Position numbers and translations under genes: made by a program. Positions 1 to 64,000 of a stretch of 64,000 bases of DNA are shown piece after piece; positions within the stretch are counted from its first letter, which is position 1, and every line of letters begins with the position of its first letter. The notes under the pieces were generated by a model. That model had not been told where the DNA came from and did no database searches. It worked only from the letters and a program-made list of their open reading frames with translations. The stretch comes from Betaproteobacteria bacterium (GTDB taxonomy: Bacteria; Pseudomonadota; Gammaproteobacteria; Burkholderiales; SG8-39), in assembly GCA_016195915.1 (NCBI GenBank), contig JACPYS010000028.1, positions 132,542 through 196,541 of the forward strand. Direction: 5' to 3'.

Positions 1-2
1 CG

Positions 3-716
3 GCAGAGCGCATCGTTGCGCTTGCCGGCGCGGGAATCTCGACCGACTCGGGGATTCCGGATTTCCGCGGCCCGCAGGGCGTTTGGACCAGGAATCCGGA
101 CGCGGAAAAACTCTCCACGTTGCAGAACTACCTCGCCGATCCGGATGTGCGCAAGGCGGCGTGGCGCGCGCGTGTCGCCAGCCCGACCTGGTCCGCGCAG
201 CCCAATGCCGGCCACCGGGCACTGGTCGCGCTCGAGCGGCGCGGCAAGCTGCACGCGCTGATCACGCAGAACATCGACGGACTGCACCAGAAAGCCGGCC
301 ATACGCCCGCGCGTGTCATCGAGGTTCACGGCACGATGCACGGCGTGACCTGCTGGGGCTGCGGCTGGGAAGGGCCGATGCTTCCGGTGCTCGAACGCGT
401 GAAGGCGGGCGAGGAGGATCCACCGTGCGCACAGTGCGGCGGGATCCTTAAGAGCGCGACGATTTCGTTTGGCCAGGCGCTGGTTCCCGAAGTCATCGAG
501 CGCGCGATGCAGGCCGCGTCGGAAGCCGACCTCTTTCTTTCGGTCGGCACCAGCCTGCAGGTTTACCCGATTGCCGGTGCGGTTCCCGCAGCGCGCTCGG
601 CCGGGGCAAAGATCGTGATCGTCAACGCGCAGCCCACACCCTTTGACGACATCGCGGATGCAGTATTGTCCGGGTCGATCGGCACGATCCTTCCGGGCAT
701 CTGCGCCGGCGCATGA
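3..716 (+). CDS. cobB: NAD-dependent protein deacylase, Sir2/CobB family (5' end outside window)
   Basis: Frame 3 is open from nt 3. It shows AGAGISTDSGIPDFRGPQGVW, QNIDGLH, VIEVHG and a zinc ribbon CWGC..CAQCGG. Stop at 714-716. Confidence 0.9.
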   Translation, partial: AERIVALAGAGISTDSGIPDFRGPQGVWTRNPDAEKLSTLQNYLADPDVRKAAWRARVASPTWSAQPNAGHRALVALERRGKLHALITQNIDGLHQKAGHTPARVIEVHGTMHGVTCWGCGWEGPMLPVLERVKAGEEDPPCAQCGGILKSATISFGQALVPEVIERAMQAASEADLFLSVGTSLQVYPIAGAVPAARSAGAKIVIVNAQPTPFDDIADAVLSGSIGTILPGICAGA

Positions 717-735
717 CCAACATTGGAGAAATATC

Positions 736-1908
736 ATGGCAGTGATCGAACCCATCGCCCGCCTGCAGGAAGAAATGACGCGCTGGCGGCGCGACATCCA
801 CGCCCATCCCGAACTCGGTTTCGAGGAAAACCGGACCTCGGGCGTGGTAGCGAAAAAACTGCGCGAGTTCGGGCTGGAAGTGCATCGCGGAATCGGCAAG
901 ACCGGCGTGGTGTGAGTGCTGCGTGCCGGAAACGCAAGCCGCTCGGTCGGCCTGCGCGCCGATATGGACGCGTTGCCGATCCACGAAGCGAATACCTTCG
1001 CGCACCGCTCGACCAGCGACGGACGCATGCACGCCTGCGGGCATGACGGCCACACCACGATGCTGCTCGGGGCGGCGAAATATCTTTCCGACACGCGAGG
1101 TTTCGACGGGGTTGTGAACTTCATTTTTCAGCCAGCCGATGAAGGCATCGGCGGGGCGCGCGCGATGATCGAAGACGGACTGTTCGAGAAGTTTCCCTGC
1201 CAAGCGGTGTTCGGCATGCACAACCGGCCGGGCTTGCCGCTCGGCAAGTTTGCGGTGCGCGCCGGACCGATGATGGCGGGCGGCGGATTTTTCGATATCC
1301 GCGTTACCGGCAAAGGCTCGCATGGCGCGCGGCCCGAGGCCGGCATCGATTCGGTGCTTGTCGCCTCGCACATCGCCATCGCCCTGCAAAGCATCGTCTC
1401 GCGCAACGTGCGGCCGGTGGACGCGGCCGTGGTCTCGGTGACCAAGATCCACGGGGGCGATGCTTACAACGTCATTCCACAGACCGCACAGCTCTCCGGC
1501 ACGGTGCGCGCATTCACACGCGATGTGATGGAGTTGATCGAAACCGGGATGCGCCGGGTCGTCAAGGGGACCGCGGAGGCGTTCGGTGCTGCCGCGGATG
1601 TCGATTTCCGCGTGATCTTCGCCCCGACGGTCAACGACGCGGTGCAGGCCGAGTTCGTGGCGGGCGTTTGCGACGAGATAGTGGGCGACGACAACGTGAA
1701 CCGCAATCCGTCGCTGATCGTCGCCTCGGAGGATTTCTCCTTCATGCTGGAGAAAGTGCCGGGCTGCTACTTCAACATCGGCAACGGCGCGGGCGAAGGC
1801 GCCTGCGAGGTGCACAACCCGGCCTACGATTTCAACGACGCTGCGCTCGCGCTCGGCGCCAGCGTATTCGCGCGCATCGTCGAAAAGCGTCTGGCGAAAA
1901 CCGGCTGA
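736..1908 (+). pseudogene. M20-family amidohydrolase (hippurate hydrolase/aminoacylase-like) with a single in-frame TGA at 913-915
   Basis: ATG at 736 follows GGAGAA. ORFs 643-915 and 916-1908 are in the same frame and read through as ...GIGKTGVV*VLRAG..GLRADMDALPI..ACGHDGH. This is continuous M20 homology across the stop. Confidence 0.8.
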
Positions 1909-1958
1909 GCCCGCCATTTCCGGGAACGCCGGATTTCCGTCGCTGCACGCGACCGGGC

Positions 1959-3068
1959 CTAAAACCTGACCACGCTGCGGATCGATTCGCCGGAATGCAT
2001 CAGGCCGAAGCCCTGGTTGATGTCCTCGAGCGGCATCACGTGCGTAATCAGGTCGTCGATGTTGATTCTGCCGTCCATGTACCAATCGACGATTTTCGGC
2101 ACGTCGGTGCGTCCCCGCGCGCCGCCGAAGGCCGTGCCTTTCCAGACGCGCCCGGTGACGAGTTGAAACGGCCGGGTCCTGATCTCCTGCCCGGCGCCGG
2201 CGACGCCGATGATGACCGAAACCCCCCAGCCGCGGTGGCAGCATTCGAGCGCCTGGCGCATCACCTCGACATTGCCGATGCACTCGAAGCTGTAGTCCGC
2301 GCCGCCGCCGGTCAGTTCGACCAGATGCGCGACTAGGTTGTCGCCCACCTCCTTCGGGTCGACGAAATGCGTCATGCCGAATTTTGCCGCCAATGCGCGG
2401 CGTGCCTGATTCAGATCGACGCCGATGATCATGTTCGCACCGGCCAGACGCGCGCCCTGCACCACGTTGAGGCCGATGCCGCCCAGGCCGAACACCACCA
2501 CGTTCGCGCCCGGCTCGACCTTGGCGGTATTGATGACAGCGCCGATTCCGGTGGTGACGCCGCAGCCGATGCAGCAGACCTTGTCGAACGGCGCATCCTC
2601 GCGGATCTTCGCCAGAGCGATCTCGGGCAGGACCGTGAAGTTTGCGAAGGTCGAGCAGCCCATGTAGTGATGGATCTTCTTCCCGCCGATCGAAAAGCGC
2701 GATGTGCCGTCGGGCATCACGCCCTTGCCCTGCGTGCCGCGGATCGCGGTGCACAGGTTGGTCTTGCGCGACAGGCAGGATTTGCACTGGCGGCATTCGG
2801 GCGTGTAGAGCGGAATCACGTGGTCGCCCTTGCTGAGCGAGGTCACACCGGAACCGACATCGACCACGATCCCGGCGCCTTCATGGCCGAAGATCGCCGG
2901 AAACAGGCCTTCCGGATCCGCGCCGGAGCGCGTGAATTCGTCGGTGTGGCAGATGCCGCTCGCCTTGATCTCGACCAGCACCTCGCCGGTTTTGGGCCCT
3001 TCGAGCTGCACCGTTTCGACCACCAGCGGTTTGCCGGCCTCGTAGGACACGGCGGCGCGTACATCCAT
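1959..3068 (-). CDS. adhC: S-(hydroxymethyl)glutathione dehydrogenase / class III alcohol dehydrogenase
   Basis: End-to-end similarity to FrmA/AdhC (GICHTDEFT, GHEGAGIV, HYMGCSTF, VTGRVWKGTAFGG, SIRSVVRF). Start placed at MDVRAAV rather than the upstream ATG of the ORF. Confidence 0.93.
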   Translation of the reverse strand: MDVRAAVSYEAGKPLVVETVQLEGPKTGEVLVEIKASGICHTDEFTRSGADPEGLFPAIFGHEGAGIVVDVGSGVTSLSKGDHVIPLYTPECRQCKSCLSRKTNLCTAIRGTQGKGVMPDGTSRFSIGGKKIHHYMGCSTFANFTVLPEIALAKIREDAPFDKVCCIGCGVTTGIGAVINTAKVEPGANVVVFGLGGIGLNVVQGARLAGANMIIGVDLNQARRALAAKFGMTHFVDPKEVGDNLVAHLVELTGGGADYSFECIGNVEVMRQALECCHRGWGVSVIIGVAGAGQEIRTRPFQLVTGRVWKGTAFGGARGRTDVPKIVDWYMDGRINIDDLITHVMPLEDINQGFGLMHSGESIRSVVRF

Positions 3069-3137
3069 GTGCGTTTCTCCGGAAAGTCGCGCCATCATAG
3101 CGCCCGCGGCTTCACGCCGTGTCGGAGCGGAAGCTGG

Positions 3138-4508
3138 TCAGGGACTGCGCAGATGCCAGGCCTTGGGACGCGTAAACGTCCTGATGCCGTCGATCGAGAG
3201 CGTCAGTCCAACCCCCGAATGTCCGACGCCCGACCACGGCAGCCGCGGGCTGACGCGGTCGCAGCAGTTCCAATACACCGAACCGGACCGGACACGCGCG
3301 AGCATGCCGCGCGCGCGCGCTTCATCCGGTGTGTACACGCCGGCGGTAAGGCCGTACTCCGTGTCGTTCATCAGCGCGACTGCCTCGTCATCGCCGTCGA
3401 CCCGCTGAATGCCGATCACCTGGCCGAAGGATTCCTCGCGCATCAGTTCCATCGAGTGGTCCACATCGGAGACAACCGTCGCGTCGAACCAGTTGCCCGC
3501 TCGCTGGATGCGCTTTCCGCCGATGAGGAGCTTCGCGCCCTTTGCGAGTGCGTCCGCCACCTGCCGCTCCAGTACCGCGACTTGCGGCGCGCGCGCAAGC
3601 GGGCCGAGATAGGTGGATTCGTCCATCGGATCGCCGACCTTGAAGCCCCTTACCGTGCCGGCGAATGCGGCCACGAAGGTGTCGTGAATCCTTTCGTGCA
3701 CGTAGATGCGCTCGACCGAGCAGCACGACTGCCCCGCGTTGTACATCGCGCCGTCGGCGAGCGACTCCGCGGCGCTCGCGATGTCGGCGTCTTCACACAC
3801 GTAAACCGGGTCCTTGCCGCCCAGTTCCAGCTGCAGCTTCACCATGCGCGGCGCGCAGGCAGTGGCTATCTTCACGCCGGTCGGATACGAGCCCGTGAAG
3901 AAGACTCCGTCGACGGGTTGTTCGACCACCGCGGCGCCCACGGCGCCGCCGCCGGGGACCACGTTGAACACGTCTGCCGGGACACCTGAGTCGCGCAGCA
4001 TCTCGCCGATCGCAAGGCCGGTCAGCGTGGCGAATTCGGAGGGTTTGTAGAGCACCGCGTTTCCGGCGATCAGCGCAGGGACGAACACGTTCGAACCTAC
4101 GAAATACGGATAGTTCCACGCCGAGACATTGGCGATGACCCCGAGCGGCTCGTGCGTGATGCGCTCGGCGAGTTTGTCCTGAGGGGCTTCCAGCACGCTC
4201 TCGGCAGCGAGCGCACCCTCCGAGTGGTCGAGAAAAAAATCGATGCGGCCGGCGAGCGCGTTCAATTCGTTGTGCGACTGGCGGATTGGTTTGCCCATCT
4301 CGCGGGTGAGCGTGCGTGCGAGTTCGTCGCTGCGCTCGGCGACGCGCGCCTTGAAGCTGCGCAGCGCCGCGACGCGCTCGGCGATCGGCCGCGCAGCCCA
4401 GGCGGGTTGAGCGGCGCGCGCGGCGGCGTACTTTGCCGCGATCGTTTCCGCAGCGTCATCGGGCAGCTCGCGCAGCAGCGAGCCGTCGGCGGGGTTGACG
4501 ATCTTCAT
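3138..4508 (-). CDS. NAD(P)-dependent aldehyde dehydrogenase
   Basis: ALDH family motifs (LELGGKDP, catalytic-Cys region GQSCCSVERIYV, EESFGQV). Start MKIVNP overlaps the stop of the upstream gene (ATGA at 4505-4508). Confidence 0.9.
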   Translation of the reverse strand: MKIVNPADGSLLRELPDDAAETIAAKYAAARAAQPAWAARPIAERVAALRSFKARVAERSDELARTLTREMGKPIRQSHNELNALAGRIDFFLDHSEGALAAESVLEAPQDKLAERITHEPLGVIANVSAWNYPYFVGSNVFVPALIAGNAVLYKPSEFATLTGLAIGEMLRDSGVPADVFNVVPGGGAVGAAVVEQPVDGVFFTGSYPTGVKIATACAPRMVKLQLELGGKDPVYVCEDADIASAAESLADGAMYNAGQSCCSVERIYVHERIHDTFVAAFAGTVRGFKVGDPMDESTYLGPLARAPQVAVLERQVADALAKGAKLLIGGKRIQRAGNWFDATVVSDVDHSMELMREESFGQVIGIQRVDGDDEAVALMNDTEYGLTAGVYTPDEARARGMLARVRSGSVYWNCCDRVSPRLPWSGVGHSGVGLTLSIDGIRTFTRPKAWHLRSP

Positions 4509-5626
4509 AGCGCAGCGGCGAACAGTTGCTCGAAGTCCTGCCTGGCGCAAGGTCGTGGATTGGTCTGGTGGCAGATGTCCTTCAGCGCAATATCGACCAG
4601 GCGCGGCAGGTGCCCGGCGTTCACGTCAAGCTCGGAGAGTTTCGCCGGAATGCCGAGTTCGGCCTTCAGCCGTGTGAGCCATTCGATGAAATCCGGCACG
4701 CCGGCCACGCGCGCAAGCTCGTCCATCTTCGTCGCCGCCGCGCTGCGGTTGAAGCGCATCACGTGGTCGATCATCACGCCGTTGGCGAGGCCGTGGTGCA
4801 GGTCATTGACGGTCGAGAGCGCGTGGGCGCAGGAGTGCACGGCGCCGAGGTCTTTCTGGAACGCGATCGCACCCATCATGGAGGCCATCAGCATGTCGCT
4901 GCGCGCGGCGAGATCCCTGCCGTCGGCGAACGCCCGCGGCAGCGCGCGGGCGGCGATCCTCACGCCTTCGAGCGCGATGCCGTCGCACAGCGGGTGGTAA
5001 GCGGGTGAAAGATAGGACTCGACGTTGTGCGTGAGCGCGTCCATCCCGGTCGCGGCGGTGATGCCGCGCGGCAGATCCAGGGTGAGTTCCGGATCTGCGA
5101 ACACCGCTTTCGCGAGCAGCGCGGGAGAGAACACGATGCGCTTGACATGCGTGTCGTCCTCGGAGATCACGCTCGAGCGGCCGACTTCGCTGCCGGTGCC
5201 GGCGGTGGTGGGAAGCGCGACGAAGTGCGGCAGCGGCCTGTCGATCGGACGCACCTGCGGATGATCCCAGGCGTATTCGAGCACGTTGCCAGGGTGCACC
5301 GCCATCAACGCAACCGCTTTAGCCACGTCGAGCGCTGCGCCACCGCCGAAGCCGATCACGCAGTCGGCGCGGTGCGCGCGATACGCTGCGACACCCGCGT
5401 CCACCTGGCTCTTCACCGGGTTGCCGTGTACGCCTGCGTAGACCTCGGGCGCGAGTTCGGCGAGGCGCGACTCGAACTCCGCGAGCATCGGCAGCGCGGC
5501 GATGCCGCTGTCGGTGACGATGATCGGTCGCCGCAGGCAGTGCGCCTGAAGTTCCTGGGCGACGAGCTTGCGCGAGCCGGGGCCGAAGTGAATCGTGGTG
5601 GGAAACGCGAAACGATGGATCGTCAT
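4505..5626 (-). CDS. Iron-containing (group III) alcohol dehydrogenase
   Basis: Fe-ADH family similarity (GFGGGAALDVAKA, metal-binding His region HSCAHAL..HHGLANG). Start at MTIHRF is likely, but 5644 is possible. Confidence 0.88.
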   Translation of the reverse strand: MTIHRFAFPTTIHFGPGSRKLVAQELQAHCLRRPIIVTDSGIAALPMLAEFESRLAELAPEVYAGVHGNPVKSQVDAGVAAYRAHRADCVIGFGGGAALDVAKAVALMAVHPGNVLEYAWDHPQVRPIDRPLPHFVALPTTAGTGSEVGRSSVISEDDTHVKRIVFSPALLAKAVFADPELTLDLPRGITAATGMDALTHNVESYLSPAYHPLCDGIALEGVRIAARALPRAFADGRDLAARSDMLMASMMGAIAFQKDLGAVHSCAHALSTVNDLHHGLANGVMIDHVMRFNRSAAATKMDELARVAGVPDFIEWLTRLKAELGIPAKLSELDVNAGHLPRLVDIALKDICHQTNPRPCARQDFEQLFAAAL

Positions 5627-5657
5627 GTCAGGGCAGGATTTCAATCCGTTGCCCCGC

Positions 5658-5916
5658 TCAGAGCCGGTAAGGCACCCGGATACCAGGCTCGTCCGCGGCG
5701 AAATCCTTGGCGTTGCGCGTGATCAGGACAAGGTTCTGGACTCGCGCCGTCGCAAGGATGATCGCGTCGGGCACGCGCATCTTCGCGGCGCGCCGCAGCG
5801 CCACCGCCCGCTCCGCGATCTCCCCGGTGAGCTCGAGTCGCTCGAAACTCGCGAGAAACTTTCTCGACGCCATTCAGGTAGTCGATGAGGATGTTCGTAT
5901 CGAACACCGCCCTCAC
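5658..5916 (-). pseudogene. vapC: PIN-domain VapC toxin remnant (internal deletion plus frameshift)
   Basis: A GTG at 5916 overlaps the antitoxin stop and gives VRAVFDTNILIDYLNGVEK in one frame. The C-terminal FLASFERLELTGEIAERAVALRR..PDAIILATA..ITRNAKDF..IRVPYRL is in another frame (ORF 5658-5873). The total length of 259 nt is not a multiple of 3. About 35-40 central residues expected from homologues are missing. Confidence 0.7.
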
Positions 5917-6137
5917 CGCTTCCACTCCTTGCGCAGGCGGCGCTGGAGGGCGACCCCATCGATGCGGAGCCCTGCGCGCCTCCAAAGACCAAACGCCTCA
6001 TCTCTGCACGGAAGGTGCTCCTGCAGATATCGCTCGACCGCCTGGCGGATCAACTCCGCGCGCGAGAGCTTCCGGCTGCGCGAGATGCGCTCGAGCGCGT
6101 CGAGTTGACGAACGGGCAGATCAATTATGGTCCGCAT
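5913..6137 (-). CDS. vapB: Ribbon-helix-helix (CopG/VapB-like) antitoxin
   Basis: MRTIIDLPVRQLDALERISRSRKLSRAELIRQAVERYL is a typical RHH N-terminus. It lies immediately upstream of the vapC remnant and overlaps it. Confidence 0.75.
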   Translation of the reverse strand: MRTIIDLPVRQLDALERISRSRKLSRAELIRQAVERYLQEHLPCRDEAFGLWRRAGLRIDGVALQRRLRKEWKR

Positions 6138-6188
6138 GGGCGGCATGTCGAATGAAGGCATTACATGATATCAAGGCACACTTCCTGG

Positions 6189-7559
<1,371 letters not shown>

Positions 7560-7631
7560 GTTTCGCTCCCCTTGCGGGGCAATATACCGTAACTGGCAAT
7601 CTGCAAAGCGGACCCGCATTAGAATGCCGTG

Positions 7632-8621
7632 ATGGATCATTTCGAACGCATCGAGGCCGCCATCGCCGGCGGCGTGACCGACCAGGTACCGGTAGCCCTG
7701 TGGAAGCATTTTCCGGTCGACGACCAGGATCCCGCCAAGCTTGCCGCGAACACGGTGGCCTGGCAGCGCAAGTACGACTTCGACCTGGTGAAGTTCATGC
7801 CTTCGGGCACCTACAGCGTCGAGGACTGGGGAGCGAAGAGCGCCTATGACGGTGCGCCCAACGGCGCGCGCAAGATCGTGCAAGCCGGCGTCGCGTCGCC
7901 AAGCGACTGGCTCGGGCTCCGGCGCCTCGATCCGGCGTCCGGCGTTCTCGGCGCGCAGAACGCCGCCCTCGGCAGCACAGCGAGAGAACTCGCGGGCAGC
8001 GTTCCGATCCTGCAGACCTTGTTCAGTCCGCTCACCACCGCGAGGAAACTCGCAGGCGACGTGGTGTTCGATCACCTTCGCAATCATTCCAATGCGCTGG
8101 AAGCGGGATTGCGTACCATCACGGACACGACGATCGATTTCGCGCTCGCAGCGCTCGCGGCGGGGGCGCACGGTTTTTTTCTCGCCACCCAGTGCGCGAC
8201 CACCGACGACATGACCGAGGCGGAGTATGCGAGGTTCGGCGTGCGCTTCGACCTGGAGATTCTCGCCGCGGTTAAGGCGAAGGCCCGCTACAACATGCTT
8301 CACGTGCACGGGCAGAACGTGATGTTCGGCATGATGGCCGGCTACCCGGTGGAGATGATCAACTGGCACGACCGCCTGACGCCGCCCAGCCTGGCGCAGG
8401 CGCTGCCGCGCTTTTCAGGCGCGCTGGTGGGCGGAGTCGCGGAACGCGATCTGCTGGTCACAGGCACTGCCGGCGAGGTGCATGCGCAGGTGAGAGACGC
8501 AATCGTGCAAACCGGCGGCAAACAACTGATTGTAGGTCCCGGATGCGTCGTCGCAATCGCCGCGCCGGAAGCGAACTTGCGCGCGGCGGTCGACGCGGCG
8601 CGCGGCCAGAAAACCGATTAA
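7632..8621 (+). CDS. Uroporphyrinogen decarboxylase (URO-D) family protein (MtaA/CmuA-like fold)
   Basis: 329-aa ORF with URO-D-family-like sequence. It is divergent from the GS-like gene. ATG at 7632 directly follows the GTG at 7629. Confidence 0.7.
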   Translation: MDHFERIEAAIAGGVTDQVPVALWKHFPVDDQDPAKLAANTVAWQRKYDFDLVKFMPSGTYSVEDWGAKSAYDGAPNGARKIVQAGVASPSDWLGLRRLDPASGVLGAQNAALGSTARELAGSVPILQTLFSPLTTARKLAGDVVFDHLRNHSNALEAGLRTITDTTIDFALAALAAGAHGFFLATQCATTDDMTEAEYARFGVRFDLEILAAVKAKARYNMLHVHGQNVMFGMMAGYPVEMINWHDRLTPPSLAQALPRFSGALVGGVAERDLLVTGTAGEVHAQVRDAIVQTGGKQLIVGPGCVVAIAAPEANLRAAVDAARGQKTD

Positions 8622-9577
8622 CGGTCGCGTGCGAGAATGCGATTGACCAGCGCGGTGGAACGCAGACCGTCCTCGCCGGTCGCATCAGGCGAGGCGCCCC
8701 GAGCGGCGGCACGCGCGAATGACTCGAACTGCTCGCGATAGAGGTTGCCCGGCGGCAACTCGGTCTCCTCGATGTCGGTGCCGCGGGTACGCCGCAGAAT
8801 TCCAGCCGGCGCCATGCCTACGGTGCCGATTCCACCGGCGGTGCCCCGCGTCCCCCACACCTGCACACTGTTCAGCGGCCATGCCGAGCGGCGCGTCGCA
8901 CTCGCCATTCCCATCGCTCCGTTGGCAAAGGCGATGGAACACGCGATGGTCTGATCCTGACCCGTGTCCAGGGCCACATCGACGAGAGCCGCAACGTCGC
9001 GCACTTCGGCGCCGGCAAACCAGCACAGCAGGTCAAGGACGTGGACCGCGATCGCACCGATCACGTCGGAACCGGCGCGCGCCGGCGCGGCGCGCCAGTT
9101 CTTCCACGGCCCGTACGCGCTGTGCCACTCCCCGCGCACCATGACCACGTCACCCAGTTCTCCGCTGCGGATCAGGCGATGGATTTCGCGGTGCACCGGG
9201 TGCTGGCGCAACTGAAATCCCAGTCCGAGTGCGACGCCTGCCTTCCGGCACGCTTCGATCATGGCGTTGCAGTCCGACTCGGCAAGGGCCATCGGCTTCT
9301 CGACCAGCACGTGCTTGCCGGCCGCCGCGGCAATTTCGGTCTGGCGGCAGTGCAGGTCGTTCGGCGAAGTGATCATCACCGTGTCGATCTCCGGATCGGC
9401 GGCGAGCGCTGCCAGGTCAGCGTAAGCACGACCCGCGCCTATACGCTGGACAAACGTCCGCGCTTTCGCTTCACTGCTTCCGACCACGCCTCGCAGCACT
9501 TCCGTATTGCTCTGCGCGAGTGCTGGCGCGAGGCGCTGCTCGGCGTGCAGCCCTGTTCCGACCATGCCCCATCTCAT
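8618..9577 (-). CDS. Gfo/Idh/MocA family oxidoreductase
   Basis: MRWGMVGTGLHA Rossmann start and the EKP motif (HVLVEKPMA). Start placed at ATG 9577; the longer ORF to 10303 overlaps the upstream SDR. Confidence 0.88.
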   Translation of the reverse strand: MRWGMVGTGLHAEQRLAPALAQSNTEVLRGVVGSSEAKARTFVQRIGAGRAYADLAALAADPEIDTVMITSPNDLHCRQTEIAAAAGKHVLVEKPMALAESDCNAMIEACRKAGVALGLGFQLRQHPVHREIHRLIRSGELGDVVMVRGEWHSAYGPWKNWRAAPARAGSDVIGAIAVHVLDLLCWFAGAEVRDVAALVDVALDTGQDQTIACSIAFANGAMGMASATRRSAWPLNSVQVWGTRGTAGGIGTVGMAPAGILRRTRGTDIEETELPPGNLYREQFESFARAAARGASPDATGEDGLRSTALVNRILARDR

Positions 9578-9591
9578 CCCGCGTGCCTCCG

Positions 9592-10368
9592 TCAGAATTT
9601 CATTGCGGTTGTGGCGCCGCCCTCGACCGGAAGCGCGGCGCCGGTAACGAAACCCGACATTCCGCTCGCGAAGAACAGCATTGCAGAGGCGACGTCCTCC
9701 GGCGTGCAGACCCGGCCGAGCGGCGCCGCACGCCGCATCGCCTCGGCACGCCGCTCGAGTTGCTCCGCACCGAGCACCGAGAGCCGGTCGAGCGACGGCG
9801 AGACGAGGCCGCTCGGGCAGACGCAGTTCGCGCGCACGCCGTCGCGCGCGTAGTCGACTGCGATCTGGCGCGTGAGTTGCAGCACGCCGGCCTTCGACAC
9901 GCCGTAGGCCGCCATCGCGGGCATGGTAAGAAGCGCACCCTGCGACGCGACGTTGACAATCGCGCCCGAGCCCTGCGCGACCATGATCGGGATGAGCGCG
10001 CGGCAGGAAAGGAACACCCCTTTGAGGTTGACCTCGAGGATGCGGTCCCAGTCGGCTTCGCTTGTCTCGTGCACTTTCTTCGCGCCGGGCGGGTCGATCC
10101 CCGCGGTGTTGCACAGCACGTCGATTCCGCCGAGCGCTTCCTGCGCCTCGGCCGCCATGCGGGCGCATTGATCTGCCACCGTAAGGTCGGCTTGGACTAC
10201 GCGAGCCACTGCGCCGGAGGCGCCCGACGCGCTCTGCTGTGCCCGCGCAAGGTCGAGATCCGCGAGCACGACACGCGCTCCTTCGCGCGCGAAGAGCTCG
10301 CACACCGCCCGGCCGACGTTCGAACCTGCCCCGGTCACCAGAACCCGTTTGCCCGCAAGGAGATCCAC
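9592..10368 (-). CDS. Short-chain dehydrogenase/reductase (SDR)
   Basis: VLVTGAGSNVGRA, NTAG and YGVSKAG motifs. A GTG start at 10368 lies 1 nt after the upstream stop. Confidence 0.85.
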   Translation of the reverse strand: MDLLAGKRVLVTGAGSNVGRAVCELFAREGARVVLADLDLARAQQSASGASGAVARVVQADLTVADQCARMAAEAQEALGGIDVLCNTAGIDPPGAKKVHETSEADWDRILEVNLKGVFLSCRALIPIMVAQGSGAIVNVASQGALLTMPAMAAYGVSKAGVLQLTRQIAVDYARDGVRANCVCPSGLVSPSLDRLSVLGAEQLERRAEAMRRAAPLGRVCTPEDVASAMLFFASGMSGFVTGAALPVEGGATTAMKF

Positions 10369-10369
10369 C

Positions 10370-11119
10370 TCAGCCCATCGCCGAGCCGCCGTCGATGCGC
10401 AGCACCTGTCCGGTGACCATGGCCGCGCTATCCCCGGCGAGGAACACAACCATTCCGGTAGCGTCCTGCGGTTCGAGCGTCCTGCGCAATGCCTGGTCTT
10501 CCACCATGCGGTCCATCGCCTGTTGGGGAAAGCTGGCGCGCACGCGCGGCGTCGGGGTGAAACCGGGCGCGATGGCGTTGACCGTGATGTTCCACGGCCC
10601 GACCTCGCGCGCGAGTGCGGTGGTCAGACCGATGACGCCGCCCTTGGCCGCAACATAGGGAACCAGATTCGCGCCGTCGCGATACAGCGCTGCGGTGATG
10701 CCGCTGTAGACGGACGCCGTGGCGACGTTGATGATGCGCCCGTTTCGCTGCAGTTTCATCGCCGGCAGCGTGGCGCGGATGCACAGGAACGGGCCGGTGA
10801 GGTTGATGCGCAGCGTGCGCTCCCACTCGGCGAGCGAGTGATCCTCGCAGGCTGCGCCCGAGAGAGCGCCGCCTGCGTTGTTCACCAGCACGTCAATGCG
10901 CCCGTGGCGGCCGAGGATCGTGGAGAACGCTTCTGCGACCGCCTGCTCTTCGCCGACGTCCGCAGTCAGGCAGGACACCCCGGCCTGCGCGAGAGCAGCG
11001 CCGGCCGCAGGCTGGGTGTCGATCACCACCACGGAGAAACCAGCGCCTGCGAGGCCGAGCGCATGCGCGTGCCCCATGCCCCTGGCACCGCCGGTCACCA
11101 CGGCGACGCGGGTGTTCAC
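10370..11119 (-). CDS. Short-chain dehydrogenase/reductase (SDR)
   Basis: VAVVTGGARGMG, NNAG and YVAAKGG motifs. Confidence 0.9.
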   Translation of the reverse strand: MNTRVAVVTGGARGMGHAHALGLAGAGFSVVVIDTQPAAGAALAQAGVSCLTADVGEEQAVAEAFSTILGRHGRIDVLVNNAGGALSGAACEDHSLAEWERTLRINLTGPFLCIRATLPAMKLQRNGRIINVATASVYSGITAALYRDGANLVPYVAAKGGVIGLTTALAREVGPWNITVNAIAPGFTPTPRVRASFPQQAMDRMVEDQALRRTLEPQDATGMVVFLAGDSAAMVTGQVLRIDGGSAMG

Positions 11120-11129
11120 CCGGACGCTT

Positions 11130-12266
11130 CTATGCTTTCCAGGCGACGAACTCCTTGTTCAGCACCTGGAGGCGCTGCAGGTTGAGCACCACCTCGCGGC
11201 CGCTGTCCAGCGAAAGCTTCCCGATGACGCCGTCATAGTCCTTGGTCGCCGCGAGCGCCGCGCGCACCTTGTCGGCCTCGCCCGAACCGGCGCGCTTCAG
11301 CGCATCGGCGATCATCAGTGCCGCTTCGTAGCTGTGGGCCGAGAACTTGCTCGGCGTGAGGTTGTTTTTCGCCTGGAACGCCTTGACGAAGGCCTGCACC
11401 TTGGGATTGCCGTCGCCCGGAAAATAGCTCGAGACGAGCAGCAGGCCGTTGGCGGCGTCCCCCGCGAGGTTGATGAGTTGCGGGTTGAACAGCGACGCGC
11501 CGGACATGAACGTCGTCTTGAATCCCATTTCCCGCGCCTGCTGCATCAGGAGTGCCGCTTCGACCTGGAACATCGAGAGATAGGTCACCTCCGGGTTGGC
11601 CGCGCGCAACTTGGTGATCACCGGCTTCAGGTCCTTGTCAGCGGCGTTGATGTACTCGGTCCCCACTACCTGGGCGCCGTTCGCCTTGCTGCGCGCGCCG
11701 AGGTACTCGCTCTGCACCCGGCCAAAATCGTCGTTGCGTCCGATCAGCGCGACGCGCTTCACTTTCATGTCCTTCGTCGCCCAGTCGGCCACGATATTCG
11801 ACTCGAATATCGCGATCGGCGTATTGCGGAATATGAAGTTGCCCGTCCTGGTGATGTCCGGGTGGGACGCCGTCGGCGTAAGCATGATGATGCCGGCGCG
11901 CTGGTAGATCGGCGCCGCGGCGAGGCAGGCTGTGCTGGAGAAATCGCCCACCACTGCGGCCATGTTCTTCGACGAGGCAAATTTCTGCGCCACGTTGGCG
12001 GCCTCTTTCGGGTCGCTCTTCGAGTCTTCGATTGCCACTTCGAAGCGGAAACCCGGCGCCAGGTTCCCGGTGTTGATCTGTTCGACAGCGAGCTCGACGC
12101 CGCGGCGGAAGTCGGCGCCGTACTGCGCCTGGTCGCCGGTGATCGGCGCGGACAGCCAGAGCCGGAACACGCGCGCGGATTGCGCCACCGCGAAACGCGA
12201 AGCACCCGCGGATGCCGCGAGCGAGCCGATGACCAGAGCCTTGAGTACTCCTCTGCGATTCGTCAT
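11130..12266 (-). CDS. ABC transporter substrate-binding protein, LivJ/branched-chain amino acid family
   Basis: Signal peptide MTNRRGVLKALVIGSLAASAGA followed by a type I periplasmic binding fold sequence. ATG at 12266. Confidence 0.88.
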   Translation of the reverse strand: MTNRRGVLKALVIGSLAASAGASRFAVAQSARVFRLWLSAPITGDQAQYGADFRRGVELAVEQINTGNLAPGFRFEVAIEDSKSDPKEAANVAQKFASSKNMAAVVGDFSSTACLAAAPIYQRAGIIMLTPTASHPDITRTGNFIFRNTPIAIFESNIVADWATKDMKVKRVALIGRNDDFGRVQSEYLGARSKANGAQVVGTEYINAADKDLKPVITKLRAANPEVTYLSMFQVEAALLMQQAREMGFKTTFMSGASLFNPQLINLAGDAANGLLLVSSYFPGDGNPKVQAFVKAFQAKNNLTPSKFSAHSYEAALMIADALKRAGSGEADKVRAALAATKDYDGVIGKLSLDSGREVVLNLQRLQVLNKEFVAWKA

Positions 12267-12323
12267 GCCGATCCTCCTGGTGGAAATTGGTTGCATAGGC
12301 TGGATAGCGCGGCCGGCCGGGGC

Positions 12324-12842
12324 TCAGGCGCTGCGGATCCAGTTGGTGGTTACGTTGACCTGGGCGTCGCGCAGCAGCGCATGGAGCGGGCAGAGCCGCT
12401 CGACTTCCTCGCGGAAGTGCTTGAGGCGCTCGTCGTTCTCCGAGGTCTGGATGTGAATCGTCTGGATGACCTTGTGGTAGTGGTAGGCGATCGGCTCGAC
12501 CTGCGAAAACAGCTTGCCCGTGCGCTTCATCTCGACGCGCCGCACGTCGTGCATGCCCTCGGCATCGAACTTGACGCCCTGCAGGTCGAATTTCATCTCG
12601 CGCTTGAGGATGAACATGATCATCGCGGTGCACGAGTTCAGCGCGCACAGGGTCATCTCCAGCGCCGTTGGGCCGCTGTTCTTGCCGCCCAGCTCGTGCG
12701 GCTCGTCGAGGTAGATCGGTGGCAGGTCGCGCACGTGGTTCACGCTCTGGTAGCCGCTGATGTACTCGGTGCTCACGTGGATGCTCTGCAGCCGCTCGTT
12801 GGACTTCACGTCCATGGCTGCGGTCTGACTCAAGTCGTTCAT
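12324..12842 (-). CDS. OsmC-family protein
   Basis: 172-aa ORF from ATG 12842 (MNDLSQ). OsmC-like pattern GGKNSGPTALEMTLCALNSC ... LCPLHALL. Confidence 0.72.
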   Translation of the reverse strand: MNDLSQTAAMDVKSNERLQSIHVSTEYISGYQSVNHVRDLPPIYLDEPHELGGKNSGPTALEMTLCALNSCTAMIMFILKREMKFDLQGVKFDAEGMHDVRRVEMKRTGKLFSQVEPIAYHYHKVIQTIHIQTSENDERLKHFREEVERLCPLHALLRDAQVNVTTNWIRSA

Positions 12843-12882
12843 CGCTTCCTCCTGTGGGAAAATGTTCGGATCAAATGGCGTG

Positions 12883-14691
12883 TCAGCTCCGGCCGAGTTC
12901 GCCCCGGTCGAAGGTCCAGGTGATCGGGCCGCGCGCCGAGCGCATCTCCTCGCGGCGCCGCGATGTCGCCAGCGCATCGACCTCCAGGCGCGGGTCCAGC
13001 ACCACGCCGTAGTACTCGCCGGCGGCGTTCACCGAAACGCGATGATCGAGCACGTCCTCGCGCACAGCAGCCGCCGCGCGCTCCAGCGGATCGCCGTAGC
13101 CACCGCCCCCCGCGGTGATGCAATCGATGATTTCCCCCTGCTGCATGCGGAAACGCTGGCGCGCCGGCACCTTGTGTTCGCTGCCGTCGCCTCGGTGTAC
13201 GATCGTCGACCAGCTCATCGCGGGCAGGCCGCCCTTGAGGCCCCAGGGACGGGTGAAATGCCGGTCACCGCGATGCGTGACCTCGGAGACGCCCTCGGTC
13301 ACCTCGATGACCTTGCGCATGCCCAGGCCGCCGCGCGTCCTGCCGGCACCGCCGGAATCCGCAAGCAGGCGCATCGAGTGCACGCGCAGCGGGTACTCCA
13401 TTTCGATCGCCTCGGTGGGAGCGTTCATCATGTTGGTGATGTCGGTCTCTATATAGTCCACGCCATCCTGCTCCGGGCGCGCGCCCATGCCCCCGCAGAA
13501 CAGTTCGAGATAGACGTAAGCGCGGCCCGCGGCGCCCCGCCGCCCGGAGAAACTCACGCCCTGCATGCTGCTCGAGGAAGCGCGCACCTTGTGCGGCACC
13601 GCCTGCGTGAGACAGCCGAAGATCACGTCGGTCATCCGGCAGACGGTCATCGTACGCGCATTCACGGCCGCCGGATGGCGCGGATTGACCACCGACCCCT
13701 CGGGCAGCGTGACGCTCACGGGGCGGAAACAGCCCGCGTTGTTCGGCAGCGTGGGATCCGTCACGCAGCGCACGCAGTAGTAGGTCACGCATGCGGCGTG
13801 CGCGTAGGCGGCGTTGGCCGCGCCCAGCACCTGCGGATCCGATCCGGTGAAATCGACGTGGATTTCGCTTCCCTTCACCGTCATCGTGGCCTGGATGCGG
13901 ACTTTCTTGTCGAGCACGATGCCGTCGTTGTCGAGCCAGTCCCAGAAGGTATAGACGCCGTCGGGAATCTCCTCGATGCGCGCGCGCGTGAGCGCTTCGG
14001 CCCGGTCCATCAGTTCGGCCACCACGTCGAGAATCCCGTCGGCGCCGTACTCGTCGCACAGCGCCTGGAAACGCTCGGCGCCGGTGCGCACCGCCGCGAT
14101 CTGCGCGCCGAAATCGGCAAGCGTATGGGTCGGGATCCTTACGTTCTTGAGGATGATGGAGAGCACCTGCTGATTGAACTCGCCCTTTTCCATCAGTTTT
14201 ACCGGCGGCAGCACCAGGCCTTCCTGGAAGATCTCCGTGGCATCCGGCGGGAGACTGCCGATCGCCATGCCGCCCATGTCCTGCTGGTGCGCCATGCACG
14301 AGGCGAGCGCGACCAGCCGGCCCCGCCAGAAGACCGGCGTGAGGATGTTGACGTCGGGGATGTGCGTGCCGCCGTCGTAGGGGTCGTTCATGATGTAGAC
14401 GTCCCCCTCCGACATGGTCTGCGCGGGATAGACCCTCAGCACCGACTTCACGGTCGCTGCGAGCACCCCAAGGTGCTGCGGCAGCGCAACCGATTGCGCC
14501 ATCGTTTCGCCTTGGCGCGTGAACAGCGCGCAGGAGCAGTCCGCGCCTTCCTTGATCACCACCGAAAAGGCGCTGCGGATCAGCGCCGACTCCATCTCCT
14601 GCGCGATGACGTCGAGCCGGTTGCGCACCACTTCGAGCGTCACCGGATCGACAGCCCGCCCCCGCACTTCCTGTTCGCCCACGTTGCCCAA
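12883..14691 (-). CDS. Hydantoinase B/oxoprolinase family protein (HyuB-like)
   Basis: DPVTLEVVRNRL, NDPYDGGTHIPD and GGGGYGDPLER are typical hydantoinase_B motifs. Confidence 0.92.
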   Translation of the reverse strand: MGNVGEQEVRGRAVDPVTLEVVRNRLDVIAQEMESALIRSAFSVVIKEGADCSCALFTRQGETMAQSVALPQHLGVLAATVKSVLRVYPAQTMSEGDVYIMNDPYDGGTHIPDVNILTPVFWRGRLVALASCMAHQQDMGGMAIGSLPPDATEIFQEGLVLPPVKLMEKGEFNQQVLSIILKNVRIPTHTLADFGAQIAAVRTGAERFQALCDEYGADGILDVVAELMDRAEALTRARIEEIPDGVYTFWDWLDNDGIVLDKKVRIQATMTVKGSEIHVDFTGSDPQVLGAANAAYAHAACVTYYCVRCVTDPTLPNNAGCFRPVSVTLPEGSVVNPRHPAAVNARTMTVCRMTDVIFGCLTQAVPHKVRASSSSMQGVSFSGRRGAAGRAYVYLELFCGGMGARPEQDGVDYIETDITNMMNAPTEAIEMEYPLRVHSMRLLADSGGAGRTRGGLGMRKVIEVTEGVSEVTHRGDRHFTRPWGLKGGLPAMSWSTIVHRGDGSEHKVPARQRFRMQQGEIIDCITAGGGGYGDPLERAAAAVREDVLDHRVSVNAAGEYYGVVLDPRLEVDALATSRRREEMRSARGPITWTFDRGELGRS

Positions 14692-14703
14692 AGTTGTCAG
14701 CTC

Positions 14704-15492
14704 CTATCTTTGTTGCGTGCGCCGCGGGAAGTCCATGCGCCCCGCGGAAAATCCGTTGTCGACGACGATCGTTTCGCCGGAGATAGACGCTGCCTGCTCC
14801 GATGCGAGAAAAGCCACGGCGGCCGCGACATCGCGCGGCTCGACGATGCGGCCGAGCGGGCTGTTGGCGCGATAGTAATCCGCCACGCGCTGGAAGTCCG
14901 CTCCGCCGGGATCCTCCCGGGACACGAGCCCCGGCGCCACCGCGTTCACGGTGATTCCGTAGGCGCCGTACTCGAGCGCGAAGGATCGCGTGAGCATCTC
15001 CAGCGCCGCCTTCGAAGCGGCATAGAGCGCCGCATTCGGCCGCGCGTAGCGGTAGTTGCCCGAGGTGATATTGACGATGCGGCCGCGGATACCGGTTTGC
15101 GCCATGCGCTCGGCCACGCCCCGGCTGGCGAGGAACGCGGCGCGGACATTCAGGTTCATCACGGCGTCATACTCCTCGGCGGAGACCTCGGCAATCGCCC
15201 GGTTGAAATTGACGCCCGCGCAGTTGACCAGCACCGCGACGTCGCCCGAACCGGCCTGCACCTCGCCGAGCAGTCGTCCCACTTCCGCCTCGACACGCAG
15301 GTCGGCACGGTAGATCCGGGCCCGGTCGCCGAAAGCGGCGAGCGCATCGCGCGCCCGCGCGGTGCCGGCTTCGCTGGATCCCGCCGCCGCCACCTTCGCG
15401 TCGCGCGCGAGAAACTCGCGCGCGATGGCAAGCCCGATTCCGCCGGTGCCGCCGGTGACCATGACCGCGCCACGGATCCAGGGCTCAGCCAT
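14704..15492 (-). CDS. Short-chain dehydrogenase/reductase (SDR) between hyuA and hyuB
   Basis: VMVTGGTGGIGLA, NCAG and YAASKAA motifs. Overlaps the hyuA stop by 8 nt. Confidence 0.9.
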   Translation of the reverse strand: MAEPWIRGAVMVTGGTGGIGLAIAREFLARDAKVAAAGSSEAGTARARDALAAFGDRARIYRADLRVEAEVGRLLGEVQAGSGDVAVLVNCAGVNFNRAIAEVSAEEYDAVMNLNVRAAFLASRGVAERMAQTGIRGRIVNITSGNYRYARPNAALYAASKAALEMLTRSFALEYGAYGITVNAVAPGLVSREDPGGADFQRVADYYRANSPLGRIVEPRDVAAAVAFLASEQAASISGETIVVDNGFSAGRMDFPRRTQQR

Positions 15493-17557
15493 GAGGCTTC
15501 ATGTCCAGGATCAGGTTGCCGTGCGGCTCGACACGGGCGCTCTCGCCGGGGAACACGACGGTCGTGGTGTCGGGCTGCTCGACGATGAACGGGCCCGGCT
15601 GCACCTGCGCGTGTGGAAGGCGTTCGCGGCGGAATACCGGCACTTCCATGTAGCTCCCGGTCTCCCGGAAATACACCGGGCGCACGCCGGTCTGCGCGTC
15701 CGTCCAGGATTTTCCCGCTGGTGGCGGCGCCAGATTCGGGCGCGGCACCGGGGTGTAGTGCACCGTGCGCAGGTTGACGAACTCGACCGACGCGTTCCTG
15801 TTGTGCTGCTTGTAGACGCGCTGATGCATCTGGTGGAACTCCTCGACCAGGCGCGCCAGCGCCGCGCCGTCGAGTGCGCCGGAGAGTTCGACCTCCAGCT
15901 CGTACGATTGCCCGAGGTAGCGCATGTCGGCGTAGCGGCGCACGCGGATGCGCTCGGGAGCGATCCGGTCGCGCCGCATCGCCGCTTCGCCAAGGGCTTC
16001 CAGGCCGCGATAGGAGCGCTCGAGTTCGGCGAGATCGACGGCGGAGGCCGGGCGCGCGAACGACATGGCGTGGTCGTGCTCGATGTTCGACACCAGAAGG
16101 CCGAACGCGGACAGCACGCCCGGGGTCAGCGGCACGATCACGCGAGGAACGCCAAGCATGCGTGCGAGCGGCCCGCCGTGCAGCGGCCCGGCGCCGCCCA
16201 GCACCGTGAGCGCGAATTCGCGCGGGTCGAAGCCGCGCGCCACCGTCAGCAGGCGGATCTCGTCGGCCATGTGATTGTTGAGGATGGTGTGAATCCCGGC
16301 GGCGGCCTCGACCTCGGATATCTTGAGTCGGCGCGCGAGAGCTTCGATTGCTCGGTGCGCGGCATCCGGATCGAGCGCCACGTCACCGCCCGCGAAGTAG
16401 GCGGCGTTGAGGTAACCGAGCACCACGCTCGCGTCAGTCACCGTGGGCTCGGCTCCGCCCGCGCCGTAGCAAACCGGCCCCGGCACGGCGCCCGCGCTCT
16501 GCGGGCCGACGTGCAGGCTGCCCGCGCCGTCCAGCCACGCGATGCTGCCGCCGCCCGCGCCGATGCTGCTCACTTCGATCATCGGAATTCGGATCGGGTA
16601 CTTCATCACGCGCCCCTCGGTCGAGGTGAGCGGCTTGCCCTCGACGATCACGCCGATATCCGCGGTGGTGCCGCCGATGTCGTTCGAGATCAGGTTCTTC
16701 TCGCCGCACATCTCGCCGACGAGCTGCGCGGCGATGACGCCGGCCGCGGGGCCGGAGCGCAGCAGGCTGACCGGCCGCTCGCTTGCGGAGGCGGCACTGG
16801 CGATTCCCCCGCGCGACTGCATCACCTCGAGCTTCGCCGCCACTCCCTCGCGCTCCAGTTCGTTTTCGAGCGAGCGGATATAGCTCGACACCTTGGGCCG
16901 CAGATAGGCGTCGAATGCCGTCACCAGCGTCCGTTCGTATTCGCGGAACGTCGGATCGATCGCGGACGATATCGAAACCGCGAGACCCGGCACCTCGCTT
17001 TCGATGATCTCCCGCGTACGGCGCTCGTGCGCCGGATTGAGAAATGCGAACAGGTAGCACACCGCGATGGCCCCGACCTTGTGTACCTCGTGGAGCTCGC
17101 GCACCGCGGCGCGCACGGCGGCCTCGTCGAGCGGTATCAGGACGCTGCCGCGGCTGTCGATGCGTTCGCGCACGCCGTAGCGGCGCCGGCGCGGCGCGAG
17201 GACCACCGGTGTCTCCGGCTCGATGAACAGGTTGTAGAGCTCGGAGCGTTTCTGCCGCCCGATGGCGAGCACGTCTTCAAAGCCTTCGGTGGTGATCAGT
17301 CCCGTGCAGGCGCCTTTGCGCTCGACGACCGCATTGGTCGCGACCGTGGTGCCGTGGATGAACCGCGCTACGCGGTCGTTGTTCAGGCCGGCCATCGCGA
17401 GCACGCGCCGCATGCCGCCAATCACGCCCTGCGCCGGATCCGCCGGCGTGGTCGGCACCTTGACCAGATGCAGGCGGCCCTGCGTCGTCGCGCCCACGAC
17501 GTCCGTGAACGTCCCGCCCACGTCGATCGCAATGCTGACTTCTTCCGGCATCTCCAT
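15485..17557 (-). CDS. Hydantoinase A/oxoprolinase family protein (HyuA-like)
   Basis: IAIDVGGTFTDVV, SNDIGGTTADI and EVSSIGAGGGSIAW are actin-like ATPase motifs of the hydantoinase_A family. Confidence 0.92.
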   Translation of the reverse strand: MEMPEEVSIAIDVGGTFTDVVGATTQGRLHLVKVPTTPADPAQGVIGGMRRVLAMAGLNNDRVARFIHGTTVATNAVVERKGACTGLITTEGFEDVLAIGRQKRSELYNLFIEPETPVVLAPRRRRYGVRERIDSRGSVLIPLDEAAVRAAVRELHEVHKVGAIAVCYLFAFLNPAHERRTREIIESEVPGLAVSISSAIDPTFREYERTLVTAFDAYLRPKVSSYIRSLENELEREGVAAKLEVMQSRGGIASAASASERPVSLLRSGPAAGVIAAQLVGEMCGEKNLISNDIGGTTADIGVIVEGKPLTSTEGRVMKYPIRIPMIEVSSIGAGGGSIAWLDGAGSLHVGPQSAGAVPGPVCYGAGGAEPTVTDASVVLGYLNAAYFAGGDVALDPDAAHRAIEALARRLKISEVEAAAGIHTILNNHMADEIRLLTVARGFDPREFALTVLGGAGPLHGGPLARMLGVPRVIVPLTPGVLSAFGLLVSNIEHDHAMSFARPASAVDLAELERSYRGLEALGEAAMRRDRIAPERIRVRRYADMRYLGQSYELEVELSGALDGAALARLVEEFHQMHQRVYKQHNRNASVEFVNLRTVHYTPVPRPNLAPPPAGKSWTDAQTGVRPVYFRETGSYMEVPVFRRERLPHAQVQPGPFIVEQPDTTTVVFPGESARVEPHGNLILDMKPHG

Positions 17558-17564
17558 TCCCGTT

Positions 17565-18269
17565 CTATCCCAGGTAAGCGCGCATCATCTGTTCGTCCAT
17601 CGCCAGGTCCTTCGCAGTGCCCTCCAGCACCACGCGCCCGGTCTGCAGCACGTAGCCGTAGCTCGCCGTGCGCAGGGCGAGGAACGCATTCTGCTCCACC
17701 AGCAACACCGCTGTGCCGGCGCGATTGATTTCGCGGATCGCCTCGAACACGGTCTGCACCATGATCGGTGCGAGCCCGAGCGAAGGTTCGTCGAGCAGCA
17801 GCACCTCCGGGCGCGCCATCAGCGCGCGTCCGATAGCAAGCATTTGCTGCTCGCCACCCGAGAGCGTTCCGGCGAGCTGCTCGCGCCGCTCGGCGAGACG
17901 CGGGAACATCCCGAACACGCGATCCAGACCCTGCTTCATCTCGCCCTGCAGCCCGCGCCCGTAGGCGCCAAGCTTCAGGTTCTCGAGTACCGACAGCCCG
18001 GCGAACACGCGGCGGCCCTCGGGACACTGCACGATGCCGAGCCGCGCGATCTCGTGCGGCGCCATGCGGGAAATCGCGCGGCCGCGGTAACGGATCTCAC
18101 CGCCCGAAGGCCGGATCTCGCCCGAGAGCGCCCGGATCGTCGTGCTCTTGCCGGCGCCGTTCGCCCCGACGATGGTGATCAGCTGCCCTTCTTCGAGCCG
18201 CAACGACAACCCTTTGACGGCTTCGATCGGTCCGTAGGCAACGCTCAGGTTCTCGGTCTCGAGAATCAC
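17565..18269 (-). CDS. livF: Branched-chain amino acid ABC transporter ATP-binding protein (LivF-type)
   Basis: GANGAGKST Walker A and LSGGEQQML signature. A GTG start at 18269 overlaps the livG stop (GTGA). The longer ORF to 18812 is spurious. Confidence 0.9.
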   Translation of the reverse strand: MILETENLSVAYGPIEAVKGLSLRLEEGQLITIVGANGAGKSTTIRALSGEIRPSGGEIRYRGRAISRMAPHEIARLGIVQCPEGRRVFAGLSVLENLKLGAYGRGLQGEMKQGLDRVFGMFPRLAERREQLAGTLSGGEQQMLAIGRALMARPEVLLLDEPSLGLAPIMVQTVFEAIREINRAGTAVLLVEQNAFLALRTASYGYVLQTGRVVLEGTAKDLAMDEQMMRAYLG

Positions 18270-19045
18270 GCCGCGGCCTCCGACCCGAGGTAGGCCTGGA
18301 TTACCCGCGGGTCGCGCTTGACCTCCTGCGGGGTGCCTTCGGCGATCTTGCGTCCCTGGTCCATCACGATTACCCGGTCCGAGATGTCCATCACCACGTT
18401 CATGTGATGCTCGACCAGGAGAATCGTCTTCCCCAACTCGTCGCGCATGCGACGGATGAGCGCGTTTAGATCGTCGACCTCCGCCGGATTCATTCCGGCC
18501 GCGGGCTCGTCGAGCATCATCATGCGCGGCTGCGCGGCGAGCGCGCGCGCGATTTCGACCCTGCGCTGGTCGCCGTACGCGAGGTAGCGCGCGAGCTGGT
18601 CCTCGATTTCGGCAAGGCCCAGCAGGCGCAGCAATGCCCCGGCCTCGGCCTGCAGGCGCTGTTCCTCGCGCCGCTGCGACGGCAGGCGCACCAGCGCCGA
18701 GAGCAGGCTCGCGCGGTTTCCGAGCGTGAACCCGACGAGCACGTTGTCGCGCACGCTCAGGTTCGGAAAGATGCGCAGGTTCTGGAACGTGCGGCCGATG
18801 CCGCTCGCGCACACGCGGTGCGGCGCGAGCCCGACCACGCTGCGGCCGGCGAATCGGATGTCGCCCGCGCTCGGCGGATAGATGCCCGTAATCACGTTGA
18901 AGGCCGTGGTTTTGCCCGCGCCATTCGGACCGATGAGGCTGACGATCTCGCCTTCGTGCACGCCGAACTCGAGATCGTCGACGGCCTGCAGTCCGCCGAA
19001 GCGGCGGTGCAGTCGATCGACTTCGAGCAGCAGCGGCTCGCTCAG
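18266..19045 (-). CDS. livG: Branched-chain amino acid ABC transporter ATP-binding protein (LivG-type); start codon uncertain
   Basis: GPNGAGKTT Walker A and the LAYGDQRRVEIARAL signature region. The conserved N-terminal strand LLLEVDRLHRRFGGLQAVDDLEF is in frame upstream of the first GTG (18961), but no ATG/GTG/TTG precedes it. CTG (19045) or ATC (19051) overlap the livHM stop. Confidence 0.8.
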   Translation of the reverse strand: MSEPLLLEVDRLHRRFGGLQAVDDLEFGVHEGEIVSLIGPNGAGKTTAFNVITGIYPPSAGDIRFAGRSVVGLAPHRVCASGIGRTFQNLRIFPNLSVRDNVLVGFTLGNRASLLSALVRLPSQRREEQRLQAEAGALLRLLGLAEIEDQLARYLAYGDQRRVEIARALAAQPRMMMLDEPAAGMNPAEVDDLNALIRRMRDELGKTILLVEHHMNVVMDISDRVIVMDQGRKIAEGTPQEVKRDPRVIQAYLGSEAAA

Positions 19046-20901
19046 CGGGATGCTCCCGGCGCCTGGCGCGCGGCGCTGAAGCCCAGCAGCCCCTGGGGGC
19101 GGAACAGCACCACCAGCAGCATCGTCAGTCCGTACACCGCCTGGCGGTAATCGGAAGCGAAGCGCAGCAACTCCGGCAGGCCGGCGAGCAGCGCACCTCC
19201 GAGGATGGCGCCCGGAATGCTGCCGAGCCCGCCGAGGACCACCATCGCGAGGATCGCGATCGACTCCATGATGTTGAAGCTGTCGGGACTGATGAAGGTG
19301 ACGAAATGCGCCCAGAAACTGCCGCAGGCCCCCGCAATTGCGGCTGCGACGCCGAAGCTGACCATTTTCAGCACCCGTGCGTCCACCCCGACGCTGGAGG
19401 CGCCGAGTTCATCGTCGCGCATCGCCCGCATGGCGCGGCCGAACGCCGAGTCGACCATGTGCACGACCAGAACGGTCGAGACGGCCAGGATAGCGAGGAT
19501 GAAGTAGTAATAGCCCACGCCATCGACCTCGACGCCGAACAGCGAGGGCTGCGGAATGGAACGGATACCCATCGGACCGCGCGTGAAGTCGACCCAGTTG
19601 AGCATCACCACCGAGATGGTGCCGCCCAGCCCCAGCGTGCCCATCGCCACGTAATGGCCGCGCAGGCGCATTACAGGCGCAGCGAAGGCCATGCCGAACA
19701 GCCCGGTGAGCACGATTGCGGCCGCGAAACACGCGGGGAAAGGCCAACCCGCCTGCGTGGACAGAAGCGCCGAGGCATAGGCCCCGAAGCCGTAGAACGC
19801 GGCATGCGCGAGCGAGATGATGCCTGCGAACCCAGCCACGATGTTGAGGCTGAGCGCGAGCGTGCCGTAGACGAGCATCACGGTCATGATGCGGCGCGCG
19901 TAGGTATCGGTGACGGCAAGCGGCAGGAGCAGCAGCACGCCGATCACCAGCCACAACGCGGGCCGGCGGAACTCGAGGCTTGGGACCGGAGGCAGCGGGA
20001 GCACGTTGAGGCTCGCGCGCTCCATCTTTTCCAGCCGCCGGTGGCCCATCAGCCCGGTCGGCCAGAACAAGAGCACCACCACGAGTGCGAGCAGGGCGAT
20101 CGCGTCGCGCCAGGCAGAGGAGATGTAGACACTCCCCATCGACTCGGCAATGCCGAGGAGCAACCCGCCTACGATCGCGCCGCTCATGACTTCCATCCCG
20201 CCCAGCACCGATGCCGCAAAGGCCTTGAGCATCGCGGCCGACCCCATCGTTGGATTGACGGCGTTGTAGAGCGCCGCGCTGAGGATTCCCGCGATCCCGC
20301 CGAGTGCGGAGGAGACGCAGAACGTGACCAGGATCAGCCGGTCGACGTTGAGGCCCATCAGGGCATCGGTGCGGCGATCCTCGGAAACCGCGCGCACGGC
20401 CGTGCCGAAGTGCGTCCTGTTCAGAAACAGATGGAGAAGTCCGATCGAGACGACCGTGACCGCCATGGTGATCAGCTCCCAGACAGTGACCGTGGTGCCG
20501 CCGAAGCTGTAGGGCTCGTGGGACACGGGGGTCTTGAAGGGCTGCGTCTCCGGCCCGAACACGAGTTGCACGACGTTCTCGAGAAAAATGCCGAAGCCGA
20601 GCGTCGTGATGAGAGGCATGAGTAGCGGAGCGTCACGCAGCGGTCTGACCGTCACGCGCTCTATGAGCCAGCCTACGAGGTAGGCGCCGCCGGTCGCCAG
20701 GGCGAAGGCCGTGACGATGTTCAGGCCCAGCGTTTTGAGCAGCACGAGCGCGAAGAACGCGCCCGCCGTGAGCGCCGCGCCATGGCCGAAGTTGACGATA
20801 TTGAGCACGCCGAAGACAAGCGAGACCCCCACGGCCGCCAGCGCGTAGGTGCCCCCGACCGCCAGGCCGGTGACGATGACCTGCGGCAGCAGATCGATCA
20901 A
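19042..20901 (-). CDS. Fused LivH-LivM branched-chain amino acid ABC transporter permease
   Basis: 619-aa ORF. The N-terminal half is LivH-like (NIVNFGHGA). After a linker (GHRRLEKMERASLNVLPLPPVPS) comes a LivM-like half (ISLAHAAFYGFGAY). A TTG start overlaps the upstream stop (TTGA). Confidence 0.88.
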   Translation of the reverse strand: MIDLLPQVIVTGLAVGGTYALAAVGVSLVFGVLNIVNFGHGAALTAGAFFALVLLKTLGLNIVTAFALATGGAYLVGWLIERVTVRPLRDAPLLMPLITTLGFGIFLENVVQLVFGPETQPFKTPVSHEPYSFGGTTVTVWELITMAVTVVSIGLLHLFLNRTHFGTAVRAVSEDRRTDALMGLNVDRLILVTFCVSSALGGIAGILSAALYNAVNPTMGSAAMLKAFAASVLGGMEVMSGAIVGGLLLGIAESMGSVYISSAWRDAIALLALVVVLLFWPTGLMGHRRLEKMERASLNVLPLPPVPSLEFRRPALWLVIGVLLLLPLAVTDTYARRIMTVMLVYGTLALSLNIVAGFAGIISLAHAAFYGFGAYASALLSTQAGWPFPACFAAAIVLTGLFGMAFAAPVMRLRGHYVAMGTLGLGGTISVVMLNWVDFTRGPMGIRSIPQPSLFGVEVDGVGYYYFILAILAVSTVLVVHMVDSAFGRAMRAMRDDELGASSVGVDARVLKMVSFGVAAAIAGACGSFWAHFVTFISPDSFNIMESIAILAMVVLGGLGSIPGAILGGALLAGLPELLRFASDYRQAVYGLTMLLVVLFRPQGLLGFSAARQAPGASR

Positions 20902-22379
20902 ATTCCGACCTTCAAACGGGCGGGCGATTCTGGCCGCCCGCCCGCGATCGCACGGGCAAGCTCGCGGCCCGGGTCGAACAGCGTTTCAACTGGCGCGGAA
21001 AACCCCCGGTGGCGCGGCACGCCGTCCGAGCCGCGTTCATAGCGATCGCGAAAGCCTTGAGCGTCGGCGCAGAGCCTGTCGATGCCCGCGAGCAGCGCCT
21101 GAACGTCGTCCCAGGTTGTATAGAGCCCGAAGCTCGCGCGCACCATGCCCTGGTGCATTTCGAGCTCGGCGATGCCCGACTCCAGCTCGACGTCGAGCGT
21201 GCTGTCCCACAGTTCGGGCTTGAGCATCTCGCGCACGTATGGATGCGCGCAGAAGCAGGCGTTGCGCACCGCGACGCCGAAATAGTCGTTCAGCGCCGCG
21301 GCGACGAGGCCATGGTCGAGCCCTTCGAGATTGAACGCGACGGTGCCGGTACGCGGCGAGCGCGCGAGGTCGGTATCGCCGTAAACACGCACCCGGGGTC
21401 GCGACGCGAGTTCGCGCAACAGCGGCGCGAGCATCGCCTGTTCGGCCTCGTGGACCTTGTCCATGCCGATCTGCATCAGGGTCTCGAGCGCCGCGCCGAG
21501 CAGCACGGCGCCTACGATGTTCGGCGTTCCGGCCTCTTCGCGGCCCGGAAAGGATTCGCTGACGATGTAGTCCTCCAGCGAAACGTCATCGACCATGCCA
21601 CCGCCGACCTCGTCGGGTTCCAGCCCGATCAACAGGTCGCGCCGCCCCACGATGACACCCGGCGAGCCCGGGGCGTAAACCTTGTGGCCGGAGAAAGCGA
21701 AGAAATCGATTCCGTCCGACATGTGCACCGGCGCATGCATCACGAGTTGCGAGCCGTCCACGACCAGCCACGCGTCGTGGGCGTGCACCAGCTCGGCGAT
21801 GGCTTTCAGCGGGTTGATGATGCCCGTGACGTTGCTCGCCCCAGTGATCGCCACGTAGTTGACGCGGCCGCGGTTCGATTCCAGCCTCGCGGCGAGCACC
21901 TTGAGGTCGAGTGCGCCGAACGCGGGCGCCACCCCGGTCATCGGGATGTGCTCGACTTGCCCTGCGTGCTTGCGGTGGGGCAGATCGTTCGAGTGGTGCT
22001 CCATTCCAGAAACCAGCACCACGTCGCGTTCGGGGCGCAGCGCGGCGAGGGAACGCGCGATGCGGTTGAAGCAGCCAGTCGAGCCGCTTCCCGCGAACGC
22101 GCAGGCATAGGTCGCGGGATCGGCGCCGACCAGCGCGAGCGCGCGTTCGTGGGCCCAGATGCAGGCGTGCGTCGCCACGCGCGCGCCATGGTGCAGGAGG
22201 CTGTGCGTGTTGGCGTAGTGCTTGAGGAATGCTTCGGCGGTTTCCCATGCGGGCCGCAGCATCAGGCTGGAGGCCGCGGAATCGAGATAACGCCGCCGCG
22301 CGACGCCTCCGCTGGCAAGCGGATATTCGGTGTCGAGGCCGATGAAGCGGTCTCTGATGAGCGACAGGGGAAGGGACAT
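20898..22379 (-). CDS. Class V aminotransferase-fold PLP-dependent enzyme (cysteine desulfurase-like)
   Basis: YLDSAASS and FSGHKVYAP (PLP-lysine region). Start at MSLPLSL is likely, but 22403 is possible. Confidence 0.85.
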   Translation of the reverse strand: MSLPLSLIRDRFIGLDTEYPLASGGVARRRYLDSAASSLMLRPAWETAEAFLKHYANTHSLLHHGARVATHACIWAHERALALVGADPATYACAFAGSGSTGCFNRIARSLAALRPERDVVLVSGMEHHSNDLPHRKHAGQVEHIPMTGVAPAFGALDLKVLAARLESNRGRVNYVAITGASNVTGIINPLKAIAELVHAHDAWLVVDGSQLVMHAPVHMSDGIDFFAFSGHKVYAPGSPGVIVGRRDLLIGLEPDEVGGGMVDDVSLEDYIVSESFPGREEAGTPNIVGAVLLGAALETLMQIGMDKVHEAEQAMLAPLLRELASRPRVRVYGDTDLARSPRTGTVAFNLEGLDHGLVAAALNDYFGVAVRNACFCAHPYVREMLKPELWDSTLDVELESGIAELEMHQGMVRASFGLYTTWDDVQALLAGIDRLCADAQGFRDRYERGSDGVPRHRGFSAPVETLFDPGRELARAIAGGRPESPARLKVGI

Positions 22380-22484
22380 GCCGCGTTCGATTGTAGGCTG
22401 CACCAGGTGGAAAAGGCTGCCAAATGGTGGTGCTTTGTATTTAAGTGTTAGAATAATATCCTACAAAATTCATTAATTGCGCAA

Positions 22485-22952
22485 ATGGATTCCATCGATC
22501 GAACATTGCTCGAGATCCTCCAGCAGGATGCGGACACGCCACTCGTCGAACTCGCGGCCCGCGTGCACTTATCGCCCACGCCCTGCTGGAGGCGCGTCCA
22601 GAAAATGCGCGCGGCGGGCGTGATCCGCCGGAACGTTGCGTTGTGCGATGCGGCGAAACTGGATGTGGGTGTCACGGTGTTCGTATCGGTGCGCACGAAC
22701 CAGCACACGCAGGGCTGGCTCGAGCGCTTCGCCAGGGGCGTGAAGGAGATTCCCGAGGTTGTCGAGTTCTATCGCATGAGCGGGGATATCGACTATCTGC
22801 TGCGGGTGGTGGTGCCGGACATCGCCGGATACGACGCGGTGTACAAGAAGCTGATCAAGGTCGCCGACCTGCACGACGTCAGTTCTTCCTTCGCCATGGA
22901 GCAGATCAAGTACACCACTGCGCTGCCGCTCAAGTACGCGCCGGGACGCTAA
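22485..22952 (+). CDS. Lrp/AsnC family transcriptional regulator
   Basis: MDSIDRTLLEILQQDADTPLVELAARVHLSPTPCWRRV HTH plus a RAM-domain C-terminus. It is divergent from the long operon across an AT-rich spacer. Confidence 0.92.
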   Translation: MDSIDRTLLEILQQDADTPLVELAARVHLSPTPCWRRVQKMRAAGVIRRNVALCDAAKLDVGVTVFVSVRTNQHTQGWLERFARGVKEIPEVVEFYRMSGDIDYLLRVVVPDIAGYDAVYKKLIKVADLHDVSSSFAMEQIKYTTALPLKYAPGR

Positions 22953-23012
22953 AATTTAATGTTTCGCCGGCTGTGGGCGCGCCGTAGGCAAAGGGCGATA
23001 GCGGGCACGGAA

Positions 23013-24608
23013 ATGCAGACCGGGAGTTTCGATTACATCGTCATCGGCGCGGGCTCGGCGGGTTGCGTGCTTGCGAACCGGTTGACGGCGAGCGGGCGGC
23101 ACAACGTTCTGCTGCTCGAAGCCGGGCCGCGCGACACCGATCCCTGGATCCATGTCCCGCTCGGCTACGCCAAGCTGTTTACCAAAAAGTCGGTCAACTG
23201 GAGCTACGAATCCGAACCCGAACCGGGGCTCGGCGGACGCAGCATTTTCACGCCGCGCGGCAAGGTGCTCGGCGGGTCGTCCTCGATCAATGGACTGGTT
23301 TACATCCGCGGGCAGCGAGAGGACTTCGATGGTTGGGGAGTTCCCGGCTGGGGCTTCGACGATCTGCTGCCCTGTTTCATCAAATCCGAAGACCAGAGCC
23401 GGGGCGCAAGCGCTTGGCACGGCGTAGGCGGGCCGATCGCGGTGTCGGACTTGCCTGACCGGCACGAACTGTGCGACGCGTTCATCGCTTCCGCGCAGGC
23501 GCTTGGAATCCCCCGCAACGACGACTTCAACGGCGCGACGCAGGAAGGCACGGGCTATTATCAGGCGACCGCGCGCAACGGCCGGCGCTGCAGCGCCGCG
23601 ACCGGTTACCTGCGTCCTGTGGTGAATCGGTCCAACCTGCGCATCGAAATCAATGCGCTCGCGACACGCATCGTGTTCGAGGGACTTCGCGCGACATCGG
23701 TTGAATTCCGTCAGAACGGAAAGACCCACAGCGCAGGGGCGCGCGAGATCATCCTGTCGGGCGGGACGTTCAATTCGCCGCAGCTCCTGCAGCTGTCCGG
23801 CGTCGGGCCGTCCCCGCATCTCGAGAGCCTGGGAATTCCGGTGGTTCTCGACGCAGCCGGGGTGGGCGAGGCGCTGCAGGACCATCTTTACGTGCGCACG
23901 TTCTGGCGCTGCACCAAGCCGGTCACGTTGAACGACGACATGGCGAGCCGGTGGCGTCAGCTCGGCATCGGACTGCGCTATGTGCTGCAGCGCAGAGGCC
24001 CTCTGACCGTGAGCGCGGGTTACGCCGCTGCGTTCGTACGCACGCGGCCGGAACTCACACGCCCCGATGCGCAGTTCTACTTCATCAACTTTTCCGCTTC
24101 CAAGCGTGGCGGGTTCCTGCATCCGTTTTCCGGTTTCACGTGCTCGGTGTCGCAGCTGCAGGCGGAATCGCGCGGCTGGGTGCGCATCCGCTCGGCAGAC
24201 CCCGAAGCTCCCCCGTCGATCCAATACAACTATCTCGCCGCGGAAAGCGACCGCCGCATGATGGTCGACGGGCTCAAACTTCTGCGGCGCCTGGTCAATA
24301 CGCGGCCGTTCAGCGATTACGTCGCCGAAGAAAAATATCCCGGCCCGCGTGTCCAGTCCGATGAAGATTGGCTCGGATTCTGCCGCGAAGCCGGGGAGAC
24401 CGTGTTCCACCCCACCTCAACCTGCCGGATGGGGATCGACGCGGCCTCGGTGGTCGACGAGCGCTTGCGCGTGCGCGGCCTCGCAGGGCTCCGGGTCGCC
24501 GACGCCTCGGTAATGCCCTCGGTGCCTTCCGGCAACATCAATGCGGCGGTAATTGCGGTTGCGGAGAAGGGCGCGGAACTGATTCTGGAAGATTCGGCCG
24601 TGACCTAG
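23013..24608 (+). CDS. GMC family oxidoreductase (choline dehydrogenase-like)
   Basis: FDYIVIGAGSAGCVLANRL FAD fold, GGSSSINGLVYIRG, HPTSTCRMG. Start placed at ATG 23013. Confidence 0.92.
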   Translation: MQTGSFDYIVIGAGSAGCVLANRLTASGRHNVLLLEAGPRDTDPWIHVPLGYAKLFTKKSVNWSYESEPEPGLGGRSIFTPRGKVLGGSSSINGLVYIRGQREDFDGWGVPGWGFDDLLPCFIKSEDQSRGASAWHGVGGPIAVSDLPDRHELCDAFIASAQALGIPRNDDFNGATQEGTGYYQATARNGRRCSAATGYLRPVVNRSNLRIEINALATRIVFEGLRATSVEFRQNGKTHSAGAREIILSGGTFNSPQLLQLSGVGPSPHLESLGIPVVLDAAGVGEALQDHLYVRTFWRCTKPVTLNDDMASRWRQLGIGLRYVLQRRGPLTVSAGYAAAFVRTRPELTRPDAQFYFINFSASKRGGFLHPFSGFTCSVSQLQAESRGWVRIRSADPEAPPSIQYNYLAAESDRRMMVDGLKLLRRLVNTRPFSDYVAEEKYPGPRVQSDEDWLGFCREAGETVFHPTSTCRMGIDAASVVDERLRVRGLAGLRVADASVMPSVPSGNINAAVIAVAEKGAELILEDSAVT

Positions 24609-24613
24609 CAAAT

Positions 24614-24666
24614 ATAGTTGACTGAATCCGTCGGGTATTGTATAGTTGAATTCCCTAGTCAAGTAT
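24614..24666 (+). promoter_or_regulatory. Sigma70-type promoter (TTGACT-17 nt-TATAGT) overlapped by two tandem IscR type-1-like boxes
   Basis: ATAGTTGACTGAATCCGTCGGGTAT (24614-24638) matches 24/25 positions of ATASYYGACTRWWWYAGTCRRSTAT. ATAGTTGAATTCCCTAGTCAAGTAT (24642-24666) matches 20/25. The -35 is at 24618-24623, the -10 at 24641-24646, and GAGG lies 6 nt before the iscR ATG. Confidence 0.7.
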
Positions 24667-24678
24667 TCGAGGCCGACA

Positions 24679-25161
24679 ATGAGGCTGACAACGAAAGGAC
24701 GGTTCGCGGTGACGGCCATGCTGGATCTTTCCATGCAGGAAGGCAATCGTCCGGTGACGCTGGCGGGCATCAGCCTGCGCCAGCGCATTTCACTTTCCTA
24801 TCTCGAGCAGCTGTTCGGCAAGTTGCGCCGCCACAAACTGGTCGATTCCGTCCGGGGACCCGGCGGCGGCTATACGCTGGCCCGCGAACTCGCGGCTGTT
24901 TCGATCGCCGACATTATTACCGCTGTCGACGAAACGCTCGATGCGACCCAGTGCGGGGGCAAGGAAAACTGCCATGAAGATCAGAAGTGCATCACCCACG
25001 ACCTGTGGGCCGATCTCAACCGGCACATTCTCGATTACCTGGGTGTCGTGACGCTCAAGCAGCTCGTCGATGGGCAGCGGGCGAGGCAAAACGGCGTAGC
25101 ACAGGTGCACGACATGCGCGAGTTCTCGCGCCCGCGCGAACGCACCACTGTCGCGGCCTGA
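24679..25161 (+). CDS. iscR: Rrf2-family Fe-S cluster regulator IscR
   Basis: MRLTTKGRFAVTAMLDL and ISLSYLEQLF. The cluster ligands have IscR spacing: C-x5-C-x5-C-x2-H (CGGKENCHEDQKCITH). Confidence 0.9.
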   Translation: MRLTTKGRFAVTAMLDLSMQEGNRPVTLAGISLRQRISLSYLEQLFGKLRRHKLVDSVRGPGGGYTLARELAAVSIADIITAVDETLDATQCGGKENCHEDQKCITHDLWADLNRHILDYLGVVTLKQLVDGQRARQNGVAQVHDMREFSRPRERTTVAA

Positions 25162-25180
25162 ATTTACAGCGGGCGGAACC

Positions 25181-25522
25181 ATGGCGATTACAGTCACTGA
25201 AAATGCAGCAAGACAGATCCAGACCCAGCTTGCGAAGCGCGGCAAGGGCGTGGGCCTGCGCGTCGGGGTCAAGAACGTCGGCTGTTCCGGCCTCGCCTAT
25301 ACGTTCGACTATGCTGATGAGTTGCGCGCCGGCGACCGGCTGTTCGAGGCCCACGACGCCAAAGTCGTGGTTGACGCCGAGACGTTGTCGGTCCTCGACG
25401 GTTCCCGCCTCGACTTCGTCAGGGACGGCTTCAAGCAGGTCTTCAAGTTCGACAATCCCAATGTCGAGGCCACCTGCGGCTGCGGCGAGAGTTTCAGCAT
25501 GAAGGGAACGGCGAAGGTCTAG
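25181..25522 (+). CDS. sufA: A-type Fe-S cluster carrier (IscA/SufA/HesB family)
   Basis: [16 protein letters not shown] ... CGCGESF. Confidence 0.88.
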
Positions 25523-25547
25523 AGCCGCAAGGCGCCTGCGAATCGCG

Positions 25548-26984
25548 ATGAGCACGGTACTGCAGAATCTCGTCAACCAGCCCTACCAGCACGGTTTCGT
25601 CACGGATATCGAGTCGGACGTCGCGCCCAAAGGCCTGGGCGAGGACACCATCCGCCTGATTTCGGCGAAGAAGAAAGAGCCCGGGTGGCTGCTCGAATTT
25701 CGCCTGAAGGCCTTCCGGCAATGGCTCACGATGCAGGAACCGGCCTGGCCCAACGTGCATTACCCGAAGATCGATTTCCAGGCCATCAGTTATTACTCGG
25801 CGCCAAGGGCGAAGAAGAAACTCGCCAGCATCGATGAAGTCGACCCCGAGCTGCTGCGCACGTTCGAGAAACTCGGCGTACCGATGAATGAGCGTGCATC
25901 GCTCGCAGGCGTCGCCGTGGATGTGATTTTCGACAGCGTCTCCGTGGCGACCACGTACAAGGCGAAGCTGGCCGAGGTCGGCATCATCTTCTGCTCGATC
26001 TCGGAGGCGGTGCACGAGCATCCGGAACTGGTGAGGCGGTACCTCGGCACGGTGGTGCCCGCGGGCGATAACTACTACGCCGCCCTCAACTCCGCGGTCT
26101 TCACCGACGGCTCGTTCTGCTTCATCCCGAAGGGCGTCAAATGCCCGATGGATCTGTCGACCTATTTCCGCATCAACACCCAGGAATCCGGCCAGTTCGA
26201 GCGCACGCTGATCGTCGCGGAACAGGGTGCTTCGGTGTCTTACCTCGAAGGCTGCACGGCGCCGAAGTTCGACACCAACCAGTTGCACGCCGCGGTGGTG
26301 GAGTTGGTCGCGCTCGATAATGCCGACATCAAGTACTCGACGGTGCAGAATTGGTACGCGGGTGACGAGAACGGCGTCGGCGGCATTTACAACTTCGTCA
26401 CCAAGCGCGGCCTGTGCAAGGGCGTCAATTCGCGCATTTCGTGGACCCAGGTCGAAACCGGCTCGGCGATCACCTGGAAATACCCGAGCTGCATCCTGCG
26501 CGGCGAGAACTCGGTCGGCGAGTTCTATTCGGTCGCGCTCACCAATCATCACCAGCAGGCCGATACCGGCACCAAGATGGTCCACATCGGCAGGAACACG
26601 CGCAGCACCATCGTGAGCAAGGGCATTTCGGCCGGCCAGTCCAGCAACAGCTATCGCGGTCTCGTGCGCATCGCGCCCACGGCGGCCGGCGCGCGCAATT
26701 ACTCCAAGTGCGATTCGATGCTGATCGGCGAAAGGTGCTCCGCCAACACCTTTCCCTACATCCAGGTCGGCAACCAGAGCGCCCAGGTCGAACACGAGGC
26801 ATCGACCTCCAAGATCGGCGAGGACCAGCTGTTTTACTTCGCGCAGCGCGGCATCGGCGCCGAGGAGGCGGTGTCGATGATCATCAACGGGTTCTGCAAG
26901 GACGTGTTTCAACAACTGCCGATGGAGTTCGCCGTCGAGGCGACCAAACTGCTCGGCCTCAAGCTCGAAGGAAGCGTCGGATGA
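25548..26984 (+). CDS. sufB: Fe-S cluster assembly protein SufB
   Basis: Full-length SufB similarity ([41 protein letters not shown]). Confidence 0.95.
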
Positions 26985-27775
26985 TTTACCAGGACAGCAC
27001 GACGGTGCTCGAGGTGCGCGGGTTGCGCGCGAGCGTCAACGGCATTGAGATTCTCAAGGGAATCGACCTCACGGTCCGGACCGGGGAGGTGCACGCGATC
27101 ATGGGGCCGAACGGCTCCGGCAAGAGCACTTTCGCCAAGGTGCTGGCCGGCCATCCGGCGTATGCGGTCACTGCCGGCACGGTTTCCCTGGAGGGGAGGA
27201 ACCTGCTCGAACTTGCGCCCGAAGCGCGCGCCCGCGCGGGTGTTTTCCTCGGATTTCAGTATCCGATCGAGATTCCCGGCGTCGCCAACAGCCAGTTTCT
27301 GCGGCTCGCCTACAACACGGTGCAGGCGCAGCGCGGCTCAGACGAGCTCGATCCGCTCGAGTTCGACGATTTCGTGCGCGAAAAGATGAAGCTTCTCGAG
27401 ATGAACCCGGATTTTCTCGACCGCAGCGTCAATGAAGGCTTCTCCGGCGGCGAGAAGAAACGCAACGAGATCCTGCAGATGGCTCTGCTCGAACCGCGGC
27501 TCGGCATTCTCGACGAGACCGACTCCGGCCTGGACATCGATGCGCTGAGGGTCGTGGCGGGCGGGGTCAACCAGCTAGCCGGCAAGGACAATGCGACCGT
27601 CCTGGTCACTCACTACCAGCGCCTGCTCAACTACATCGTGCCGGACTACGTGCACGTGATGGATGGCGGACGCATCATCAAGACAGGCGGCAGTGAGCTT
27701 GCGCTGGAACTCGAATCGCGCGGCTATGACTGGGTGAGCGCGGAATACAAGAACGCAGCGCGCGCGACGGCATGA
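26981..27775 (+). CDS. sufC: Fe-S cluster assembly ATPase SufC
   Basis: [34 protein letters not shown]. The ATG overlaps the sufB stop (ATGA). Confidence 0.95.
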
Positions 27776-29064
27776 ATACCGCGACCGGCAGCGGCTATCT
27801 GGAGAGCCTGCTGCGCGAGCAGCCGGCGCTTCCCGCCAGCCCGCTTGCGTGGCTGAACCGGCTTCGCGCGAACGCGGTCGAGCGCGTCGGAGCGCTCACG
27901 GTGCCGAGCGCGCGCGACGAGGACTGGCGTTTCACCGACATTTCGCCGCTCACCAAGATGCCGTTTCAGCCCGTGACGCGCGCGGCGAAGCTCGAGGCTG
28001 CTGCCATCGAGCGCTTCACGCTGCCCGAGGCGGGTGCGCGGCTCGCGTTCGTGGACGGCGTTTTCGCGCCGGAACTTTCGTACAACCGGACCGCCGTAAC
28101 GGTGGCTAACCTGGCGACGGGTGCGGGACGGCATGCCGCGCTGCTCGAGCCGCACCTGGGCCGTCACGCGGGGTTCGCCGACAACGTATTCGCCGCGCTC
28201 AATACCGCCTTCCTGCACGACGGGGCGCTGATTGTCGTGCCGCGCGACGTGGCGGTTGCCGGGCCGCTGCACCTGCTGTTCATCGCGACGCAGCCCGAAG
28301 CAGCCAGCTATCCGCGCTGCCTGGTGGCGGCACAAGCGGGGAGCGCCGTAACGGTGATCGAGGACTTCGTGGCATTGCAGGAAGCGGCGTATTTCACCAA
28401 CGCGGTGAGCGAGATCGTCCTTTCGGACAACGCCAGCGTCAGTCACGTTCGCGTGCAGCGCGACAGCGGCGCGGCATTCCATATCGCGAATTGCGCGGTG
28501 TCGCTTGCGCACGCGAGCCGCTACAGGTCGGTGAGCGTTGCGCTCGGCGGGCGCATTTCGCGCTACAACCTGAACGTGCTGCAGGCGGCCGAGGGCGCGC
28601 AGTGCGCGATCGACGGGCTCGCGCTGATCACCGGCCGCCAGCTCGCCGATTCGCACACCTGCATCGACCATGCGTGGCCGAACGGAGTGAGCCGGCAGCT
28701 GCACAAGTGCATCGTCGACGGCTCCGCGCACGCGGTGTTCAACGGCAAGATCCTGGTGCGTCCCGGCGCGCAGCGCACCGATTCGTCGCAATCGAGCCGC
28801 AACCTGCTGCTGACGGGCAAGGCGCGCGTGGATACCAAGCCGCAGCTCGAGATTTTTGCCGACGACGTCAAGTGCGCGCATGGCGCGACCGTGGGCCAGC
28901 TCGACGCGGAGGAAGTGTTTTACCTGAGGAGCCGCGGATTGTCGGACGCGGCGGCGCGCAACCTCCTTACCTACGCGTTCGGCGCCGAGATCATCGACCG
29001 GATTCCGGTCGCCAGCCTCAAGCAGCGCCTCGAGAGCATCGTGCTGGCGCAAACCAACCACTGA
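27772..29064 (+). CDS. sufD: Fe-S cluster assembly protein SufD
   Basis: SufBD-fold C-terminus (EIFADDVKCAHGATVGQLD). The ATG overlaps the sufC stop. Confidence 0.92.
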   Translation: MNTATGSGYLESLLREQPALPASPLAWLNRLRANAVERVGALTVPSARDEDWRFTDISPLTKMPFQPVTRAAKLEAAAIERFTLPEAGARLAFVDGVFAPELSYNRTAVTVANLATGAGRHAALLEPHLGRHAGFADNVFAALNTAFLHDGALIVVPRDVAVAGPLHLLFIATQPEAASYPRCLVAAQAGSAVTVIEDFVALQEAAYFTNAVSEIVLSDNASVSHVRVQRDSGAAFHIANCAVSLAHASRYRSVSVALGGRISRYNLNVLQAAEGAQCAIDGLALITGRQLADSHTCIDHAWPNGVSRQLHKCIVDGSAHAVFNGKILVRPGAQRTDSSQSSRNLLLTGKARVDTKPQLEIFADDVKCAHGATVGQLDAEEVFYLRSRGLSDAAARNLLTYAFGAEIIDRIPVASLKQRLESIVLAQTNH

Positions 29065-29069
29065 AGACC

Positions 29070-30329
29070 ATGACCGCTTCCCCGAGTCCACGCCGGCTCG
29101 CCCCGGCGCCCGCGCTGGACGTTGAACGCATCCGTGCCGATTTCCCCATCCTCAGGCTGAAAGTCGGCGGCAAGCCGCTGGTGTACCTCGACAACGCGGC
29201 TTCGAGCCAGATGCCGCAGCAGGTGATCGACCGCCTGCTGCGCTACCAGACCAGCCAGCACGCGAACATTCACCGCGCGGTGCACATGCTCTCCGAGATC
29301 GCGACCGCCGAGTACGAAGAGGCGCGGCGCAAGATCGCGCGTTTCGTCAACGCGCGCGAAGATCGCGAAGTGATCTTCACCAGCGGCACCACCGAGGCGA
29401 TCAACCTGGTGATGCACGGTTACGGCCGCAAGTTTCTCGGTGCCGGCGACGAGATCATCCTGACCACGCTCGAGCACCACTCGAACATCGTGCCCTGGCA
29501 GATGCTGTGCGAAGAAAAAGGCGCCAGGATCCGCGTGGTGCCGATCAACGATGCCGGCGAACTGCTGATCGACGAATACGAGAAGCTGTTCAACGAGCGC
29601 ACGAAGTTCGTGGGCGTGATGCAGGTTTCGAATGCGCTCGGCACCGTCAACCCGGTCAAGAGCATGATCGCGTTCGCGCACGCGCGCGGCGTTCCGGTGC
29701 TCATCGACGGCGCGCAGGCCGCGCCGCACATGAACATCGACGTGCAGGACCTCGATTGCGACTTCTACGCGTTGTCGGGCCACAAGCTGTGCGGTCCGAC
29801 CGGCATCGGCATCCTCTACGGCAAGGCCGCCCTGCTCGAGCGCATGCAGCCGTTCAAGGGCGGCGGCGACATGATCCTGTCGGTGAGCTTCGAGAAGACC
29901 GTCTACAACACCGTGCCGCAGAAATTCGAGGCCGGCACGCCGCCGATCGCCGCGGCGATCGGGCTCGGCGCGGCGATCGATTACCTGTCGGAAATAGGCA
30001 TGGGCGCCATCGCCGCCCACGAAAACGCGCTGCTCGATTACGCGACGGCGCAGCTCGAGCGCATGCCGGGCGTGTGCATCATCGGCACGGCGGCGGACAA
30101 GGCGGCGGTGCTCTCGTTCGCGCTCCAGGGCGTGCACCCGCACGACGCCGGCACGCTGCTCAACCAGGAAGGCGTGGCGGTGCGCACGGGCCACCATTGC
30201 GCGCAGCCGGTGATGCAGCGTTTCAGGATACCGGCGACCTCGCGCGCCTCGTTCGCGTTCTACAACAGCATGGCCGAAGTCGATGCGCTGGTCGCCGGCA
30301 TTCGCACCGTGCAGAAGGTGTTTGCGTAA
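29070..30329 (+). CDS. sufS: Cysteine desulfurase SufS (class V aminotransferase, group II)
   Basis: YLDNAASSQ, SGHKLCGPTGIG (PLP Lys), RTGHHCAQP (catalytic Cys). Confidence 0.93.
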   Translation: MTASPSPRRLAPAPALDVERIRADFPILRLKVGGKPLVYLDNAASSQMPQQVIDRLLRYQTSQHANIHRAVHMLSEIATAEYEEARRKIARFVNAREDREVIFTSGTTEAINLVMHGYGRKFLGAGDEIILTTLEHHSNIVPWQMLCEEKGARIRVVPINDAGELLIDEYEKLFNERTKFVGVMQVSNALGTVNPVKSMIAFAHARGVPVLIDGAQAAPHMNIDVQDLDCDFYALSGHKLCGPTGIGILYGKAALLERMQPFKGGGDMILSVSFEKTVYNTVPQKFEAGTPPIAAAIGLGAAIDYLSEIGMGAIAAHENALLDYATAQLERMPGVCIIGTAADKAAVLSFALQGVHPHDAGTLLNQEGVAVRTGHHCAQPVMQRFRIPATSRASFAFYNSMAEVDALVAGIRTVQKVFA

Positions 30330-30817
30330 TGGCGGACACCAAGGCGCTGTATCAGGAAGTGATCCTCGATCACAACCGCAAGCCGCGCAACTACGGCAGG
30401 CTCGATCACCCGAGCCACAAGGCGGAAGGCCACAACCCGTTGTGCGGGGACCACCTTGCGCTTGCGCTGGATCTCCAGGGCGAGCGCATCGCAGGCATCG
30501 CGTTCGAGGGCGAGTCCTGCGCCATCTGCAAGGCCTCCGCGTCCATGATGACCGCCACGGTCAAGGGCAAGACGCGCGAGGACGCCGAAACGCTGATTCG
30601 CGAGTTTCGCGAGATGGCGACCGGTGAACTGGATTGCGGCAGCTATCCCCACCACCTCGGGCGGCTCACCGTGTTTGCGGGCGTGCGCGACCTGCCGACG
30701 CGGGTCAAATGCGCGATCCTGCCCTGGCATACGCTGCGTGCGGCAATCCACTCGCAGGCGAGCACCTCGACCGAGTCGGAAGCCGATCCGATGCACGCGC
30801 CTATCGGCGACGCCTGA
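30329..30817 (+). CDS. sufU: SufU-type (IscU/NifU N-terminal-like) sulfur acceptor/scaffold
   Basis: NPLCGDHL, SCAICKASASMM and RVKCAILPW match the Cys/Asp/Cys/Cys ligand pattern of SufU. The ATG overlaps the sufS TAA (TAATG). Confidence 0.85.
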   Translation: MADTKALYQEVILDHNRKPRNYGRLDHPSHKAEGHNPLCGDHLALALDLQGERIAGIAFEGESCAICKASASMMTATVKGKTREDAETLIREFREMATGELDCGSYPHHLGRLTVFAGVRDLPTRVKCAILPWHTLRAAIHSQASTSTESEADPMHAPIGDA

Positions 30818-30829
30818 GCGAACGCAGAC

Positions 30830-31393
30830 ATGCCGAAAATCTCCGAAATCGAAGACACGCCGAATCCGAATGCGAAGAAGTTCATCCTCAGGGAACCGCT
30901 GACCTGGGGCATCACGCGCTCCTACGACAACCCGGGCCAGGCCATGGACGACCCGCTGGCCGCGGCGCTGTTCCATATCAAGCACGTGACCAACGTGTTC
31001 TACATCGACCACTGGATCACCGTAACCCAGGACGGCGGCGCCGATTGGCCGGAGCTGATGCGCAAGCTCGCCGAACCGATCCGCGCCGCGCCGGCGGCGA
31101 GCGAGCAGTCCGCGCGACTCGCTTCGGCTGCGGCCAACGGCGAGTTCGCCGACATGAGCCCGGAAGACCAGGAGCGGATCGAACGGATCAACGGGCTGCT
31201 CGACGAGCAGATCCGCCCCTACCTCCAGAGCGACGGCGGGGACCTGCACGTGCTCGGGCTGGAGGGCAACCGGCTCACGGTGCATTATCAGGGCGCATGC
31301 GGCAGCTGTCCGAGCTCGCTCTCGGGCACGCTCTCGGGCATCGAGTATCTGGTGAAGTCGATCGAGCCGGACATGGAAGTAGTGGCTGTCTGA
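30830..31393 (+). CDS. Nfu/NifU-family Fe-S carrier (Nfu N-terminal domain plus NifU C-terminal CxxC domain)
   Basis: EDTPNPNAKKF N-terminal domain; C-terminal IRPYLQSDGGDL ... GACGSCPSS. Confidence 0.88.
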   Translation: MPKISEIEDTPNPNAKKFILREPLTWGITRSYDNPGQAMDDPLAAALFHIKHVTNVFYIDHWITVTQDGGADWPELMRKLAEPIRAAPAASEQSARLASAAANGEFADMSPEDQERIERINGLLDEQIRPYLQSDGGDLHVLGLEGNRLTVHYQGACGSCPSSLSGTLSGIEYLVKSIEPDMEVVAV

Positions 31394-31492
31394 GGGCGGT
31401 TCTGGAAGATGCCGCTTGACATGGCGGCCGGGTATTTGAAAGACTGCGTCAAACAATAACCCGATCGAATCGATACCTCGGAGGAAGGTTCC

Positions 31493-32797
31493 ATGATCAA
31501 GCAAGGACTTCGCATCCGCACGCTCGTCGCGGCGCTCGCAGCCGCAGGCCTTTCCACCGCGGCCATCGGCCAGGCCAAGGACGTCACCATTGGCGTGATC
31601 TTCGACTACAGCGGCCCGTTCGCCGCGGGCGGCTCGCAGGCCGCCGGCATTGGCACCAAGATCGCCATCGAGATGATCAACGAGCGCGGCGGCGTCGAGG
31701 GGCGCAAGATCAAGGCCACCTATGCCGACGCCCAGTCCAAGACCGAGGTCGCGATCAACGAGATGACGCGCCTGCTCGACCAGGACAAGGTCGACCTGAT
31801 CATGGGCGTGTATTCCAGCGCGCAGTGCGTGCCGATGGCACAGAAGGCCGACTCGTCGAAGAAGTTCATGTGGGCAAATGTCTGTGTCGCATCGGCCGTG
31901 TTCAAGGACAAGAAGCTCCAGTACGTATTCCGTCCGCAGGTGCATTCCGACCAGTTCGGCGAGGCGTCATGCACGTTTCTCAACGAGAACGCCAAGACGA
32001 AGCTGAAGAAAGACCCGAAGGACCTCAAGGTCGCGATCATCTACGAAGACGGGCCCTACGGCACCGGTGTCGCTGCCGGCAACGACGAGCAGTGCAAGAA
32101 GTACGGCATGCAGGTGGTGATGAAGGAAGGCTATTCCGCCACCGCACCCGACCTGTCCTCGCTGGTCACCAAGCTGCGCCGCGCGAGGGCGGATGTGATC
32201 CTGCACACGGGCTACAATCCGGACATCACTCTGTTCTGGCGCCAGTCGCGCGAGCAGGGCCTGAAGTGGGCGGCGCTGATCGGTCACGGGGCGGGCTACG
32301 GCCAGTTCGACAAGCTGAAGGAAGCGTTCGGCAAGGACGCCGAGCACATCTTCAACGTCGACCCGGTCGCCGCGCAATTGCTGGATGCGAAGTCGCTCGC
32401 CCCGGGGCTGGGCGCGCTGACGCAGGAGATGGTCAAGCGCTACAAGGCTGAAACCAAGGCCGAACAGGTGCCGCCGCACACCTCGATGGGGTTCAACCAG
32501 ACCTGGATCTTCCTGACCGACGTACTGCCGCGCGCGATCAAGAAGTACGGCGGTACCGATCCCGAGGCGCTGAGGAAATCCGCGCTCGAGACCGACATCC
32601 CGATCGGCGGCACGATCCAGGGCTACGGCGTGAAATTCTTCCCGCCGGGGCATGCGATGTCGGGTCAGAACGAGCGTTCCTCCCCGGTGGTGATGCAGTA
32701 CATCGGCGATGAGACGAAGATTGCCTGGCCGACCAAGCTGCGCACGATCGACCCAGTGCTGCCCTGGCCCAAATCGAACTCCTACTCGAACCAGTGA
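31493..32797 (+). CDS. ABC transporter substrate-binding protein, LivJ-like
   Basis: GGAGGAAGG SD, signal peptide MIKQGLRIRTLVAALAAAGLSTAAIGQA, type I PBP sequence. Confidence 0.88.
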   Translation: MIKQGLRIRTLVAALAAAGLSTAAIGQAKDVTIGVIFDYSGPFAAGGSQAAGIGTKIAIEMINERGGVEGRKIKATYADAQSKTEVAINEMTRLLDQDKVDLIMGVYSSAQCVPMAQKADSSKKFMWANVCVASAVFKDKKLQYVFRPQVHSDQFGEASCTFLNENAKTKLKKDPKDLKVAIIYEDGPYGTGVAAGNDEQCKKYGMQVVMKEGYSATAPDLSSLVTKLRRARADVILHTGYNPDITLFWRQSREQGLKWAALIGHGAGYGQFDKLKEAFGKDAEHIFNVDPVAAQLLDAKSLAPGLGALTQEMVKRYKAETKAEQVPPHTSMGFNQTWIFLTDVLPRAIKKYGGTDPEALRKSALETDIPIGGTIQGYGVKFFPPGHAMSGQNERSSPVVMQYIGDETKIAWPTKLRTIDPVLPWPKSNSYSNQ

Positions 32798-32842
32798 TGC
32801 GCTGACCGCGGGCCCTCGCCGCGCGGGTGGCGGGGGTTCTTC

Positions 32843-33613
32843 ATGCCCAGTCGTCTGCTCAGCGTCCACGATCTGACCAAGGCGTTTGGCGGTTTCATTG
32901 CCGTCAACCGCGTTTCGTTCGACGTCGCGGAAGGCGAGATCCTCGGGCTGATCGGGCCGAACGGCTCGGGCAAGAGCACCACCTTCAACCTGATCGCCGG
33001 CGCGCTTGCGCCGAGTGCGGGCTCGATTCGCCTGCGCGAGCGCGAGATCGGCGGTCTGTACGCGAACCGCGTCGCGCACCTCGGTGTCGGACGCACCTAC
33101 CAGATCCCGCGGCCGTTCCGGAAGCTTTCGCTGGTCGAGAACGTGGCGCTTGCCGCTTATTACGGCCAGGCCGGGCAGCCGAGCCGTGAACGTGCCTATC
33201 AGCAGGCGCGCGACGCGCTGGAACTGGTGAAGCTGCCATCGGAGGATGCGGCGCGCGTCGACGGCCTGGGGGCCGCGGGACTCAAAAAATTGGAACTCGC
33301 GCGTGCCCTCGCCACGCAACCGCAGTTGCTGCTCGCCGACGAGTCGCTGGGTGGCCTTGACGAGCAGGAGATGAATCAGGCCGCGGACATGCTTTCCGGC
33401 ATTCGCGACCGGCGCGGCATCACCATCATCTGGGTCGAGCACATCATGGGCGCGCTGATGCGTGTGGTGGACCGCTGCGTGGTGCTCGACCACGGCGAAG
33501 TGATCGCTCAGGGCAAGCCGCAGGAAGTGGCGCACGACCCGAAGGTGATCGAGGTCTACCTCGGCACCGACGCGAGGCAGTTGCAGTCGGACATCGCCGC
33601 GAGGACCGGCTGA
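32843..33613 (+). CDS. livG: Branched-chain amino acid ABC transporter ATP-binding protein (LivG-type)
   Basis: GPNGSGKST; C-terminal EVYLG. Confidence 0.9.
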   Translation: MPSRLLSVHDLTKAFGGFIAVNRVSFDVAEGEILGLIGPNGSGKSTTFNLIAGALAPSAGSIRLREREIGGLYANRVAHLGVGRTYQIPRPFRKLSLVENVALAAYYGQAGQPSRERAYQQARDALELVKLPSEDAARVDGLGAAGLKKLELARALATQPQLLLADESLGGLDEQEMNQAADMLSGIRDRRGITIIWVEHIMGALMRVVDRCVVLDHGEVIAQGKPQEVAHDPKVIEVYLGTDARQLQSDIAARTG

Positions 33614-34317
33614 TGCTGGTGCTCGAGAACGTTTCGGCGGGCTACGGCAGTTTCCAGGCGCTTTTCGGTGTGAGCCTGGAGGTGAACGCGGGGGAATCGG
33701 TTGCGGTGATCGGGCCCAATGGCGCGGGGAAGACGACGCTGCTGCGCGTGATATCAAAGCTCATCAATCCCACCTCGGGGGAGATCCGCATGGAGGGGCG
33801 CGCCCTCACCAGGGTGCCGGCGTACGAGGTGATCAGCCGTGGCATCGCGCAGGTGCCGGAGAACCGGCGGCTGTTCCCGCGCCTGTCGGTACAGGACAAC
33901 CTGAAAATGGGTGCCTATCTCCCCGCCGCGCGCGCGAAGTTCGCCGAGCGCCTTGAGATGGTGTACACGCTTTTCCCGCGCATGAAGGAGCGGCACGCGC
34001 AGCTTGCCGGCACCCTCTCAGGCGGCGAGCAGCAGATGTGCGCCATCGGGCGCGCGCTCATGTCCGGTCCGAAGCTGTTGCTGCTCGACGAGCCTTCGGC
34101 CGGACTCGCGCCGGTGGTGGTGCAGGCGATCTTCGAGGTGGTGAGAAGGATGTCCGCCGAAGGCTACACGGTGCTGATCGTCGAGCAGAACGTGCGCCAG
34201 GTGCTCAAGGTCGTCGATCGCGCCTACCTGCTCGAGACCGGCCGCATCAAGTCGAGCGGCAATTCGGCCGAGCTGCTCTCGAACGAGGAAATCAGGAAAG
34301 CCTACCTGGGACTCTAG
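33613..34317 (+). CDS. livF: Branched-chain amino acid ABC transporter ATP-binding protein (LivF-type)
   Basis: GPNGAGKTT, LSGGEQQMCAIGRAL, KAYLG end. The start overlaps the livG stop. Confidence 0.9.
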   Translation: MLVLENVSAGYGSFQALFGVSLEVNAGESVAVIGPNGAGKTTLLRVISKLINPTSGEIRMEGRALTRVPAYEVISRGIAQVPENRRLFPRLSVQDNLKMGAYLPAARAKFAERLEMVYTLFPRMKERHAQLAGTLSGGEQQMCAIGRALMSGPKLLLLDEPSAGLAPVVVQAIFEVVRRMSAEGYTVLIVEQNVRQVLKVVDRAYLLETGRIKSSGNSAELLSNEEIRKAYLGL

Positions 34318-34319
34318 AC

Positions 34320-35186
34320 ATGGACATCTTCGACGTATTCCTGCTCGAGGCGGTGTTGAATGGCCTGTTGCTGGGCGGCATCCTCGCCCTGCTCGCGCTC
34401 GGTCTCAATCTCGTGTTCGGGGTGATCGACGTGGTGTGGATCTGCTACGCCGAGATGATCATGATCGGCATGTACGCGGTGTACTACCTGCACAACGTCT
34501 ACCACTGGCCGCTGTGGCTCGCGTTCGCCTCCGCAATCGCCATCGTCGCCCTGGGTGGCGCGGCGCTGCACCACCTGGTGATCCGCCCGGTGCTCGCCGC
34601 CGAGCCGATCAACCAGCTGCTGGTCACCGGCGGCGTGTTGTTTTTCCTGCAGGCGGCGGCGACACTCGTGTTCGGCGTCGAGTTCAGGAACCTCGGCATC
34701 CGCCTGCCGCAATTGCAGTTCGGCGAGATGTACCTGAGCATGGCGCGGCTGATCGCGTTTGGTGTGGCGCTCGCCGCGATGATCGCGATGTCGGTGTTCC
34801 TCAAGCGCAGCTACCTCGGCACCGCGATCCGCGCCATCTCGCAGGACCGCCAGATCATGCCGCTGATGGGGGTCAATCCGAACCGCATCTTCCTCGTCAC
34901 CTCGGCGCTCGGCGGCGCCCTGGCCGGCGTGGCCGCGTGCCTGCTGGTGCTGCAGTACGACATCCATCCCGCGATCGGCCTGTCGTTCGGGCCGATCACG
35001 TTTCTAATCTGCGTGCTTGGCGGGCTGGGCAACATGATGGGCGGCTTCATCGCCGCGTTTATCTTCGCCCAATTCATCTCGGTGGGCGGGTTCTTCCTGC
35101 ACGTCGAGTGGGGCTACGTGCTCGCGTTCCTGTTCTTCATCGCGGTGATGTTCTGGAAGCCGCAGGGAATCCTGGGAGGGAAATGA
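34320..35186 (+). CDS. livH: Branched-chain amino acid ABC transporter permease (LivH-type)
   Basis: MDIFDVFLLEAVLNGLLLGG... multi-TM sequence. ATG at 34320, in the frame of ORF 34038-35186. Confidence 0.88.
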   Translation: MDIFDVFLLEAVLNGLLLGGILALLALGLNLVFGVIDVVWICYAEMIMIGMYAVYYLHNVYHWPLWLAFASAIAIVALGGAALHHLVIRPVLAAEPINQLLVTGGVLFFLQAAATLVFGVEFRNLGIRLPQLQFGEMYLSMARLIAFGVALAAMIAMSVFLKRSYLGTAIRAISQDRQIMPLMGVNPNRIFLVTSALGGALAGVAACLLVLQYDIHPAIGLSFGPITFLICVLGGLGNMMGGFIAAFIFAQFISVGGFFLHVEWGYVLAFLFFIAVMFWKPQGILGGK

Positions 35187-36151
35187 AGTACGCCGCGCTC
35201 GCGCTGCTGGCCGCCGCCCCGCTGCTGGGGATGGGCAACTACCCGCTGCACCTGCTGATCCTGTGCCTGCTGTGGGCCTGCGTCTACACCAGCTGGTCGG
35301 TGATGGGGCGGCTGGGGATGGTGAGTTTCGGCCACGGGGCGTTCATGGGGATCGGTGCGTACGTGGTGGTGATGGGCTGGAACCACTATGGACTGTCGCC
35401 GTGGATCGGCACGCCGATTGCGCTCGCGCTCGCCGCGGCGGTCGCCTTTCTGATCGGCTATCCATGTTTTCGCTTCAAGATCGTAGGCCATTATTTCGCG
35501 CTGGTGACGCTCGCGCTCTCCGAAGTGACGCGCCTGATCATCGTGGCGCTGCGCGACCAGACCGGAGGTTCGCTCGGAGTAACGCCGAAGACGGCGCTCG
35601 CGGATGTCTCGTACTCGCTCAACGCGCTGCAATTCTCGTCCAAACTGGTGTGGTTCTACGTGATCCTCGCGTTCTGGCTCGGCGGGCTGTGGATATGGAA
35701 GAAGGTGGACGAGAGCATGGGCCGCCTCGCGCTCGAGGCGATCAGCCAGGAAGAGGACGCCGCCGCCTCGATCGGCATCAACGTCACCAAACTCAAGCTC
35801 GGCGTCACCATACTCTCGGCGCTGATGACCTGCATGGGCGGCGTCCTCTACGCGCAGTATCAGTTGTATGTGAATCCGGATACGGTCTCGGGTATCGGCA
35901 TCTCGCTGCAGATGGTGTTCGGCGTGATCGCGGGCGGCATGTTCGTGCGGCTGGGCCCGACGGTGGGCGCGGCGTTCACGCTGCTGCTTGCCGAAGGATT
36001 GAGGTTGTGGTTCGGCAACCAGTATCACGGGCTCGATCTGACGGTGTACGGACTGATGCTGGTGCTGTTCATCATCTACATGCCCAAGGGCATACTCGGC
36101 GCGGCGAGCGGGGCGCTGGAGAAAAGGCGGATGGTTCGAGCGGGGGCGTGA
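35183..36151 (+). CDS. livM: Branched-chain amino acid ABC transporter permease (LivM-type)
   Basis: VSFGHGAFMGIGAY motif. The ATG overlaps the livH stop (ATGA). Confidence 0.88.
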   Translation: MKYAALALLAAAPLLGMGNYPLHLLILCLLWACVYTSWSVMGRLGMVSFGHGAFMGIGAYVVVMGWNHYGLSPWIGTPIALALAAAVAFLIGYPCFRFKIVGHYFALVTLALSEVTRLIIVALRDQTGGSLGVTPKTALADVSYSLNALQFSSKLVWFYVILAFWLGGLWIWKKVDESMGRLALEAISQEEDAAASIGINVTKLKLGVTILSALMTCMGGVLYAQYQLYVNPDTVSGIGISLQMVFGVIAGGMFVRLGPTVGAAFTLLLAEGLRLWFGNQYHGLDLTVYGLMLVLFIIYMPKGILGAASGALEKRRMVRAGA

Positions 36152-36360
36152 CGTTCGCGGGGGTCATCTCGGGCGATGGCCCGGGCGCATGCAAACGGGC
36201 ATCTTCGGCAACGACACGTCTCAAGCGTTCGACGTGGAGGTGAAATGAAGCGACCCAAGCTGATCCCCCGGATCGCCTCGGCCACTTTCTTGCGACAGGG
36301 CGGCGCGTGACGAATTGGCTCGGCGGAGAGTAAGATGTTCCTCCGTCTCGTGGCCACATC

Positions 36361-36702
36361 ATGAAAACCGTCAACATCCGCCAGCTCAAGAACAACCCCT
36401 CGGATGCGCTGCGCATGGCGCGCAAGGCGCCGGTGGTGGTGATGAACCGCGACCAGCCGGAGGCGGTGCTGTTTCACCTCGATGATGAGGGCTTGCTTGG
36501 CGAGCCCGGGGTTCGGCTCGCGCTCGCAACGGCGCTGTACAAGAGCGAGAGTGTGTCCCTCGGAACGGCGGCAAAGGTGGCGGGAATGCCGCTTGAGTCG
36601 TTTATGGTCGAGATGGGCCGGGCGGGCATACCCGTGATCCGGGGCGATGCCAAGACAGTGCGTGAAGATCTCGCCAACCTGAAGGCGTGGCGCGCAAAAT
36701 AG
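36361..36702 (+). CDS. Two-domain antitoxin: Phd/YefM-like N-terminus fused to a UPF0175-type domain
   Basis: The N-terminus MKTVNIRQLKNNPSDALRMA..PVVVMNRDQPEAVLF is Phd-like. The C-terminus VRLALATALYKSESVSLGTAAKVAGMPLESFMVEMGRAGIPV is UPF0175-like, the usual partner of DUF3368 proteins. Confidence 0.75.
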   Translation: MKTVNIRQLKNNPSDALRMARKAPVVVMNRDQPEAVLFHLDDEGLLGEPGVRLALATALYKSESVSLGTAAKVAGMPLESFMVEMGRAGIPVIRGDAKTVREDLANLKAWRAK

Positions 36703-37182
36703 TCCTGGCGGACGCAAGCCCGCTCATCGGGCTTGCGCGCGTAGGCGGCCTTCCCTGGCTGCGCAAGCTGTACCTGTCGATTTCTATCACCAAGGCGGTT
36801 CATAACGAGACGACGGTCGGGCGCGAACTCCCCGGGGCGGTCGCGATCTCAACCGCGATGAAGCAGGGTTGGATTCGGGTGCTGCGGTGAGGAGCGGGCT
36901 GAGCCAATGTTGCCGCGCCTCGACTTGGGCGAAGCCAGCACCCTGCGCGCAGCGCTCGCAATAGGAGCGAGGACGCTGGTGCTGCTCGATGACCTGCAGG
37001 CGCGGCGCGAGGCACAGCGCCTCGGAATCGCGGTTACCGGTACCGTGGGTGTCGTCGCCGATGCCAAGCGTTCCGGTCTGATTTCGGCCGCGCGACCCGT
37101 CTTTGCGCGTCTTTCGGATGAGGGGTTCCATCTTGGCGCCGATCTGCTTCAGGGCATTCTGATTGAGTTGGGCGAGGATTGA
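36687..37182 (+). pseudogene. DUF3368-type PIN-like toxin gene split by a +1 frameshift
   Basis: A GTG start at 36687 overlaps the antitoxin end. The N-terminal 67 aa (IVLADASPLIGLARVG..GWIRVLR*) and C-terminal 91 aa (LDLGEASTLRAALAIGA..LLDDLQARREAQRLGIAVTGTVGV) lie in frames 0 and +1. Skipping one base near 36886-36890 restores a single ~160-aa DUF3368-like protein. Confidence 0.72.
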
Positions 37183-37185
37183 GCA

Positions 37186-37344
37186 TGCACATCCGATTGA
37201 TGATCGCATCACGCCGTAGATGAGCCCGAGGCCGACGCACATCAGCGCGTAGACCCTGCCGGCGAGAAGGCCGGCGGTGAGCGCCTGCAGGACGTTCTCG
37301 AGAAGGATGAGCGCCGCGTTGATGGCCGTACAGACTGCCGTCGG
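37186..37344 (-). pseudogene. 5' remnant of a livH-type permease gene
   Basis: The minus strand reads ..INAALILLENVLQALTAGLLAGRVYALMCVGLGLIYGVMR(IIN). This matches the LivH N-terminal pattern xGLxxGxxYALxxxGxxLxxGVxxxxN seen in the two intact copies. There is no canonical start, and homology stops about 10 nt from the toxin stop. Confidence 0.45.
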
Positions 37345-37355
37345 CGGGAGGCGCG

Positions 37356-38564
37356 TCAGCCAGCAAGCGCGCGACGCACAGATTCCGCGATTGCGGCGTC
37401 CGCCTCAGGCGGCGGAACCTGCAGGTCGACGATGAGGATGCCACGCTGGGCCAGGCGCTCCGACAGGTGAACCGGCACATCGGCGCTCTGCAGGCGTTTG
37501 CTCAAACCTATGGCGTCGACACGCGCAAGTGCAGCGTCGATTACCAGATGTAGATGAGGCACCCGGCCGGTCTCGCTTGCAGGAAGCAGGCGCGTGTGTA
37601 TACCGGGCAACCCGCCGAGCCTCGCTTCGATGCGCCTCAGTCGCTCCTCCAGACGAGCGTTGGCTGCCACGTCGTCGGTTGCAGCGAAGCGCTCGAGCGC
37701 GGTTAGCACGCCGACAATTTCTTCCTTGCCTACCTTGAAGCCACGCCCCAGCCCGTGGTGCGGAACGCCTTTCAGCGTGGCGCGGTCGATCAGATCGGGC
37801 GGCGACCAGCTTGCCGGAGCCACGTCCATGTCGAGCTGTTGCACGAGAGCGGCGCCGATGAGGTCGCGGCGGCCGGCGAGAATGCCCGTCGCCTGCGGTC
37901 CGCCGATCGCCTTGCCGCCGGAAAAGGCGACTAGATCGGCCCCTGATTCTATGAACCGGCGCAGGTTCGACCTAGGTGGAAGCTGAGCAGCGGCATCGAC
38001 GATGACCGGCAGATCGCACGGCTTGCACACGGCCACGACCATCGGGAGGTCCGGAATATTTTCCGGGTTGGCGGAGAATGCAAAGGCGACCGTTCCCGGC
38101 GTGATGGCGGTTTCGATCTCCCAGGCTTCGAGGCCTCGAACGCCGGCACCGGTCGCACGATCGTTGTGACCGATGTCGACGAGCCGCGCACCGGATGCGC
38201 TCAACGCATGGGCGTAGCCGGTGCGATGGGTTCGGGGAATGAGGATCTCGTGGGCGAAACCCTCGGCGTGCGGCAGCGCCGCCATCTTGCCGATATCCCA
38301 CCGCGTCATGCTCGCGGCAGCCGCGATTGTCAATGCGGCGGCAGCGCCGCTCGTCACCAACCCGGCCTCGGCGCCTGTGATGCGCGCGATGGTTCGGCTC
38401 GCAGCAGACTGCAACTCGGCGATATCGACGGATTGTGTTGCCGCCGCCGCCATCGCGGCGACGACCTCGGGCGCCATGAGACTCCCGCCCAGGCGCGTGA
38501 GCGTGCCCGCAGCATTGATCCTGCGCCGTACGCCGAGCGCAGCGTAGACATCGTCTTTGTCCAA
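37356..38564 (-). CDS. SelA-like / DgaE-like PLP-dependent enzyme
   Basis: LGVRRRINAAGTLTRLGGSLM and FSGGKAIGGPQATG (PLP-Lys region). A TTG start at 38564 follows GAGAGGA. Confidence 0.8.
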   Translation of the reverse strand: MDKDDVYAALGVRRRINAAGTLTRLGGSLMAPEVVAAMAAAATQSVDIAELQSAASRTIARITGAEAGLVTSGAAAALTIAAAASMTRWDIGKMAALPHAEGFAHEILIPRTHRTGYAHALSASGARLVDIGHNDRATGAGVRGLEAWEIETAITPGTVAFAFSANPENIPDLPMVVAVCKPCDLPVIVDAAAQLPPRSNLRRFIESGADLVAFSGGKAIGGPQATGILAGRRDLIGAALVQQLDMDVAPASWSPPDLIDRATLKGVPHHGLGRGFKVGKEEIVGVLTALERFAATDDVAANARLEERLRRIEARLGGLPGIHTRLLPASETGRVPHLHLVIDAALARVDAIGLSKRLQSADVPVHLSERLAQRGILIVDLQVPPPEADAAIAESVRRALAG

Positions 38565-38629
38565 TTCCTATCCTCTCGTCTAAAATTCCGGACGGCCAAT
38601 AGTAATCGCATCCACGAGGAACCCGTTCG

Positions 38630-40417
38630 ATGTCCGATAAGCGTGACCCGATTGTGTTCGAACTGTTCAAGAACGCCATCTTCTCGATCGCCGACGAGAT
38701 GGCGCTCACCGTTTTCCGCACCACCTACTCCGGCGTGCTGAAGGACAACATGGATTACTCGACCGGGTTCGCCGACGCGGATGGAAAGCTCGTCGCTCAG
38801 GGGCTTACCCTTCCAGGGCATCTCGGGTCGGTGCCGACCGCGATGCAATCCATCATGCGGCATTACCGGGACGACATGCAGCCCGGTGACGTGTTCATCA
38901 TGAACGACCCGTTCGACGGTGGCATGCACCTGCCCGACATCTTCGTCTTCAAGCCGCTCTATCACGAGGGCAAGCGCCTCGCCTTCGCGTGCACGGTGTG
39001 CCATCACAGCGATGTGGGCGGGCGCGTGGCGGGGTCGAATGCGTCCGATTCCACCGAAATCTACGCCGAGGGGCTGCGCATTGCACCGCTCAAGCTCTAC
39101 GACCGGGGCACGCTCAACACCACGCTGATGACGATCATCGAGAAGAACGTTCGCCTGCCGGTGCAGGTGTTCGGCGACCTGCGGGCCCAGCTTGCCGCCT
39201 GCTACATCGCCGAAAAGCAGTTCGCGGAGCTGGTTGCGAAGTACGGACCGGAGCAAACCGCCTACTACATGAATGAAACGATCGATTACGCGGAGCGCCT
39301 TACGCGCGCCGCGATCGAGGGGCTGCCCGACGGGGAATGGAGCTTCGAGGACTGGATCGACGACGACGGCATCGATTACGGCAAGCCGATCCGGCTGTTC
39401 GTGACGATAACAAAGGCGGGCGACCAGATGCGGGTCGACTGGACCGGGACCTCGCCCCAGGTGAAGGGTGCGATCAACAACACGCTCTCCTACACCAAGG
39501 CAGCCGCGTATACCGGCGTGCGCTCGGTGCTGCCGCAGGGCATTCCGAACAACGAGGGCGTGTTCCGCGCGATCGAGGTGATCTGCCCGCCCGGCACGGT
39601 CGGCAACGGCGTCCTGCCGGCTGCGTGTGCCGCGCGCGGGCTCACAGGCTTTCGCATGGTCGATTGCATGTTCGGCGCGCTCGCGATGATGCTGCCCGAG
39701 AAGGTCAAAGCGGCAGGCGACGGCGGCAACACCGGGATTTCGATCGGCGGCTACCACGCGGATCGCAAGCCCTTCGTGTATGTCGATTTTACTTGCGGTG
39801 CCTGGGGCGCACGGCCCTGGGCCGACGGGCTGGACGGCAATTCGCACATGTTCGCCAACATGGCCTCGCACTCGATCGAGGTCACCGAGGCGGAGCATCC
39901 GATCCAGTTGCTCGCTTACGAGTTCGTGCCGGACAAGGCGGGCGCCGGAAAGTACCGCGGCGGCGTGCCGTTCCGGCGTGACTACCGTTTCCTTGAAGCC
40001 GAAGGCGTGCTTCAGGTTCGCTCCGACCGTCGCGACCACCGCCCCTTCGGCCTGTATGGGGGGAGCCCGGGACAGCCTTCCGAGAACTATTTCAATCCGG
40101 AAACCGAGCATCGCGTGCTGCCGGGAAAATTCACCATGAACGTCAAGAGCGGCGATGTGTTTCGGCACGTTCTCGCCGGCGCCGGGGGCTGGGGCGATCC
40201 GCTCGAGCGCGATCCGGCGGCGGTGCTCAGGGACGTGCGCAACGAACTGCTCTCGCCCGCGAAGGCCCGGTTCGACTACGGCGTCGTCATCGATACTGTG
40301 CGCTGGATGGTTGATGTTGCTGCGACGGAGAAGCATCGTGCCCAGATCCGCTTGGCGAGGGCCTGGCGGGAAGTGCCGAAGGTGCAGCGCGATGACGCAC
40401 TCCCGCAAGCGCGATGA
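38630..40417 (+). CDS. Hydantoinase B/oxoprolinase family protein (second copy)
   Basis: DPIVFELFKNA, NDPFDGGMHLPD, GAGGWGDPLER. By eye it looks roughly one-third identical to the copy at 12883-14691. Confidence 0.92.
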   Translation: MSDKRDPIVFELFKNAIFSIADEMALTVFRTTYSGVLKDNMDYSTGFADADGKLVAQGLTLPGHLGSVPTAMQSIMRHYRDDMQPGDVFIMNDPFDGGMHLPDIFVFKPLYHEGKRLAFACTVCHHSDVGGRVAGSNASDSTEIYAEGLRIAPLKLYDRGTLNTTLMTIIEKNVRLPVQVFGDLRAQLAACYIAEKQFAELVAKYGPEQTAYYMNETIDYAERLTRAAIEGLPDGEWSFEDWIDDDGIDYGKPIRLFVTITKAGDQMRVDWTGTSPQVKGAINNTLSYTKAAAYTGVRSVLPQGIPNNEGVFRAIEVICPPGTVGNGVLPAACAARGLTGFRMVDCMFGALAMMLPEKVKAAGDGGNTGISIGGYHADRKPFVYVDFTCGAWGARPWADGLDGNSHMFANMASHSIEVTEAEHPIQLLAYEFVPDKAGAGKYRGGVPFRRDYRFLEAEGVLQVRSDRRDHRPFGLYGGSPGQPSENYFNPETEHRVLPGKFTMNVKSGDVFRHVLAGAGGWGDPLERDPAAVLRDVRNELLSPAKARFDYGVVIDTVRWMVDVAATEKHRAQIRLARAWREVPKVQRDDALPQAR

Positions 40418-42501
40418 CCAGCTACCGCATCGGTGTCGACATCGGCGGCACGTTCACCGACATCGTGCTGCTCGGATCCGATGGCACGATCCATACCAAG
40501 AAGATTTCATCGAGCGTCGGTGACTACGCCAGCGCCATCGTAGAGGGGCTCGGCGAGGTATTCGGCGAGGCCGGCCTTGACGGCGGCATGGTGCAGGAAA
40601 TTCTCCACGGCACGACCGTCGCCGGAAACGCGATCCTCGAGTACAAGGGCGCGCGTGTCGGCCTGATCACGACCCGGGGATTCCGGGATGTACTGGAAAT
40701 CCGCACGCTGCGCATGCCGCGACTCTACGACATGGGCTGGATCAAGCCCGCACCTCTCGTCGAGCGTTACCTTCGCATGGTTGTCGACGAGCGGATCGAT
40801 GCCCACGGCGCGATCGAACGCGCCCTCGATCCGAAGGACGCCGGGCGAGCGGTTGACGCACTGCTTGCCGAGAAGGTCGAGGCGATCGCCGTGTGCCTGC
40901 TCAACTCGTTCACCAACCCGGCGCACGAATTGATGATCGCAGGGCTGATCAGGAACAAGGCACCCGCAATGCCGACCAGCATTTCCTGCGAGGTGTTGCC
41001 GGAAATCAAGGAGTACGAACGCACTTCGACCACCGTGGTCAACGCTTACGTGATGCCGATCGTCGCGCGCTACCTGCGCGCGTTGCGCAAGGGACTCGAT
41101 GAGGCGGGCGTTCCGGCGCGCCTGCTGCTGATGCAGTCGAACGGCGGGCTCACGACCGACACCGCTGCGGCCGAGCGTCCGATGAACATCATCGAATCGG
41201 GCCCGGCCGGTGGCGTGGTGGGCGCACAGGCGGTGGCCCGGGCGACAAAGCTGCCGAGGATCATCACATTTGACATGGGCGGAACCACCGCGAAGGCGTC
41301 CATGGTCGAAGACGGCGAGGTCACGCGTGCGGCCGAGTATTCGGTGGGCGCGGGCATCATGATCGGCTCGCGCTTGCTCACGGGCGCGGGGTACACGCTC
41401 AAGGTTCCGGCGATCGATCTTGCCGAAGTGGGCGCCGGTGGCGGTTCGCATGTCTGGATCGACGCCGGCGGTGCGTTGCAGATCGGCCCGCAGAGCGCGG
41501 GCGCCGTGCCCGGACCGGTGTGCTACGACAAGGGCGGCTCGGTGCCTACCGTAACGGACGCGAACGTGCTGCTCGGTTACATCAATCCGAACCACCTCGT
41601 CGGCGGCGCGTTGAAGCTGAACGCGGAACAGGCGCGCCGCATCTTCGCCCTGATGATCGCCGAGCCGCTCGGCATGACGGTGGAGCAGGCGGCCCATGGC
41701 GCGCACCAGATCGCGGCCTCGAACATGATTCGCGCGATCAAGGCGATCTCGACCGAGCGCGGGCGTGATCCGCGGGAGTTCGCGCTGTTTGCCTTTGGCG
41801 GTAACGGGCCGCTCTTCGCCTGCGGCATGGCGAGCGCGCTGGGCATGAAACAGGTGGTGGTGCCTCCTTCAGCGGGGCTTTTCTCCTCTTTCGGCCTGTT
41901 GTATGCCGATATCGAGCACCACTACTCGCGCACGTTCCGGCGGCTGTTGCGCAAGGCCGATCTGCAGCAGGTCCAGCGCGCTTGGGATGCGCTGGCTGAT
42001 CAGGCGATGGGCCAGCTTGCAGTCGAGGGCTTCACCGGCGGCAGCGCGCGATTGCGTCGCTCCGCCGCCCTGCACTATCACGGGCAGAGCTTCGAACTTA
42101 CCGTGCCCGTACCCGATGGCAGGATCGATCAGGCGATGGTCGAGCAACTCGAGGAGGCGTTCGGGCGGGAGCACGAAAAGACCTACGGCCACCGCGCCGG
42201 GGCCGAAGAGCCGGTCGAACTGGTTTCGATCCGGATCGTGGGCCAGGGCCTGCGCGAAGGCGCGGGCGTTGCGCAACGCGTGCGTTCGAGCCGCGCGGAG
42301 CCCGAAGCGCCAGCGCCGCGCCCCGCCTATTTCGGGGCGGATATCGGCTGGCTCGAGACGCCGGTCCTGCGCCGCTCGGATCTCTCGACACCACGCGCCG
42401 GCCCGCTGATCATCGAGGAGTACGACGCGACCTGCGTGATTCCGCCGCAGGCCCGCGCGGGCCTCGATCCGGGCGGCGATATCGTGATTGAAATCGCCTA
42501 G
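40414..42501 (+). CDS. Hydantoinase A/oxoprolinase family protein (second copy)
   Basis: IGVDIGGTFTDIV, TFDMGGTTAK, EVGAGGGSHVW. The ATG overlaps the hyuB stop (ATGA). Confidence 0.92.
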   Translation: MTSYRIGVDIGGTFTDIVLLGSDGTIHTKKISSSVGDYASAIVEGLGEVFGEAGLDGGMVQEILHGTTVAGNAILEYKGARVGLITTRGFRDVLEIRTLRMPRLYDMGWIKPAPLVERYLRMVVDERIDAHGAIERALDPKDAGRAVDALLAEKVEAIAVCLLNSFTNPAHELMIAGLIRNKAPAMPTSISCEVLPEIKEYERTSTTVVNAYVMPIVARYLRALRKGLDEAGVPARLLLMQSNGGLTTDTAAAERPMNIIESGPAGGVVGAQAVARATKLPRIITFDMGGTTAKASMVEDGEVTRAAEYSVGAGIMIGSRLLTGAGYTLKVPAIDLAEVGAGGGSHVWIDAGGALQIGPQSAGAVPGPVCYDKGGSVPTVTDANVLLGYINPNHLVGGALKLNAEQARRIFALMIAEPLGMTVEQAAHGAHQIAASNMIRAIKAISTERGRDPREFALFAFGGNGPLFACGMASALGMKQVVVPPSAGLFSSFGLLYADIEHHYSRTFRRLLRKADLQQVQRAWDALADQAMGQLAVEGFTGGSARLRRSAALHYHGQSFELTVPVPDGRIDQAMVEQLEEAFGREHEKTYGHRAGAEEPVELVSIRIVGQGLREGAGVAQRVRSSRAEPEAPAPRPAYFGADIGWLETPVLRRSDLSTPRAGPLIIEEYDATCVIPPQARAGLDPGGDIVIEIA

Positions 42502-42558
42502 GAATTTCGGCCAAGCGCACGTGCCTGCCTGGTCAAGGAGATGTGCTAGTATGAACGT

Positions 42559-42798
42559 ATGACACGCACAACGATTTCCCTGCCCGACGGACTGGCGCTC
42601 ATGCTCGCCCGCGAAGCGAAACGCCTCGACGCGTCGGTTTCCGAGGTCGTGCGTCAGGCGATCACCCGGCACCTGGGCGTCGGCGACTCCGGCCAGGGGC
42701 CCGGCTTCATCGCCATCGGCCGCAGCGGCAAGCGCCGCACCGCTCGCAACGCGGAGGCCATCCTTGCGCGGGAATGGCGCGGTGCTCGCCGTCGTTGA
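42559..42798 (+). CDS. vapB: Ribbon-helix-helix (CopG/VapB-like) antitoxin
   Basis: MTRTTISLPDGLALMLAREAKRLDASVSEVVRQAITRHL. Confidence 0.78.
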   Translation: MTRTTISLPDGLALMLAREAKRLDASVSEVVRQAITRHLGVGDSGQGPGFIAIGRSGKRRTARNAEAILAREWRGARRR

Positions 42799-43198
42799 CA
42801 CCGGTCCGCTGTACGCCGCCGCCGACGCGGACGACGACGACCATGCCGCCTGCGCCGCCGCGCTGCGCAGCAAGGACTACCGGATCGTCATTCCGGCACT
42901 GGTCGTCGCGGAAACGACCTATTTGATCGGCACCCGGCTCGGCGCTCGCGCCGAGGTGAGATTTCTCGAATCGCTCGCTGCGCTCGATGTGGAGGCGCCC
43001 GCCGCGTCGGACTGGGCGCGCATCGCTGAACTGGCGGAGCGCTACCGGAATTTCCCGCTTGGCGGAGTGGACGCGTCCGTCGTGGCACTTGCCGAACGGC
43101 TCGGCATCGACATCGTCGTCACCTTGGATCGAAGACACTTTGGCGCAATTCGACCAAAGCATTGCCGAGCGTTCCAACTGCTGCCTGAAGTTCAATAA
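42764..43198 (+). CDS. vapC: PIN-domain toxin VapC (apparently intact)
   Basis: VVDTGPLYAAAD, VVAETTYL, GGVDASVVALAE and TLDRRHF give four PIN acidic positions. Start is TTG 42764 or GTG 42782; it overlaps vapB. Confidence 0.8.
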   Translation: MRGNGAVLAVVDTGPLYAAADADDDDHAACAAALRSKDYRIVIPALVVAETTYLIGTRLGARAEVRFLESLAALDVEAPAASDWARIAELAERYRNFPLGGVDASVVALAERLGIDIVVTLDRRHFGAIRPKHCRAFQLLPEVQ

Positions 43199-43243
43199 CG
43201 AAGAGGATATCCGCCGCCGGGCGATCACGGGGTGGGGGGCGAT

Positions 43244-44530
43244 TCAATTCGCCGTCATCTGCGGGAGCCAGAGCGCAAGCGAAGGCCAGATCCAGAGCGC
43301 GGCGATCATCACGAGCATCGTCAGCACAAACGGCGATGCGCCGATGATCACATCGTCGATCTTGCCTCCCCGGCGCAGCCCCTGCACGACGTAGAGGTTG
43401 ATGCCGACCGGTGGCGTGATCATCGCCGTTTCCATCAGGATCACGATCAGGATACCGAACCAGATCGTATCGTAGCCCGCCGCGACCATGATCGGCGTGA
43501 TGATCGGCACCGTGGCAACCATCATCGACAGCGTTTCCATGAACATGCCGAGGATCACGTAGAAGATCACCACCGCGACGAACAGCTCGGTCGGCGTCAG
43601 TCCGAGCCCGGTGATGAATTTGTTGATCTGCGTGGTCAGGCCGATCGAGGTGATGACAAAATTCAGAAAGTAGGCGGCGATCAGGATCGCCATGATCATC
43701 GCGGTGGTGCGCATGGCGCCCTCAAATGCCTGCAGCAGCATGCGCACGCTCAGCTTGCCGTGCCAGGCGGCGATCCCCAGGGCCGCGATCACGCCCAGCG
43801 CGGCAGACTCGGTCGCGGTCGCCCAACCCGCATAGATCGAGCCGATGACGGCGAGGAAGATCACGAGCGGCGGGATGAGATCGGGCAGCGCGTGGATGCG
43901 CTGGGCCCAGTTCGCCGCGGTGCGCTCGCCGCCCAGGCCAGGACGAACCAGGCAGATGGCAAGCACCGTCAGGCTGAACAGGCCGGCAAGAATGAATCCC
44001 GGGATGATGCCGGCGAGATACAGCTTGGGAATGGAGGAATCGGTCAGCACGCCGTATACGATCATGTTGATCGACGGCGGAATCAGGATGCCCAGCGTCC
44101 CTCCCGCCGCGATGGTGCCGAGGAACAGGCGCTCCGAATAATTGTGTTTCTTGATCTCGCCCATCGCCACCGTGCCGATGGTGGCGGCGGTGGCGACGCT
44201 CGAGCCCGAGGTGGCGGCAAACATCGCGCAGGCGGCGATGTTGGCGTGCATCAGCCCGCCCGGCAGCCAGGGTATCCACAGCACGAGCGCGTTGTACATC
44301 CGTTCCGCCATCCCCGAGCGCAGCAGCACCTCGCCGAGCAGCACGAAGAACGGGATCGCGACCAGCAGGAAGTTGTTCGAAGTCGCCCACGACAGTTCTC
44401 CAATCGCGAGCGTGAGGGGCAGCTTGGAGTAAATGGCGGAGAGCGCCAGACCCATGACGCCCAGTACGGCGGCCACCGGAATCGCAAGCGCGAGCAGGAC
44501 GATCAGAATCCCGAGCGCCGTATAGATCAT
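43244..44530 (-). CDS. TRAP transporter large permease (DctM family)
   Basis: 428-aa polytopic protein with DctM-family sequence. It overlaps the small-subunit stop (ATGA). Confidence 0.9.
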   Translation of the reverse strand: MIYTALGILIVLLALAIPVAAVLGVMGLALSAIYSKLPLTLAIGELSWATSNNFLLVAIPFFVLLGEVLLRSGMAERMYNALVLWIPWLPGGLMHANIAACAMFAATSGSSVATAATIGTVAMGEIKKHNYSERLFLGTIAAGGTLGILIPPSINMIVYGVLTDSSIPKLYLAGIIPGFILAGLFSLTVLAICLVRPGLGGERTAANWAQRIHALPDLIPPLVIFLAVIGSIYAGWATATESAALGVIAALGIAAWHGKLSVRMLLQAFEGAMRTTAMIMAILIAAYFLNFVITSIGLTTQINKFITGLGLTPTELFVAVVIFYVILGMFMETLSMMVATVPIITPIMVAAGYDTIWFGILIVILMETAMITPPVGINLYVVQGLRRGGKIDDVIIGASPFVLTMLVMIAALWIWPSLALWLPQMTAN

Positions 44531-45126
44531 GGCGCACCCGCTTCACGCGTTTGCCGGTCCTTGAGGTCGCGGATCTCGTCCGCGACTTCTTCCTCCGCCG
44601 AGCGGGTGCTGATCGCAGCGGTGGCTTCGGTGACCCGGCCACGTGCCACCAGCATCAGCGCGTGCACGAAAAGCAGTGCGCCGATGACGACGAACACACA
44701 GAGCCCGAGGATCCAGACCGATTGCGGGATCACTGTGGGGGTCTGCAACGCGGACTGGCTGCGCGAGCCCGAAGCCCACGACTGCATGACCATGCTCGAG
44801 CCGTGCCAGGCGATCAGGCCGAAGAACGCGGTGAACACGGCCAGCCCGGCGAAGTCGAGCGCAAGACGCAGCCGGTTGGGCAGCAGGACGTAGAGCGAGT
44901 CGATGCGGATGTGCGCGCGATCGAGCAGGGCGGCCGCAAGGGACCACGCTGTCCCGATCGCCAGGGAGTAGCCCGCCAGCTCATCGGCGCCGCCGATCGA
45001 GGTGTTGAACAGTTTGCGCAGGACGACGTCGATACCGATCAGTATCGCAGCCAGCAGGACGAGCGCGCCGCCGAACCACAGGCCCCATTGGCTCAGGCGG
45101 CGAGCGCCTCTCATCACCGCTTGCAT
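44527..45126 (-). CDS. TRAP transporter small permease (DctQ family)
   Basis: ~199-aa 4-TM protein directly upstream of the DctM gene. Confidence 0.82.
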   Translation of the reverse strand: MQAVMRGARRLSQWGLWFGGALVLLAAILIGIDVVLRKLFNTSIGGADELAGYSLAIGTAWSLAAALLDRAHIRIDSLYVLLPNRLRLALDFAGLAVFTAFFGLIAWHGSSMVMQSWASGSRSQSALQTPTVIPQSVWILGLCVFVVIGALLFVHALMLVARGRVTEATAAISTRSAEEEVADEIRDLKDRQTREAGAP

Positions 45127-45194
45127 AGCCCCTTCCTCCCCGCTGCTTGTGCTACATCATCCCCAAACAGCGTAACGAGCGGGAGATCAGGCGA

Positions 45195-46244
45195 TTAGTT
45201 GACCGGGACCGAGAGCCCGAGTGACTTGCCGACCGTGCCGTTCCATTCCTTGGCGCACTCCGGACCACAGCGCTTTGCCCAGCCGGCAAGAACGGCCCCT
45301 TCCACCAGCTTTTTGTGTTGCTCGGCTTCCGCAGGTTTCACCGGCACGATGGTGAGAGTCGCCAGTTTACCCATGGTGCAGGGCTGCTTGTTGGTGTTGC
45401 AGTTGTCAGCCTCTGCCGCAGCCTTCTTGAGCGTCTGCCACATCTTGTCCTCGTAGGTCTTGACCTGTGCGAGCATGAAGTCCTGCGTGCGCTTGTCCAG
45501 GCGCTTCCATGTGTTCAGATTCACGGCCATGACATTGATGCTCCAGCCGAGCGACATGGGATAGAGCGATTTCGTCACCTCCGGCCAGCCGGCGGTGTTG
45601 CCCGACAGGCTGCCGGTCACGCCGCAGTCGACCACGCCGTTATTGAGCGCGGGAACCACTTCGGCGAAGGCCATGCTCACGGCCGTCGCGCCGACGCCGG
45701 TCAGGAAGTCGCGCATCGTATTGTTGAACACGCGGATCTTCTTGCCCTTGAGGTCGGCGAGCCCTCCGACCACGGTGCGGCACCAGAACACCTGCGGCGG
45801 GTTGCCGCCGAACGCAAGCAGCTTGGCGTTCCAGTTCTTCTGCATCTGGCGGTCGATCACCTCGCGGTAGGCGTTGCACGCGGCACGGGCCTTGTCCGCA
45901 TCGAGCGTAAGCCCCGCGAGATCGCAGCCCTCGAAGCGCGGATCGTCGCCGGCCATCTTCGAGATGTCCATGCCGGCAAAATCCATCACTCCAAGCCGCA
46001 GCAGCCGCAGCATCGTCTTGTCGTCAACGCCCATTTGATCGAGCGGCGTGATGTCGGCGGTGATAGCGCCGTTCGATGCCTTGGTCAGCGTCTCGCGCCA
46101 GAACGGCACCTCGTCCACGATCGAGGCAACGGTCGGGCCGTTCAATCCAATCACCTTGAACTGGTTCTTGGGCAGATCCTGCGCCGAAGCACCGAAGGAA
46201 ACAAATGTACCGAGTACTACCGTGCTCAACAGGCGATGAAACAT
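45195..46244 (-). CDS. TRAP transporter substrate-binding protein (DctP family)
   Basis: ATG 46244 gives MFHRLLSTVVLGTFVSFGASAQD (signal peptide) followed by DctP-like sequence. The longer ORF to 46604 is spurious. Confidence 0.85.
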   Translation of the reverse strand: MFHRLLSTVVLGTFVSFGASAQDLPKNQFKVIGLNGPTVASIVDEVPFWRETLTKASNGAITADITPLDQMGVDDKTMLRLLRLGVMDFAGMDISKMAGDDPRFEGCDLAGLTLDADKARAACNAYREVIDRQMQKNWNAKLLAFGGNPPQVFWCRTVVGGLADLKGKKIRVFNNTMRDFLTGVGATAVSMAFAEVVPALNNGVVDCGVTGSLSGNTAGWPEVTKSLYPMSLGWSINVMAVNLNTWKRLDKRTQDFMLAQVKTYEDKMWQTLKKAAAEADNCNTNKQPCTMGKLATLTIVPVKPAEAEQHKKLVEGAVLAGWAKRCGPECAKEWNGTVGKSLGLSVPVN

Positions 46245-46305
46245 GGTGTCCTCCCTTGTGCTGATGTTGCAGAATGCGCAAGATCCTACACCTTCCCGGC
46301 CGGCC

Positions 46306-47280
46306 ATGTCCGCAACGCTCGTATTGACCGAACGCTTACCCGAGGCCGGCATGCGCAAGCTTGCCGAGCGTCCCGAGGTGGCGGTATGCGTTCTGCCGGC
46401 CCCCTCGGCGATTGAGCTGGCACGCGCGCTTCCGGGCGCGGATGGCGTCGTGATGGTGATGGAACAACCGGCGCTCACTGCGGAAGTGATCGATCGGAGC
46501 CCGCGCCTGCGGGTCGCCTGCAGGATGGGCGCCGGGTATGACAATTTCGACGTTGCCGCACTCACGAGACGGCGGATTCCGCTGGTGACAACGGGCACCG
46601 CCAATGCCCGGACGGTCGCCGAGCACGCGCTCTACCTGATGCTTGCGCTTGCAAAACGCGGTCCGGCTCTCGACCGGGCGGTGAAAAGCGGCGCGTGGCC
46701 GCGCGGCTTTGGCGCCATCGAGTTGGCCGGCCTCACCTGCCTGGTGGTCGGCTACGGCCGGATCGGCCGTCAGGTCGCGCGCCTTGCCGCGGCTTTCGGC
46801 ATGCGGATCGTGGTCGTGGATCCGCACGTGCCGGAAGAGGCGATTGCGCTCGAAGGCTTCGCGCGCGCTGATTCACTGGCGGCGGGTCTTGCGAGTGCAG
46901 ACTTTATCGTGCTGGCCTGCGCGCATACGCCCGTCACCCGTCACCTGATCGATGCCACCCGTCTGGCGCAGATGAAACCCGGCGCCTTCCTGGTCAACGT
47001 CGCGCGTGGCCCGATCATCGATGAAAGCGCGCTCGCGACGGCATTGCATGATCGGCGGCTCGGCGGGGCGGGCCTGGATGTTCTCGAGACCGAGCCGCCG
47101 CGTGCCGGCAATCCGCTGCTCGCGCGCGATGACGTGGTGCTGACCCCGCATACCGCGGCTTACGTGCGCACGGCATTCGACAGAACAGCGCTGGCCTGCG
47201 CGGAAAATGCACTGGCCGGACTCGACGGGCGACTGGATCCGTCGCTCGTCGTGAACGCCGAGGTGTTGCGTCAGGAATGA
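46306..47280 (+). CDS. D-isomer-specific 2-hydroxyacid dehydrogenase
   Basis: VVGYGRIGRQVARL NAD fold, NVARGPIIDE, LTPHTAA. Start at ATG 46306. Confidence 0.9.
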   Translation: MSATLVLTERLPEAGMRKLAERPEVAVCVLPAPSAIELARALPGADGVVMVMEQPALTAEVIDRSPRLRVACRMGAGYDNFDVAALTRRRIPLVTTGTANARTVAEHALYLMLALAKRGPALDRAVKSGAWPRGFGAIELAGLTCLVVGYGRIGRQVARLAAAFGMRIVVVDPHVPEEAIALEGFARADSLAAGLASADFIVLACAHTPVTRHLIDATRLAQMKPGAFLVNVARGPIIDESALATALHDRRLGGAGLDVLETEPPRAGNPLLARDDVVLTPHTAAYVRTAFDRTALACAENALAGLDGRLDPSLVVNAEVLRQE

Positions 47281-47407
47281 CAAGGGTAAGGTGGGTAAAC
47301 ATCTCCATCGCTAAGCACGGTGACGTCAAGGGTTCCACGGGTCACCGGCCGTCCATGCGGACTCTGCAGCTGCGCTACACTAGGGCCCAAAGAATAGGGG
47401 AGCCGGA

Positions 47408-49243
47408 ATGCCGGAGCTGTTCTTCAAGGGAAAAGAGTACGTCTATAACCATCACCTCACGGTCCCCTACCGCCCGCTCATCGCCGATCCGGAGAAGTCC
47501 ATCGGCCCCGCCGACCTGGCGGGCAATCTCATCATCCACGGCGACAACCTGCATGCGCTGAAAAGTCTGCTGCCGCGCTACGCCGGCAAGGTCGATCTGA
47601 TTTTCATCGACCCGCCGTACAACACCGGCAACGAAAGCTGGTCCTACAACGACAACGTCAACTCGCCCATCATGCGCGAGTGGCTGAGGTCCAATCCCGT
47701 CAACGTCGAAGACATGCTGCGGCACGACAAGTGGCTGTGCATGATGTGGCCGCGGCTGACGCTGTTGCGCGAGTTGCTGTCGGACCGCGGAAGTCTATGG
47801 ATAACATTGGACGACAACGAAGTGCATCGGGCGCGCAGCGTGATCGATGAAATATTTGGTGCCGAGGCGTTTATTGCGTCTGTGATTTGGCAGAAGAATT
47901 TTTCTCCCAAAAATACCGCACAGTTTTTCTCCGAAGATCACGACTATGTACTTGTCGTTGCCAAGAACCGGGATCTCTGGCGTCCAAATCTGCTTGAGCG
48001 AACTGCTCGGATGGAGGCGAGATATTCCAATCCCGACAATGATTCACGTGGCGCCTGGACTTCTGGTGACCTATCTGCGCGAAATTACTACAGCGAAGGA
48101 ATTTATTCGGTCACGTGTCCGGGCGGACGGGTAATCGATGGGCCTCCGCCAGGAACGTTCTGGCGCGTCTCGAAAAAGAAATTCGATGCGCTTGATCGTG
48201 ACAAGAGAATCTGGTGGGGTGAAGATCAAAATAACATGCCGCGCCTTAAGCGATTCTTAGAGAACGTAAAGCAAGGCCGTGTACCTCAGACTTTGTGGTT
48301 TTACGAAGATGTAGGTCACACGCAAGACGCCAAGAAAACTCTCTTAGAAATTGGGGTGCTGAAATCGCAAGAGGATGCGACGATGACCCCCAAGCCGGTC
48401 GCTTTGATAGAAAAGGTGATTGAGCTTGGAACGCAGCCCGATTCCTTGGTCCTGGACTCATTCGCCGGTTCCGGCACGACAGGTCATGCGGTATTGCGCG
48501 CCAATTCAAATGACAGCGGCTCGCGCCGATTTATTCTCGTCGAAAGCGAAGACTACGCCGACCGTATCACCGCCGAGCGTGTACGTCGCGTGATCAACGG
48601 CTACGCCTACGTCGGCACGCAGCGCGAGGAGCTGCTGCGCGACAAAGTGACCTGGAGCAAGCTGCAGAAGTCGGCCGACCTGCTCGAGCAAGTAGAGGCG
48701 ATCAAACAGCGCGAGGGCTTTTCCGATCGCCCGGACCTGGCGCAGGTGCCGCCGGAGAAGCGGCGCTTCGACAAGGTCAACGTCAAGATGGACGATGGAG
48801 TTTTGCTGGTCGAAGGGGAAAAGAAGATTTCGAAACGCGTCGAGGGATTGGGCGGGGAATTCACTTACTGCACGCTGGGCGAGCCGATCGACGCGGAGAA
48901 AATCCTGTCGGGCGAACAACTGCCGGACTACTCCAGCCTCGCTGCCTGGCTGTTCTATACCGCGACCGGAGCCACGCTGGACAAATCACGAGTGAAGGAG
49001 AAGGAGTTCTTCATCGGCAGGGCGCAGGATCGCCACGTGTGGCTGATCTACAAGCCCGATCTGGTATTCCTGAAATCCCCCGAGGCGGCGCTTACGCTGT
49101 CCTTCGCCAAGGGACTGCGCGCAAAGCACAAGGACCGGCGGCACCTGGTGTTCGCTCCGGCCAAGTACCTCTCCAACAAGCAGTTGCTCGAATTCGGCGT
49201 CGAGTTCGCGCCCTTGCCGTTCGTACTGTACCGGGAGGCTTGA
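47408..49243 (+). CDS. mod: Type III restriction-modification DNA methyltransferase (Mod, beta-class N6A/N4C)
   Basis: Motif IV DPPY (47609-47620) precedes motif I FAGSG (48461-48475), which is the beta-class order. 611 aa. A res-type gene lies downstream. Confidence 0.9.
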   Translation: MPELFFKGKEYVYNHHLTVPYRPLIADPEKSIGPADLAGNLIIHGDNLHALKSLLPRYAGKVDLIFIDPPYNTGNESWSYNDNVNSPIMREWLRSNPVNVEDMLRHDKWLCMMWPRLTLLRELLSDRGSLWITLDDNEVHRARSVIDEIFGAEAFIASVIWQKNFSPKNTAQFFSEDHDYVLVVAKNRDLWRPNLLERTARMEARYSNPDNDSRGAWTSGDLSARNYYSEGIYSVTCPGGRVIDGPPPGTFWRVSKKKFDALDRDKRIWWGEDQNNMPRLKRFLENVKQGRVPQTLWFYEDVGHTQDAKKTLLEIGVLKSQEDATMTPKPVALIEKVIELGTQPDSLVLDSFAGSGTTGHAVLRANSNDSGSRRFILVESEDYADRITAERVRRVINGYAYVGTQREELLRDKVTWSKLQKSADLLEQVEAIKQREGFSDRPDLAQVPPEKRRFDKVNVKMDDGVLLVEGEKKISKRVEGLGGEFTYCTLGEPIDAEKILSGEQLPDYSSLAAWLFYTATGATLDKSRVKEKEFFIGRAQDRHVWLIYKPDLVFLKSPEAALTLSFAKGLRAKHKDRRHLVFAPAKYLSNKQLLEFGVEFAPLPFVLYREA

Positions 49244-49245
49244 TC

Positions 49246-49635
49246 ATGTCGCGTGCACGCTTCGAGTTGGCGCGAACACAGTTTGACCAGGCGCTGGCGC
49301 GCCTCTCCGAAGCACTGCGGGAGAATGAGACGTCGTTCATGCGCGACGCTGTTATTCAGCGCTTCGAGTTCACCTACGAACTGGGCTGGAAGTGCATGTT
49401 CTATTGGCTGCGGGATAACGGAGAAAAGATTCCGGAGATGGTGCGCCCGGTGATTCAGGCGGCGTTCCGTGTGGGGCTGATCGGCGACGTCGATCTCTGG
49501 GAAAAAATCAAGGACTGTCGCGATGAAACCAGCCATACCTACGACGAGGCGAAAGCAATCGAAGTTGCGGCCTTCATAAGGCGCGACGCCGAAAGCGCTT
49601 TCGGGGCGCTCAGAACTAAACTCGGAACCTTGTAA
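49246..49635 (+). CDS. HEPN-domain protein, HI0074 / nucleotidyltransferase substrate-binding family (HepT-like toxin candidate)
   Basis: IQRFEFTYELGWK and the Rx4H motif RDETSH (49519-49536) followed by TYDE. GGGAGG lies 7 nt upstream. The ATG is 2 nt after the mod stop. Confidence 0.85.
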   Translation: MSRARFELARTQFDQALARLSEALRENETSFMRDAVIQRFEFTYELGWKCMFYWLRDNGEKIPEMVRPVIQAAFRVGLIGDVDLWEKIKDCRDETSHTYDEAKAIEVAAFIRRDAESAFGALRTKLGTL

Positions 49636-52589
49636 TGTCGCCGATGGCAGCGAAGAACGACGCGAATCCGTTTGGCATTGCGCCTTATTCTGCCGCGAAG
49701 CTGACACGGTTGTTCGAGTGCTTGCCGGGAATCGATCGAGTCTGGATCTACGGGTCCCGCGCACGCGGCGACCATCGCGAGGAATCGGACATCGATCTCG
49801 CCGTCGAGGCCGCCTCCGAAGAGGCGTACAGCGGCGCGTGGCGCGCAGTGGAAGCGCTGGAACTGGTCTATAGGGTGGATCTGGTTCATCTTCAGCGCGT
49901 GAGCGACACGGGATTTCGCTCGCGCATCGATCAGGACAAGAAGGTATTCTGGGAGCCGCGCAGCTATGCCACCGACGTGGCGGGGCTGGCCGGCACCGAG
50001 TTGAAACAGTTCCAGCGCGAAGTGCTGGCACAACTGGCTCGATACATTGAAGAGCTCGAGAAGCAGCGCGGCCAGGCGGAGAGAGCGGCGGAGGCATTGC
50101 GGGCGGCGGAGGTGGACGCGGACAAGGAGATGCTCGATTTCGCGCGCAAAACCTGGGATGCGATGCGGGAGCGTAAGCAGCTTCCACCGACTTTCGCCGG
50201 CCGGACTTATTCCAGCCGTTTTGACCCTGCGGCGCGGCCCATTCCCAACGTGTGCCTGAAGGTGCCGACGGGCGGGGGCAAGACATTGCTCGCGGCAGCC
50301 GCGGTCGCCCGCATGTTTTCGAGCTATTTCCGCCGCCATACGGGACTGGTTCTCTGGATCGTACCGAACGAGGCCATCTTCAGCCAGACGAAACGCACGC
50401 TGAACGACCGCGACCATCCGTACCGGCAAATGCTCAATGTGGCGGGCGCCGGGCGGGTCAAGATACTGGAAAAGGATTCGCCGCTTTCGCGGGCAGACGT
50501 GGAGTCGCACCTGTGCGTCATGCTCCTGATGCTTCAATCGGCGTCGCGCCAGTCGAAGGAAACGCTGCGCTTCTTCCGCGATCGCGGCAGCGTGCACGGG
50601 TTCTTCCCGCGCGAGGACGACCTCGACGCGCACTACCGGTTGCTGGGCGAAATTCCCAACCTCGACATCTATGGCGCCGATCCGCGTCTGAAAGGCGCGA
50701 TCGTCAAGGATTCACTCGGAAACGTGATGCGCCTGGTGCGCCCCATGGTGATCATCGACGAGGGCCATCATGCCTATACCGAAACGGCGTTGAAGACCAT
50801 CGACGGCTTCAATCCCTCCCTGGTACTGGAGCTGTCTGCGACGCCCCGCGTCGGAAAGAAAGGGGAACATGGCGCGAACATCCTCGTGGACGTTCGCGGC
50901 ACCGACCTGGAACGCGCGGAAATGATCAAGCTCCCGATCAACGTCGAAGCGCGCCCCTGGAACGATTGGCAAAGCTGCCTGAACGCCAGCGTTTCCAAGC
51001 TGGACGAACTAGGGAAAGCAGCGCATCTCCTCGAAGCCGATACCGCGCGCTATATCCGGCCGATCCTGCTGGTGCAAGTCGAGCGAACCGGCGCAGACCA
51101 GCACGACAGCGGGTTCATTCATGCCGACGATGCGCGCAATCATTTGCTGCAATTGGGATTCCACGCGGATGAGATCGCCATCAAGACAGCGGACAGGGAT
51201 GAGCTCAAGCAAGTTGAAAACATCAATTTGCTTTCCCCGGCCAACCGCGTGCGCGCGATCGTGACCAAGCAGGCGCTCTCGGAGGGGTGGGACTGCCCTT
51301 TCGCGTACGTGCTGTGTGCGCTCTCTGCGGGCCGTAATCCCGCGGCATTGACCCAATTGATCGGCCGGATTCTGCGGCAGCCCGATGTCGCGAAAACGGG
51401 CCGCAGTGCGCTCGACGAATGCTACGTGTTTTGTCACGACATCCAGACCGGCGCGGTGGTGACCCTTATCAAGTCGGGACTGGAGCAGGACGGTTTGGGC
51501 GATCTTGCCATCAGCGTCCGCTCCGGCAACGGAGAGGCCCCGAACGCGAATCTGCGCAAAGTGGAGCGCAACCCGAAGTTCGGCAAGCTGCGCATCTTCC
51601 TGCCGCGGGTGACCTGGAACGATGGCGGCATGCGGCGGGAACTCGCTTATGACAGCGATATCCTGGCGAAAGTACCCTGGCAGGCAATGGATGCGGCGGC
51701 GCTGGCAAATGACTGGGCGCCCGACTCGGCACCGGCCGGACAGCAGCGCCTGCGCATCGGGCTTGAGGTATTGGCGGGCGTCAGTCCGATTCTTCCACCT
51801 GATGAGGACAGCATTTCCGCGTCGCTCGACCGGGTTTCGATGGTGCGCGCCGTTCTCGATCTCGTGCCCAATGCATGGATCGTCTGGCAACTGATAGAGA
51901 CGACCGTCAGGCGGCTCCAGAGGATAGGGTTTGCGGAGCAAGCCATAGCGCGCTCATCCAACAGCCTGATCGAACGTCTGAGGAGCGATCTGGAGCGGGA
52001 ACGCGACCGCTTGGCAGAGCAGGTATTTACCGAGTTGGTTGAAGCGGGCAGGGTGGCGTTTTCCCTGCGCGCGGACGCCGCCGACTACGAGTTGCCGTCC
52101 TCGCTCGAAATCAACGTATCCGATTCGCCGCGCAACGCGCAGCGCCCGGACGGCCAGCCTATCGATAAGAGTCTTTTTCAGCCGTGCTTCGAGGCAATAT
52201 TCGACAATCGACTGGAACTCGATGTCGCCTGCTATCTCGACAGCCAGGCGGCGCTCACTTGGTGGCACCGCAACGTTGCCAAAACCCAATACGGCCTGCA
52301 AGGGTGGAAAAGAAACAAGATCTATCCGGACTTCGTTTTCGCGAAAATGGAGGGCGAAGGGATGGCGAAAATCGTGGTGCTGGAGACCAAGGGACTGCAC
52401 CTCAAGAACGAGGATTCGGCCTATAAGAAGGCGTTGCTCGATCGTTTGACTGAAATCTATATGGAAGGCAGCGGCATTCGAGTGGGTGAACTCGCGCTCG
52501 AAGGCACGAGCCGGCAGCAGGTGATTTGCGATCTTGTGTTCGACGATGCATGGCGAGGCGCGATTTCCAGCCGGCATTTTTCGTCATGA
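49635..52589 (+). CDS. res: Fusion protein: minimal nucleotidyltransferase (MNT, HI0073-like) domain plus Type III restriction enzyme Res subunit (SF2 ATPase plus PD-(D/E)xK nuclease)
   Basis: YGSRARGDHREESDIDL (GS..DxD, 49752-49796). Walker A VPTGGGKT (50262-50285). DEGH (50757-50768). LELSATP. SEGWDCPF. QLIGRILRQ. C-terminal YPDF..VVLETKG (52326-52391). A single uninterrupted 984-codon ORF whose ATG overlaps the HEPN TAA. Confidence 0.88.
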   Translation: MSPMAAKNDANPFGIAPYSAAKLTRLFECLPGIDRVWIYGSRARGDHREESDIDLAVEAASEEAYSGAWRAVEALELVYRVDLVHLQRVSDTGFRSRIDQDKKVFWEPRSYATDVAGLAGTELKQFQREVLAQLARYIEELEKQRGQAERAAEALRAAEVDADKEMLDFARKTWDAMRERKQLPPTFAGRTYSSRFDPAARPIPNVCLKVPTGGGKTLLAAAAVARMFSSYFRRHTGLVLWIVPNEAIFSQTKRTLNDRDHPYRQMLNVAGAGRVKILEKDSPLSRADVESHLCVMLLMLQSASRQSKETLRFFRDRGSVHGFFPREDDLDAHYRLLGEIPNLDIYGADPRLKGAIVKDSLGNVMRLVRPMVIIDEGHHAYTETALKTIDGFNPSLVLELSATPRVGKKGEHGANILVDVRGTDLERAEMIKLPINVEARPWNDWQSCLNASVSKLDELGKAAHLLEADTARYIRPILLVQVERTGADQHDSGFIHADDARNHLLQLGFHADEIAIKTADRDELKQVENINLLSPANRVRAIVTKQALSEGWDCPFAYVLCALSAGRNPAALTQLIGRILRQPDVAKTGRSALDECYVFCHDIQTGAVVTLIKSGLEQDGLGDLAISVRSGNGEAPNANLRKVERNPKFGKLRIFLPRVTWNDGGMRRELAYDSDILAKVPWQAMDAAALANDWAPDSAPAGQQRLRIGLEVLAGVSPILPPDEDSISASLDRVSMVRAVLDLVPNAWIVWQLIETTVRRLQRIGFAEQAIARSSNSLIERLRSDLERERDRLAEQVFTELVEAGRVAFSLRADAADYELPSSLEINVSDSPRNAQRPDGQPIDKSLFQPCFEAIFDNRLELDVACYLDSQAALTWWHRNVAKTQYGLQGWKRNKIYPDFVFAKMEGEGMAKIVVLETKGLHLKNEDSAYKKALLDRLTEIYMEGSGIRVGELALEGTSRQQVICDLVFDDAWRGAISSRHFSS

Positions 52590-52803
52590 CTACGGTTGTC
52601 CCGGCGGCCATCCTCGAAGCGATGCAAACGGTAGCGAAATGATACCTTTTAGGCTCGAAGCATCAACTCTTCTTGCCCTGCGCTGTTATGCCACCGTCAC
52701 TTCTTTCGCCAGATACACATCCTGAACCGCATTGAGCAGCGCAACGGGCCGACCCGATCCGACAGCATTTGCTTTCCCATCAACACATCAGTATCGTTGT
52801 GTT

Positions 52804-53244
52804 ATGATTCCTGCGTTCAGTGCCGAAACGGGCAATCTCCCGCCGGGGGAACATCCCGCCACATGGGAAGAAATCGTGGAGCGGTTCGGCTACACCGCGT
52901 GGCGCAGTAAGTTGCTCGACGGGCTGAAGGCCGCCTTGGAGTCCCTGCGCGCAGCGGGTTGTAAGAAGATCTACCTCGATGGAAGCTTTGTTACTGCGCA
53001 GGAGAGGCCCGGCGACTTTGACGCCTGCTGGGTAGGGGAGGGCGTCAACGGCGACCTTCTCGACGAGGAACTCCTCGTATTCGACGGCGGGCGAGCAACG
53101 CAAAAAGAAAAATATGGGGGCGAGTTATTCGTTGCGGAGTGGGCAGCCGATGAGACCGGCACTCCCTTCCGAACGTTCTTCCAGCAAGACCGGGATGGGA
53201 ATCCCAAAGGCATCATCACTATCGACTTGACGGAGCTGCCATGA
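52804..53244 (+). CDS. Small NTase-fold protein (I recall this as DUF6932-like), toxin candidate
   Basis: MIPAFSAETGNLPPGEHPATWEEIVERFG ... YLDGSFVTAQERPGDFDACW has a GS-x9-DxD signature at 52981-53022. Start placed at ATG 52804. Confidence 0.7.
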   Translation: MIPAFSAETGNLPPGEHPATWEEIVERFGYTAWRSKLLDGLKAALESLRAAGCKKIYLDGSFVTAQERPGDFDACWVGEGVNGDLLDEELLVFDGGRATQKEKYGGELFVAEWAADETGTPFRTFFQQDRDGNPKGIITIDLTELP

Positions 53245-53669
53245 TCACTAACGAGCGCCAGTATGCGATTACGAAGGCGCAAGCGGAGCGCTTCAAAGAG
53301 GCGCTCGCGAAGCCCGATGAACAAGGAAAGAAGCTGCACCCTAAGGTACGGAAGGCGATGAGCGAGGGATTACAGAGCCAACTCCAGGACCTGGAAACGG
53401 AAATCGCTGAATTTGAAAAACTGCGCGACGGGAAAGTCACGACCATCGTGGTGAATTCGATCGTTGACATCGCCGTAGCGCTCATTCAGTCGCGTATCGC
53501 GCGCAACTGGACGCAGAAACAACTCGGCGAGAGGCTCAATCTTCCGGAACAGCAAATCCAGCGCTACGAGAGCACTCGCTACAAGGGGGTGGCCGTGGAG
53601 CGTCTCCAGGAAGTGGCCGATGCGCTGAATGTTCGCGTGCAAGAGGTGGTTACAATCGAACAGCGGTAA
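53241..53669 (+). CDS. XRE-family helix-turn-helix protein (HigA-like antitoxin candidate)
   Basis: The C-terminal HTH is IQSRIARNWTQKQLGERLNLPEQQIQRYESTRY. The ATG overlaps the upstream stop (ATGA). Confidence 0.8.
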   Translation: MITNERQYAITKAQAERFKEALAKPDEQGKKLHPKVRKAMSEGLQSQLQDLETEIAEFEKLRDGKVTTIVVNSIVDIAVALIQSRIARNWTQKQLGERLNLPEQQIQRYESTRYKGVAVERLQEVADALNVRVQEVVTIEQR

Positions 53670-53709
53670 ACCTGGGGACTTGAGAGCAGGCGTCAGCGGA
53701 GATTTTCCG

Positions 53710-54538
53710 ATGTCGACCGAGACCACCCGCCGTGTAACGATCGATGACGAATACCGGGCTCGTACGCGAGCTTCGGCGAACCTCTACGCGGAAGCTTGCA
53801 CGGTGATTCCGGCAGGAATCACCCACGACTCGCGCTTCACGCTGCCTTATCCGATCTTCGTATCTCGCGCCGCAGGTCCCCGCAAGTGGGATGTCGACGG
53901 CAACGAGTACGTCGATTACTTCGGCGGCCACGGAGCATTGCTGCTCGGTCATTCGCACCCCGCCGTGGTCGAAGCGGTGCAGCGCCAGGCCGCACTCGGT
54001 ACGCACTGGGGCGCCTCGCACACACTCGAAGTGCGCTGGGCGCAGTTGGTGCAGCGCCTGATCCCCTCGGCTGAGCGGGTTCGCTTCACGGCCTCGGGGA
54101 CCGAAGCATCGCACCTGGCGTTGCGGCTCGCACGTGCGTACACCGGAAAACCGAAGATCCTGCGCTTCGTCGGCCACTTTCACGGCTGGCATGGCGAGGT
54201 CGTCGCGGGCGCGATGTCGCACTTCGATGGCTCGGTGCCCGCCGGCATTGCGCAGTCGCTGCTCGATCAGTCGATCGTGCTGCCGGCCGAAGATATTCCA
54301 CGCATCGACGAAACGCTGCACACGCGCGATGACATCGCCGCGGTCATCTTCGAGCCCTCGGGCGCATCGTGGGGCCAGGTACCGCTGCCGCCCGGCTTCG
54401 GGAGGTCACCAGGCAACAGGGCATGGTGCTGATTTTCGACGAGGTGATCACCGGCTTTCGATGGTCGCGCAGACGCTGGACGCATTTCGCACGGCGGTGA
54501 GAAGGCTGAAATCGGAGGGCGATATCCGGAACGCCTAG
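53710..54538 (+). pseudogene. Class III aminotransferase (glutamate-1-semialdehyde aminomutase-like) remnant
   Basis: The N-terminal 228 aa are intact (DVDGNEYVDYFGGHGALLLGH, FTASGTEA). Homology then continues in a second frame (LREVTRQQGMVLIFDEVITGFRWS) and jumps to the extreme C-terminus in a third frame (AQTLDAFRTAVRRLKSEGDIRNA*). This indicates one frameshift plus loss of roughly 150-200 codons. Confidence 0.75.
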
Positions 54539-54668
54539 CGATGGCGCCGGTCGTGGATCAGGGTTGCACGCATCCGGAATAAAGGCCCGGTCGCAGGTGT
54601 TTGCCTCGTTGCCGGCATGTCAAGCTGGCTAAGCCCATTCGCCACGACCAACTTTTTAAAGGAAAACC

Positions 54669-54914
54669 ATGAAACGCACCACTCTTTTTGTCGCTCTGGC
54701 GTTCGCCAGTGCCTCGGCGTTCGCCTTCCACTGCCCGAAGGACATGAAGGCGATTGACGATGCGCTGCCGAAGGCGAAGCTGTCCGCGGCGCAGTTGGCC
54801 GAGGTAACGAAGCAGCGTGCCGACGGCGAGGCGCTGCACAAGGCCGGGAAGCACCAGGAATCGGTCGACATGCTCGCCAAGGCCATGAAAACTCTCGGGA
54901 TCGGCGCCAAATAG
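54669..54914 (+). CDS. Small secreted protein of unknown function
   Basis: AAAGGAAAA SD, signal peptide MKRTTLFVALAFASASAFA, 81 aa, followed by a strong terminator. Confidence 0.6.
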   Translation: MKRTTLFVALAFASASAFAFHCPKDMKAIDDALPKAKLSAAQLAEVTKQRADGEALHKAGKHQESVDMLAKAMKTLGIGAK

Positions 54915-54931
54915 CCGTCCGCGCAGCAAAC

Positions 54932-54958
54932 AAAACGCCGCCCGCGGGTGGCGTTTTT
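54932..54958. terminator. Bidirectional Rho-independent terminator
   Basis: AAAACGCCGCC-CGCG-GGTGGCGTTTTT forms an 8-bp GC-rich stem (one G-T pair) with a 4-nt loop. An A-tract lies 5' and a T-tract 3'. It sits between convergent genes. Confidence 0.8.
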
Positions 54959-55022
54959 CTTTGCGGGCGCACCCTGCGGCAGGAGTGGGGCAGGCGCGCG
55001 GCGCAACGTGAGTTCGACACTG

Positions 55023-55991
55023 TCACTCGGGCGTGATGCCGGCCTCGCGGACCACTTTCGTCCACTTGGAAATTTCGCCCTGCAGGTAGGCCGCAAAAAC
55101 CATCGGGCTGCTGCCCACGGGCTCGTCGCCCTGCGTGGCGAGCCGGTCGCGCAGGTCCTTCGCCTTCAGCGCTGCGGCGGAGTCGGTCCAGATGCGCTCC
55201 ACGATCGGCTGCGGCGTGCCTGGCGGCGCGAACAGGCCGAACCAGGCGTTCGTCTCGAATCCCTTGAAACCGGATTCGTCGAATGTGGGCAGGTCGGGGA
55301 AAGCCGACGAGCGCGCAAGGCCGGTGGTGGCCAGGGGCCGGATTTTGCCCGCCTTGACTTGCGCGAGCACGTTCGGAATGTGGTTCACGGAGAACGCGAC
55401 GTCGCCGGACACCAATGCGAGAATCGCCGGCGGGCCCCCGTTGTAGAGAACGTGGGTGGGATTGAGGCCCGCGGCCTGCTTCAGCAGTTCGACAGCCAGG
55501 TGGGGAAACGTTCCCTTGCCGTTGCTCGCGTAGTTCACGCGATCGCCATTGGCCTTCAGATAGGCGAGAAACTCCTTCATGTTCTGCAAGGGCAGGCCCG
55601 AGTTGACAACCAGCACGAGCGGGCCCGCCGTGAGCTGGGTAATCGGCGCGAACTGCTGCACCGGATCGTAGGGGACCGTTCGATACAGGAGCGGTGCAAA
55701 CACGTGCGTCGCGGCTCCGGCCAGCAATAGCGTGTAGCCGTCAGGCGTCGCACGCGCAACGGCGGCGGCGCCGATGGTGCCGCCCGCACCGGGCCGGTTC
55801 TCGACGATGACCCGCTTGCCCAGCGAGGCACGGAGCTTGTCGGCGATCAGCCGGCCGACGATGTCGACCACGCCGCCGGCGGGGTAGGGCACGACGATGG
55901 TGACGGGCTTGACCGGATACTCGTCCGCCAGCACGCCTTTGGCGAGCATGCACAGCGCCAACGCGCCGAACAGAAATTTCGCAAGTCTCAT
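55023..55991 (-). CDS. Bug-family (TctC-like) tripartite tricarboxylate transporter substrate-binding protein
   Basis: Signal peptide followed by YPVKPVTIVVPYPAGGVVDIVGR..NRPGAGGTIG. Confidence 0.9.
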   Translation of the reverse strand: MRLAKFLFGALALCMLAKGVLADEYPVKPVTIVVPYPAGGVVDIVGRLIADKLRASLGKRVIVENRPGAGGTIGAAAVARATPDGYTLLLAGAATHVFAPLLYRTVPYDPVQQFAPITQLTAGPLVLVVNSGLPLQNMKEFLAYLKANGDRVNYASNGKGTFPHLAVELLKQAAGLNPTHVLYNGGPPAILALVSGDVAFSVNHIPNVLAQVKAGKIRPLATTGLARSSAFPDLPTFDESGFKGFETNAWFGLFAPPGTPQPIVERIWTDSAAALKAKDLRDRLATQGDEPVGSSPMVFAAYLQGEISKWTKVVREAGITPE

Positions 55992-56003
55992 TGCTTTGCT
56001 CCC

Positions 56004-57467
56004 TCAGATCAGCATCGGCTGCTGCGGTTTGCGCCGCGCGGGCATGCGTGAGCGCAATGTGCCGCGCATGGACCATTCCTGGAGTTCGCGAACAAGACGT
56101 TCCCGCAATTCACGGTGCTCGCTGGCATGCCACAGGTTGCGCACCTCGCCGGCGTCGCTCTGCAGGTCGAACAGTTCGCCATCGGGCTCGCCGAGGTAGT
56201 AGACGAGCTTCCAGTCGCGGTCGCGCCGCATCACGATGTACTCGGCGCCGGTCTGTATGTGATCGCGCGCGAGCTCCGCGTAGACCGCATCCCTGGCGAC
56301 AGGCTCGCCGCCCGATAGCGCGCGGAGCAATGAGCGCGCCTCCCAATTGGGAGGCACGCTTACGTCGGCGGCTTCGAGAATCGTCGGCGCGATATCCATC
56401 AACTGCACCAGGGCGTCGCTGGCAGCGCGCGGCGCGAGGCGTCCCGGCGACCAGAACACCAGGGGCACGCGCTCGACGCAGTCGTACATGGTCCATTTCT
56501 GGATATGCCCGTGATCGCCGAGCGCATCCGCATGGTCGGAGGTGAAGATCACCAGGGCATTGTCGAGGTAGCCTTTGCGGCCGAGCGCGTCGATGATCTG
56601 CCCGACTTTCTCGTCGATCATGGAAACGTTGGCCGCGTAATGGCGGCGCAGCCGCAACAGGGCGTGCGCGGAAGGCCGCTCCTGCCAGGCCACCGAGTCG
56701 TAGTTGTCGCGGATCATGTTCTGCCGCAGCGCGGCCTGCGAACGCGGCTGCTGCGCGAGTTCGGCTTCGGTCACGCGGGGCAGGGGGATGTCCGTCGCGG
56801 CGTAGCGCGCGAGATGGCGCGGCACCGGATCGTACGGCGGATGCGGACCAGGAAAGCCGATCTGCAGGAACAGCGGACTGGCCGACTTGCGTTCCTCCAG
56901 CCACCACACCGCATGGTCGCCGACAAACATGTCGGAGTGCATGTCCTCGTCGAGATCCCAGGCGAAGGCACCGAGCGCTTCGCGATACCCTTCGGGGTCC
57001 GCCGTGTGGCGCGTGTATCTGCTCGGCTTGACGAGCTTCCTCGCGTGCAGCGCCTTGTCCCACTCGTCGTAGAAGGCCCGGTCGCGTTCCTTCAGGAACA
57101 AGGGCCGGTCCTTGTTTTCGACTACGAAACGCTGGTGAAATCCGCCGAGCGCGTCGTACGGATTGATGTGCATCTTGCCGATGCTCGCGCAGTGATAGCC
57201 TGCGTCCGCAAGCCAACGCACCCAGTTGGGTTCCCAGGGCTGAAAATTGGTGAACACGCCACCTGCATGCGGGTACATGCCGGTGAACAGGCTGGCGCGC
57301 GAGCCCACGCACACGGGCGAGGTCACGAAGCAGTTGGTGTAAGCGGCGCCTTCGCGCACCAGCCGGTCGAGCGTCGGCGTATGCATCCACGGCGCGCCGA
57401 GCGCACTGATCGTGTCGGCCCGTTGCTGGTCGGTGATGATCAGGATGATGTTCGGTTTTGCGCTCAT
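56004..57467 (-). CDS. Sulfatase-family protein without signal peptide and with a non-canonical C-V-G-S-R active-site motif
   Basis: MSAKPNIILIITDQQRAD, SPVCVGSRASLFTGMYP, GKMH. ATG at 57467. The longer ORF to 57899 is spurious. Confidence 0.88.
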   Translation of the reverse strand: MSAKPNIILIITDQQRADTISALGAPWMHTPTLDRLVREGAAYTNCFVTSPVCVGSRASLFTGMYPHAGGVFTNFQPWEPNWVRWLADAGYHCASIGKMHINPYDALGGFHQRFVVENKDRPLFLKERDRAFYDEWDKALHARKLVKPSRYTRHTADPEGYREALGAFAWDLDEDMHSDMFVGDHAVWWLEERKSASPLFLQIGFPGPHPPYDPVPRHLARYAATDIPLPRVTEAELAQQPRSQAALRQNMIRDNYDSVAWQERPSAHALLRLRRHYAANVSMIDEKVGQIIDALGRKGYLDNALVIFTSDHADALGDHGHIQKWTMYDCVERVPLVFWSPGRLAPRAASDALVQLMDIAPTILEAADVSVPPNWEARSLLRALSGGEPVARDAVYAELARDHIQTGAEYIVMRRDRDWKLVYYLGEPDGELFDLQSDAGEVRNLWHASEHRELRERLVRELQEWSMRGTLRSRMPARRKPQQPMLI

Positions 57468-57477
57468 CGGCGTCAGC

Positions 57478-58620
57478 TCAGTCGTGTTGCTTGAGGAAAT
57501 CGCGCAGGCCCGGCCATTCGCGCGGATCAGGAATCGCGCCAAGCCCGGGCTCCTCGGAAAGCGCGCAAGCGCCTTCGCGCAGACGCGCCAGCGGGCCGTA
57601 GAGCTCGGTGCGCAGCGGGTTGTCGTTGGCGTCCACCTCCAGCATTCCGTCGCCGCCGGCGGCAGCGAGCAGGTGCGCCGAGGCGAGCAGGCCGATGCCC
57701 CCGCCGAGGTAGTGCGGGCAATAGCGCAGGCCTGCCGCGAGAATCTTCTTTGCCACCGGCAGGCAGCCGGAAAATCCGCCCCATTTCGCCATGTCGGGCT
57801 GGACGACGCGCAGCACCCGCGAGGCGAGTGCAGCGTCGAACTGTTCCTCGCCGGCGACATTCTCGCCGGCGGCGAGCGCAATGTTCGTGGACCGCACAAG
57901 CGTCTGCCATTCGCTCCACGGACGGTCGGCGCGCAGCGGCTCCTCGAGCCACTTCAGGCCGAAGGCCTCGAGTCTTGGCGCCATCTCTACCGCGGCATCG
58001 AGCGACCAGGCTTGGTTGGCATCCACCATCAGGTCGACATCGCGGCCCAGCGTCGCGCGCAGCGCTTTCAGGTTAGCGAGGTCGCGCTCGGGGCCGAAGC
58101 CGATCTTCAGCTTGAAGGCGCGATAGCCCTCGTCGTGCCGGCGTGCGGCGAGCTTCTCGGGCTGGTCGGGATTGAGCCCGCTTGCGTAGACCGGAACACG
58201 CGGTGACGCGCCGCCGAGCAGCCGCCAGAGGGGCTGCTTTCTCTTGCGTGCCGCAAGGTCCCAGAGCGCGATGTCGACGCCCGCGATTGCCTGCGCGATG
58301 GGGCCGCGCTCGCCCGACTGGATCGCGAGTACCTCGGTGCGCGCCGTGAGCAGCCGGAAGGCGTCGGCCGGCGTCGCGAACTCGGCGCCTTCGACGAGCG
58401 GCGCGAGGACGCTCGCCACGAGCCTTGCGCGGTGCTCGGCGCCGACCGTAGGGAAGTTGCACCACGCCTCGCCCCAGCCGGCGACACCATCTCCGTCCTC
58501 GGCGCGCACCAGCAGCATCGGCCGGTCGTGCATCACGCCGAAGGAGGTGCGCACCGGCGTTTCGACCGGGTAGCGGAACACCAGGGGGCGCAGCGAACGG
58601 ACGCGAAAACGCGTGCTCAC
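57478..58620 (-). CDS. Enolase-superfamily enzyme (mandelate racemase/muconate lactonizing enzyme family, acid-sugar dehydratase-like)
   Basis: MR/MLE N- and C-domain similarity (VDANQAW, WLEEP, GENV). Confidence 0.88.
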   Translation of the reverse strand: MSTRFRVRSLRPLVFRYPVETPVRTSFGVMHDRPMLLVRAEDGDGVAGWGEAWCNFPTVGAEHRARLVASVLAPLVEGAEFATPADAFRLLTARTEVLAIQSGERGPIAQAIAGVDIALWDLAARKRKQPLWRLLGGASPRVPVYASGLNPDQPEKLAARRHDEGYRAFKLKIGFGPERDLANLKALRATLGRDVDLMVDANQAWSLDAAVEMAPRLEAFGLKWLEEPLRADRPWSEWQTLVRSTNIALAAGENVAGEEQFDAALASRVLRVVQPDMAKWGGFSGCLPVAKKILAAGLRYCPHYLGGGIGLLASAHLLAAAGGDGMLEVDANDNPLRTELYGPLARLREGACALSEEPGLGAIPDPREWPGLRDFLKQHD

Positions 58621-59372
58621 GGTTTGAGGTCTATCTCGAGGTGCACGTAATCCCCGCGGTAGGTCACCTCGGCAAGGTAGACCACCGTGCCGTCGGGCGC
58701 GTTGAACACGCGGCGCACTTCGGCGACCGGCGAATTGACCGGGATCTTCAGGTGTTCGGCCACTTCCGTTTCAGCCGCAGCGACATTGAGCGTCTGGCGC
58801 GCGCGCGCGATCTTCAGCCCGGGCATGCCGGCGAGGATCGGGATGACGACCTCGCGCCGGAAGCGCTTCGGCGCGCGCCTGAACACCCGGTCATCCAAGT
58901 AGATCGAGATCACGCAGTACGGCGTGCCATCGCGAAAGTGCACGCGCCGCATGTAGAAATATTTCCCCGCCGCCTTGCCGTCCTTGTCGGTCAGCCTCGG
59001 CACCGCGTTCGATTCGACGATATTGAGCAGCTGCGGCTTGTCGCCGCGGTACATGTCGACCAGGTCCCTGAGCGTCGTCTCGACCCGCAGCCGACGCTCG
59101 GCGCCGGGCTGCGCCGTGACGAAGGTGCCTCGTCCCTGTTGCGCCGACAGAAGTCCCTCTCGCTCGAGCACGTCGACCGCCGTGCGCACCGTGACGCGCG
59201 CAACGTCGAACTCGCGCGTCAGCTCGTCGAGCGAGGGCAGGCGCTGCCCCGAGGGCCAGGCGCCGCGTGCGATGCGCCGCCGAAACAGGTCCACGAGCTG
59301 CACGTAGCGCGGAATCGGACTGTCGCCGAAGTAGCGGTGCATGGGGCGTGCGAGGCCTTTTGTGCTGGTCAT
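58617..59372 (-). CDS. GntR-family (HutC/UTRA subfamily) transcriptional regulator
   Basis: LPSLDELTREFDVARVTVRTAVDVLEREGLL wHTH plus a UTRA-like C-terminus. The start is uncertain (ATG 59372 or 59342). Confidence 0.85.
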   Translation of the reverse strand: MTSTKGLARPMHRYFGDSPIPRYVQLVDLFRRRIARGAWPSGQRLPSLDELTREFDVARVTVRTAVDVLEREGLLSAQQGRGTFVTAQPGAERRLRVETTLRDLVDMYRGDKPQLLNIVESNAVPRLTDKDGKAAGKYFYMRRVHFRDGTPYCVISIYLDDRVFRRAPKRFRREVVIPILAGMPGLKIARARQTLNVAAAETEVAEHLKIPVNSPVAEVRRVFNAPDGTVVYLAEVTYRGDYVHLEIDLKP

Positions 59373-59437
59373 TCTATTTATGGTACCTTTAGCCCACTGC
59401 GCCGGCAACCGACTTCTCCGGCCGGCATCCAGCGACA

Positions 59438-60199
59438 GTGAGTTCGAGCTTGCGGCGCGCCTTTTTCATCCTCGTACCATGGGCGACGATCGTCGTCCTC
59501 TGGTACGCGATCCATTACAGCGGACTGGTCAATCCCGCCCTGGTGCCGACGCCGCATTCGGTGGCGCTGCGGTTCTGGGAGCTCGCCGGCCAGCGCCTGC
59601 CGCGCGATATCTGGATGTCGACGCAGCGCGTGTTTCTTGGCGTTACCTTGGGCATCCTGCTCGCCGTGCCGGTGGCCTTCGTGCTCGGCTGGTACCGCGA
59701 GGTGCGTGGCTTTATCGATCCACTGCTCAACTTCTTCCGCGCGCTGCCGCCGATCGCGCTGATCCCGCTGGTGATCGTCTACTTCGGCATCGGAGAAACG
59801 GCCAAGGTGGTGATCCTCTTTTACGCCTCGTTCTTCTCCGGTGTGATCGTGATGTACGAGGGCATCGCGCAGATCAGCCCGATTTACGTGCGCGTCGCGC
59901 GCACTCTGGGCGCGAGGGACTTCGAGATTTTCCTCAAGGTGATCGTGCCGCTTACCGTGCCCCACATGCTCACCGCGCTGCGCGTGGCGCTGGGCGTCGC
60001 CTGGGCGACGCTGGTCGCGTCCGAGCTGATCGCGGCGCAGCAGGGGCTGGGCTCGCTGATCCAGAACGCCGCGTCGTTCTTCCAGCTTGACATCATCTAC
60101 GTCGGCATCATCTGCATTGGTTTCATCGCTCTGGCGATGGACCTGGGACTGCGCGCCGTGGCGCGGCAGCTCGTGGCCTGGCAGGAGCGCATCGCATGA
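59438..60199 (+). CDS. ABC transporter permease, NitT/TauT (sulfonate/nitrate/taurine) family
   Basis: EAA-loop region ARTLGARDFEIFLKVIVPL. GTG start. Confidence 0.85.
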   Translation: MSSSLRRAFFILVPWATIVVLWYAIHYSGLVNPALVPTPHSVALRFWELAGQRLPRDIWMSTQRVFLGVTLGILLAVPVAFVLGWYREVRGFIDPLLNFFRALPPIALIPLVIVYFGIGETAKVVILFYASFFSGVIVMYEGIAQISPIYVRVARTLGARDFEIFLKVIVPLTVPHMLTALRVALGVAWATLVASELIAAQQGLGSLIQNAASFFQLDIIYVGIICIGFIALAMDLGLRAVARQLVAWQERIA

Positions 60200-61017
60200 G
60201 CGCGCCGGCCGGAAACAAGGACCGAATCGCGTTCGACCGGGTCTCGGTCGAGTTTCAGACCGCGGCCGGACCGCTGCGGGTGGTGGACGACGTTTCCTAC
60301 CAGATCGGCGACGGCGAGTTCGTCGCGGTGATCGGCCCGTCGGGCTGCGGCAAGACCACGATGATGAACATCGTCGCCGGTTTCGTAGAACCGAGTTCGG
60401 GAGCCGTGCTGCTCGACGGCAGGCCGGTAGCGGGGCCGGGACCCGATCGTGGCGTAATCTTTCAGGAGTACGGCGTGTTTCCCTGGCTGACGGTAAAACA
60501 GAACATCGCATTCGGCCTCAAGCTGCGCGCGAACCGCGTGCCGCAGGGCGAGCGCGAGGAAATCTGTGCACGCTACATGCGCCTCATGGGCCTGGCCGAT
60601 TTCGCGGACGCATGGCCGAAGACGCTTTCGGGCGGCATGCGCCAGCGCCTCGCGATCGCGCGCGCCTATTCGGTCAGACCAGAATTTCTGCTGATGGACG
60701 AGCCTTTCGGCGCGCTCGACGCGCAGACGCGCAGCGCCATGCAGGACCTGCTGCTCGAAGTGCTGCAAGCCGAAGGCAAGACGGTGATGTTGATCACTCA
60801 TTCGGTCGAGGAGGCCGTGTACCTCTCCAACCGGATCATCGTCATGACGGCGCGGCCGACGCGCATCCGCGAAATCATCGAGGTGCCGTTCGGCTACCCA
60901 CGCGAGGAATCGCTGCACGAGAAACCCGAGTTCGGCGAGCTCAGATCGCACGTTCGCGAGCTGGTGATGAAGGAGTACGCCGTGCAGGCGCGGCAGAGGA
61001 CACGCATGTCCGATTGA
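60196..61017 (+). CDS. ABC transporter ATP-binding protein, NitT/TauT family
   Basis: GPSGCGKTT, LSGGMRQRLAIARA, LLMDEPFGALD. The ATG overlaps the permease stop. Confidence 0.9.
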   Translation: MSAPAGNKDRIAFDRVSVEFQTAAGPLRVVDDVSYQIGDGEFVAVIGPSGCGKTTMMNIVAGFVEPSSGAVLLDGRPVAGPGPDRGVIFQEYGVFPWLTVKQNIAFGLKLRANRVPQGEREEICARYMRLMGLADFADAWPKTLSGGMRQRLAIARAYSVRPEFLLMDEPFGALDAQTRSAMQDLLLEVLQAEGKTVMLITHSVEEAVYLSNRIIVMTARPTRIREIIEVPFGYPREESLHEKPEFGELRSHVRELVMKEYAVQARQRTRMSD

Positions 61018-61034
61018 CCCACAAGGAGGAGACC

Positions 61035-62039
61035 ATGAGCATGAATCGTAGAAAGTTTCTGCAAGGAACCGGCGCGGCGCTCGGCCTGTCGGCGGCGGGC
61101 GCCCCGGCGATCGCGCAGGGGCGCACCAAGGTGAAGGTGGGCTACCTGCACACTCTCGCCGTGGACGGCCAGATCTGGACCGGCATGAACCGCGGCAGCT
61201 TTGCCAAGGAGGGCGTCGACCTCGACATGGTGCAGTTCACCACGGGGCTCGAGCTGTTCCAGGCGATGATCGGCGGCAGCATTGACATGCTCGCGACCGG
61301 CGCGGTGATTTCGAATTTCCCGGCGCGTGGGCAGGGCAAGGCGTTCCTGATCAACAACGTCGAATTCGCGACGGCGCAGCTCTGGGTACGCGAAGACATG
61401 GGAATCAAGAGCTTCGCCGATCTCAAGGGCAAGACGATCTCCACCACCACGGGAACGACGGCGCACGTGTTTCTCGACAGCGCGCTGCGGGCGAACAAGC
61501 TTGACCCGACGAAGGACGTCGAGATCATCAATCAGCGCATGGCCGAGGCGGTGACCTCGTTCATTTCCGGCGCGGTCCCGGCGGTGGCGCTGTGGGTGCC
61601 GTTCAACATCACGGTGCGCAGCAAGGTGCCGGGCGCGAAGATGCTGGTGGACGCCTCGGCGTACTATCCGCAGGCGGCGATCGTGGGCGGGTGGGCGACG
61701 CACGCCGACTACTACGCGAAGAACCGCGACGTGATCCCGCGCATCATCCGCGGCTGGGTCGACGCCAACGACTACATCATCAAGAACCCGGATGCGGTGC
61801 TCGAGATGCTGCAGAAAAACTACTACCAGCAGGTGCCGGTCACCGACCTGAAGGAACAGTACAAGGCGCAGAAGATGTTCCTGTCGGGCGAGTGGCGCAA
61901 GATGTACGCGGACGGTACGGTGACCAAATGGCTGCAGCAGGTGACGGACTTCTTCGTGCGTTTCGGCGGCATCCAGAACGCCGTGCCCGCATCGACGTAC
62001 TTCGACACCAAGCCTTACCTCGACACCGTCAAGGGCTGA
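61035..62039 (+). CDS. ABC transporter substrate-binding protein (NMT1/SsuA/TauA-like) with Tat signal
   Basis: AAGGAGGAG SD; MSMNRRKFLQGTGAALGLSAAGAPAIAQG. Confidence 0.85.
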   Translation: MSMNRRKFLQGTGAALGLSAAGAPAIAQGRTKVKVGYLHTLAVDGQIWTGMNRGSFAKEGVDLDMVQFTTGLELFQAMIGGSIDMLATGAVISNFPARGQGKAFLINNVEFATAQLWVREDMGIKSFADLKGKTISTTTGTTAHVFLDSALRANKLDPTKDVEIINQRMAEAVTSFISGAVPAVALWVPFNITVRSKVPGAKMLVDASAYYPQAAIVGGWATHADYYAKNRDVIPRIIRGWVDANDYIIKNPDAVLEMLQKNYYQQVPVTDLKEQYKAQKMFLSGEWRKMYADGTVTKWLQQVTDFFVRFGGIQNAVPASTYFDTKPYLDTVKG

Positions 62040-62055
62040 AGCCTGGCGGACCGGG

Positions 62056-63654
62056 TTGGACGCGTTCGATTACATCGTCGTCGGGGCCGGTTCAGCGGGC
62101 TGCGTGCTCGCCAATCGGCTCTCGGTCGACCCGAATTTGCGGGTGCTATTGCTCGAAGCGGGCGGGTCGGACCGCAACTTCTGGATCCACCTGCCCGTCG
62201 GCTACTTCAAGACCATCTACGACACGCGATTTTCGCGCCTGTTCGATACCGAGCCCTGCGAGGGCAGCGCGGGGCGCAACATCATCTGGCCACGCGGCCG
62301 GGTCATTGGTGGTTCGTCGTCGATCAACGGGCTGATCTTCATTCGCGGACAGCACGAGGACTTCGACGACTGGGCGCGGCTCGGGGCCGCGGGCTGGAGC
62401 TACCGCGAAGTGCTGCCCCACTTCCGCCGCCTCGAGTGCTACGAGGGCGGCGAAAGCGAATACCACGGCGCACGGGGCGAACTCGGTGTTTCGAACCTCC
62501 GCAACGACCACCCTTACTGCGATGCCTGGGTCGAAGCGGGGACCCAGTACGGGCTGCCGCGCAATGCCGATTTCAATGGCGCGAGCACCTTCGGCGTGGG
62601 CGCGTACCAGCTGAGCATCAAGGGCGGGTGGCGCTCGAGCGCCGCGGTGGCTTTCCTGCGCCCGGCGCGCAGCCGCCCGAATCTCAGACTGCGTTCCGGT
62701 GCGCACGTTACGCGCGTGTTGTTCGAGAAGGGCGTGGCGGTCGGAGTCGAATGGCTCGAGCGCCGAGCGCGCCGCCAGGCGCGCGCCGAGCGCGAGGTGA
62801 TCCTCGCTGCGGGCGCGATCCAGTCGCCGCAGATCCTTCAGCTCTCGGGTGTCGGGTCCGCGAAACTGCTCGAGTCGCACGGCATCACCGTGCGCGCCGA
62901 TTCCCCCGGCGTGGGCGAGAACCTCCAGGACCATTACCAGGCGCGCACCATCTTGCGCCTGAAGAAGCGCATGTCTCTGAACGACGACGTAAGGAATCCC
63001 CTCAAGCTCGCCGCAATGGGACTGCAGTGGCTGCTGCGGAATTCCGGGCCGCTTACGGTCGGCGCGGGGCAGGTGGGCGGCGCCGCCTGCACCGAGCATG
63101 CGAAGAACGGCCGCCCGGACGTGCAGTTCAACGTCATGCCGCTGTCGGTAGACAAGCCGGGCGACCCGTTGCACGACTATTCCGGCTTCACCGCCGCAGC
63201 ATGGCAATGCACGCCCGCGTCGCGCGGCAGCGTGCGCATCCGCTCGGGCGATCCGCTTGCCGCGCCGCGCATCGAAACCAACTACCTGGCCGAGGAGATC
63301 GACCGCAGGGCGCTGGTCGCCGGCGTGAAGATCCTGCGCGAGATCTACCGGCAGCCTGCGTTCCGCGACCTGTGGGACGTCGAAGTCATGCCGGGTCCCC
63401 GGGCGGGCGACGAGCGCAGCATCCTCGATTTCGCACGCGCTCAGGGAGGCACCGTGTTCCACGCCTGCGGCACTTGCCGTATCGGCAACGACGCGAGCGC
63501 GGTGGTCGACCCGCAGCTGCGCGTCAGAGGCGTCGAGCGGATGCGCGTGATCGACGCGTCGGTGATGCCGACAGTGACCTCAGCGAACATCAATGCCGCC
63601 TCGCTGATGATCGGAGAAAAGGGCGCCGATCTGGTGCTGCGCGGCGTGAGCTGA
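62056..63654 (+). CDS. GMC family oxidoreductase (second copy)
   Basis: FDYIVVGAGSAGCVLANRL, GGSSSINGLIFIRG, HACGTCRIG. TTG start. Confidence 0.9.
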   Translation: MDAFDYIVVGAGSAGCVLANRLSVDPNLRVLLLEAGGSDRNFWIHLPVGYFKTIYDTRFSRLFDTEPCEGSAGRNIIWPRGRVIGGSSSINGLIFIRGQHEDFDDWARLGAAGWSYREVLPHFRRLECYEGGESEYHGARGELGVSNLRNDHPYCDAWVEAGTQYGLPRNADFNGASTFGVGAYQLSIKGGWRSSAAVAFLRPARSRPNLRLRSGAHVTRVLFEKGVAVGVEWLERRARRQARAEREVILAAGAIQSPQILQLSGVGSAKLLESHGITVRADSPGVGENLQDHYQARTILRLKKRMSLNDDVRNPLKLAAMGLQWLLRNSGPLTVGAGQVGGAACTEHAKNGRPDVQFNVMPLSVDKPGDPLHDYSGFTAAAWQCTPASRGSVRIRSGDPLAAPRIETNYLAEEIDRRALVAGVKILREIYRQPAFRDLWDVEVMPGPRAGDERSILDFARAQGGTVFHACGTCRIGNDASAVVDPQLRVRGVERMRVIDASVMPTVTSANINAASLMIGEKGADLVLRGVS

Positions 63655-63665
63655 TTGGAGAAAGC

Positions 63666-64000
63666 ATGTACGAGTACGGAAATCTGATTGCGGGCAACTG
63701 GGTCAAGGGCGAGGGCGGTGCGTTCGAGACGCGCAATCCCGCGCGCCCGGGCGAGGTGATCGGCCGCTATGTCGCCGCCTCCGCCGAACAGGTTGCGGCG
63801 GCGGTCGCCGCAGCGCGCGAGGCGCAGCGTGCGTGGCGCAGCGTTCCCTCGGTCGAGCGCGGCGCGACCTTCGGCAAATTCATCGCCGCACTGGAGGCGA
63901 AGGCCGAGGACTTGGCGCGCTCCATCACGCTCGAACAGGGCAAGCCTTTGGCGGAATCGCGCGGCGAGGTGGCGAAGTCCTGCGCCGAAGCGCGTTTCAT
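63666..64000 (+). CDS. Aldehyde dehydrogenase (3' end outside window)
   Basis: ATG 63666 gives MYEYGNLIAGNWVKGEGGAFETRNPARPGEVIG...EQGKPLAESRGEV, a typical ALDH N-terminus. The frame is open to the window end. Confidence 0.85.
   Translation, partial: MYEYGNLIAGNWVKGEGGAFETRNPARPGEVIGRYVAASAEQVAAAVAAAREAQRAWRSVPSVERGATFGKFIAALEAKAEDLARSITLEQGKPLAESRGEVAKSCAEARF

Follow-up and report, generated by a model that had tools for sequence, protein, structure and literature searches.

We identified a three-gene Type III restriction-modification (RM) cassette, mod-hepT-mntA::res, which has probably taken up a type VII (HepT/MntA-like) toxin-antitoxin module. It lies in the window, that is, the whole 64,000-nucleotide stretch of DNA analysed. 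An ORF check of the window found all three genes co-directional on the (+) strand in the order mod - HEPN - MNT::res: mod (47408..49243, 611 aa), a HEPN gene (49246..49635, 129 aa), and a res gene whose product carries a minimal nucleotidyltransferase (MNT) domain at its N-terminus (49635..52589, 984 aa). On re-reading the sequence, the ORFs that an earlier note had claimed, including the 984-codon fusion and the TAATG overlap, matched at every coordinate, and the motifs it had named (DPPY, FAGSG, Walker A, DEGH, QxxGRxxR, and PD..ExK), along with the residues R92/H97 and D52/D54 that it had chosen for mutation, were all re-found. A DUF6932 + Xre pair located downstream was considered as a system component and discarded, since it is missing from all 80 other loci.

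The outer two genes encode the subunits of a Type III-like system. Mod is a Type III beta-class N6-adenine DNA methyltransferase (Pfam N6_N4_Mtase, 3.4e-37; PADLOC MTase_III PDLC03640, 8.4e-196), encoded upstream of res, wherein motif IV DPPY (47609-47620, aa 68-71) stands ahead of motif I FAGSG (48461-48475, aa 352-356), which conforms to FxGxG. The Res polypeptide is composed of the MntA-like MNT domain (49635..49964, aa 1-110), a tether (aa 110-124) and the long helix that opens the Res body (aa 125-158; together 49965..50234), and the Res body proper (50235..52589). The latter combines an SF2 helicase/ATPase with motifs PTGGGKT (50265-50285), DEGH (50757-50768), and QLIGRILR (51354-51377), and a C-terminal PD-(D/E)xK endonuclease with PDF (52326-52334) and ETK (52383-52391). 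These helicase and PD...ETK residues were invariant across the Res alignment. Profile matches were to Pfam ResIII (5.5e-14) and to PADLOC REase_III PDLC03653 (9.6e-200 over aa 122-977). With NCBIfam PRK15483, the score was 20 bits against a cutoff of 564, so that the protein is not an equivalog of the EcoP15I-type Res, and the match to EcoP15I Res itself (PDB 4zcf; E 0.002 over 50 aa) indicated very distant kinship. The cassette thus shares with the canonical Type III systems EcoP15I and EcoP1I the mod -> res order, a beta-class Mod, and an SF2 helicase Res with a C-terminal PD-(D/E)xK nuclease. In canonical systems, cleavage is ATP-dependent and takes two unmethylated sites in inverse orientation, while Mod hemi-methylates the DNA. 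In contrast to these systems, which consist of mod and res only, the cassette includes one gene more, and its Res is extended at the N-terminus by an enzymatic domain; both are found in 48/48 loci of the clade described below.

The middle gene belongs to the HI0074 / NTase_sub_bind family of HEPN proteins, as the earlier note had proposed. It matched Pfam PF08780 (NTase_sub_bind, 2.2e-27) and NCBIfam TIGR01987 (HI0074, 1.3e-24), the latter with 86.5 bits, above the curated cutoff of 55.8. Sequence matches in the PDB were 1wty (1e-17), 1jog, which is HI0074 itself (8e-12), and 8xdj, a Legionella HEPN toxin (4e-11). The protein carries QRFEFTYE (49357-49380) and an RX4HXY motif, R92-DETS-H97-T-Y99 (RDETSHTY, 49519-49542), which in type VII toxins provides the RNase site and the AMPylated tyrosine (PMC7641770, PMC11586414). 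Over 49 loci, R92 was conserved in 100%, H97 in 98%, and Y99 in 98%, the exceptions being H97R in one locus and Y99D in one locus, although mean HEPN identity was only 45%. Taken together, these sequence features make an RNase toxin the most likely function of this 129-aa protein.

The N-terminal domain of Res likewise turned out to have the MNT fold that had been claimed for it. It matched Pfam Polbeta (1.2e-12, aa 22-106) and NTP_transf_2 (6.5e-8), and also NCBIfam MntA_antitoxin at 8e-13, although with 48 bits it stays under the curated cutoff of 60. As in type VII antitoxins, which are minimal nucleotidyltransferases, it has the GSX10DXD motif (G40-S41-X10-D52-I-D54, 49752-49796), with D82 as the third acidic residue. 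G40, S41, D52, and D54 were invariant in 119 clusters, and D82 was, like them, 100% conserved. An AlphaFold2 (AF2) model of the domain reached a pLDDT of 89.3. When this model was submitted to Foldseek, the top 19 matches were all MNT antitoxins, and the best of them was a Legionella MNT (8xeo; E 2e-8, TM 0.88, rmsd 1.5 A). This Legionella protein lacks the alpha4 helix, and AMPylation of its HEPN partner has been demonstrated experimentally (PMC11586414). A full-length AF2 model of MNT::Res, built from 16 sequences, was kept out of the fold search: its pLDDT was 49 overall and below 50 in the tether, and it is uninformative on the placement of the MNT relative to the Res body. The boundary of the domain is nevertheless marked by related Res proteins of a sister clade that have no MNT, whose matches begin at aa 114-130 of MNT::Res, mostly at 122-126.

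RX4HXY and GSX10DXD are the two motifs that define HepT/MntA (PMC7641770). We compared the pair with the type VII set of Shewanella oneidensis SO_3166/SO_3165, Legionella pneumophila lpg2920/lpg2921, A. flos-aquae, and Haemophilus influenzae HI0074/HI0073. All share the HI0074 / NTase_sub_bind HEPN with RX4HXY and the MNT with GSX10DXD and a third acidic residue. The Legionella pair shares, in addition, the nearest MNT fold, the HEPN sequence match, and the overlap of the toxin and antitoxin genes. In type VII systems, a toxic HEPN RNase is neutralised when the MNT catalyses (poly)AMPylation of its tyrosine. The architecture differs from the type VII plan of two adjacent, co-transcribed small genes, usually with the MNT upstream. 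Here the genes are adjacent and overlapping, but the HEPN gene comes first, and the antitoxin forms the N-terminal part of a restriction subunit of 984 aa instead of a free protein of ~100-140 aa. Moreover, mod and res flank the pair and form one translational chain with it. The order is unusual in itself, as MNT-first is almost universal in MNT-HEPN dyads (Anantharaman et al.) and the cassette is reversed. On the strength of the motifs, the PDB and fold matches, and the co-occurrence and co-evolution reported below, the earlier view that HEPN and MNT make up a type VII pair gained support, and the N-terminal MNT of Res is most likely the enzymatic antidote of the HEPN protein.

A possibility was that the two proteins form no toxin-antitoxin pair but a two-subunit nucleotidyltransferase, as originally proposed for HI0073/HI0074, which would modify some other target, for instance Res or Mod themselves, phage DNA or RNA ends, or a protein of the phage, and thereby regulate or extend restriction. 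Indeed, Pfam, NCBIfam, and JGI name the HEPN family "nucleotidyltransferase substrate-binding subunit", HEPN-like substrate-binding domains occur in kanamycin nucleotidyltransferase and GlnD-type enzymes (PMC3710099), and the aminoglycoside nucleotidyltransferases ANT and AadA were among the weaker Foldseek matches of the MNT model. However, domesticated substrate-binding HEPNs typically lack the RNase residues (PMC3710099), whereas here RX4H and the tyrosine are kept at 98-100%, and the close relatives with solved structures, on either side of the pair, are without exception toxins or antitoxins for which HEPN AMPylation has been demonstrated. We therefore regard this reading as highly improbable.

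The joining of MNT to Res is real. The earlier note had described one unbroken reading frame, and we found no stop or frameshift in it. The identical 984-aa product was recovered, with the same neighbours, in two independent assemblies (SRR12113411 and SRR12113413), PF18765+PF04851 were carried together by 119 of the best 120 homologous protein clusters, and the fusion was present in 48 species genomes, which together rule out an assembly artefact or a frameshift between the two parts. The note had also called for a survey of the neighbourhoods of related loci. In the species-genome survey, a HEPN gene between mod and res together with an N-terminal MNT on Res was found in 48/48 loci of one Res clade, defined by at least 52% identity. 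In contrast, neither the HI0074-type HEPN (0/28) nor the fused MNT (0/28) was found in the loci of the sister clade, so that across both clades the two were jointly present or jointly absent without exception. MNT-bearing Res proteins were monophyletic in 40/40 neighbour-joining bootstraps, with core identity as low as 54%. This co-occurrence, together with the monophyly at such divergence, indicates one ancient fusion that has been retained since, and no split (unfused) version of MNT and Res was seen among the 48 clade loci. The clade comprises ~50 species-level genomes, mostly of freshwater and soil Burkholderiales and Xanthomonadales-like bacteria. In a plasmid collection, the HEPN-MNT junction had no DNA match, and the protein matches (<=42% identity) all lacked the MNT part, which indicates that the cassette does not match a known plasmid-borne system. 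The MNT domain also has stand-alone relatives (P0121, P0122, and others) at 50-59% identity; around one of them, on a short contig (L083/L084), no clear HEPN, mod, or res was seen.

The sister clade has the plain two-gene mod-res form as well. In other sister loci, the mod-res junction houses unrelated cargo: RhuM, DUF3800, a DUF433+DUF5615 (PIN-like) pair, or a RAYT transposase. One sister locus (L069) carries an unfused HEPN, an MNT, and a GIY-YIG between mod and res; it was the sole unfused mod-HEPN-MNT-res arrangement found, and its HEPN is of a different family (PF05168). Nesting alone thus need not imply functional coupling. This brings in a second explanation, namely that a self-contained HEPN-MNT module is embedded at the mod-res junction as an independent passenger, co-transcribed yet without functional link to restriction, and that the MNT-Res fusion arose by accident, through loss of a stop codon, and has been tolerated. 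Besides the sister-clade cargo, it is in line with the documented embedding of autonomous defence genes in Hma, BREX, DISARM, and Type I RM loci (bioRxiv 10.1101/2024.01.29.577857). However, the fusion was kept in all 48 loci despite the low core identity and an apparent exchange of modules, and the HEPN gene never occurred without the fused MNT, or the reverse.

The junctions between the genes also speak against a mere passenger. A Shine-Dalgarno GGGAGG lies within the last mod codons, 7 nt 5' of the HEPN ATG, and is followed by the mod TGA, 2 nt, and the HEPN ATG (junction 49231..49248); in most related loci, the gap between the mod stop and the HEPN start was 1-12 nt. The HEPN stop and the Res start overlap at 49632..49637 in GTAATG, the TAA and ATG having one base in common. 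Such a 1-nt or 4-nt overlap (ATGA, GTGA, TTGA, TAATG, or TGATG) was found in ~39/49 loci, and by its sequence it is a putative termination-reinitiation junction. A strong Shine-Dalgarno preceded HEPN in 32/49 related loci, and preceded Res in 7/49. A consensus scan between the genes gave no convincing internal promoter or terminator. The three genes would thus be translated as a chain, with a strong ribosome-binding site of its own for HEPN and mostly none for Res.

We then examined co-evolution by mirror-tree analysis. HEPN-MNT distances correlated with r=0.465 (partial 0.454, permutation p<=5e-4), while r against the Res parts was 0.006 for the helicase, 0.106 for the C-terminus, and 0.096 for the linker. 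HEPN and MNT co-evolve specifically with each other and are uncoupled from the Res body (r about 0). The MNT columns that track the HEPN subtype cluster in alpha1 and alpha2 among 48 related sequences, a weak and supporting observation only; alpha2 is the interface common to solved HEPN/MNT complexes (PMC11586414). HEPN+MNT modules have apparently been swapped among Res bodies. This independence from the Res body is a point in favour of the passenger. It gives no support to a restriction machinery that senses or gates the toxin, and favours tethering and shared fate over allosteric sensing. Overall, we consider the independent passenger rather unlikely, and retain a type VII module taken up by a Type III cassette as the preferred reading.

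A third explanation concerned stabilisation. Type III systems are poor at post-segregational killing, and the module might mainly make the cassette, chiefly res, hard to lose: a frameshift, deletion, or phase variation in res would destroy the antidote and lead to death or arrest. As a matter of fact, the MNT catalytic residues are fully conserved, and no locus with an intact HEPN carried a broken MNT or res among the 49 loci. The sole decayed locus (L067) has lost HEPN and MNT together, through one deletion that also removed the mod 3' end and the res 5' end. Furthermore, the cassette is compact, lies in varied chromosomal contexts, and has a G+C content below that of its surroundings, and so behaves like a mobile element. 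Yet, addiction classically needs a labile antitoxin, whereas here the antidote is as stable as a 984-aa enzyme and would act by covalent modification, a poor fit to post-segregational addiction of the classical kind. After loss of the whole cassette, a cell would retain inactivated HEPN. The device would guard more effectively against mutations inside res than against disappearance of the entire locus. In addition, the pattern comes from 49 loci and one decayed example. Addiction as the main role seems to us quite improbable.

Regarding toxicity, AMPylation, complex formation, and trigger, we infer the following scheme for the type VII module taken up by the cassette. The MNT would AMPylate Tyr99 of HEPN, which adjoins the RX4H site, and it may also keep HEPN on the restriction complex. 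Because Res starts inside the HEPN stop, the antidote would be made only by ribosomes fresh from the toxin, and probably in smaller amounts, an arrangement workable only with a catalytic antidote. As a domain of Res, the antidote is made with the restriction subunit, is as abundant as it, and shares its fate. The RNase could then be freed if the supply of functional, ATP-charged MNT::Res stops while HEPN is still being made or is de-modified; candidate triggers are phage shut-off, proteolysis, ATP depletion, and mutational loss of res. HEPN that is already AMPylated would stay off after the loss of Res, which means that freeing the toxin requires new HEPN synthesis or a de-AMPylase. The outcome would be either an RNA-targeting, growth-arresting second layer of defence, or a lock against the loss of res.

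A stronger version of the same reading is that the antitoxin is now the restriction subunit itself and that MNT::Res defines a separate Type III RM subtype with three components. The RNase toxin would be made first and in excess, would be silenced through the catalytic action of the restriction enzyme, the next product of the same ribosome, and would be unleashed once the supply of functional, ATP-charged Res ends or Res is destroyed in infection. We advance this version tentatively and rate it somewhat short of an even chance.

Comparison with other RNases associated with RM loci helps to place the cassette. PrrC, too, is a HEPN RNase encoded inside an RM operon, and a similar logic was proposed for it, wherein the restriction complex silences the RNase and the RNase serves as a second line (PMC3710099, PMC3632139). 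However, PrrC is an ABC-ATPase-HEPN fusion of another HEPN family, is silenced by non-covalent association with EcoprrI without a dedicated antitoxin domain, and belongs to a Type I (Ic hsd) system with T4 Stp as trigger. In contrast, the HEPN described here is a 129-aa stand-alone HI0074-type protein, with neither an ABC-ATPase N-domain nor a PrrC/RloC-type HEPN, in a Type III cassette. The cassette also resembles the HEPN "back-up suicide effectors" of RM, BREX, and BREX-related systems, in that a DNA-targeting immunity operon contains a HEPN gene on the same strand (Makarova 2012; Anantharaman 2013; NAR 2026 gkag035; Payne et al. 2024 preprint). Such immunity loci were described as lacking typical antitoxins, and the immunity proteins were proposed as toxin inhibitors (Makarova 2012; Anantharaman 2013; NAR 2026 gkag035). 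Here, instead, the immunity protein itself bears a fused antitoxin domain. While HEPN domains have been reported in fusion with nucleases, helicases, and ATPases, in the present case it is the antitoxin that is the fused partner. Finally, FhepTA, which is regulated by oligoAMPylation (NAR 2026 gkag228), also has its MNT antitoxin domain covalently within a larger polypeptide. In FhepTA, the MNT is joined to its own toxin, whereas here an enzyme outside the pair, Res, carries it and the toxin is a protein of its own.

The wiring as a whole had been taken for new in the earlier note, which holds in part. Coupling between HEPN and RM was already predicted in 2012-13 (Makarova 2012; Anantharaman 2013). 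In contrast, a full-text literature search, the coverage of which did not extend to subscription journals, returned no description of an MNT::Res fusion, and the antitoxin fused to Res appears to be the undescribed part. In this clade, phage defence acting on DNA appears to be tied to a switch for suicide or dormancy. That DNA-targeting immunity is coupled to suicide or dormancy toxins has been argued from comparative genomics since 2012, with the mechanism open except for PrrC. The cassette offers a concrete and conserved case of such coupling, with an identifiable enzymatic antitoxin fused to a restriction subunit, and the Tyr-AMP chemistry established in its free-standing relatives makes the coupling directly testable in a three-gene system. 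If MNT::Res does define a subtype, it would put the "immunity-suicide coupling" hypothesis of 2012 into physical form, with traceable chemistry, namely tyrosine AMPylation. Since the clade is modest in size, the impact is conceptual and not one of prevalence. Current defence-annotation models appear to give only "RM type III" for this locus, and the HEPN protein has no match among the PADLOC family models. More generally, the mod-res junction comes out as a recurrent landing pad for toxin-like cargo, and "guilt-by-embedding" could be extended to Type III systems. A single locus in which an MNT is fused to HsdS (L085, MNT::HsdS) is a hint that Type I systems may employ this trick too.

The three genes of the cassette lie on the forward strand of the window: mod (47408-49243, 611 aa), the HEPN ORF (49246-49635, 129 aa) and an ORF of 984 codons for the MNT::Res fusion (49635-52589). 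The HEPN ATG falls 2 nt past the mod stop and 7 nt past a GGGAGG, and the HEPN TAA shares one base with the MNT::Res ATG (TAATG). The ORF listing and the raw sequence confirmed the layout of three co-directional ORFs described in the earlier note, and every motif placed there was recovered at its position, namely DPPY, FAGSG, RX4HXY, GSX10DXD, Walker A, DEGH, QxxGRxxR and PD...ExK. From profile searches, the family assignments of the three products were in no doubt. Mod matched Pfam N6_N4_Mtase (3e-37) and the PADLOC Type III methyltransferase model (8e-196), and the HEPN protein matched Pfam NTase_sub_bind (2e-27) and, above the curated cutoff, NCBIfam HI0074 (1e-24). In MNT::Res, Polbeta/NTP_transf_2 was found at aa 22-106 and ResIII at aa 205-405. 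As the PADLOC Type III restriction-enzyme model (1e-199) spanned aa 122-977 only, Res is complete by itself and carries the nucleotidyltransferase as an extra domain at its N-terminus. With ORFs, motifs and profile matches in agreement, the anatomy and family calls first read from the sequence are solid.

The defining marks of HepT/MntA systems are the GSX10DXD motif of the antitoxin and a polyadenylylated tyrosine adjoining the RX4H RNase site of the toxin (Yao et al., PMC7641770), and the same was shown for a Legionella pair whose MNT does not have the long alpha4 helix (Jin et al., PMC11586414). GSX10DXD and RX4HXY are both exact in the window cassette. Across 49 loci, MNT G40, S41, D52, D54 and D82 and HEPN R92 were 100% conserved, and HEPN H97 and Y99 98% conserved, with HEPN proteins sharing a mean pairwise identity of only 45%; MNT G40, S41, D52 and D54 were also unchanged across 119 clusters. 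The HEPN sequence matched solved structures (TTHA0048, 1e-17; HI0074, 8e-12; Legionella HEPN toxin, 4e-11), which, added to the Pfam and NCBIfam matches, bears out the HEPN family proposed for the 129-aa protein. The MNT fold at the Res N-terminus likewise stood up to a structure check. Indeed, residues 1-123, modelled with AlphaFold2 on a 119-sequence alignment, gave a confident fold (pLDDT 89.3), and when Foldseek compared it with the PDB, each of the top 19 matches was an MNT antitoxin of a HEPN-MNT system. The first was Legionella MNT 8xeo (E 2e-8, TM 0.88, rmsd 1.5 A), followed by S. oneidensis MntA, HI0073 and A. flos-aquae MNT. Sources give the proteins no names beyond 'type III restriction enzyme', 'DEAD/DEAH box helicase family protein' and 'HI0074 family nucleotidyltransferase substrate-binding subunit'. 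A two-subunit nucleotidyltransferase of HEPN and MNT that modifies another substrate seems less likely than a toxin-antitoxin pair.

The HEPN alignment of the 49 loci contained two subtypes (window aa 30-48), IQRFEFT[FY]E and LLLR[FY]V[FY]TFE. Q38 and E41 are substituted in the latter; they may correspond to the Q and E of the Mg2+ site described in the Legionella HEPN. Since E45, R33/D34 and RX4HXY are the only universal positions, catalysis may work differently in the two subtypes. Two loci carry changes in the key motif: H97R in L028 (RNLTSRTY), and Y99D in L035 (RNLTSHTD), where the predicted AMPylation site is replaced by an acidic residue. Possible explanations are loss of toxin activity, a permanent imitation of the modified form, or sequence errors in the MAGs.

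An assembly artefact, the objection raised in the earlier note, was excluded as the source of the fusion: contigs of two independent sequencing runs encode exactly this 984-aa protein amid unchanged neighbours, and Polbeta and ResIII occurred together in 119/120 of the best protein clusters (57-100% identity). A scan of GTDB species, each represented by one genome, was narrowed to the 80 best loci. Among these, mod-HEPN-MNT::res was found in 48/48 loci that have upstream DNA and share 52% or more Res identity with the window. In the next-closest group (28 loci, 46-52% identity), Res starts at about window residue 122, and this survey of species genomes found there neither a fused MNT (0/28) nor an HI0074-type HEPN (0/28). 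In a tree of the Res body, MNT-bearing proteins formed a single clade in 40/40 bootstrap replicates, with identities down to 54% inside it. A single ancient capture and fusion, retained since, would be the simplest history. The clade is real but modest, with ~50 species-level genomes, chiefly Burkholderiales (Rhodoferax, Polaromonas, Hydrogenophaga, Limnohabitans, Rubrivivax, Roseateles, Ramlibacter), further hosts being Dechloromonas, Luteimonas, Silanimonas, Rhodanobacteraceae and Spectribacter.

The chromosomal context varies: the cassette is flanked by a 2-hydroxyacid dehydrogenase gene and an aminotransferase gene in the window, and lies between pntB and hupE elsewhere. Because of this, and of a G+C of 0.53-0.62 in the window versus ~0.65 in the flanks, the cassette behaves as a compact mobile unit. 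At the island border, the class-III aminotransferase ORF (53629-54432, +) has 267 aa only, which seems short for the family, and it may be truncated or frameshifted beside the insertion.

We compared pairwise distance matrices for the 48 full-length loci. HEPN distances correlated with those of the MNT domain (r=0.465), also once linker, helicase and C-terminal distances were removed (partial r=0.454, permutation p<=5e-4). In contrast, no correlation of HEPN was found in these loci with the helicase (0.006), C-terminal region (0.106) or linker (0.096), three parts of Res that intercorrelate strongly (0.67-0.79). Because HEPN distances track MNT and not the Res body, HEPN and the MNT domain evolve as a single module bounded at the MNT/linker junction, and are probably swapped together. 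Along with the anatomy and the exact conserved type VII motifs, this supports the MNT::Res wiring proposed in the earlier note. Columns tracking the two HEPN subtypes clustered in the MNT domain, helix alpha2 included, with a mean mutual information of 0.14-0.19 there versus 0.04 in the helicase. In solved complexes, alpha2 is the common HEPN-binding surface (PMC11586414), but with only 48 related sequences its enrichment is a weak sign of a HEPN-MNT interface. As the distance matrices of the 48 loci showed no co-evolution between the module and the Res body, there is no sign of the helicase/nuclease allosterically gating the toxin. The link between HEPN and Res looks like tethering and shared fate via a flexible segment, aa 110-124, of low pLDDT in the predicted model.

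Retention of the fusion in 48/48 loci across deep divergence, the chaining of Res translation to HEPN, and the strict joint presence or absence of HEPN and fused MNT argue against the strongest rival reading, that the pair is a passenger merely lodged at the mod-res junction and its fusion to Res incidental, a reading favoured by the unrelated cargo sometimes carried at this junction in the MNT-less sister clade. This cargo comprises RhuM (8e-115, L053), DUF3800 (L054, L056, L070), a DUF433+DUF5615 PIN-like pair (L055), an IS200-like RAYT transposase (L058), a 130-aa protein without assignment (L059) and, in L069 (4548-5788), an unfused PF05168 HEPN followed by an MNT and a GIY-YIG gene. Accessory genes have repeatedly landed at the mod-res junction, which suggests that 'guilt by embedding' extends to Type III systems. 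For Hma, BREX, DISARM and Type I RM systems, embedded autonomous defence genes are already documented (bioRxiv 10.1101/2024.01.29.577857). Cassettes of the MNT::Res clade can also take extra cargo upstream of HEPN, since DUF6978 and DUF1828/DUF1829 proteins (L048, 4315-5540) and a similar ORF (L010, 4460-5362) are inserted between mod and HEPN.

The Res start and HEPN stop overlap by 1 or 4 nt in ~39/49 loci, and most have 1-12 nt between the mod stop and the first base of HEPN. A strong Shine-Dalgarno, typically GGGAGG inside conserved final mod codons, precedes HEPN in 32/49 loci, and precedes Res in only 7/49. No internal promoter or terminator stood out in a scan of the cassette. Given the stop/start overlap and the scarcity of Shine-Dalgarno sequences before Res, we infer that Res is translated mostly via re-initiation by ribosomes terminating on HEPN. 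The toxin would therefore be made first and be at least as abundant as the antidote, which fits an antitoxin that acts catalytically more readily than one that acts stoichiometrically.

The best-supported reading of these sequences is that a Type III enzyme took up a HepT/MntA-type module. HEPN would be an RNase toxin, AMPylated on Y99 by the Res-borne MNT, which perhaps also tethers it to Res. A functional consequence of the wiring is plausible: because the antidote would share the synthesis and fate of Res, halting the supply of functional, ATP-charged MNT::Res with unmodified HEPN present would release an RNA-targeting arrest. AMPylation being covalent, removal of Res alone would leave modified HEPN inactive, and reactivation would need new HEPN synthesis, ATP shortage or a de-AMPylase. 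An addiction role is less likely, as a stable antitoxin suits classical post-segregational killing poorly, although one borne by Res would still penalise res-inactivating mutations. In the one decayed cassette (L067, 1848-5162), mod is broken and DEGH changed to DKGH. One ORF joins mid-Mod (~aa 480) directly to Res ~aa 244, so that a single deletion took out the 3' end of mod, both HEPN and MNT, and the 5' end of res with the Walker A region.

A coupling of HEPN to RM systems was predicted in 2012-13, and MNT-associated HEPN families were reported to cluster with R-M operons (Anantharaman et al. 2013, Table 1). As typical antitoxins were said to be missing from immunity loci, toxins were hypothesised to be inhibited by immunity proteins themselves (Makarova et al. 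2012, PMC3506569; Anantharaman et al.). A 2026 BREX survey described HEPN as back-up effectors, at times fused to MNT, and another 2026 paper characterised an MNT fused to its own HEPN. In the latter, MNT is joined to the toxin, whereas in the window cassette it is joined to Res. Searches of full texts, mostly from outside subscription journals, turned up no account of a restriction subunit that carries an MNT antitoxin, and no model in PADLOC-DB v2 matched the HEPN protein. The cassette combines known kinds, Type III RM and type VII toxin-antitoxin, and is not a categorically new system. With it, the long-standing hypothesis that immunity and suicide are coupled becomes a simple experiment on three genes, and the chemistry to be read out is known.

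Directly past res, in the same low-G+C island, lies an overlapping gene pair (52732-53669, +) for a DUF6932 protein of 170 aa (Pfam 2.7e-40; PADLOC candidate PDC-M63A, 5e-14) and a 142-aa HTH protein of the Xre type (HTH_3, 1e-9). The former has a GSx9DxD-like stretch (DGSFVTAQERPGDFDA) similar to the pol-beta nucleotidyltransferase motif. The pair, found in 0/80 related loci, could form a further toxin-antitoxin or defence module. A Type I operon with similar wiring was seen once, on a short contig of JGI metagenome 3300035208 (L085, 218-4510), in the order hsdM, NYN-domain protein (203 aa), MNT::HsdS (490 aa) and PIN_12 protein (250 aa), with GSX10DXD intact in the MNT domain at the HsdS N-terminus. 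Lastly, a protein from the representative search (P0177, 347 aa), matched in Pfam over its MNT part only, joins a related MNT domain to a C-terminal region without family assignment. This region has an Rx4H-like stretch (RNRLTH) and Cys-rich, zinc-ribbon-like motifs, and P0177 may be another single-chain MNT-HEPN-like architecture.

Follow-up and report, generated by a model that had tools for sequence, protein, structure and literature searches.

An MNT-family nucleotidyltransferase domain fused to the Res subunit of a predicted Type III restriction-modification system

Main finding

The Res protein encoded in the window, a 64,000-nt stretch of a Betaproteobacteria bacterium contig (JACPYS010000028.1), carries a minimal pol-beta nucleotidyltransferase (MNT) domain at its N-terminus. 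This MNT-Res protein brings known families together in an apparently new arrangement, in which an antitoxin-type domain is built into a subunit of a restriction-modification (R-M) system. The MNT domain is conserved on Res and is preceded by a HEPN gene, and control of the toxin is predicted to be physically tied to the restriction enzyme. The explanation we favour, as moderately probable, is that a type VII HEPN/MNT toxin-antitoxin (TA) module of the Legionella-like kind was captured between mod and res, that its antitoxin became the N-terminus of Res, and that the Res-borne MNT AMPylates the HEPN protein, tying the antidote to the restriction subunit. In the literature searched, no paper describing a fusion of MNT to Res or to HsdS, or Cmr1-MntA, was found, and an earlier report may still exist.

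Gene organization and the HEPN gene

According to the ORF coordinates, the genes are tightly packed on the forward strand in the order mod, hepn, mnt::res. The mod gene (47408..49243, +) encodes a Type III DNA methyltransferase of 611 aa (Pfam N6_N4_Mtase, E 3e-37; PADLOC MTase_III, E 8e-196), with the motifs DPPY at residue 68 and FAGSG at residue 352. The HEPN gene (49246..49635, +) starts 2 nt past the mod stop with a GGGAGG Shine-Dalgarno sequence, and its TAA stop overlaps the ATG of res (TAATG). Its 129-aa product, a predicted RNase toxin, belongs to the HI0074/NTase_sub_bind family (Pfam PF08780, E 2e-27, 96 bits against a cutoff of 31.8; TIGR01987 (HI0074), 86.5 against 55.8), and the neighbouring HEPN protein presumed in the initial annotation is thus present. 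Its sequence matches in the PDB include TTHA0048 (1e-17), HI0074 (8e-12) and the Legionella HEPN toxin 8xdj (4e-11). The protein is a single domain and is not of the PrrC type, as it is devoid of a fused ABC-ATPase N-domain.

The family motif Rx4HxY is found as RDETSHTY (R92-x4-H97-x-Y99; 49519..49542, +), and R92, H97 and Y99 are invariant in the HEPN proteins of fused loci (15/15). In the Legionella HEPN protein, Y105, the equivalent of Y99, is AMPylated within RX4HXY (PMC11586414), and Y99 is the predicted AMPylation site here by analogy. The Mg-site residues (Q/E in IQxFEFT), which were proposed to be catalytic for Legionella HEPN, deviate in four of the 15 family members. RNase activity and toxicity of the window HEPN protein are suggested by its homologues. 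In the surroundings, a promoter/terminator scan and a repeat search around the island gave nothing above chance, tRNA and Rfam scans of the window found nothing, and a PDB sequence search with the downstream DUF6932 protein returned no match.

The N-terminal MNT domain of Res

The MNT domain covers Res residues 1-108 (49635..49958, +), as delimited by Pfam Polbeta, conservation, AlphaFold2 (AF2) and Foldseek, and its fold core spans about residues 10-108 of the 984-aa protein. The initial annotation had read an hG[GS]...DxD signature of pol-beta nucleotidyltransferases from residues 39-55, YGSRARGDHREESDIDL (nt 49749-49799), and its coordinates, residue numbers and continuous frame proved exact. 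The putative catalytic residues are G40-S41 (49752-49757), D52-x-D54 (49788-49796) and D82 (49878-49880), the last of which lies in the acidic strand RVDLVHL that had been noted to follow the signature and is located at residues 80-86. Profile searches assigned residues 22-106 to Pfam Polbeta PF18765 (E 1.2e-12, 48.2 bits against a cutoff of 26.9) and gave a further match to NTP_transf_2 (E 6.5e-8). When the fused homologues were aligned, 119/119 had G40, S41, D52 and D54, and 110/119 had D82. Searches by sequence and by fold lead to HI0073, S. oneidensis MntA and Legionella MNT, in line with the initial annotation.

The AF2 model of residues 1-133 (pLDDT 85) has an alpha-beta-alpha-beta nucleotidyltransferase topology, and pLDDT is 82-93 across residues 10-109 in both this and the full-length model. 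The best PDB match of the MNT model in Foldseek was the Legionella MNT antitoxin 8xeo (E 1.7e-8, TM 0.88), followed by other MNT antitoxins (8xeh_E, 7bxo and HI0073 1no5). Profile, conservation and structure agree, and the signature goes far beyond what a chance match would give. The NCBIfam MntA antitoxin equivalog model scored 48.2 bits, under its cutoff of 60, and the domain is therefore placed in the MNT family and not certified as an MntA equivalog. In the model, beta4 (103-106) leads directly into a low-confidence linker, which resembles the Legionella MNT lacking helix alpha4. According to a previous study, the Legionella MNT without alpha4 is monomeric when bound to the HEPN tetramer, and Y105 is the residue that it AMPylates (PMC11586414). 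A monomeric MNT of this kind is compatible with tethering to another protein.

The linker, the Res core and the reality of the fusion

The Res ORF (49635-52589, +) is continuous and encodes 984 aa. The boundaries of the linker, which is about 13 residues long (109-121, with T121 as its last residue; 49959..49997, +), were set from pLDDT, spacing and the starts of unfused proteins. Residues 110-120 have pLDDT below 50 in both AF2 models, and 17 residues lie between W106 and K124 in 112/120 homologues. Unfused relatives begin with MELK(D/E)(F/Y)Q, equivalent to T121-E-L-K-Q-F-Q, while position 121 in the fused proteins is T (51), V (40), I (17), L (6) or M (5), with the ancestral Met replaced in 115/120. 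Judged from these alignments, the linker joins MNT to the exact position of the ancestral Res start.

The Res core (49998..52589, +) comprises 863 aa with an SF2 helicase and a C-terminal PD-ExK nuclease (Pfam ResIII, E 5e-14; PADLOC REase_III, E 1e-199, residues 122-977). That a Res part follows MNT agrees with the initial annotation; its proposed beginning at about residue 115 does not, since homology begins slightly later, at 121/122, according to the REase_III match and the unfused starts. Helicase motifs I (PTGGGKT, 211-217), II (DEGHH, 375-379) and VI (QLIGRILRQ, 574-582) and the nuclease residues P898-D899 ... E917-T-K919 were located, and PTGGGKT, DEGHH and PD...ETK are invariant in alignments. 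The protein thus has the SF2 motifs and the PD-(D/E)xK nuclease of a Type III Res and lies downstream of Mod, with the HEPN gene interposed. Res and Mod are predicted to form a Type III restriction enzyme pair, and ATP-dependent cleavage of unmethylated sites is likewise predicted by analogy. In the full-length AF2 model (pLDDT 63, pTM 0.38), confidence is limited to the MNT domain plus the first helix of Res, which is too little for comparing the core structure or judging whether MNT docks on it. In current annotations, the fused proteins are named only 'DEAD/DEAH box helicase' or 'type III restriction enzyme'.

The fusion might be an artefact of assembly or annotation, or the N-terminal domain an inactive relic, and we regard this explanation as hardly credible. 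In its favour, P0037 is the sole protein cluster annotated without MNT, and the NCBIfam MntA score falls under threshold. However, the P0037 locus has MNT intact in frame with a miscalled start, G40, S41, D52 and D54 are invariant (119/119), and the same fused frame occurs in independent assemblies from NCBI, JGI, ENA and Logan, which refutes the artefact part. Two separate genes were rejected, as all of the 120 best protein clusters are fused and each of the 14 genome loci holds a single ORF. The N-terminal segment is also not a generic Res domain, because 66 related Res proteins are without it and start at the equivalent of residue 121.

Distribution and origin of the fusion

A survey of Res in species-representative genomes yielded 14 fused and 66 unfused loci. 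The fused Res proteins form one clade (100/100 NJ bootstraps), which settles the question of single or repeated origin raised in the initial annotation in favour of one event within this Res family. All fused loci (14/14) have the HEPN gene, as do L081 and L082-L085. With the window HEPN and MNT as phmmer queries, neither gene was found in any of the 66 unfused loci, two of which carry HEPN/MNT pairs of another type. Searches of plasmids (PLSDB) and viral contigs (IMG/VR) for the fused form found only unfused relatives. For HEPN and MNT, the distance matrices of 11 loci showed no significant correlation (r 0.20, p 0.16) under a star-like phylogeny, which deprives the comparison of information.

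The closest free-standing MNT (P0121) is 61% identical and lies away from R-M systems, in a gene pair in which HEPN comes first and overlaps MNT by 4 nt; the free MNTs P0169 and P0176 have the same arrangement. Such a free pair is the likely precursor state of the fusion, judging from these gene orders and identities. The same MNT subfamily was also found at the N-terminus of Type I HsdS in 16/120 clusters, with GS...DxD kept in 16/16, and this MNT::HsdS fusion is independent of the MNT::Res fusion. An NTase_sub_bind HEPN gene lies directly upstream at MNT-HsdS loci L088 and L089 and a HepT-like gene at L090, whereas L086 and L091 (two of the five loci examined) have no HEPN gene, which indicates that MNT can be retained in fused form even where this partner is missing.

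Between mod and res, unfused relatives carry HicAB, PemK/MazF-like, DUF433/DUF5615 (PIN-like), PF05168-HEPN plus MNT and other inserts, which makes the mod-res junction a hot spot for TA insertion in this Type III family. These varied inserts favour a different account of the fusion, in which an ordinary TA module entered a permissive site as a selfish hitch-hiker and the fusion was neutral; MNT would still neutralise HEPN, with no cross-talk with restriction and no defence role. Two further observations fit: the models predict a flexible linker and an MNT domain that folds by itself, and evolution has been faster in HEPN and MNT than in Mod and Res (mean distances across loci 0.50/0.52 vs 0.35/0.38), as expected for a semi-autonomous module. 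On the other hand, the fused state was retained across a clade in which Res identity has dropped to about 55-60%, and reversion was seen in 0/120 clusters; the linker length is near-invariant; and the separate MNT-HsdS fusion with HEPN upstream suggests a favoured arrangement, although none of these points is decisive. We hold this neutral account to be possible but on balance unlikely.

Comparison with known systems

The two partners belong to the same two families as the type VII HEPN/MNT modules of L. pneumophila (lpg2920/lpg2921), S. oneidensis (HepT/MntA), A. flos-aquae (HEPN/MNT) and H. influenzae (HI0073/HI0074). They share GS/DxD/D in MNT and RX4HXY in HEPN, including the tyrosine that is AMPylated in characterised relatives, and the genes overlap as in free modules. 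Unlike these, the window antitoxin is the N-terminal domain of a 984-aa Res and not a free protein of 100-140 aa, and the module lies inside an R-M operon. Compared with Type III R-M systems of the EcoP15I/EcoP1I type, the order of Mod then Res, the SF2 helicase with C-terminal PD-ExK and the full-length PADLOC matches are alike, while the HEPN gene between mod and res and the added N-terminal enzymatic domain of Res are different. The sequence match of the window Res to EcoP15I Res is marginal (4zcf, E 0.002).

PrrC-EcoprrI and other R-M-linked HEPN RNases also place a HEPN RNase inside an R-M operon (Anantharaman et al. 2013, PMC3710099; Makarova et al. 2012/2013). The logic proposed for PrrC-EcoprrI is a latent RNase checked by the R-M machinery as a second defence line, and only this logic may be analogous here. 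PrrC combines an ABC-ATPase with HEPN in one protein and is kept silent through its binding to the Type Ic enzyme, whereas the window has a free predicted toxin and an enzymatic antitoxin domain fused to Res. In the single-chain MNT-HEPN FhepTA (PMC13000451), MNT is likewise covalently joined to another protein, but the partner is the toxin itself. The 'Cmr1-MntA' PDB entries 9z7q/9z7v/9z7x, a weak match (E 0.045), have type III CRISPR Cmr1, a component of a different immune system, as the partner, judged by molecule name alone. Neither FhepTA nor Cmr1-MntA involves an R-M subunit.

The initial annotation had allowed for another target of the nucleotidyltransferase. It might act on Res, Mod, DNA ends or a nucleotide signal, with HEPN being a substrate-binding subunit, as in enzymes of the kanamycin nucleotidyltransferase/GlnE type, and not a toxin. 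This older idea is echoed in the name of the HEPN family, NTase_sub_bind. Nucleotidyltransferase-fused HEPN domains are regulatory in multidomain enzymes (PMC3710099), and other defence pol-beta nucleotidyltransferases make nucleotide products; the profile search gave a weak HalB match. However, binding-only HEPN domains typically lose the RNase motif (PMC3710099), and Rx4HxY is invariant here. For both partners, the nearest matches by sequence and fold are genuine type VII TA proteins, and the closest free-standing relatives are simple modules of two genes, HEPN and MNT, which makes such a target very improbable.

Proposed function of the cassette

Under the capture explanation that we favour, a TA module would have inserted between mod and res of a Type III R-M operon, and loss of the MNT stop codon would then have made MNT the N-terminal domain of Res. 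The Res-borne MNT would use ATP to (oligo)AMPylate HEPN at Tyr99 and keep the RNase off, as suggested by S. oneidensis HepT/MntA and the HEPN-MNT pairs of A. flos-aquae and L. pneumophila. With one MNT per Res, the two would share synthesis, turnover and location, so that antidote supply would be genetically and physically tied to the restriction subunit. The cassette would then consist of restriction plus a latent RNase, which could fire as an abortive-infection backup, or penalise the loss of res, once Res synthesis or integrity fails. We infer AMPylation and HEPN toxicity by analogy with these systems, and an influence of Res on MNT is likewise conjectural. The proposals of the initial annotation that a fixed 1:1 stoichiometry has functional consequences, and that the conformational or ATPase state of Res gates MNT activity, are reasonable and may hold. 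The capture explanation is supported by the conserved catalytic and motif residues of both partners, the constant presence of the HEPN gene at fused loci, the single origin, the free HEPN-then-MNT pairs and the parallel HsdS fusion. Several points count against it. AMPylation is covalent, which makes it hard to see how already modified toxin would become active again quickly after Res loss. Unrelated TA modules occur in the mod-res gap of relatives, and hitch-hiking with a tolerated accidental fusion therefore fits the gene layout equally well. The MntA score under its cutoff, the deviating Mg-site residues, the HsdS loci lacking HEPN and the non-significant HEPN-MNT correlation also belong on this side.

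A stronger proposal, which we consider unlikely, is that the cassette acts as a guard circuit, in which Res would carry the only antidote: when Res is removed, blocked or diverted, fresh HEPN protein would stay un-AMPylated, the RNase would be freed and the infection aborted. The circuit could be triggered by anti-restriction proteins of a phage, by proteolysis or host shut-off, or by Res becoming locked on DNA or consuming ATP. If the guard circuit were true, MNT::HsdS in Type I systems would mean that evolution had arrived at this solution a second time, and an antitoxin fused to an immune effector subunit would be a general coupling of immunity to suicide or dormancy.

Significance

Comparative genomics a decade ago proposed a coupling of immune loci, including R-M, to toxins that cause suicide or dormancy; PrrC was the sole worked example. 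In the same work, the immune loci were seemingly without antitoxins; here, the antitoxin is present but hidden within the restriction subunit. As a compact three-gene cassette across a conserved clade, it makes the coupling hypothesis directly testable. The TA hot spot at mod-res and the independent HsdS fusion suggest a general route by which a hitch-hiking TA module becomes an integrated component of defence.

Gene organization of the cassette

The cassette consists of three closely spaced genes on the + strand. The first gene, mod (47408-49243), encodes a Type III methyltransferase of 611 aa (PADLOC MTase_III, E 8e-196); the second (49246-49635) encodes a 129-aa HEPN protein of the HI0074/NTase_sub_bind type, a predicted RNase toxin (Pfam E 2e-27; TIGR01987 above its cutoff); and the third (49635-52589) encodes the 984-aa restriction subunit Res, in which Pfam Polbeta and NTP_transf_2 domains are followed by ResIII/DEAD/Helicase_C. 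The HEPN ATG lies 2 nt past the mod stop and is preceded by GGGAGG, while at the HEPN/Res junction (TAATG) the TAA stop of HEPN shares bases with the Res ATG.

PDB matches of the window HEPN were TTHA0048, HI0074, and the Legionella HEPN toxin 8xdj. It carries the motif RDETSHTY (R92, H97, and Y99); these three residues are unchanged in each of the 15 HEPNs from loci where the minimal nucleotidyltransferase (MNT) and Res form one ORF (fused loci). Residues 122-977 of Res match the PADLOC Type III REase profile (883 positions, E 1e-199), which places the first ~120 residues outside the family core. The fused homologues keep motifs I, II, and VI as well as the PD...ExK nuclease motif without variation, indicating a complete restriction subunit rather than a degenerate one. 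In public annotation, the fused proteins are named "DEAD/DEAH box helicase family protein" or "type III restriction enzyme".

The N-terminal MNT domain and its junction with Res

The initial annotation had claimed an antitoxin-type nucleotidyltransferase domain fused in a continuous reading frame to the N-terminus of Res, and the single 984-aa ORF bears this frame out. YGSRARGDHREESDIDL (residues 39-55) and RVDLVHL (residues 80-86) lie exactly where it had placed them, and the conservation it proposed to check is evident: G40, S41, D52, and D54 are invariant in 119 of 119 fused homologues, and D82 is kept in 110 of them. Pfam Polbeta matches residues 22-106 (E 1.2e-12), NTP_transf_2 is also found there, and the MntA equivalog model of NCBIfam scores 48 bits, under its cutoff of 60.

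An AlphaFold2 model of residues 1-133, built on a 19-sequence alignment (pLDDT 85), predicted the order alpha1, beta1 (GS), beta2 (DxD), alpha, beta3 (D82), alpha, and beta4, followed by low-confidence residues 107-124 and a helix from residue 125. The top Foldseek match was the Legionella MNT antitoxin 8xeo (E 1.7e-8, TM 0.88, rmsd 1.5 A), followed by the Legionella HEPN-MNT complex, S. oneidensis MntA, and HI0073. The full-length model was poor overall (pLDDT 63), with a confident MNT domain, a linker at 110-120 of pLDDT <50, and a confident first Res helix. The fusion described in the initial annotation is confirmed, and its structural interpretation as an MNT domain joined to Res is supported.

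Of the 5692 relatives found among 5.8 billion proteins, the best 120 clusters (lengths of about 980-1020 aa, 57-100% identity) were inspected; Polbeta and ResIII occur together in all but one. The apparent unfused exception, P0037, was ruled out as a miscalled start, its contig having the MNT intact and in frame with a HEPN gene upstream. Unfused relatives start with MELK(D/E)(F/Y)Q, which aligns with T121-E-L-K-Q-F-Q of the window Res. The ancestral Met is retained in only 5 of 120 fused proteins (otherwise T 51, V 40, I 17, L 6), which leaves no internal start that is conserved. The W106-K124 spacing equals 17 residues in 112 of 120 proteins, and EPRR and G119 are conserved. Loss of the stop codon of an upstream MNT gene, with read-through of a short spacer into res, would be expected to leave this pattern.

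Distribution and origin of the fusion

GTDB was scanned with one genome per species, and the best 80 loci were kept and mapped by phmmer with the window Mod, HEPN, MNT, and Res core as queries. Fourteen loci (L001-L013, L028) are fused, from hosts that belong mainly to the Burkholderiales, together with Dechloromonas, Rhodanobacteraceae, and Spectribacter; in all 14, Mod is followed by HEPN and then by MNT-Res, the latter encoded by a single ORF. In the remaining 66 loci, spread over many phyla, Mod adjoins Res, and window-type HEPN and MNT were undetected by phmmer with the window sequences. As the initial annotation had suggested, Res homologues with and without the extension were placed on a tree; in this neighbor-joining tree of Res cores (79 sequences, 837 columns, 15 fused proteins), the fused proteins form one clade in 100 of 100 bootstraps, indicating that the fusion arose once within the window's Res family. 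The fusion has been retained through divergence down to about 55-60% identity.

Some loci carry broken genes. In L003 (3547-6571), an insertion and a break into several ORFs affect mod but leave HEPN and MNT-Res undamaged, and the unfused L069 (3564-9572) has interruptions in mod as well as in res. Either decay of these systems or long-read sequencing errors could account for this. A predicted 217-aa protein, P0173, joins an MNT (residues 4-90) straight to the last ~130 Res residues with no helicase, its C-terminal part being 62% identical to window Res 852-983; it could have arisen by deletion or be an artefact of assembly.

To trace the source of the module, the MNT domain alone was compared with 1.84 billion representative proteins (1219 matches); many short top matches are fragments continuing into Res. 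The closest complete free MNT, P0121 (117 aa, 61% identical), is encoded after an NTase_sub_bind HEPN gene with a 4-nt overlap, outside any R-M operon, and P0169 and P0176 are arranged likewise. In this MNT subfamily, HEPN therefore precedes MNT, whereas the order noted as usual by Anantharaman et al. (PMC3710099) has MNT in front; this explains why it is MNT, not HEPN, that adjoins the downstream gene and fuses to it.

In some unfused relatives, the mod-res gap is occupied by other small modules, among them a PF05168-type HEPN then a free MNT, plus a GIY-YIG gene (L018, 5548-6788); MNT then HEPN (L032, 203-1177); a DUF433 and DUF5615 (PIN-like) protein (L015, 6390-6991); a PemK/MazF-like pair (L031, 6413-6990); and HicA/HicB (L066, 6475-6995). 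DUF4160/DUF2442-like, DUF559, and DUF3800 genes were also seen there across L023, L050, L022, L070, and L076. The gap of this Type III family thus appears to be an insertion hot spot for toxin-antitoxin (TA)-like genes, which supports an origin of the fusion by TA insertion. The same modules are also the basis of the main rival explanation, that the fusion is an accident of a hitch-hiking TA module.

Parallel fusion to Type I HsdS

Among the matches of the MNT search, P0177 is a Type I specificity subunit (Methylase_S) that begins with an MNT of the same kind; 16 of its best 120 relatives have this MNT-HsdS architecture, all 16 keeping GS...DxD. Five gene contexts were examined: HsdM / NTase_sub_bind HEPN / MNT-HsdS ... 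HsdR (L088, 5555-7470; L089, 3598-5560), HsdM / free complete MNT / HepT-like / MNT-HsdS (L090, 3333-5602), RhuM upstream of MNT-HsdS with no HEPN (L086, 4586-7527), and an NYN-domain gene upstream in HEPN's place, again with no HEPN (L091, 3275-5488). Together, MNT-Res and MNT-HsdS show that this antitoxin was fused to R-M subunits at least twice.

Possible mobility and genomic surroundings

Flanking contexts of the cassette differ among close relatives, and GC content within about 47300-53800 drops to 0.53-0.60 versus 0.63-0.68 in the flanks, the low-GC parts being mod/hepn and the 3' end of res with the DUF6932/HTH pair behind it. Both features are compatible with a mobile unit, and the GC drop fits a ~6.4-kb horizontally acquired island between 2-hydroxyacid dehydrogenase and aminotransferase genes. 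No flanking repeats or tRNA were found around the island, and the fused form was absent from the PLSDB plasmids and IMG/VR contigs searched.

Directly downstream of res lies a TA-like pair on the + strand, a DUF6932 gene (52732-53244; Pfam E 3e-40; PADLOC candidate PDC-M63A) and an HTH_3/Xre-type gene (53241-53669) overlapping it by 4 nt. Within the DUF6932 protein, DGSFVTAQERPGDFD resembles a GS-x10-DxD NTase signature; a PDB sequence search with this protein gave no match. The pair is missing at the loci of the P0002 cassette (86% identical) and thus does not belong to the R-M/TA unit. An RHH (CopG-type) and PIN-domain pair (42559-42798 and 42764-43198, + strand), located some 4 kb upstream of the cassette, forms a VapBC-like TA module.

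Possible function and relation to known systems

In characterised type VII systems, the MNT (oligo)AMPylates a HEPN tyrosine beside Rx4H and thereby blocks RNase activity (PMC7641770; PMC11586414). Based on the invariant Rx4HxY of the HEPNs and the likeness to the Legionella MNT, we think that the Res-borne MNT is the working antitoxin of the upstream HEPN, presumably (oligo)AMPylating its tyrosine to block RNase activity as in the characterised systems. The Legionella MNT is devoid of helix alpha4 and monomeric when bound to the HEPN tetramer (PMC11586414), features compatible with tethering to another protein. Because of the fusion, antidote supply would coincide with that of Res; the arrangement might serve as a PrrC-like backup when restriction is disabled, as an addiction guarding res, or act in the same way as a free MNT. 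In a co-evolution comparison over 11 loci, whose phylogeny is star-like, HEPN and MNT distances showed no significant correlation (r 0.20, p 0.16).

Publications of 2012-2013 described HEPN genes within R-M operons and fusions of HEPN domains to nucleases or helicases, taking PrrC/EcoprrI as the paradigm, and there is also work on MNT-HEPN fusions in a single chain (PMC13000451). Solved structures in the PDB (9z7q/9z7v/9z7x) include a 438-aa chain, "Cmr1-MntA", that weakly matches the window MNT (E 0.045); its name indicates a fusion of an MntA domain with a type III CRISPR subunit, a possible conceptual parallel, and no paper on it was found in the literature searched. Nor did that literature yield a description of an MNT fused to Res or HsdS. 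MNT-Res is built from known kinds of parts, is conserved, has a single origin in its Res family and a parallel fusion to a Type I subunit, and the cassette is readily testable by experiment.
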